Source: Escherichia coli (GTDB taxonomy: Bacteria > Pseudomonadota > Gammaproteobacteria > Enterobacterales > Enterobacteriaceae). From it: DNA of 64,000 nucleotides. Of the stretch, positions 1-64,000 are shown one piece after another. The DNA lies in the NCBI RefSeq assembly GCF_044324875.1, contig NZ_CP172185.1; one strand, 5' to 3'. The stretch's first letter is position 1, and the number at the start of each line of letters is the position of its first letter. The notes beneath the pieces were generated by a model that worked only from the letters and a program-made list of their open reading frames with translations, was not told the origin of the DNA and ran no database searches. The translations under genes were made by a program, and so were the position numbers.

Positions 1-31422: not shown

Positions 31423-32813
31423 GATTTGGCTCCGCTCTTCTTCTGCGCTTTGGCAGCGATTTTGTTACTGGCGAAAATGTTCCAGGCAACCAGCAGCACA
31501 AATAGCGCTACTACAAGTCCGGTGATGGCAAAAGGTGAGAGATAACGTGCCAGGTTTCCGAGGACGATGCCGACAGCACCAAAATCTGCATCGGAAAAGG
31601 TCGTATTAGCAAAGCCTATCGCCCCAAGAACCGGCAATAACAGTACTGGCAGGAAGGTAATCAATAAGCCATTCGCAAAAGCACCAATCATTGCGCCACG
31701 ACGTCCCCCCGTAGCGTTACCAAATACGCCAGCAGCCGCCCCGGTAAAAAAGTGAGGAACGACACCCGGAAGAATCAACACCAGTTTCATCTGTCCCAAC
31801 AAAAATAGCCCTACCAGACCGCCAAAAAAGCTAAACAAGAAACCAACTAACACTGCGTTTGGCGCATACGGATACACAACCGGGCAATCGAGGGCCGGAC
31901 GGGCATTCGGCACCAGCTTTTCTGAAAACCCGGTAAATGCCGGAACTATTTCAGCAAGGATTAAACGCACGCCTTGCAGAATAATAAATACACCAGCAGC
32001 GAAGGTGATGGCCATTATGATGGCGTAGACAAGGTAGTTTTGACCACCACTGAACTGGCTTTCAACGAACTCACGACCAGCACTGATCGCCATGATCAGA
32101 TAAATCACCATCATCGTAAGAGAAATAGAGATGGAACTGTCGCGCAGGAAGCTCAGATTTTTGGGCAAATTCATCTCTTCGGTGGAGCGGGAACCTTTAC
32201 CGCACACGCTGCCAATCCAGCCAGAAAGTACATATCCCAGAGTGCCAAAGTGACCAAAAGCAATGTCATCATTCCCCGTAATACGCTTCATATAGCGTTG
32301 TGCTAATGCCGGGAAAAATGCCATCACAAGTCCCAGAATAAGAGAACCGGTAAAGACCAGTGATATACCTTCAAAACCAGCCACTGTCAGAATCACACCA
32401 ATCATGCAGGCCATGTAAAATGTGTGGTGTCCGGTCAGGAAGATATATTTAAGGCGGGTAAAGCGGGCAACAATAATATTCGCCACCATACCAAATGCCA
32501 TAATAAGGGCCGTCGATGCGCCATATTTTTCCAGCGCAATAGAAACAATAGCCTCATTATTCGGAATGATGCCCTGAATATTAAAGGCATGTTCAAACAT
32601 ACTCCCAAGAGGATTTAACGAACCAACCAAAACAGTGGCACCACCGCCCAGTACAATAAAGCCGAGAATAGTTTTAATTGTACCTTTAACAACATCTGAA
32701 AAAGATTTTTTCTGGGCAACCAGACCAATTAAGGCAATCAAGCCGACCAGTATCGCGGGCACTTTAAGTATATCAACAACAAAATTCAGCGTTTCAAGGA
32801 TAAACATATCCAC
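31419..32813 (-). CDS. PTS ascorbate-family EIIC component (UlaA/SgaT-like)
   Basis: 464-aa polytopic membrane protein of UlaA-like architecture; stop overlaps the transketolase start. Confidence 0.85.
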   Translation of the reverse strand: MDMFILETLNFVVDILKVPAILVGLIALIGLVAQKKSFSDVVKGTIKTILGFIVLGGGATVLVGSLNPLGSMFEHAFNIQGIIPNNEAIVSIALEKYGASTALIMAFGMVANIIVARFTRLKYIFLTGHHTFYMACMIGVILTVAGFEGISLVFTGSLILGLVMAFFPALAQRYMKRITGNDDIAFGHFGTLGYVLSGWIGSVCGKGSRSTEEMNLPKNLSFLRDSSISISLTMMVIYLIMAISAGREFVESQFSGGQNYLVYAIIMAITFAAGVFIILQGVRLILAEIVPAFTGFSEKLVPNARPALDCPVVYPYAPNAVLVGFLFSFFGGLVGLFLLGQMKLVLILPGVVPHFFTGAAAGVFGNATGGRRGAMIGAFANGLLITFLPVLLLPVLGAIGFANTTFSDADFGAVGIVLGNLARYLSPFAITGLVVALFVLLVAWNIFASNKIAAKAQKKSGAKS

Positions 32814-32829
32814 CTCGCTTCAATTAAGG

Positions 32830-33102
32830 TTATTGTTTTGCTAACCAGTTACGCAGTTGCGTTTCGAGTTCATTAATATCAATGATGTTGTTGATAACCA
32901 CCAACTGACTTTCCGGTACGCTGGCACTGGCAGCAATATCTTTGGCCATCACAAATAAATCGGCAGCCCCTGGCGTTGCTGATGAGAGATCGGAATGTTC
33001 CACTTCCGCCTCTATATCCATTTTTTTCAGAACTTTTTTAATATTCATTTCGACCATAAAACTACTACCAAGCCCTGAGCCACAAATAGCCATAATTTTC
33101 AT
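32830..33102 (-). CDS. PTS ascorbate-family EIIB component
   Basis: MKIMAICGSGLGSSFMVEMN... with active-site Cys in the CGSGLGSS loop; track ORF extends to 33150. Confidence 0.7.
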   Translation of the reverse strand: MKIMAICGSGLGSSFMVEMNIKKVLKKMDIEAEVEHSDLSSATPGAADLFVMAKDIAASASVPESQLVVINNIIDINELETQLRNWLAKQ

Positions 33103-33180
33103 TATATTCACCATTTTAAGTTGAAGAAGTCCCATCACGCAACGGCGCAATGTTGTGAAAAGACTGAATTTATAATGTAA

Positions 33181-33630
33181 TCAGAACCGTGAAATTATCT
33201 TTTTTATTTCCTCCACATTGCGAGCCTGATGCAATTCATGTAAATCTTTTTCGCTGGAGAATAACTCAGCCAGTGCAGATATCATTTCGATATGACTGTG
33301 TTTGTCTGGTGCGGCAAGTAAAATGATAACATCTACAGGATCAAATTCCTCTGTATGAAAACTGACACCTTCTTCAAGTTTTAATAATGATAAACCTAAT
33401 CCTTTTGCCCCTTCTTCTGGTCGGGCATGCGGCATGGCCAGCCCGGGTGCCAGGACATAATAAGGCCCCAGTTTTTCATGTTGTGTCTTTATCGCACTGA
33501 GATAATCCGTCGTAATTATCTCTGCATCCAGTAACGGTCTGGCACAGATATCTAATGCCTGCTGCCAGGTTGCGGCATTCTTTCGTAATGCGATTGTTGA
33601 ATCAGAAAGCCAGATATTAAGCACTCCCAC
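33181..33630 (-). CDS. PTS ascorbate-family EIIA component
   Basis: 149 aa; PGLAMPHARPEEG matches the UlaC/PtxA-type EIIA active-site region; starts with GTG. Confidence 0.75.
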   Translation of the reverse strand: MGVLNIWLSDSTIALRKNAATWQQALDICARPLLDAEIITTDYLSAIKTQHEKLGPYYVLAPGLAMPHARPEEGAKGLGLSLLKLEEGVSFHTEEFDPVDVIILLAAPDKHSHIEMISALAELFSSEKDLHELHQARNVEEIKKIISRF

Positions 33631-33881
33631 CCCCTAATTTCTTATTTATATGACCAGAATGTATTCAAGTAACGACGGTATATCTGCGATCAATATCACA
33701 AAGATAGCGCTATCAGGAGGTATTGTTCGAATTTGTGATAGCGCTATCAAAATAGATTTCACTGATTAAATCCAGACTTATGGCAGATATTAAGAGGTAT
33801 ACTCTGCTACTGGCAGTGCAGGAAGCCGTTGATGATAAGTAATAAAAGATCTCCATATGTAGTCGCTGAGCAGGATTTTGT

Positions 33882-34901
33882 ATGGCAATAACCCGAAAAC
33901 GTCGTAGTACAGGTAAAGTCACTATTGCTGATGTCGCGCAACTCGCGGGAGTTGGCACAATGACTGTATCCAGAGCGTTACGCACTCCCGAACAAGTTTC
34001 AGATAAATTGAGGGAGAAGATTGAAGCCGCAGTTAATGAATTAGGGTATATGCCCAACCTCACTGCAAGCGCACTGGCATCGGCATCTTCACACACGATC
34101 GCAATGGTCGTGCCAAACCTGGCTGAAGCGGGATGCACGGAAATGTTTGCCGGGCTGCAACATGTGCTACAACCAGCGGGGTATCAAATAATCCTGGCTG
34201 AGTCACGCCATCGTCTGGAACAAGAAGAAAAACTGCTGGAAACCCTGCTGGCTTCTAATATCGCTGCAGCAATTTTGCTTAGTGTTGAGCATAATAGTAC
34301 CGTGCGTCACTTGCTCAAAAATGCCTCGATTCCTGTTATAGAAATCGGTGCCATTCGTACTGATCCGATAGATATCAACATTGGTATTGATAATGTTGCA
34401 GCAATGTTCGAGCTGACGGATATGCTGGTACAACGTGGTTATCAGAATATCGGTTTGCTATGCGCTAACCAGGAACAGTGGATCTTTCAGCAGCATTTAC
34501 AGGGATGGTATAAAGCTATGTTACGCCATCATATGTCTCCCAACCGTGTTATTAACGCTGCTCTGCCACCTGTTTTTTCCACCGGAGCATCACAACTACC
34601 GGAATTTTTGCTCGCATGGCCGGAACTGGATGCCCTGGTATGTGTGTCAGATGAGTTAGCCTGCGGTGTTCTCTATGAATGTCAACGAAGACGGATCAAA
34701 GTTCCAGACGAGCTCGCCGTAGTAGGATTTGGTGACAGTGACGTCAGCAAAGTTTGCCAACCATCATTAACAACAATGGCCGTTCCTCACAGGAAAATTG
34801 GTCTGGAAGCAGGAAATGTTTTGCTGGAACGAATTAAAGAAGGTAACTGGAGCAATCAGATATTCATTGAGCCCTGTTTATGTTTACGTGAAAGCTGCTG
34901 A
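33882..34901 (+). CDS. LacI-family transcriptional regulator
   Basis: 339 aa; N-terminal HTH VTIADVAQLAGVGTMTVSRAL and periplasmic-binding-protein-like core; divergent from the PTS/transketolase operon. Confidence 0.85.
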   Translation: MAITRKRRSTGKVTIADVAQLAGVGTMTVSRALRTPEQVSDKLREKIEAAVNELGYMPNLTASALASASSHTIAMVVPNLAEAGCTEMFAGLQHVLQPAGYQIILAESRHRLEQEEKLLETLLASNIAAAILLSVEHNSTVRHLLKNASIPVIEIGAIRTDPIDINIGIDNVAAMFELTDMLVQRGYQNIGLLCANQEQWIFQQHLQGWYKAMLRHHMSPNRVINAALPPVFSTGASQLPEFLLAWPELDALVCVSDELACGVLYECQRRRIKVPDELAVVGFGDSDVSKVCQPSLTTMAVPHRKIGLEAGNVLLERIKEGNWSNQIFIEPCLCLRESC

Positions 34902-35496
34902 AGCTGGGGGACTGGTATCTTTCAGCTCACTGATTTTGTTGCTGAACCTGATATATCCTTCGGTTTTCCACAACCAGGGGAAGGGTGTCATCATAAGGCG
35001 TGATGACACCCTGAATTCCCATCCTGTATCTGCAGAAAATTTTTCGTAAATAAATTAATTTAATAACTAAAAAGAAAATACAATAAGCAAAATATCAATT
35101 ACAGCATGTTCGTTTGTTTAAAGAACCTGCTGGTCCTGCCATTAATATTACCTGCTGATTGCTTCACATCCGGATTCCTCGCACTGCGCGCGGGTTATTG
35201 TTTCGTTTTCGGCCACGGGGTCGCCAGGGCTCTGTTTGCAGGCCATGATGGCCTGACCTGTACTGTTTCTCAGGCACTGAGATGTCCGTTTACGCCATTT
35301 GTTCCCGGATATCCTTAACCTCTGACGTTTGTTCCCTGCCCCTCTGTCTGATAACGAATACGCTCACAACGCACAGTACTGAACAATACCGACAACAACA
35401 TGTCTTACATGAAATTCGCTGTAACATCCACCGGAAAACATTTTCAGATATCGGATGAGGTACTACTTCCATTGACAGCGCGAGGTAACAAAATTG

Positions 35497-36005
35497 ATGG
35501 TAACTCTGACCATTAACCGTAAACCGCAGGGTATTTTCAGTAAATCACCGGCAACGCCGCTGCAGGATAAAACGGACACAGCATACAAAATGAAGGCCGG
35601 TGACCAGATACCACAGTTGAACGATAAACAGAAACCTGCTGATAAAACACCGTGGCGACATGACAAAACGCCAGAGCAAAAACCGTAAGCGCATTATTCG
35701 TCTTGTGGAACTCTGGCCTGAGTCATTCAACCGGGAAAAAAACAAAACCACTTAAAGTGGGGATACCTGACGACCTGATACAGGATATCGCCATCCGAGA
35801 ACTGGCGTTTGGCGCTGGTACATTACATGCAGCAGTGGCGTCTTATGTGCAGTCTCCGTGCTATTACCGTGCGTTAATAGCAGGTGGCGCCCGTTACAAC
35901 CTGAACGGTCAGCCGTGCGGGGAAGTGACACCACAGGAACAGAAAGAGGCAGAGACCCGTTTAATGATGCTGAATGACCGACGAAAAGACAGAAAACCTC
36001 GTTGA
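35497..36005 (+). pseudogene. ProQ/FinO-family RNA-binding protein gene, apparently frameshifted near 35690
   Basis: N-terminal basic segment (MVTLTINRKPQG...) in one frame to 35688; FinO/ProQ core (KPLKVGIPDDL...YNLNGQPCGEVTPQEQKEAE) in another frame from 35703. Confidence 0.5.
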
Positions 36006-36022
36006 CTGCACAACAGCGCTGT

Positions 36023-36619
36023 TCACTGAGCTGTAATCAATGTACAGCGCTGTACCGGGCGATGGGTAATACCGGTCACAACCGGTAACCCCAGAGACAA
36101 TGCAACTGTTTTTAACGCAATATACTGGCCGGATGTATCACCCCGGGCAGCCTGAAAACACCTTTCCACCCGGCATTGTCCGTCAGCACTTATCACCCGC
36201 CATGTCTGTTGCAATAAATCCACCCGTTGCGAACATTCTTCATCAACCGTGGCACTGACCCGTGGATGGCAAATGCTCGTCTGGCTGAGCAGCAACAGGC
36301 ATCGCATTGTTGCTCCTCCATGTTGTTCCCGCAACCAGCGTAATACCACCGGTGGTGCTGGACTGGCCGTGTGATTACGTTCAGTAATACGCTCGTGCAC
36401 CTGTCGGTAAAAGGAAGTACAGAATGCATGAATCTGTTGTCCGTTGATGTTTCCTTCTGCCGAATGGAGCGTGAAGTGAAATGCCAACAGATTTGGCCAG
36501 TGGTCCACCGCCTGCTGAACAAAACGCCGGATTTCCCCCGGCGCTGAAAGTAAGGCTTCGGTTATTTGCACTATTTTATCCCCGTTGAATTTTGTTAAGC
36601 CGGTGCAGACCAGACACAC
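36023..36619 (-). CDS. Hypothetical protein, weakly Gp2/YagK/YfjJ-like; GTG start; may be a fragment
   Basis: 198-aa ORF with no ATG at the start; shares short motifs with the two downstream Gp2-like proteins. Confidence 0.35.
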   Translation of the reverse strand: MCLVCTGLTKFNGDKIVQITEALLSAPGEIRRFVQQAVDHWPNLLAFHFTLHSAEGNINGQQIHAFCTSFYRQVHERITERNHTASPAPPVVLRWLREQHGGATMRCLLLLSQTSICHPRVSATVDEECSQRVDLLQQTWRVISADGQCRVERCFQAARGDTSGQYIALKTVALSLGLPVVTGITHRPVQRCTLITAQ

Positions 36620-36848
36620 GGAAAGCGCACATCGACACCGGCACGGTACGATACAAACACCAGTGACTGGCGGGACGAAGGGAATGACGAATCAGTCAGG
36701 AAATGATGACAAACAGTTGGCTGGCCAGAGGGTGCCAGCAGAAAGATGAGCGGGAGTTGTCAGCGCCAGCACCAGGGACAGGGCTGATTTCCACAATACC
36801 AGCGCCGGCATTTCGCACATTGCCAGCGTACTGGCATTACAACACGTT

Positions 36849-37085
36849 TCATGCTGCTGCTCCTCGTGATTCCTCAATTCGCTGCTGCATCCACTGCTCC
36901 ACTTCACTTTTGTACCAGCGGCTGCTGCGCCCCAGTTTGATGGGTTTAGGGAAATGGCCTTCACTGATCAGCTTGTAAAACCATTTGTCGGTCATACCAG
37001 TGAAGCTGGTGATGTAGTTCATGTCGATCAGGGGATCGTCGGCACGCAGCAATACGCTGTCGTGACCTGTCATTGAGGTCAACAT
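36849..37085 (-). CDS. alpA: AlpA-family phage/island transcriptional regulator
   Basis: C-terminal 57 aa MNYITSFTGMTDKWFYKLISEGHFPKPIKLGRSSRWYKSEVEQWMQQR is AlpA-like; alternative start at 37022. Confidence 0.75.
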   Translation of the reverse strand: MLTSMTGHDSVLLRADDPLIDMNYITSFTGMTDKWFYKLISEGHFPKPIKLGRSSRWYKSEVEQWMQQRIEESRGAAA

Positions 37086-37153
37086 GGTCAGAATGTCCTC
37101 TGTGAGATTTATGAATGTTGGGCAAATGCGGGTGAATCTGCTGAGCTGAGCTT

Positions 37154-37726
37154 TCAGAGCTGGCCTGCTACGGGATACCAGGGATTACCGGCGAGGTAAC
37201 GGGCTTCCGGATCGCGCACACCACGACGATCGCGGGCGAAATCACTGAACGCCCATATCAGCTCTTTGAGTCTCTCTTCGCAGTCCGGTGAACAACTGTC
37301 CAGCACCACATCCCGGGTTATCTGTTTCTGGTACGGTGCTGCTTCACCCGGTGACGCGAAGCCCAGTACGTTGCTCCAGGCATCCAGAATCAACCGGTCC
37401 AGCTCAGGGCCGTCGAAATATTCCTGTCTGACGCACAGCACCACGTGGTATTCCGGTTTTTCAGGATGACGGGTCAGGAGCCAGCAGAGGTCGCGTCCGG
37501 GGGTTGCATTCATCAGCGCACTGACGGTTTCGATAAAGGCCATACCGAACCAGGTTTTTCTGTCGCTGAAGATGTTGCCATGTTCCCCCGGCAGACGAAG
37601 CAGGATCCGCCGTATCCTGGAGCCGGACTGCTCGCGCAACACACGGTTGAGAACGCCGATGATTTTGTTCTGATAAGATGGCCAGAAGGGCGCCATGCTA
37701 TAGTCGAAATAAGGGATAGCATTCAT
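37154..37726 (-). CDS. Gp2/YagK/YfjJ-family island protein
   Basis: Track ORF starts at TTG 37756; first ATG at 37726 (MNAIPYFDYS...); contains a YHVVLCV motif. Confidence 0.5.
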   Translation of the reverse strand: MNAIPYFDYSMAPFWPSYQNKIIGVLNRVLREQSGSRIRRILLRLPGEHGNIFSDRKTWFGMAFIETVSALMNATPGRDLCWLLTRHPEKPEYHVVLCVRQEYFDGPELDRLILDAWSNVLGFASPGEAAPYQKQITRDVVLDSCSPDCEERLKELIWAFSDFARDRRGVRDPEARYLAGNPWYPVAGQL

Positions 37727-38082
37727 AAGATATGTTCCGTTATACGCAGCCCACAACGCGTCCTGCCCGTGGATGCGCTGACGTGTTATGGCTTGCGTAT
37801 GGGGTTGATGGAATAAGTGAAAAACCGCGGCAGAACGGGAAGATCAGGTAACCGACAAGGGACAGAACACCGGATGCAGGTTCAGAATGAATGATCTCCG
37901 TTGACTTCGGTTCACATCATTAAGCAGGACAGTAAGGTTTTACCGACGGAGTGTTTCCAGGAGCGAAAGCAGAGAAAAATACCGTTGCATGACTTCAGGA
38001 CGACTTTTTCAGAAAACGAGCTAAGGGCGTCAGCCAACGTCCTGTAGCATAAGCTCAGGCACCGGATGTCGTTTTACAGGGC

Positions 38083-38814
38083 TCACCTGCCATCCAGCAG
38101 ACGCCCCGGCCCACGACTGCAACCATAATTACGTTGCCCGGAACCGTCATGCTGCTTCGTCTCATATTTCACGAGATAACTGGCTCTGTTCCGGGCTTTC
38201 TGCAGCGCTTCCACATCACCACGCTTGATCCAGAGAACAGCGGCTTCACCCGGCTTTTTTTCTGAAGCCTTCCTGGTATCAGAACATCCACCCGACAAAG
38301 GCGTGTCATCGGAAGAAGGGCGAGCATCAGACGATGCTGGTTTACGGGAAGGCGTCCACCTGGAAAAATGGACCAGGCCATCGCCTTGCCAGGCCTCAAG
38401 ATGCAGGGCGCTGCACCATGCCTCCAGGATCATCGTCGCCAGCGAAGATGGTTCGCTGAAATCCCCTGGCGAGCACCAGGTATCTTTGTTGAGCAGCAAT
38501 ATCACGTGATAATGTTTCCTGCCTTTTTCCTTGCCAAACTCCCGACACCAGAAATAACGCAGAGTGGTTGCACGCACACGCTTGTTGGCACGTCGTTTTT
38601 TCCGCTGGTAAGCCTGGATTTTGGCTTTCAGGGATTCGAAAAAACGAGAAATCACCGCTGAATCCGGATCGGGATCCATGATGGTGACAGGCATATACTC
38701 AGGGAAACGTAAATCCACCCGGATTAACGAGACGGCACGGTGCTGCGACAGGGCACTGTCGAGAAGGCTGTCAAAACGGGATAACCAGTAAGCATTGTGT
38801 ATTGGTTGATTCAT
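38083..38814 (-). CDS. Gp2/YagK/YfjJ-family island protein
   Basis: 243 aa, MNQPIHNAYWLSRFDSLLDS... with a GRKHYHVILLLNKD motif. Confidence 0.55.
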   Translation of the reverse strand: MNQPIHNAYWLSRFDSLLDSALSQHRAVSLIRVDLRFPEYMPVTIMDPDPDSAVISRFFESLKAKIQAYQRKKRRANKRVRATTLRYFWCREFGKEKGRKHYHVILLLNKDTWCSPGDFSEPSSLATMILEAWCSALHLEAWQGDGLVHFSRWTPSRKPASSDARPSSDDTPLSGGCSDTRKASEKKPGEAAVLWIKRGDVEALQKARNRASYLVKYETKQHDGSGQRNYGCSRGPGRLLDGR

Positions 38815-40397
38815 GATGAGAGATCTCCGTTGATTTGGATTGACTTCACATCATTAATCACCGCGGTAAAACTTTACGGCATCATGTCATTAAGCAATGC
38901 TACAACTCTCTGATTAAGAGTGATTGAAACGGAACAAACCATCCCGGAACGAAAAGATAATCCTGCACACAGCAGCAAAACACGCAACAACAGCATGAAT
39001 GGATTTAAAAACGACATGGACGACGAGAAAAGCCTGAAGGGAAAAGGATCCACAGAACATTCGAACAAAACACCAGAAACGCAACCAGAACGCTTCCTGG
39101 CAATGCAAATCAACAACAACGCCAAAACCTACAGCTTAATCACACAACTCAATCACGAATGCGAATGACACGTTTAAAACCTGTTTACAGATAACGCCGT
39201 AACACGATCATCCCCATCACCATCAGAATCGATTTTCTCATCCCGAAAATGTTACGTTTCACTACGCACCATAAAAACGATTAACCATCGATAACGTAAA
39301 TCTCATCTGAATCAAAAAACCAAAACCAATCATCACACTTTCGCAATGCAAGAAGAAAAACCACATCATGACGAAAACAATGACCTTACATGAAAAAGCA
39401 AAACGTCAGGAATCGTTAATGCCTCAATCTGATTGTTATCAAAACATCCAGAAAGTCGTTTAACAGAATCGTCGTAAGCACATCGAAAAGAACGTCAGAT
39501 CACCTCAGGAAAGTTCGGGTTGATTTAGCGTAAAGATACTTTTCTCAGCTTAACGTCGAAACACAAACCAAAAACCACAAACAACCAAAGCTCAGGAAAG
39601 GTTAAACGTCACATCAGTAAAATCGAATAGCAGATTGATTGCTTAAACAGGAAAGATTGTTTTACAGCAGCATTAAACTGATTTAGTTAACGTAAAATCA
39701 GAACTGACAGGTTTACTAACTTGGATGTGTATCAGTTCAAAAATGTGTACAGCAATGCGTAATGAAACACATTTAAAGGAGATTAATGGGAAAAGTGTGT
39801 AAATGCGTAAACATGCACTAATGAATCACTGAAGGAATACATACAAAACGACTTAATGAAAACATAAAAGGACCTAATGGAAAAGGTGTATATAATACCA
39901 TATCCGACATTCTCAACATCTTAAGACATCCATGCAGACTGAATGTTGGTTTCAGTTTTTCACGGTAAGCATGAATCTTTTCTGTTCAAAAGCAGAGCAG
40001 ATTTACTCTGGAATTATTTTTCTTACTCCGTATTCTGTACAGCAAAAACTTGTGCTAACTTTACAGCAAACCATCATAATCAGCGTCTGTAGTCCCATCG
40101 CTTTACCCCATGAAAGTGAATCCATATGATGTGAGAGAGATAAGTCATCGTATCCGGTAAACACTGCTTACTATAACATAAGATCATTCAGTCAGTTTTA
40201 TCTCTGAACTGACGATTATGGCATGCTCATTTATATGGCTCACAGAGGAGTGTTATTATCCGTAAGCTTTAATCATCAAATCACATGACCATACCAAACT
40301 GGCGCTATATCAGCTCATTTGACGCTCATTCCCTTTAGATTTCTTTATGTGTTTTTTGTCGATAATTAAAATGTAATATAAATTTAATATTTTCACA

Positions 40398-41621
40398 TCA
40401 TAAACACCATTTAAAACCATCATCCTGAACATCATACAACAATATATTTTTACTAAAGCATGAATTGTATATTTCTATTAATTCAGGAAAATTATCAGGA
40501 TTCACCTTTAAATTCAACTGAATGTTACACTTAATTTCACTCAGCAGTTCTTCATGCGTGGATTTTATTATCCCTTTATCATAATCTATAAATACACACA
40601 TGTTTTTCATGAATTCAAACCCTTTTCCTGTATACAGTTTGATGAATGCCACAAGAGCAAACATTTCAAGATGCAGCCATAATGCCACGTGAGTTTTTCG
40701 CAAAGTATAAAAAATTGAATTCGCCACTTTTTTACTTATTGCTCTTTTGTACTGTGAGTGCGCCAGATTCAGTAGTGGCAATTCTCTCTCGATAAATGAA
40801 AGTGAAAAAGGCGGGTAAATTGATGTCGGAAATATTTCAGGTCTTATGATATTTTCGATTTCCACCATAAATCTATCCATAGAACGAAAATCATTTTCTT
40901 TTTTTATTCTGGTATAGAGACCGCCTTTATTCCTTACTGCGACTTTTTTTCGTGCTATCCCCCCCAACATTTCCTCTAATTGTTTATTTATCTTCGTATC
41001 ATTAAATACAACCATTCTTCTTATCATCCTGGGAAGGATGATAATATCAGAGCTTGAATCACTTGAACGGCAATTATTATTGATCCATGCAACTTCAAGT
41101 TGAAGTATCGGAACATTAAATTCTCTGGGGTTAATAACTCTCTGATATTGTTTTTTGTATGCGTTTTCATTAAGATATTCTCTGCTGTAGAGAAACTTAT
41201 AGCAATATAATCTGACAATATCCTTTATGTAAGATTTAAATGAGTCACCTGTAACAGATATATTTTTTCTTCTCAGTAACTCCTGTGTATTGAGCCATTC
41301 CCGTGACCGGAGTACTCCATTATGAAGACTTTTTCTTACTTGCTTTGAATTGCGCAATTGATGTAATATTTTTGCGTCCTCAACAATTCTCTTTCCCGTT
41401 TGATTTCTTGCAGCATCTATTACTCTGTCAAATATCTCCCGGTCCAGACTTTTGTCATATTTACTGATTATACGACAAATATTCCTGACCCGACGGTTCT
41501 CTTTATTTCGTTTCCATAACTGATAATGATCATCACATAACCTCAGGGCATTTGCCTCATCAAATTCTGAAACAGGATTGCTGCATTTTTTATTCCGACA
41601 GATACCTTTGTTTTTAGCCAT
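40398..41621 (-). CDS. Uncharacterised AT-rich orphan protein (407 aa) with an N-terminal Cys/His cluster
   Basis: Clean ATG at 41621 with a purine-rich ribosome-binding site; single long ORF; AT content visibly much higher than neighbours; CRNKKCSNPV...LCDDHYQLW near the N-terminus; no Walker A, DDE or HNH motif seen. Confidence 0.6.
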   Translation of the reverse strand: MAKNKGICRNKKCSNPVSEFDEANALRLCDDHYQLWKRNKENRRVRNICRIISKYDKSLDREIFDRVIDAARNQTGKRIVEDAKILHQLRNSKQVRKSLHNGVLRSREWLNTQELLRRKNISVTGDSFKSYIKDIVRLYCYKFLYSREYLNENAYKKQYQRVINPREFNVPILQLEVAWINNNCRSSDSSSDIIILPRMIRRMVVFNDTKINKQLEEMLGGIARKKVAVRNKGGLYTRIKKENDFRSMDRFMVEIENIIRPEIFPTSIYPPFSLSFIERELPLLNLAHSQYKRAISKKVANSIFYTLRKTHVALWLHLEMFALVAFIKLYTGKGFEFMKNMCVFIDYDKGIIKSTHEELLSEIKCNIQLNLKVNPDNFPELIEIYNSCFSKNILLYDVQDDGFKWCL

Positions 41622-41721
41622 ACTCTTCTTCCCGTCAATGGAAAAATTTTCACGTCCATATTACCTGACTGAGAGGCCGGATTAATGTGATCCGGTTCAG
41701 TGAAATCAACAGGATAACGGT

Positions 41722-42606
41722 ATGTCATTCAGCCATTCTTCCCTCTCCGCACACGTAAAGTCACATCTGACCTTTCTTCCTGAAGAAATTCGCCAGAAAA
41801 TCCTTGAACATCTTCGCAGCGTCATTCAGTACGAACCCGTTATTGGCATTATGGGTAAATCCGGTGCCGGAAAAAGCAGCCTGTGCAATGCCATTTTTCA
41901 GTCCCGTGTCTGCGCCACGCATCCGCTGAACGGCTGCACCCGTCAGGCTCATCGTCTTACCTTTCAGCCCGGTGAACGAAGAATGACGCTGGTCGATCTG
42001 CCCGGCACTGGCGAAACACCACAGCATGATCAGGAATACCGGGCACTTTACAGTCAGTTACTGCCCGAACTGGATCTGATTATCTGGATCCTGCGGGCTG
42101 ATGAACGTGCGTATGCTGCCGACATCGCCATGCATCAGTTTTTACTGAATGAAGGTGCCGATCCCTCGCGTTTTCTGTTTGTTCTCAGCCATGCCGATCG
42201 CATCCACCCGGCTGAAGAATGGAACAACCAGAGCAGCACGCCATCCCGTCAGCAGGAACTCTCACTGGCGACGGTGACAGCCCGGGTGGCAACCCTGTTC
42301 CCTTCATCATTTCCGGTACTCCCCATAGCCGCTCCTGCCGGCTGGAATCTTCCGGCATTTGTGTCTCTGATGATCCACGCCCTGCCACCACAGGCAACCA
42401 GCGCGGTTTATTCGCATATCCGGAATGAAAAGCGCACTGCGCAGGATCAGCAACACGCACAGCAGGCTTTTGGTGACGCCATCGGCCAGAGTTTTGACGC
42501 TGCCATTGCCCGGTTCAGCTTTCCGGCCTGGATGCTGCAGCTTCTGCGCAAAGCCCGTGATCGCATTATCCGCCTGCTGATCACACTGTGGGATCGCCTG
42601 TTCTGA
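41722..42606 (+). CDS. YeeP/YkfA/YfjP-family GTPase (island-associated)
   Basis: 294 aa; P-loop GIMGKSGAGKSS and DLPGTGE G3 motif. Confidence 0.85.
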   Translation: MSFSHSSLSAHVKSHLTFLPEEIRQKILEHLRSVIQYEPVIGIMGKSGAGKSSLCNAIFQSRVCATHPLNGCTRQAHRLTFQPGERRMTLVDLPGTGETPQHDQEYRALYSQLLPELDLIIWILRADERAYAADIAMHQFLLNEGADPSRFLFVLSHADRIHPAEEWNNQSSTPSRQQELSLATVTARVATLFPSSFPVLPIAAPAGWNLPAFVSLMIHALPPQATSAVYSHIRNEKRTAQDQQHAQQAFGDAIGQSFDAAIARFSFPAWMLQLLRKARDRIIRLLITLWDRLF

Positions 42607-42791
42607 ATGTCCCCGCTTTTTGACCGGCCCCGGCGATAACCAGGAAACGCATTTCCGGTTGCGTCACCACAATGCTGAAGGGCTTCGGTAAACCCTCATT
42701 CATTTCATCCATCAGGCCGCGTCTTCTCCGTGAGACGCGGCTTTTTCATTGATTACGTCATTCAGTCTTAACCACTGATAAGGAGCAAAGT

Positions 42792-43610
42792 ATGCGATTA
42801 GCCAGTCGTTTTGGTTATGCGAACCAGATACGCCGTGACCGTCCGCTGACCCGTGAAGAGCTGATGCACCATGTGCCCGGGATTTTCGGGGAAGATAAAC
42901 ACACCTCCCGGAGCCGGAACTATACATACATCCCCACCATCACCGTGCTGGAAAGCCTGCAGCGGGAAGGCTTTCAGCCATTCTTCGCCTGCCAGACCCG
43001 CGTACGTGACCCGGGTCGCCGGGGGTATACCAAACACATGCTGCGTCTGCGCCGTGACGGGGAGATAAACGGACAACATGTCCCTGAAATTATTCTGCTC
43101 AACTCTCATGACGGTACCTCCAGCTACCAGATGCTGCCGGGTTACTTCAGGTTCGTCTGCCAGAACGGATGCGTCTGCGGTCAGTCTCGGGGGGAAGTGC
43201 GTGTTCCGCACCGGGGAAATGTGGTGGACAGAGTCATTGAAGGGGCTTACGAGGTGGTGGGCGTGTTTGACCGGATAGAGGAGAAGCGTGATGCCATGCA
43301 GTCGCTGGTCCTGCCGCCACCGGCACGCCAGGCGCTGGCACAGGCGGCACTGACTTACCGTTATGGTGACGAACATCAGCCCGTCACCACCGCCGACATT
43401 CTGACACCACGACGCCGGGAGGATTACGGTAAGGACCTGTGGAGTGCTTATCAGACCATCCAGGAGAATATGCTGAAAGGCGGGATTTCCGGTCGCAGTG
43501 CAAAAGGAAAACGTATCCATACCCGGGCCATTCACAGCATTGATACCGATATAAAACTCAACCGCGCATTGTGGGTGATGGCAGAAACGCTGCTGGAGAG
43601 CATGCGCTGA
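42792..43610 (+). CDS. DUF932-family protein (YfjQ/YafZ-like)
   Basis: 272 aa; AGGAGC Shine-Dalgarno; sits at the position this family holds in CP4-type elements. Confidence 0.75.
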   Translation: MRLASRFGYANQIRRDRPLTREELMHHVPGIFGEDKHTSRSRNYTYIPTITVLESLQREGFQPFFACQTRVRDPGRRGYTKHMLRLRRDGEINGQHVPEIILLNSHDGTSSYQMLPGYFRFVCQNGCVCGQSRGEVRVPHRGNVVDRVIEGAYEVVGVFDRIEEKRDAMQSLVLPPPARQALAQAALTYRYGDEHQPVTTADILTPRRREDYGKDLWSAYQTIQENMLKGGISGRSAKGKRIHTRAIHSIDTDIKLNRALWVMAETLLESMR

Positions 43611-43691
43611 TGCCGTTTCCCTGAGTGAGGGAATCATTCAGCTTTCGTTCCTGAAAAACACACATTTATTTGTTATTTAAGGCGTTATCTC

Positions 43692-44171
43692 ATGAAAACC
43701 GTTTCTCAGAATACCCCCACAATTTATTCAGCTACAACACCAGAGAATAATCCGCCTCAGTTGGTTGCCAGCCTCGTCCCTGATGAACAGCGCATCAGCT
43801 TCTGGCCGCAGCATTTTGGCCTCATTCCACAGTGGGTGACCCTGGAGCCCCGTGTCTTCGGCTGGATGGACCGTCTGTGCGAAGACTACTGCGGTGGTAT
43901 CTGGAATCTGTACACCCTGAACAACGGCGGGGCATTTATGGCCCCCGAACCGGATGATGATGATGACGAAACATGGGTACTGTTCAATGCCATGAACGGT
44001 AACCGCGCTGAAATGAGCCCGGAAGCCGCCGGCATTGCCGCCTGTCTGATGACGTACAGTCATCACGCCTGCCGTACGGAGTGTTATGCCATGACGGTTC
44101 ATTATTACCGTCTGCGGGATTACGCCCTGCAGCATCCGGAATGCAGCGCCATTATGCGCATCATTGACTGA
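43692..44171 (+). CDS. Antirestriction protein, ArdB/KlcA family (YfjX/YkfF-like)
   Basis: 159 aa, ...FWPQHFGLIPQWVTLEPRVFGWMDRLCEDYCGGIWNLYTLNNGGAFMAP... Confidence 0.75.
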   Translation: MKTVSQNTPTIYSATTPENNPPQLVASLVPDEQRISFWPQHFGLIPQWVTLEPRVFGWMDRLCEDYCGGIWNLYTLNNGGAFMAPEPDDDDDETWVLFNAMNGNRAEMSPEAAGIAACLMTYSHHACRTECYAMTVHYYRLRDYALQHPECSAIMRIID

Positions 44172-44186
44172 AAGGGGGCCGGAACA

Positions 44187-44663
44187 ATGCAACAGATTTC
44201 CTTTCTGCCCGGAGAAATGACAACCAGAGAGCGCAGCCTCATTCAGCGGGCCCTGAAAGCCCTGGACCGCCATCTTCATGAACCCGGCGTGGCCTTCACC
44301 TCCACGCATGCGGCACGGGAATGGCTGATTCTGAACATGGCGGGACTGGAGCGTGAAGAATTCCGGGTGCTGTATCTGAATAACCAGAATCAGCTGATTG
44401 CCGGTGAAACCCTCTTCACCGGCACCATCAACCGCACGGAAGTCCATCCCCGGGAAGTGATTAAACGCGCCCTGTACCACAATGCCGCTGCCGTGGTGCT
44501 GGCGCACAATCACCCGTCCGGTGAAGTCACACCCAGCAAGGCAGACCGCCTTATCACGGAACGTCTGGTACAGGCGCTGGCCCTGGTGGATATCCGGGTG
44601 CCGGACCATCTGATAGTCGGTGGCAGCCAGGTTTTCTCCTTTGCCGAACATGGTCTGCTTTAA
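44187..44663 (+). CDS. RadC-like JAB-domain protein (YeeS/YfjY/YkfG family)
   Basis: 158 aa; JAMM motif HNHPSGEVTPSKAD. Confidence 0.85.
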   Translation: MQQISFLPGEMTTRERSLIQRALKALDRHLHEPGVAFTSTHAAREWLILNMAGLEREEFRVLYLNNQNQLIAGETLFTGTINRTEVHPREVIKRALYHNAAAVVLAHNHPSGEVTPSKADRLITERLVQALALVDIRVPDHLIVGGSQVFSFAEHGLL

Positions 44664-44725
44664 CCCGTCACAACCACATCACACCTGTTTTCACTTTTAT
44701 CTTCTGTCTTCAGAGGTATCCCATT

Positions 44726-44947
44726 ATGAAAATCATCACCCGTGGTGAAGCCATGCGTATTCACCAACAGCATCCTGCATCCCGTCTTTTTCCGTTCTGT
44801 ACCGGCAAATACCGCTGGCACGGCAGCACTGAAACGTATACCGGTCGTGAAGTGCAGGATATTCCCGGTGTGCTGGCTGTGTTTGCAGAACGTCGTAAGG
44901 ACAGTTTTGGCCCGTATGTCCGGCTGATGAGCGTCACCCTGAACTGA
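44726..44947 (+). CDS. DUF987-family small protein (YeeT-like)
   Basis: 73-aa ORF in the position YeeT holds between the RadC-like gene and the cbeA/cbtA pair. Confidence 0.65.
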   Translation: MKIITRGEAMRIHQQHPASRLFPFCTGKYRWHGSTETYTGREVQDIPGVLAVFAERRKDSFGPYVRLMSVTLN

Positions 44948-44961
44948 GTCAGGGCATTCTG

Positions 44962-45594
44962 ATGAGCAGAATTATCACCATCACAGTGTATACGCTGGAT
45001 GAACTTTCCTGCCCGGCACGGGAAAAAGCCCGCGACGGGTACCGTCAGCATCATGCTGACAGCAACTGGTATGAAAACGTGTATGAGGACGTCAGGGAGG
45101 TCTGTGGCATTTTCGGAATTGACCTCTGCCAGCGTGTTATCCGTCTCAGCAACGGCAGGTTTATGGAAGAGCCGTGCATCTGGTTCAGCGGATTCTGCAG
45201 CCAGGGACGGAGCCTGTTTTGAAGGACGCTGGCACTGGCAGTCAGCAACAACCAGGAGAGTCCGGGAGTATGCCCCGCAGAACCGTGAGCTTCATCGTAT
45301 CGCGGATGCCCTGCAGGCGGTGCAGAAACGTAACTTCTGGCAACTGCAGGCTGAAATCCACCACCGGGGACGTTACTGCCATCCGTTATCACTGTTACCC
45401 GGAACAGTCCGACTGGTCAGGCTATGACAGCCGATGCGGAAGCCGCTGTCAGCGAAGCCCTGCGCGACCTGGCCTTCTGGCTGTACCGTCAACTGGAAAA
45501 CGAGTACGACCAGATGACCTCAGACGCCGCTGTGGATGAGGCCATTCTCATCAATGCATACATCTTCACCGAAACCGGTCAGCGCACCGGCTGA
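44962..45594 (+). pseudogene. Unknown-function island gene split by two frameshifts
   Basis: 44962-45222 and 45424-45594 share a frame; the middle part (to 45427) is in the +1 frame. Confidence 0.4.
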
Positions 45595-45643
45595 CCTGTC
45601 ATCGTTAAACCATTCTTAACCACTTTTCAGAGAGGATTTTATC

Positions 45644-46012
45644 GTGTCAGACACACTCTCCGGGATAACTCATCCCGACGACAATCACGACCGCCCCTGG
45701 TGGGGGCTTCCCTGCACAGTGAGGCCCTGTTTTGGCGCCCGTCTGGTGCAGGAGGGTAACCGCCTGCATTACCTTGCCGACCGCGCCGGCATCAGAGGCC
45801 GGTTCAGCGATGCGGATGCATACCATCTGGACCAGGCCTTTCCGCTGCTGATGAAACAACTGGAACTCATGCTCACCAGCGGTGAACTGAATCCCCGCCA
45901 TCAGCATACCGTGACACTGTATGCGAAGGGGCTGACCTGCGAAGCCGACACCCTCGGCAGTTGTGGTTACGTTTATCTGGCTGTTTATCCGACGCCCGAA
46001 ACGAAAAAGTAA
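45644..46012 (+). CDS. cbeA: CbeA/YeeU-family antitoxin (type IV toxin-antitoxin)
   Basis: 122 aa, MSDTLSGITHPDDNHDRPWWGLPCTVRPCFGARLVQEGNRLHYLADRAGIRG... Confidence 0.85.
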   Translation: MSDTLSGITHPDDNHDRPWWGLPCTVRPCFGARLVQEGNRLHYLADRAGIRGRFSDADAYHLDQAFPLLMKQLELMLTSGELNPRHQHTVTLYAKGLTCEADTLGSCGYVYLAVYPTPETKK

Positions 46013-46102
46013 ACCACCGGAATAACCTTCTGCTCCGGCCAGGTGTTTTCACCACGCCACTCTCCCCATAATTTAATCTCTCATATCAGGAAAATCTTCA
46101 GT

Positions 46103-46513
46103 ATGAAATTATTACCCGACACACATGTACGGGAGGCATCGTGCTGCCCGTCTCCCGTCACCATCTGGCAGACACTGCTCATCCGTCTGCTGGACCAGCA
46201 CTATGGCCTCACACTGAATGACACACCGTTCGCTGATGAACGTGTGATTGAGCAGCATATTGAGGCCGGCATTTCACTGTGCGATGCGGTGAACTTTCTC
46301 GTTGAAAAATACGCACTGGTACGTACCGACCAGCCGGGATTCAGCGCAGGAGCCCCGTCGCAGTTAATCAACAGCATCGATATTCTCCGGGCCCGCCGGG
46401 CAACAGGCCTGATGACACGTAATAACTACAGAATGGTAAATAACATTACCCTGGGTAGCATCCGGGGGCGAAACGATGAAACTTTCCCTGACGCTGGAAG
46501 CCGACAGCATTAA
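46103..46513 (+). CDS. cbtA: CbtA/YeeV-family toxin
   Basis: From ATG 46103: [56 protein letters not shown]...; track ORF starts upstream at 46043. Confidence 0.85.
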
Positions 46514-46898
46514 CGTGCAGGCACTGAACATGGGGCGCATTGTCGTTGACATTGATGGTGTAAATCTCGCTGAACTGATTAACAAGGTCGCTGAATACGG
46601 TTATTCACTCCGCGTGGTGGATGAACGTGACGCTACCGAAACACCGGCGACTTCTGCCAGCTCTCATCAGTTGCCGGAAGACAATACAGTGATACAGAGC
46701 GTGATGCCATTAACCACTGAAACAGCGCTGGATATCCTCATTGCGTGGCTGCAGGACAATATCGACTGCGGGTCCGGAATTATTTTCGACAACGATGAGG
46801 ATAAAACGGATTCGGCAGCACTGCTGCCCTGTATTGAACAGGCCAGGGAGGATATCCGTACCCTGCACCAACTGCAACTTCTGCACCAGAACCGGTGA
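46476..46898 (+). CDS. YeeW-like protein
   Basis: 140-aa ORF overlapping the cbtA 3' end, in the position of yeeW homologues. Confidence 0.55.
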
Positions 46899-46982
46899 AT
46901 CTCACTCACCAGACTTCATTCTCCTGACGCCAGCCTGAACAGAGCTGGCGTTTTCGTTTATAAACAGAAAGGAAACCCCATA

Positions 46983-47768
46983 ATGTCATATATCACAATC
47001 CCCCACCCGAACGCGGTCAACGGACATACAGCCGTTATCTGTTCCACAAGTATCAGACACATCCTGGCTGTACGAAAGAGTACACTGCTGCAAATCGACA
47101 CGCTTATCCGGCAACTGACAGAAATCTCAGCACTGACGGAAAGTATTGGCGGTAAAGCCGCCCCGGACTGGGCCATGAAACAGGATTTTCGCTGTGGCTG
47201 CTGGCTGAAGGAGAAACAGGAAACCGCAATGAAAGCCATTACCCGGAATCTTGACCGCGAAATCTGGCGTAACCTGATGCAGCGTTCCGGGATGCTTTCC
47301 TTAATGGATGCACAGGCACGTGATACATGGTACAGGTCACTGGAATATGATAATTTTCCGGAAATCAGTGAAGCGAACATTCTGAGCACATTTGAACAAC
47401 TGCACCAGAATAAGGATGAAGTGTTTGAGCGGGGGGTGATCAACCTCTTCAAAGGGCTGAGCTGGGATTACAAAACCAACTCACCCTGTAAATTTGGCAG
47501 TAAAATTATCGTCAACAATCTGGTGAGGTGGGACCAGTGGGGATTTCATCTTATCAGTGGAATGCAGGCAGATCGCCTGGCTGACCTGGAAAGAATGTTG
47601 CATCTGCTCAGCGGTAAACCGATCCCCGACAACCGGGGAATATCACCATTAATCTGGATGACCACATACAGTCCGTTCAGGGTAAAGGACGCTATGAAGA
47701 TGAGATGTTCATCATTAAATACTTTAAGAAGGGAGCTGCACACATCACTTTCAAAAGGCTGGAGCTGA
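46983..47768 (+). CDS. DUF4942-family protein
   Basis: 261 aa, MSYITIPHPNAVNGHTAVICSTSIRHILAVRKSTLL...; last gene before the island boundary. Confidence 0.65.
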   Translation: MSYITIPHPNAVNGHTAVICSTSIRHILAVRKSTLLQIDTLIRQLTEISALTESIGGKAAPDWAMKQDFRCGCWLKEKQETAMKAITRNLDREIWRNLMQRSGMLSLMDAQARDTWYRSLEYDNFPEISEANILSTFEQLHQNKDEVFERGVINLFKGLSWDYKTNSPCKFGSKIIVNNLVRWDQWGFHLISGMQADRLADLERMLHLLSGKPIPDNRGISPLIWMTTYSPFRVKDAMKMRCSSLNTLRRELHTSLSKGWS

Positions 47769-47935
47769 TTGACAGAATTAACGATATAATAGCCAGGCAC
47801 TTTCCTTCTGTGCTCTCAGCCTGACCCCGAGTTTGATTCCCTTTCGATATCAAAAGGGACTGCGGGTACAAAAGAGGGTACATCTTTCACCAAACCAAAC
47901 AAAATAAACCAATATCAACACGATAGAAGCATTCT

Positions 47936-47956
47936 TCGATTCCGAGTCCGGCACCA
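47936..47956 (+). repeat. 21-bp copy of a tRNA-Phe 3' end: island att direct repeat (distal boundary)
   Basis: TCGATTCCGAGTCCGGCACCA matches the pheU/pheV acceptor/T-arm end TTCGATTCCGAGTCCGGGCACCA with one G missing; no upstream tRNA body. Confidence 0.6.
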
Positions 47957-47965
47957 AATTCATAT

Positions 47966-47996
47966 AAACGGACCTCCACGGAGGTCCGTTTTTCGT
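47966..47996 (+). terminator. Rho-independent terminator hairpin after the tRNA-Phe fragment
   Basis: aaacggacctcc-acg-gaggtccgttttt. Confidence 0.55.
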
Positions 47997-48572
47997 TTCA
48001 GGACGCCACAATTTAAGCGTTCTGCCTAAAAATCATTTCTACCGAACTCAACCAGATTCTCCCCACATCACCAGCAATTTGCGGGCATATCCCAATTCGG
48101 GGAAATGTGTTCCTGAGCTATAGCACTGACTGACGTGAAATGTCGTGCGGCCCCGTGATGCTGTTGAACGTCAAATGACGTCATCAGGAGCGTAACGCAT
48201 CCATAAAGCACAACATCGGGCAGAACGCCGACTGATGAGATTTTCTGAATGAGAACAAAGAGAAATGTATCAGTCCGCTTGCTCATGCAAAGACTAACAA
48301 TCCATAAAAATAGTAAGCGCTCCGGGCAATTTTCCATGGATTATTTTCTGAACATTTTTCTTTGGCAAAGATGATGAATTTTGATGGTAAGGAATATTAC
48401 TTCTGGTTCTCAGTAAAATCCTTTCGTAATACTATGTGATCAAGAAGTTTATGGCTGGTAAAAATAACGTCTTGCATTCACCAATAATATGTAAATAAAC
48501 CCATCTATAGATGGTAAAAATAGGTTGTGGCAATTATCATTGCATCATTCCCTTTTCGAATGAGTTTCTATT

Positions 48573-50111
48573 ATGCAACAACCTGTAGTTCGCGTTGGCG
48601 AATGGCTTGTTACTCCGTCCATAAACCAAATTAGCCGCAATGGGCGTCAACTTACCCTTGAGCCGAGATTAATCGATCTTCTGGTTTTCTTTGCTCAACA
48701 CAGTGGCGAAGTACTTAGCAGGGATGAACTTATCGATAATGTCTGGAAGAGAAGTATTGTCACCAATCACGTTGTGACGCAGAGTATCTCAGAACTACGT
48801 AAGTCATTAAAAGATAATGATGAAGATAGTCCTGTCTATATCGCTACTGTACCAAAGCGCGGCTATAAATTAATGGTGCCGGTTATCTGGTACAGCGAAG
48901 AAGAGGGAGAGGAAATAATGCTATCTTCGCCTCCCCCTATACCAGAGGCGGTTCCTGACACAGATTCTCCCTCCCACAGTCTTAACATTCAAAACACCGC
49001 AACACCACCTGAACAATCCCCTGTTAAAAGCAAACGATTCACTACCTTTTGGGTATGGTTTTTTTTCCTGTTGTCGTTAGGTATCTGTGTAGCACTGGTA
49101 GCGTTTTCAAGTCTTGATACACGTCTTCCGATGAGCAAATCGCGTATTTTGCTCAATCCACGCGATATTGACATTAATATGGTAAATAAAAGTTGTAACA
49201 GCTGGAGTTCCCCGTATCAGCTCTCTTACGCGATAGGCGTGGGTGATTTGGTGGCGACATCACTTAACACCTTCTCCACCTTTATGGTGCATGACAAAAT
49301 CAACTACAACATTGATGAACCGAGCAGTTCCGGTAAAACATTATCTATTGCGTTTGTTAATCAGCGCCAATACCGTGCTCAACAATGCTTTATGTCGGTA
49401 AAATTGGTAGACAATGCAGATGGTTCAACCATGCTGGATAAACGTTATGTCATCACTAACGGTAATCAGCTGGCGATTCAAAATGATTTACTCCAGAGTT
49501 TATCAAAAGCGTTAAACCAACCGTGGCCACAACGAATGCAGGAGATGCTCCAGCAAATTTTGCCTCATCGTGGTGCGTTATTAACTAATTTTTATCAGGC
49601 TCATGATTATTTACTGCATGGCGATGATAAATCATTGAACCGTGCCAGTGAATTACTAGGTGAGATTGTTCAATCATCCCCCGAATTTACCTACGCGAGA
49701 GCAGAAAAAGCATTAGTTGATATCGTGCGCCATTCTCAACATCCTTTGGATGAAAAACAATTAGCAGCACTGAACACAGAAATAAATAACATTGTTACAC
49801 TACCGGAATTGAATAACCTGTCCATTATATATCAAATAAAAGCGGTCAGTGCTCTGGTAAAAGGTAAAACAGATGAGTCTTACCAGGCGATAAATACTGG
49901 CATTGATCTTGAAATGTCCTGGCTAAATTATGTGTTGCTTGGCAAGGTTTATGAAATGAAGGGGATGAACCGGGAAGCAGCTGATGCATATCTCACCGCC
50001 TTTAATTTACGCCCAGGGGCAAACACCCTTTACTGGATTGAAAATGGTATATTCCAGACTTCTGTTCCTTATGTTGTACCTTATCTCGACAAATTTCTCG
50101 CTTCAGAATAA
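48573..50111 (+). CDS. cadC: Membrane-integrated transcriptional activator CadC
   Basis: 512 aa, MQQPVVRVGEWLVTPSINQISRNGRQLTLEPRLIDLLVFF...; winged-helix N-terminus, single transmembrane segment. Confidence 0.95.
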   Translation: MQQPVVRVGEWLVTPSINQISRNGRQLTLEPRLIDLLVFFAQHSGEVLSRDELIDNVWKRSIVTNHVVTQSISELRKSLKDNDEDSPVYIATVPKRGYKLMVPVIWYSEEEGEEIMLSSPPPIPEAVPDTDSPSHSLNIQNTATPPEQSPVKSKRFTTFWVWFFFLLSLGICVALVAFSSLDTRLPMSKSRILLNPRDIDINMVNKSCNSWSSPYQLSYAIGVGDLVATSLNTFSTFMVHDKINYNIDEPSSSGKTLSIAFVNQRQYRAQQCFMSVKLVDNADGSTMLDKRYVITNGNQLAIQNDLLQSLSKALNQPWPQRMQEMLQQILPHRGALLTNFYQAHDYLLHGDDKSLNRASELLGEIVQSSPEFTYARAEKALVDIVRHSQHPLDEKQLAALNTEINNIVTLPELNNLSIIYQIKAVSALVKGKTDESYQAINTGIDLEMSWLNYVLLGKVYEMKGMNREAADAYLTAFNLRPGANTLYWIENGIFQTSVPYVVPYLDKFLASE

Positions 50112-50476
50112 GTAACTCCCGGGTTGATTTATGCTCGGGAATATTTGTTGTTGAGTTTTTGTATGTTCCTGTTGGTATAATATGTTGCGGCAATTTATTT
50201 GCCGCATAATTTTTATCACATAAATTTAACCAGGAAATATCCCGCAATCCATTGTAAACATTGAATGTTTATCTTTTCATGATATCAACTTGCGATCCTG
50301 ATGTGTTAATAAAAAACCTCAAGTTCTCACTTACAGAAACTTTTGTGTTATTTCACCTAATCTTTAGGATTAATCCTTTTTTCGTGAGTATTCTTAGCGC
50401 CAGTTTGGTCTGGTCAGGAAATAGTTATACATCATGACCCGGACTCCAAATTCAAAAATGAAATTAGGAGAAGAGC
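50112..50476 (+). promoter_or_regulatory. cadBA promoter region (Pcad) containing the CadC binding sites
   Basis: Intergenic region between cadC and cadB; assigned from established knowledge of the cad locus, individual sites not mapped. Confidence 0.5.
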
Positions 50477-51811
50477 ATGAGTTCTGCCAAGAAGATCGGG
50501 CTATTTGCCTGTACCGGTGTTGTTGCCGGTAATATGATGGGGAGCGGTATTGCATTATTACCTGCGAACCTAGCAAGTATCGGTGGTATTGCTATCTGGG
50601 GTTGGATTATCTCTATTATTGGTGCAATGTCGCTGGCGTATGTATATGCCCGACTGGCAACAAAAAACCCGCAACAAGGTGGCCCAATTGCTTATGCCGG
50701 AGAAATTTCCCCTGCATTTGGTTTTCAGACAGGTGTTCTTTATTACCATGCTAACTGGATTGGTAACCTGGCGATTGGTATTACCGCTGTATCTTATCTT
50801 TCCACCTTCTTCCCAGTATTAAATGATCCTGTTCCGGCGGGTATCGCCTGTATTGCTATCGTCTGGGTATTTACCTTTGTAAATATGCTCGGCGGTACCT
50901 GGGTAAGCCGTTTAACCACTATTGGTCTGGTGCTGGTTCTTATTCCTGTGGTAATGACTGCTATTGTTGGCTGGCATTGGTTTGATGCTGCGACTTATGC
51001 TGCTAACTGGAATACTGCGGATACCACCGATGGTCATGCGATCATTAAAAGTATTCTGCTCTGCCTGTGGGCCTTCGTGGGTGTTGAATCCGCAGCTGTA
51101 AGTACTGGTATGGTTAAAAACCCGAAACGTACCGTTCCGCTGGCAACCATGCTGGGTACTGGTTTAGCAGGTATTGTTTATATCGCTGCGACTCAGGTGC
51201 TTTCCGGTATGTATCCGTCTTCTGTAATGGCAGCTTCCGGTGCTCCGTTTGCAATCAGTGCTTCAACTATCCTCGGTAATTGGGCTGCGCCGCTGGTTTC
51301 TGCATTCACCGCCTTTGCGTGCCTGACCTCTCTGGGCTCCTGGATGATGTTGGTAGGCCAGGCAGGTGTACGTGCCGCTAACGACGGTAACTTCCCGAAA
51401 GTTTATGGTGAAGTCGACAGCAACGGTATTCCGAAAAAAGGTCTGCTGCTGGCTGCAGTGAAAATGACTGCCCTGATGATCCTCATCACTCTGATGAACT
51501 CTGCCGGTGGTAAAGCATCTGACCTGTTCGGTGAACTGACCGGTATCGCAGTACTGCTGACTATGCTGCCGTACTTCTACTCTTGCGTTGACCTGATTCG
51601 TTTTGAAGGCGTTAACATCCGCAACTTTGTCAGCCTGATCTGCTCTGTACTGGGTTGCGTGTTCTGCTTCATCGCGCTGATGGGCGCAAGCTCCTTCGAG
51701 CTGGCAGGTACCTTCATCGTCAGCCTGATTATCCTGATGTTCTACGCTCGCAAAATGCACGAGCGCCAGAGCCACTCAATGGATAACCACACAGCGTCTA
51801 ACGCACATTAA
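50477..51811 (+). CDS. cadB: Lysine/cadaverine antiporter
   Basis: 444-aa APC-family transporter, MSSAKKIGLFACTGVVAGNMMGSGIALLP... Confidence 0.95.
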   Translation: MSSAKKIGLFACTGVVAGNMMGSGIALLPANLASIGGIAIWGWIISIIGAMSLAYVYARLATKNPQQGGPIAYAGEISPAFGFQTGVLYYHANWIGNLAIGITAVSYLSTFFPVLNDPVPAGIACIAIVWVFTFVNMLGGTWVSRLTTIGLVLVLIPVVMTAIVGWHWFDAATYAANWNTADTTDGHAIIKSILLCLWAFVGVESAAVSTGMVKNPKRTVPLATMLGTGLAGIVYIAATQVLSGMYPSSVMAASGAPFAISASTILGNWAAPLVSAFTAFACLTSLGSWMMLVGQAGVRAANDGNFPKVYGEVDSNGIPKKGLLLAAVKMTALMILITLMNSAGGKASDLFGELTGIAVLLTMLPYFYSCVDLIRFEGVNIRNFVSLICSVLGCVFCFIALMGASSFELAGTFIVSLIILMFYARKMHERQSHSMDNHTASNAH

Positions 51812-51890
51812 TTAAAAGTATTTTCCGAGGCTCCTCCTTTCATTTTGTCCCATGTGTTGGGAGGGGCCTTTTTTACCTGGAGATATGACT

Positions 51891-64000: not shown

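Follow-up and report, generated by a model that had tools for sequence, protein, structure and literature searches.

A frameshifted pseudogene of the DUF8835 family in a degrading CP4-type island beside cadC of Escherichia coli

In the stretch of Escherichia coli DNA that we analysed (64,000 nt in length, hereafter the window), positions 44962-45594 are very likely, with a probability that we put at about 0.93, a pseudogene that arose through ordinary mutational decay in a degrading CP4-type island next to cadC. The region should be annotated as one frameshifted pseudogene and neither as three hypothetical ORFs, nor as a recoding candidate, nor as an assembly fault. In itself the locus matters little, being an ordinary dead gene whose broken copy has been passed down in dozens of sequenced strains.

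Layout of the gene and its two deletions

The list of ORFs in the 43500-47500 part of the window contains an 86-aa ORF in frame 1 (44962..45222), a 142-aa ORF in the +1 frame (44999..45427) and a 56-aa ORF back in frame 1 (45424..45594). Three-frame translation agrees with the list for these three pieces, and the frames and coordinates of the three segments that had been given in a preliminary description made from the sequence therefore hold. The pieces line up, in the same order, with the N-terminal part, the middle and the C-terminal part of a single family of 214-aa proteins, which means that their arrangement is not a product of chance. The earlier proposal of a single split gene is thus borne out; the quoted ends of the ORFs, on the other hand, are not the sites of breakage, because the lesions lie at 45204-45206 and at 45386/45387. 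The features of the gene are as follows.

44962..45594, + strand: the whole pseudogene (633 nt), assigned by alignment and by PGAP to the DUF8835 / 'antitoxin of toxin-antitoxin stability system' family
44962..45203, + strand: segment 1, native codons 1-81 in frame 1 (MSRIIT...FSGFCSQ)
45204..45206, + strand: lesion 1, a 2-bp deletion in which GG is lost after 45203 and a run of five G becomes GGG
45217..45222, + strand: TTT TGA, with the first premature frame-1 stop; the product is 86 aa
45207..45386, + strand: segment 2, native codons ~83-142 (DGACFEGRWHWQ...HRGRYCHP), in the +1 frame only
45386..45387, + strand: lesion 2, the junction of a 10-bp deletion, ACAGCATGGA being lost after 45386
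45387..45594, + strand: segment 3, the native C-terminal codons (ITVTRNSPTGQAMTADAEA...TGQRTG, then the stop) in frame 1; the ATG at 45424, inside this segment, is the start of the 56-aa ORF

Alignment to intact homologues, which the preliminary description had called for, gave exactly two gaps between the window gene and the intact alleles of Nissle 1917 (WP_000094916.1) and MRSN346647. The intact alleles are single ORFs of 645 nt encoding 214 aa, as compared with 633 nt in the window copy. The Nissle 1917 allele stands in the same gene order and shares 587 of the 633 aligned bases with the window; it differs in that the window has lost the GG after 45203 and the 10 bp after 45386 and has no continuous ORF. 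Once both deletions are restored, a clean ORF of 214 codons is obtained. According to family alignments, lesion 1 falls inside the near-invariant motif SQGDGACFEG (Q81-G-D-G-A-C-F-E-G89), and lesion 2 takes out Y143-S-M-D of the conserved HRGRYxHxYSM, in which Y143 and M145 adjoin H141. No microhomology flanking the 10-bp deletion was seen when the alignment was read directly, and a repeat search found no repeats flanking either deletion.

Translation from 44962 yields 81 native residues followed by 5 aberrant ones and ends at the TGA at 45220. Between the two lesions, frame 1 contains four stops (45220, 45286, 45331 and 45352). The last segment is back in frame 1 because the losses of 2 and 10 nt amount to 12 nt, and it is in this arithmetical sense that the two frameshifts can be called compensating, as they had been. 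In the sense of a rescue the word does not apply: with four frame-1 stops between the lesions, the second deletion rescues nothing and restores no continuous frame. It is a coincidence, with a prior chance of ~1 in 3, that the two losses together are divisible by three.

The homologues make it clear what the gene looked like before it was broken. It had been considered that they might be naturally encoded as three separate small ORFs; they are single ORFs of ~214 aa instead. The restored translation is similar over its full length to the ~214-aa DUF8835 family, matching 214-aa E. coli proteins with an E value of about 1e-129 and 100% coverage. It has 2,666 relatives, mostly of exactly 214 aa, in E. 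coli, Salmonella, Klebsiella and Citrobacter and, at ~60% identity, in the Alphaproteobacteria Methylosinus, Tistrella and Stappia. An exhaustive HMMER search returned 3,373 clusters (50% identity), almost all of them ~200-225 aa long and matching in a single stretch over residues 1-214, and PHROG 5162 (unknown function) is matched over the full length as well (residues 2-213, E 8e-36). The best-conserved motif of the family, according to two alignments, one of 23 members and one of 84, is WFSGFxSQGDGACFEG. An AlphaFold2 model built from the 84-sequence alignment predicts that the restored protein is one compact domain (pLDDT 95.1, pTM 0.86) with beta strands in segment 1 as well as in segment 2. 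The place of the gene in CP4-type islands, between the DUF987 gene and the cbeA/cbtA pair, is conserved too.

The pseudogene is in fact already known, as RefSeq flags an identical locus as 'frameshifted'. In strain AR_0085, PGAP annotates AM464_RS30715 (NZ_CP029741.1 2785065-2785697) as a single CDS and a pseudogene with the note 'frameshifted' and the product 'antitoxin of toxin-antitoxin stability system'; newer PGAP annotations name the family DUF8835 domain-containing protein. The AR_0085 locus is 100% identical to the window over a 751-nt query that includes the whole 633-nt gene, and it has the same flanks (the DUF987 gene upstream and the gene of a YeeU-family antitoxin downstream) in the same island beside cadC. 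Inside the gene the two do not differ at all, and over the wider island they share 98.3% identity, with a number of indels.

Sister alleles, island context and origin of the lesions

A megablast search with 44900-45650 covered 5,426 complete E. coli genomes and found matches in 4,777. At least 19 of these, independent of one another and originating from different laboratories, hosts and countries, carry the 751-nt stretch with 100% identity. Both lesions were found in 34 of the 5,426 genomes when a 291-nt query spanning them was used at >=99% identity, whereas the uninterrupted 303-nt version is present in ~1,920 complete E. coli genomes. The exact 70-nt deletion junction occurs in 39 genomes; this count comes from a strict search, a looser one having returned 115 records at >=99% identity that included half-length matches. 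Among public assemblies, the exact 86-aa fragment is encoded on 544 contigs and the exact 56-aa fragment on 478.

Sister alleles carry the lesions separately or carry other ones. The alleles of GPEC1040 and Ch1 have the 10-bp deletion only (635 nt), and that of ACN002 combines it with a separate 5-bp deletion inside segment 1 (630 nt). The TUM9803 allele has the 2-bp deletion only (643 nt). The EC0585 allele has neither deletion and is interrupted by a TAT-to-TAA nonsense mutation at codon 41. The 10-bp deletion is common to alleles with several different 5' haplotypes, and it is for this reason probably the older of the two, or else it was spread by recombination.

The history that best fits these alleles starts from an ancestor with a single 645-nt ORF encoding the compact 214-aa protein. 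The 10-bp deletion at 45386/45387 probably came first, and the 2-bp loss in the run of five G (45204-45206) would have followed on one of the haplotypes that carried it. We infer this order from the distribution of the lesions, and it requires recombination or gene conversion to account for TUM9803, with its 2-bp lesion only.

The restored protein deviates at none of 26 deeply conserved positions. Of 86 positions at which close relatives are conserved, it deviates at 5, where the median is 2; as a test for relaxed constraint, this comparison gave a weak result. That the sequence is so well preserved outside the lesions suggests that inactivation was recent, or that decay is slow.

The pseudogene is part of a co-directional module that comprises, in order, DUF932, antirestriction, RadC/JAB and DUF987 genes, the pseudogene, cbeA, cbtA, and DUF5983, DUF957 and DUF4942 genes. 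The module lies within a CP4-type island abutting cadC: the island ends shortly past the DUF4942 gene, core genes begin at ~47826 next to cadC, and positions 47826-64000 align with cadC and with the core genes that follow. In the AR_0085 annotation of the same island, the integrase gene at the island end is reduced to a fragment. A promoter and terminator scan found no internal promoter-like site in the region; its terminator-like matches were few, with none on the + strand within the gene. The neighbours that bear on the state of the module are the following.

44726..44947, + strand: DUF987 (yeeT-like) gene, the upstream neighbour, intact, 73 aa
45644..46012, + strand: cbeA (YeeU-family antitoxin), the downstream neighbour, intact, 122 aa
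46103..46513, + strand: cbtA toxin gene; by comparison with the intact allele of EC0585, 1 bp is deleted near 46457
46983..47768, + strand: DUF4942 gene, encoding 261 aa as compared with ~280 because 1 bp is deleted near 47638

The statement of the preliminary description that the neighbouring genes are intact is correct for the DUF987 gene, cbeA and the genes upstream, and has to be amended for cbtA, DUF5983 and DUF4942 downstream. The deletion in cbtA replaces the last ~6 residues and makes the ORF 12 codons longer. In AR_0085, PGAP calls cbtA 'frameshifted' too; the gene of the cognate antitoxin, cbeA (45644-46012), is intact. At 46476-46898, the DUF5983 gene is a short remnant, in which ~280 nt are missing relative to Nissle 1917 and which is continuous with DUF957 (yeeW-like) sequence in one 140-aa ORF. 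The lesions in cbtA, DUF5983 and DUF4942 mean that the whole module is decaying, and the analysis thus shows the decay of the copy of the cbeA/cbtA module that the island carries in the window.

Taken by itself, the gene has what is expected of a pseudogene: a frame disrupted by premature stops, lesions that are inherited, and independent further lesions in sister alleles and in neighbours. We infer that the window allele would give no functional product.

Elsewhere in the window, a 302-nt stretch on the - strand (8522-8823) has 87% identity to the DUF4942 region of the island module of Nissle 1917, which suggests a possible second island remnant.

Alternative readings

The preliminary description had left three options: a pseudogene, an assembly error or programmed frameshifting. 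The inheritance of the lesions speaks for the first and removes the second, and the existence of intact single-ORF homologues removes the third. In two further readings, selection acted on the broken allele.

The first of these accepts that the gene is dead and differs from ordinary decay as to why. It is possible, though unlikely, that loss of activity was selected for after the island had become fixed, so that the double-lesion allele would be adaptive in a largely poultry-associated lineage of E. coli; as a minor variant of this reading, +1 slippage at UUU UGA might provide traces of a partly native product. It is the repeated and independent hits to the gene that bring this scenario to mind, namely deletions of 10, 2 and 5 bp and a nonsense codon in close relatives and, in other strains, loss of the stop codon and in-frame fusions to cbeA.

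The second holds that the gene has been split and still works, the 86-aa fragment and perhaps the 56-aa ORF being made and functional and the allele being kept by selection. In its favour, the allele has a fairly wide distribution, is well preserved apart from the lesions, and retains at its 5' end both the start codon and the operon context. The 86-aa N-terminal fragment may have some residual activity. Nevertheless, we consider a functional split gene very improbable. The protein is modelled as one compact domain, and SQGDGACFEG and the predicted strands at 84-92 lie at the break or just past it; no homologue is naturally encoded in pieces; sister alleles have accumulated more lesions of a random kind (the nonsense codon 41 of EC0585 and the 5-bp deletion of ACN002); and no obvious ribosome-binding site was seen by eye ahead of the ATG at 45424.

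Programmed recoding would have to join the three segments by means of a +1 shift near 45217-45222 and a return (-1 or +2) near 45387, the outcome being a nearly full-length protein. There is some resemblance to a known system. The prfB frameshift site consists of the slippery stop CUUUGA with a Shine-Dalgarno element 3 nt upstream (PMC10798248), and the window gene likewise has its first frame-1 stop directly after a T-run, in TTT TGA (45217-45222), with the purine-rich GGAG (45209-45212) 4 nt upstream. This likeness is a loose one, since the window has UUUUGA in place of CUUUGA, the Shine-Dalgarno-like element is weak and its spacer is 4 nt rather than 3. In addition, no homologue preserves the site as a frameshift, and a second, opposite shift that has no signal of its own would be required: the return zone (45355-45427) lacks an X XXY YYZ heptamer and offers no more than a GGGG run. 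In the intact frame, the bases TTTTGA simply belong to the conserved codons TGT TTT GAA, which specify C-F-E. The arrangement itself is not conserved, given that the ORF is uninterrupted in ~1,920 E. coli genomes and in thousands of homologues and that sister alleles have one lesion or other lesions. A doubly shifted product would moreover lack the near-invariant D83, G84 and A85 (>=90% conserved in the 84-sequence alignment) as well as Y143 and M145 (>=90% among 23 closer homologues). An Rfam scan of 38000-50000 found no element. Low-level accidental +1 slippage at TTT TGA is conceivable; recoding as a programmed event, for which we found neither conservation among homologues nor a slippery sequence at each shift, has hardly any probability left.

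Equally little remains of the idea that the genome has an intact 645-nt gene in which two indels were miscalled during sequencing or assembly, for although lesion 1 affects a short homopolymer of G, a context in which some platforms miscount, it removes two bases from a run of only five, lesion 2 removes 10 bp of complex non-homopolymer sequence, each lesion is found alone in other genomes, and the allele recurs in the 19 or more identical genomes, the 34 doubly deleted ones and the 544 and 478 contigs enumerated above.

The intact family

As compared with the pseudogene, which we regard as the outcome of ordinary decay, the intact family is worthier of study: it is widespread and strongly conserved, it occurs in integrative elements and in phages, and it has a confident AlphaFold model. 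The restored protein had no match in Pfam or NCBIfam, and no consistent family emerged when 84 family members were scanned against Pfam, the local copies of these databases evidently being older than the DUF8835 model. No sequence relative in the PDB and no fold relative were found; the matches in BFVD are to uncharacterised phage proteins only. A literature search on the legacy name, on DUF8835 and on the gene set of the island found nothing relevant.

The position of the family gene varies between hosts. In E. coli it stands ahead of cbeA, and in Klebsiella michiganensis between cbeA and cbtA, whereas in Tistrella mobilis it is located in an ICE-like region with genes for ParB, DUF736, a relaxase and a coupling protein and has no CbeA or CbtA for company. 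Because of this variable position and of the Tistrella copy, the legacy name of 'antitoxin' looks unfounded for the DUF8835 family; a search for experiments behind the name found none. Judging from the neighbours only (antirestriction, RadC, DUF932 and ParB), it is plausible that the family plays a role in the establishment of mobile elements in a new host.

Variants of the protein were also encountered in other E. coli strains. In some of them, the 214-aa protein is fused in frame to CbeA, giving 342-343 aa (e.g., VEE48_07310 of strain 39EVA); others encode a 227-aa stop-loss form, or a 283-aa form in which the first ~69 residues are duplicated.

Follow-up and report, generated by a model that had tools for sequence, protein, structure and literature searches.

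A frameshifted cbtA toxin gene in a CbeA/CbtA-family locus at the attR-proximal end of an Escherichia coli pheU island

The gene pair at positions 45644-46513 of the window, as we call the whole 64-kb stretch of Escherichia coli DNA (contig NZ_CP172185.1) that was analysed, is a CbeA/CbtA-family type IV locus at the attR-proximal end of an island inserted at pheU, which we are inclined, by a modest preference, to regard as a decaying remnant and not as a working addiction module. The toxin gene has lost a single base close to its 3' end, the antitoxin gene is intact, and three further lesions are found within 2.8 kb. Nothing about the locus departs from known kinds: it is a catalogued copy, public databases already contain its exact proteins, and the lesion is picked up by standard annotation.

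The CbeA/CbtA pair and the frameshift in the toxin gene

An earlier note, made from the sequence alone, had placed a CbeA/CbtA pair in this region, and both open reading frames were found exactly where it had put them, with full-length matches to their respective Pfam families. The antitoxin gene cbeA (yeeU family; 45644-46012, + strand) is intact, begins with a GTG codon and encodes 122 residues. Its product covers positions 1-100 of the 101 in the Pfam CbeA_antitoxin profile (PF06154; E 7.8e-55, 184 bits), shares 92% identity with K-12 CbeA and 63-66% with YafW and YfjZ, also of K-12, and aligns with these K-12 families over its full length, in keeping with the family assignment that had been proposed. 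The solved YeeU structures 2H28 and 2INW are likewise matched by its residues 1-121 (E about 1e-77). The gene lies directly 5' of cbtA on the same strand, which is the antitoxin-toxin order of a type IV system, and the two are separated by a spacer of 90 nt (46013-46102, + strand) as read from the sequence. Judging from the homology to K-12 CbeA, the pair would operate in the type IV mode, wherein the antitoxin acts on the targets of the toxin and not on the toxin itself; CbeA reportedly counteracts its toxin by bundling FtsZ and MreB filaments and not by binding the toxin, as Masuda et al. are said to have described in 2012.

A search with Rfam at the gathering threshold across 38000-49000, the spacer included, recovered no RNA family. 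A promoter scan found no sigma-70-like site 5' of cbeA or in the spacer, with fewer sites than in shuffled sequence, and transcription of the pair probably enters from upstream.

The toxin gene cbtA (yeeV family; 46103-46513, + strand) starts with ATG and has a reading frame of 136 codons plus a stop; the length of about 137 residues given in the earlier note arose because the stop codon was included in the count. Its product covers the entire Pfam CbtA_toxin profile (PF06755; positions 1-112 of 112, E 1.6e-59, 199 bits against a cut-off of 25), and is about 84% identical to K-12 CbtA overall (85% across residues 1-119) and 58-63% identical to YkfI and YpjF. The alignments with K-12 YeeU/YeeV, YafW/YkfI and YfjZ/YpjF that had been suggested as a check thus bear out the assignment, the latter two pairs (of CP4-6 and CP4-57) being only about 58-68% identical to that of the window. 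The toxin was also expected to align over its full length; this held for residues 1-118, which are canonical, and failed for the last 18 residues (119-136), which are out of frame and do not align to anything in the CbtA family. The protein alignment with K-12 CbtA holds through G118 and is followed by complete divergence.

At the DNA level, a gap of 1 nt was found at 46457/46458 (+ strand) in each of the alignments with K-12, with an intact close allele (L007) and with an intact paralogue (L008). Here GGT AAG CAT has become GGT AGC ATC through the loss of one A in codon 119, and the loss of this base therefore gives 18 out-of-frame residues in place of the seven residues KHPGAKR. When the A is re-inserted at 46457/46458, the predicted protein ends in GKHPGAKR after 125 residues, with a TGA at 46477-46479, as compared with the 124 residues of K-12 CbtA, which ends in GKYPEAK. 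The stop codon of the repaired gene would overlap the ATG of the next gene in the form ATGA, and the same layout is seen in L007, in L014-L017 and in K-12. The window cbtA lacks this canonical-length frame of the CbtA subgroup (about 124-125 residues, ending at the ATGA overlap); its shifted frame enters the DUF5983 gene and stops there after 38 nt, at a TAA (46511-46513). The overlap with a yeeW-like (DUF5983_N) gene, which starts at 46476, had been correctly noticed beforehand, as had the departure of the C-terminus from that of K-12, which is real after G118; the odd C-terminus is, however, a -1 frameshift caused by a single-base deletion and not a natural variant.

With respect to individual residues, the N64-F65-L66 motif is invariant in CbtA-family alignments, and F65 is conserved in both K-12 CbtA and the window toxin. 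Residue 15 of the window toxin is a cysteine, which it has in common with YkfI and YpjF, whereas K-12 CbtA has an arginine in this position. A search of solved structures returned no match for CbtA, and an AlphaFold2 model of the 136-residue toxin was of moderate to low confidence (mean pLDDT 62, pTM 0.41). In this weak model the frameshift falls just past the last helix (residues 106-116), and the new tail is predicted to be unstructured.

Distribution of the allele in E. coli

Thirty-two complete E. coli chromosomes have the 1.6-kb region at 99.1-99.8% identity to that of the window, and among 5,426 complete E. coli genomes 42 contain the 80 nt around the deletion without any change. The exact 136-residue toxin is encoded on at least 996 contigs, and the exact CbeA protein of the window on at least 997; the former is entered in databases under names like 'MULTISPECIES: TA system toxin CbtA family protein'. 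In the three complete genomes that were opened (ACN002, AR_0085 and LH50-c) the locus lies beside cadC, and the PGAP annotation marks cbtA as a 'frameshifted' pseudogene. These three share with the window the cbtA deletion, the cadC-adjacent position and the truncation of the DUF5983 gene; in ACN002, two extra genes separate the GTPase and DUF932 genes. The same allele is found in about 40 other complete genomes, many of them from poultry and some from human and other sources.

The window cbeA differs from that of ACN002, AR_0085 and LH50-c at only four positions, which lie within 16 nt (45913-45928), all of the differences being synonymous. At these same four positions it agrees with L008, the paralogous allele from a selC island, and the stretch looks like a short gene-conversion tract between paralogous copies of cbeA. 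A further cadC-adjacent copy, L011 (Logan ERR1937075, 2543-5407), has the identical cbtA deletion as the segment 45644-46898 of the window. It is about 10% diverged from the window, mostly in the spacer and the beginning of cbtA, and has a ParD/ParE pair ahead of cadC. Comparison with this copy indicates that paralogous islands have recombined into mosaics since the deletion took place.

Lesions in the neighbouring genes

The earlier note had described the pair as part of a complete module. This description holds for the GTPase, DUF932, antirestriction, RadC and DUF987 genes, which are intact and have full-length Pfam matches, and fails between DUF987 and attR, where four genes carry lesions, namely the gene intervening between DUF987 and cbeA, cbtA itself, the DUF5983 gene and the DUF4942 gene.

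The intervening gene (44962-45594, + strand), named 'antitoxin of toxin-antitoxin stability system' by NCBI and DUF8835 in some records, is a pseudogene with two deletions: when compared with the intact 214-residue L008 paralogue it lacks 2 nt near 45204 and 10 nt near 45387, and PGAP marks it as 'frameshifted' in ACN002, AR_0085 and LH50-c. No Pfam or NCBIfam match was obtained for this gene, and indeed NCBIfam gave no match for any of the eight proteins tried. The gene is an optional component of such loci: L008 and L011 have it intact (214 residues), and neither K-12 CP4-44 nor L007 has it.

Immediately downstream of cbtA is a 140-residue fusion frame (46476-46898, + strand), in which an internal deletion has joined the N-terminal domain of DUF5983 (yeeW-like) in frame to DUF957. 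In this protein Pfam detects only DUF5983_N (residues 4-57), while residues 79-140 share 90% identity with the L007 DUF957 protein. The 85 nt at 46623-46707 of the window stand where L007 has 360 nt, which amounts to a net loss of about 275 nt, and PGAP describes the region as 'DUF5983, missing C-terminus', followed by DUF957. The truncation is also present in the otherwise intact selC-island copy, and it thus predates the other lesions. The exact fusion protein is encoded on more than 250 contigs.

A terminator-like hairpin, read from the sequence, follows at 46928-46959 (+ strand; CGCCAGC, a 9-nt loop and GCTGGCG, then TTTTCGTTT); it was missing from the hairpin scan because the loop limit of the scan was 8 nt. 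Beyond it lies a DUF4942 pseudogene (46983-47824, + strand; open reading frame 46983-47768) with a 1-nt deletion at about 47638, which PGAP annotates as frameshifted or truncated. Its Pfam match stops at position 130 of the 190 in the model, whereas that of the intact L008 paralogue reaches position 189.

Is the pair a working module or a remnant?

Studies on the K-12 proteins have shown that CbtA contacts FtsZ at its H6/H7 loop, through a surface to which F65 belongs, and MreB at its flat face, and that the resulting blocks to division and to elongation are independent of each other (PMC5624674). If the locus is the decaying remnant for which we have stated a slight preference, cbeA would persist as an effectively orphan antitoxin; such an orphan CbeA could still give cross-protection from toxins encoded at paralogous loci of the genome. 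E. coli genomes have a median of three and a maximum of 14 CbeA/CbtA-type loci, and either one of the K-12 antitoxins YafW and YfjZ neutralises both YkfI and YpjF (PMC5371832). As regards the window toxin itself, the balance tips narrowly towards its being inactive or attenuated.

The alternative that the pair still works, i.e. that the 136-residue CbtA retains its toxicity towards FtsZ and MreB, the swapped tail being dispensable and disordered, and that CbeA is retained to neutralise it, is a serious contender to which we would give somewhat less than an even chance. It draws on the preservation of the whole Pfam toxin domain (residues 1-112) and of F65, a residue needed for FtsZ binding in CbtA, YkfI and YpjF (PMC5624674). 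YkfI and YpjF, whose natural ends (113 and 109 residues) come near the start of the window frameshift, are toxic despite having no corresponding tail (PMC5371832, PMC5624674), and His6-CbtA-GFP, with its bulky C-terminal fusion, is toxic, with cells shaped like those that express the untagged protein (PMC5624674). The lack of predicted structure in the new tail, albeit in a weak AlphaFold model, points in the same direction, as do the intact cbeA, which departs from the ACN002 allele by four synonymous changes only, and the commonness of the allele, with the exact toxin and antitoxin each found on about 1000 contigs.

This has to be set against the decay of the adjacent genes and against the other loci with the same tail (see below), in which the antitoxin is broken and cbtA is otherwise free of lesions. 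The cysteine at position 15 may also speak against a working toxin, in that R15 is an MreB-binding determinant of K-12 CbtA and the R15C substitution abolishes MreB binding, yet YkfI and YpjF naturally have C15 and still block elongation (PMC5624674). Literature searches retrieved no primary data on C-terminal truncations of YeeV. Tan et al. reportedly found in 2011 that such truncations change the phenotype to cell elongation, which would likewise tell against a working pair.

Toxins with the same out-of-frame tail were detected at other loci, where they have arisen through different 1-nt deletions; in all, at least four distinct 1-nt deletions in codons 117-123 lead to this tail in divergent alleles. 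The L012 cbtA has lost the T of GGT and its cognate cbeA is frameshifted; in that of L009 the T of CTG (codon 117) is missing and the cognate cbeA has an in-frame stop; and that of L010 has lost a G in a G-run and its cbeA is frameshifted at the N-terminus. None of these three toxin genes has a lesion besides the tail shift. By comparison, cbeA is intact in all eight of the normal-tailed toxin contexts that were examined. This association between a shifted tail and a broken antitoxin rests on four independent events against eight contexts, a small sample that is not phylogenetically controlled. One reading of these observations is that toxins of the CbtA subgroup depend for their function on the final 6-8 residues, or on a short free C-terminus, such that deletions in codons 117-123 would represent a recurrent, minimal way of disarming the toxin, with the reading frame kept long and the antitoxin kept for cross-protection. 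The recurrence of at least four independent deletions, and the antitoxin being also broken in two or three of the loci, offer limited support for this reading, which we nevertheless consider unlikely.

It is far less probable still that the long form represents a true alternative isoform or an attenuated allele favoured by selection, with recurrent -1 shifts being favoured as they give a weaker toxin or uncouple translation of the downstream gene. The convergence of at least four different 1-nt deletions in codons 117-123 on one common tail, and the wide spread of the window allele, might be taken to hint at selection. However, any -1 shift in this stretch must give the same tail because the same downstream DNA is read, and the search was biased towards tail-sharing proteins. 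Furthermore, among the best 120 toxin clusters 69 have the normal ending and only 6 have the shifted tail, alongside many other disrupted forms. Reading of the sequence revealed no slippery sequence at the deletion site; since such a site is absent and the form of normal length predominates, programmed frameshifting was rejected. Finally, that the frameshift is a sequencing or assembly artefact is effectively refuted and was rejected, for although sequencing errors often take the form of single-base indels, the same deletion is found in 42 of the 5,426 genomes, independently of one another, in three annotated genomes and on about 1000 contigs, and the lost base lay in an AA dinucleotide and not in a long homopolymer.

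The locus has a modest value: it illustrates the stepwise decay of a pheU island at its attR end, and it offers a natural allele with which to ask whether CbtA needs its extreme C-terminus for toxicity. Its importance is otherwise small, as one of several such loci in an E. coli genome, and the recurrence of terminal -1 frameshifts is the one mildly interesting lead.

The upstream module and its relatives

The five intact genes upstream of the pair are all on the + strand. A 294-residue GTPase family protein of the YkfA/YfjP-like type is encoded at 41722-42606 (Pfam MMR_HSR1, E 2e-14) and carries the name 'GTPase family protein' in near-identical genomes. It is 34% identical to K-12 YkfA over its full length, and is thereby far more diverged from K-12 than the rest of the module. 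It also provided the sole PADLOC match in the locus, a weak one to LeoBC (E 3.8e-7) restricted to the C-terminal part; PADLOC returned nothing for the toxin-antitoxin pair. The GTPase gene is followed by a YafZ/YfjQ-like DUF932 gene (42792-43610; 272 residues; Pfam DUF932 positions 1-227 of 227, E 5e-52), whose product is 75% identical to K-12 YafZ and YfjQ, and by a YafX/LfgA-like antirestriction gene (43692-44171; 159 residues; Pfam Antirestrict positions 1-92 of 92, E 2e-37), whose product is 69-70% identical to K-12 YafX and LfgA. Next come a RadC-like JAB domain gene of the YeeS/YkfG/LfgB-like type (44187-44663; 158 residues; Pfam RadC, E 5e-45) and a YeeT-like DUF987 gene (44726-44947; 73 residues; Pfam DUF987 positions 1-65 of 65, E 4e-39), the products of which are each 96% identical to their K-12 counterparts YeeS and YeeT.

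The CP4-type synteny proposed in the earlier note was confirmed, in that the order of the genes and their Pfam content match those of K-12 CP4-6, CP4-57 and CP4-44. The CP4-44 pair, CbeA/CbtA (YeeU/YeeV), has the same order RadC-DUF987-cbeA-cbtA-yeeW as the window and shares the GTG start of cbeA, and its spacer of 88 nt (PMC5371832) is comparable to the 90 nt of the window. It differs from the window, which has the additional frameshifted gene between DUF987 and cbeA, and whose element is inserted at pheU and not at the CP4-44 site. The pairs of CP4-6 (YafW/YkfI) and CP4-57 (YfjZ/YpjF) belong to the same two protein families as the window pair and share with it the upstream module GTPase-DUF932-antirestriction-RadC-DUF987. 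Like the window pair they adjoin the attachment site of their island, as do all three pairs of K-12 (PMC5371832); however, their spacers are only 20 nt long (PMC5371832). A similar arrangement is found in L008, from the selC/setC island of E. coli ECCNB12-2, which has the same order from the GTPase to the DUF4942 gene at about 91% DNA identity and, like the window, the DUF5983 truncation. In this island the gene between DUF987 and cbeA (214 residues), cbtA (124 residues) and the DUF4942 gene (278 residues) are intact, whereas the window has indels in each of them.

The island boundary at pheU and the remainder of the window

The right boundary of the island is marked by attR (47936-47957, + strand), which consists of the last 23 nt of the tRNA-Phe gene pheU minus one G. 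In the alignment with the K-12 pheU-cadC region, the window is collinear from exactly 47936-47957, and about 97% identical up to cadC. As K-12 collinearity resumes at this pheU remnant, the toxin-antitoxin locus lies 1.4 kb from attR. The remnant was recognized by reading the sequence together with the K-12 alignment; a search for the 3' end of pheU that allowed only mismatches gave no match, owing to an indel in the remnant. On the 3' side of attR, the conserved terminator hairpin of pheU is found at 47966-47991. The sole trace of an integrase near the right end is an ancient yjdQ-like remnant, also present in K-12; it is of the P4 type and occupies about 48155-48314, between attR and cadC as in K-12 (junction 47936-48572). 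ARAGORN detected no intact tRNA gene in the whole 64-kb window, and the left end of the island therefore lies outside it.

When the segment 28000-50000 was compared with complete genomes, no single match of 99% identity or more extended across its full length. Just 5' of the GTPase gene is a 407-residue reading frame (40398-41621, - strand) that is conserved in related islands; Pfam, NCBIfam and PADLOC gave no match for it, and its counterpart in LH50-c is annotated with an internal stop. The remainder of the island (1-41000 of the window) is a mosaic that includes IS elements, genes for TonB-dependent receptors, and an ascorbate-type PTS accompanied by transketolase genes and a LacI regulator, and a gene of the YagK/YfjJ (inovirus Gp2) family is located at 38083-38814.

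Follow-up and report, generated by a model that had tools for sequence, protein, structure and literature searches.

A short stretch of DNA upstream of cadC in this Escherichia coli genome resembles the 3' end of a tRNA-Phe gene with one G missing, and two questions follow: whether it is the right junction of a genomic island at pheU, as the original prediction proposed, and what the missing G signifies. In the 64-kb stretch analysed here (the window), the 21-mer TCGATTCCGAGTCCGGCACCA lies at 47936-47956 on the plus strand and is the sole match at up to three mismatches, with 0.00 matches expected from shuffled sequences. Compared with K-12 pheU, identity to tRNA-Phe reaches one base further left, to T47935, and the resulting 22-nt segment is one G short of the 23 nt that end tRNA-Phe, from the T-loop to CCA. 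The tRNA parts copied are the T-loop UUCGAUU, the 3' T-stem CCGAG, the 3' acceptor strand UCCGGGC and ACCA. From left to right, the junction consists of GATAGAAGCATTC, the repeat TTCGATTCCGAGTCCGGCACCA, then AATTCATAT, and then AAACGGACCTCC, ACGG, AGGTCCGTTT and TTCG.

Searching the 64-kb window for the full tRNA 23-mer (GGG) at up to three mismatches found nothing, because an indel is not counted as a mismatch, whereas the G-less 21-mer was matched. ARAGORN predicted no tRNA gene and Rfam returned no family at the gathering threshold across the whole window, so that a functional tRNA-Phe gene with a complete cloverleaf was not found there. Around the site, Rfam matches at E ≤ 10 were at chance level only; the snoRNA models, STnc130 and BsrF in 47700-48200 (E = 1.4-8.6) were rejected as chance. 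These results agree with the original prediction of a tRNA-Phe 3'-end repeat followed by a terminator hairpin (47966-47991), with no tRNA body upstream of the repeat. The features discussed below are collected in Table 1.

Table 1. Features around the island junction upstream of cadC (positions in the 64-kb window)
Feature	Position	Strand	Description or basis
AlpA-family small DNA-binding protein, 78 aa	36849-37085	-	ORF and translation
DUF932 protein	42792-43610		
Antirestriction protein	43692-44171		
RadC	44187-44663		
DUF4942 family pseudogene, last island gene	46983-47824	+	1-nt deletion near 47637, two reading frames
Island-side non-coding arm of attR (P arm)	47825-47934	+	Without K-12 counterpart
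GGGTACA-N5-GGGTACA direct heptamer pair	47864-47882	+	Candidate arm-type integrase sites
attR core direct repeat	47935-47956	+	TTCGATTCCGAGTCCGGCACCA; 22 nt corresponding to tRNA-Phe positions 54-76, GG for GGG
Fossil integrase-proximal arm (terminator and integrase leader)	47957-48119	+	Aligned with intact VTB97379v and PKF11 arms
Intrinsic terminator (predicted)	47966-47996 (hairpin 47966-47991)	+	11-bp stem, 4-nt loop, T-run
Fossil P4-type integrase (K-12 yjdQ pseudogene)	48120-48307	+	DNA alignment, tblastn, annotation
cadC (512 aa), first backbone gene past the junction	48573-50111	+	ORF list
cadB	50477-51811	+	ORF list
cadA	starts at or shortly after 51852 (ORF 51852-54038)	+	ORF list

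When the cadC-upstream region was aligned with the island-free pheU-cadC region of K-12, the alignment began precisely at 47935 and ran on through the spacer and cadC into cadB, with 98.4% identity over 47935-51008; no similarity to this K-12 region was found left of 47935. Gene order and orientation are those of K-12 (pheU, spacer, cadC, cadB and cadA). The repeat thus marks the exact limit of homology to the island-free genome, and backbone genes follow on its far side; this confirms the predicted right end at ~47956 and the identity of the site as pheU next to cadC. The repeat had been placed immediately upstream of cadC; cadC is indeed its neighbour, although 617 bp lie between the two and strict adjacency does not hold.

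On the other side, the DNA carries a right-end module (42792-47824) of the kind usual in E. coli tRNA islands, encoding DUF932, antirestriction, RadC, DUF987, YeeU, CbtA and DUF4942 proteins. A direct repeat nearly identical to the tRNA-Phe 3' end, a conserved right-end module with a non-coding arm adjoining this repeat, and the break in K-12 homology together allow 47935-47956 to be assigned with high confidence as the core of attR, the right junction of a genomic island at pheU. In tblastn with the intact LH50-c homologue, the DUF4942 gene was recovered in two pieces, amino acids 1-218 from frame 3 and 215-280 from frame 2, and the alignment had one gap only, at 47637. Because the PKF11 orthologue is also annotated as frameshifted, this lesion was probably inherited rather than introduced as a sequencing error.

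The opposite end of the island was predicted to lie outside the window, and this proved right: the 64 kb contain no tRNA gene, and tblastn found no intact P4-type integrase in them, only a fossil. None of the complete RefSeq E. coli genomes is 100% identical to the window, and the proximal end was read from the relatives PKF11, LH50-c and VTB97379v as proxies. In PKF11, the nearest junction relative (99.6% identity over the junction region), the order is dsbD, yjdC, intact pheU (GGG), terminator, integrase, island, frameshifted DUF4942, repeat (GG) and cadC. Its pheU and its intact 420-aa P4-type integrase lie 50.6 kb upstream of the junction, with ~50.6 kb of island between. LH50-c and VTB97379v share the cargo of the window at 98-99.9% identity over long stretches, and the matching island has its own P4-type integrase in each, which in LH50-c is found ~25 kb to the left of where the window start maps. 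Both strains carry this island as one member of a tandem array, in which repeat-terminator-integrase junctions occur internally; the array of VTB97379v is very large, and no tRNA was reached within 140 kb upstream. By analogy with these relatives, the source island would carry an intact pheU and an integrase at its proximal end.

The cargo genes were named by mapping the window to annotated relatives. They include xylA, an MFS transporter and a GH43 hydrolase, an HNH endonuclease, a phosphorothioate-dependent restriction pair and an IS3 element, a TonB-dependent receptor, ugpB and an esterase annotated as phytase-like, and maltose/glucose and ascorbate-type PTS genes, a transketolase and a YadA-like adhesin. 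At ~6412-8099 (mapped from 16778-18465 of the LH50-c locus L003), the HNH endonuclease stands beside a "phosphorothioated DNA-binding restriction endonuclease", a possible defence pair. The segment 23001-47753 also occurs at the selC locus, by setC, yicL and nlpA, in ECGC74 (locus L017, 43000-50000) and similar strains, and the ECGC74 similarity ends inside DUF4942, short of the att arm. This placement fits an exchange of modules between islands at different tRNA sites, and from these alignments cargo appears to have moved between selC-type and phe-type islands.

Several smaller observations concern the interior of the window. An inverted N-terminal fragment of a second DUF4942 gene (~49 aa, 70% identity) lies at 8503-8652 on the minus strand near the IS3 element (9207-10542); it looks like a relic of the right end of another island and hence a sign of composite origin. 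At 34387-34686, also on the minus strand, a stop-broken stretch matches residues 204-298 of a P4-type integrase at 26% identity (E = 0.004), and it may be either a decayed tyrosine recombinase fragment or a chance match. Positions 1-1085 match L003 5001-6082, a segment overlapping the carbohydrate porin gene of LH50-c, at only 89% identity. Between the blocks 1-1085 and 936-8823, LH50-c has ~5.2 kb extra that are absent from the window and encode a cellobiose-type PTS operon, a GH1 hydrolase and a LacI regulator.

Other accounts of the boundary were weighed against the attR reading. Two of them, a fortuitous likeness of the 21-mer to tRNA-Phe and an intact tRNA gene at this position, can be set aside with near certainty, given the empty expectation from shuffles and the empty ARAGORN and Rfam results, and the DNA left of 47935 could not be aligned to a tRNA body. 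It is highly improbable, too, that a deletion or an IS-mediated rearrangement truncated pheU and removed its 5' two-thirds, which would leave a strain without pheU and a boundary that is no site-specific junction. IS elements and pseudogenes abound in the island and no intact pheU lies within the window, as such an event might leave it, but the breakpoint falls exactly on the first T-loop base, the same junction with a conserved adjoining arm is present in more than 1000 genomes, and PKF11 has this junction together with an intact pheU upstream.

A further account accepts the boundary and questions what lies to its left: at least two tRNA-Phe islands might be arrayed in tandem there, the DNA next to the boundary being the last of them, or module exchange might have produced a composite. 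The tandem arrays of LH50-c and VTB97379v, in which the same cargo forms one unit, the occurrence of 23001-47753 next to setC at selC in ECGC74 and the inverted DUF4942 fragment all speak for it; PKF11, however, has a single island, and the window contains neither a second copy of the repeat nor an internal P4-type integrase. We regard an array or composite as possible, if somewhat doubtful. Since no second repeat or internal integrase is present in the window, at least the last 48 kb form one unit by att criteria. The predicted "48-kb-plus island" therefore stands as a single unit in this sense, while "one island" may oversimplify, as relatives have tandem arrays.

Junctions of related islands provided additional observations on such arrays. 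A second island family (L004, 20964-21423; L013, 10956-11420) ends with DUF4942 and a ParDE toxin-antitoxin pair, and its repeat matches the tRNA 3' end perfectly over 19 nt, ATTCCGAGTCCGGGCACCA (GGG), inside the attR motif TTT[C/T]ATTCCGAGTCCGGGCACCA. In tandem arrays, this repeat abuts the integrase of a window-like island. In Citrobacter (L020), Rosenbergiella (L025), an Enterobacteriaceae MAG (L028) and Rahnella (L029), partial tRNA-Phe repeats of ~18 to 50 nt precede the terminator-integrase arm; some begin at the anticodon stem, and point changes occur (GTCTAGCACCA, GAGTTCGGGCACCA). These look like tandem-array junctions in other genera. A locus labelled Chryseobacterium sp. 18061 (L030) has an enterobacterial tRNA-Phe and integrase arm and is identical to the contig of Citrobacter sp. 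18056 from the same study (L021/L020) over the ~190 nt compared after the tRNA, so that the label probably reflects contamination or mislabelling.

The island-side arm is kept before the repeat, at varying divergence, in ST131, strain 103, O103:H2, APEC, BL21 and NCTC10537. Its heptamer pair, GGGTACA-AAAGA-GGGTACA in the window, is the lone match in 64 kb (0.03 expected). Every aligned island-side arm keeps the pair though the arms differ among themselves, and the motif occurs exactly once in each att arm fetched, both island-side and integrase-side. The GGGTAYA-N5-GGGTAYA pair, 53 bp upstream of the core, is thus probably an arm-type integrase site. In addition, PKF11 and LH50-c have island homologues of the small ORF at 36849-37085 whose annotation is AlpA family or helix-turn-helix regulator, and the ORF is a candidate for a role in excision or regulation.

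To the right of the repeat lies a GC-rich hairpin (6 G-C pairs among the 11 of its stem) followed by the tail TTTTT. Its folding energy is -18.4 kcal/mol (z = -5.2 against shuffled sequences), and no shuffle equals it; with its T-run and above-chance stability it is a predicted Rho-independent terminator. The pheU terminator of K-12 has the same sequence, and so does the terminator that separates pheU from the integrase at the attL of these islands. From 47957 to ~48155, the window follows the integrase-proximal arm of intact islands base by base, except that a 12-bp deletion took out one of the two GGGTATA heptamers. In island-bearing strains, the attL arm and this fossil arm consequently extend the flanking repeat to ~200 bp of imperfect identity, not only 22 bp.

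The fossil arm leads into the remains of an integrase gene. Its start codon has changed from ATG to ATA at 48120, and the 12 N-terminal codons that follow read IALTDVKCRAAP, compared with MALTDAKIRAAKP in the intact gene; they are fused to approximately the last 60, with amino acids ~13-358 deleted. In tblastn with the PKF11 integrase, residues 359-391 matched 48154-48237 and residues 397-418 matched 48239-48304 (combined E = 7e-08). K-12 annotates yjdQ in the pheU-cadC spacer, and RefSeq lists integrase fragments there in other strains. We take yjdQ to be a P4-like integrase remnant; the K-12 record itself names no product. Positions 48154-48316 are orthologous to yjdQ, and both copies share the 12-bp arm deletion, the ATG-to-ATA change and the internal deletion. 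Orthologous position and residual protein similarity thus identify the window sequence as a yjdQ-type fossil P4 integrase, which follows the terminal repeat of the island here, whereas in K-12 it directly follows intact pheU. From these comparisons, the E. coli pheU locus, that of K-12 included, appears to keep the fossil of one earlier element. The terminator had been called native: it is present in K-12, but it is not pristine backbone, being part of a fossil integrase-proximal arm in front of an integrase pseudogene.

A species-level scan found the exact 36 nt from CACCA into the stem at 16 loci outside E. coli, counted as at least nine other genera of Enterobacterales; the loci come from Rahnella, Hafnia, Yersinia, Serratia, Klebsiella, Pluralibacter, Rosenbergiella, Citrobacter and E. 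albertii. Intact tRNA-Phe lies directly upstream in 11 of the 16 loci and partial tRNA-Phe repeats in the rest. Moreover, 12 of the 16 have a homologous integrase gene or fragment downstream in the same orientation, and these integrases are 56-97% identical to that of PKF11 over the matched stretches. The leader just past the hairpin diverges between genera, whereas the hairpin does not. Intergenic DNA passed on vertically would not be expected to show such constancy between genera; the terminator is best regarded as belonging to an element arm. It would have come with such an element and would supply termination to the tRNA after integration; the attL copy is predicted to terminate pheU, and the copy in the window could stop read-through from the island towards cadC.

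The missing G was traced through other genomes with a 70-nt junction query (coverage of at least 80%). The junction is present in 1273 of 5426 complete E. coli genomes, and the arrangement DUF4942-repeat-spacer-cadC in 886 of the 5426. No net indel occurred in any of 32 evenly spaced matches that reach the right end of the query (record span equal to query span). The attR of all six genomes aligned, ST131, strain 103, O103:H2 and APEC O2:K1 at pheU and BL21 and NCTC10537 at pheV (flank verified), reads GG despite substantially differing island-side arms, and GG was also found in LH50-c, J3 and the MAG locus L033. A sequencing or homopolymer error was rejected, as GG is invariant across independent assemblies. 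The original prediction that the repeat has lost one G is correct insofar as it reads GG where the tRNA reads GGG; decay of this particular copy is improbable, since GG is found in every attR of the family examined at pheU and pheV. On this comparison of sequences, the one-G-shorter repeat is a trait of the whole island family.

The linkage of GG to its neighbours is more specific. It stays with the island-side arm whichever of three sequences is joined on the right: the pheU-type arm, the native pheV flank or, in LH50-c, another integrase arm. Conversely, the pheU-type right partner reads GGG when its left partner is the tRNA (K-12 and the PKF11 attL) or the ParDE island family. The ParDE family differs from the tRNA as TTTCATT versus TTCGATT, likewise on the left side. 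All partners share the last 7 bp, GGCACCA, and the variable positions of all repeats observed fall left of the final GCACCA. This pattern suggests that GG comes from the attachment site of the island itself and is passed on together with the island-side arm.

A repeat that starts at the T-loop is classically expected to arise from a crossover in the T-loop, with the 3' part of attR derived from the host. The 22-23-nt identity block does start there and on its own would fit this alternative, which nevertheless needs at least three independent losses of the same G with no GGG survivor. Another explanation is that a displaced tRNA 3' end, no longer functional, lost its G by decay in this copy, and the loss might then signal an immobilised island. 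Such a fragment is free of selection, G-runs are prone to slippage, and imperfect repeats have been discussed as possibly stabilising islands (PMC11537424). Decay is nonetheless improbable here, considering that the identical GG occurs at pheU, at pheV and at a tandem junction in every member examined, although the island arms have diverged, and that it goes with the island arm and not with the right-hand flank.

We therefore lean, by a modest degree of confidence, towards a reading in which GG and the hairpin both belong to attachment sites of the element, strands are exchanged in GGCACCA, the K-12 pheU terminator is left over from the integrase arm of an ancient island, and related integrases throughout Enterobacterales have the 36-nt module with them in unaltered form. 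GG would belong to the attP half-site of the element and travel with the island-side arm. Because GG tracks this arm, strand exchange is placed within the last ~7 bp (GGCACCA): the linkage patterns suggest that the integrase exchanges strands to the right of the G-run, which would leave the tRNA at the other end (attL) intact. Integrases of the P4 family reportedly recombine at the asymmetric 3' end of tRNA genes, and the 3'-end crossover predicted for them matches the repeat variation left of GCACCA in the loci examined. The missing G, tied as it is to the island arm, is thus a pointer to the strand-exchange site.

Islands with this repeat have been described before. Table 1 of PMC11537424 gives the GI-pheV attR as TTCGATTCCGAGTCCGG-CACCA, the same 22-mer as in the window, in about 20 reference strains that include APEC O1, S88, ED1a, H10407, 536, REL606, 55989 and O103 12009, together with a second attR class, TTTCATTCCGATTCCGGGCACCA. 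For pheU as well as pheV, PMC6174562 reports a 22-bp repeat that is shifted by one base from K-12. The GI-pheV/GI-pheU islands with a "23-bp imperfect" attR (PMC11537424, PMC6174562) share the identical repeat, missing G included, and the right-end "yee" module (YeeU/CbtA and DUF4942) with the window; a P4-type integrase is found in relatives. Moreover, BL21 and NCTC10537 have, in their pheV attR, an arm nearly identical to the island-side arm of the window. The published table concerns pheV, whereas the island in the window occupies pheU, beside cadC, and the cargo (xylose/GH43, TonB receptor, ugpB, PTS, YadA-like adhesin and transketolase) is nearer to that of selC islands than to classical pheV virulence modules. 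The pheU islands named in a review (PMC7545054), namely PAI-CFT073-pheU (PAI II CFT073), PAI-S88-pheU, PAI-ED1a-pheU, PAI-CE10-pheU, the pheU-located LEE and SHI-3, share the site and the build (tRNA-Phe, P4-type integrase, mosaic cargo and terminal repeat); their cargo is unlike that of the window, and the comparison with them covered site and build.

The junction at pheU is accordingly real and the core of the original prediction correct, while the junction is of an ordinary, already documented kind: tRNA-Phe islands with exactly this imperfect repeat are known and catalogued in hundreds of E. coli genomes. It sets the right border of the island, which is useful for annotation and for the design of excision PCR, and brings no conceptual change. 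Reading the G-less repeat as an element-side signature and the flank as a fossil arm are modest refinements, partly implicit in existing annotation and literature. The flank right of the repeat is a fossil attL-type arm that is also present in island-free K-12, which cautions against labelling it as backbone. Together, the arm-linked G and the fossil flank refine how such island boundaries are read.
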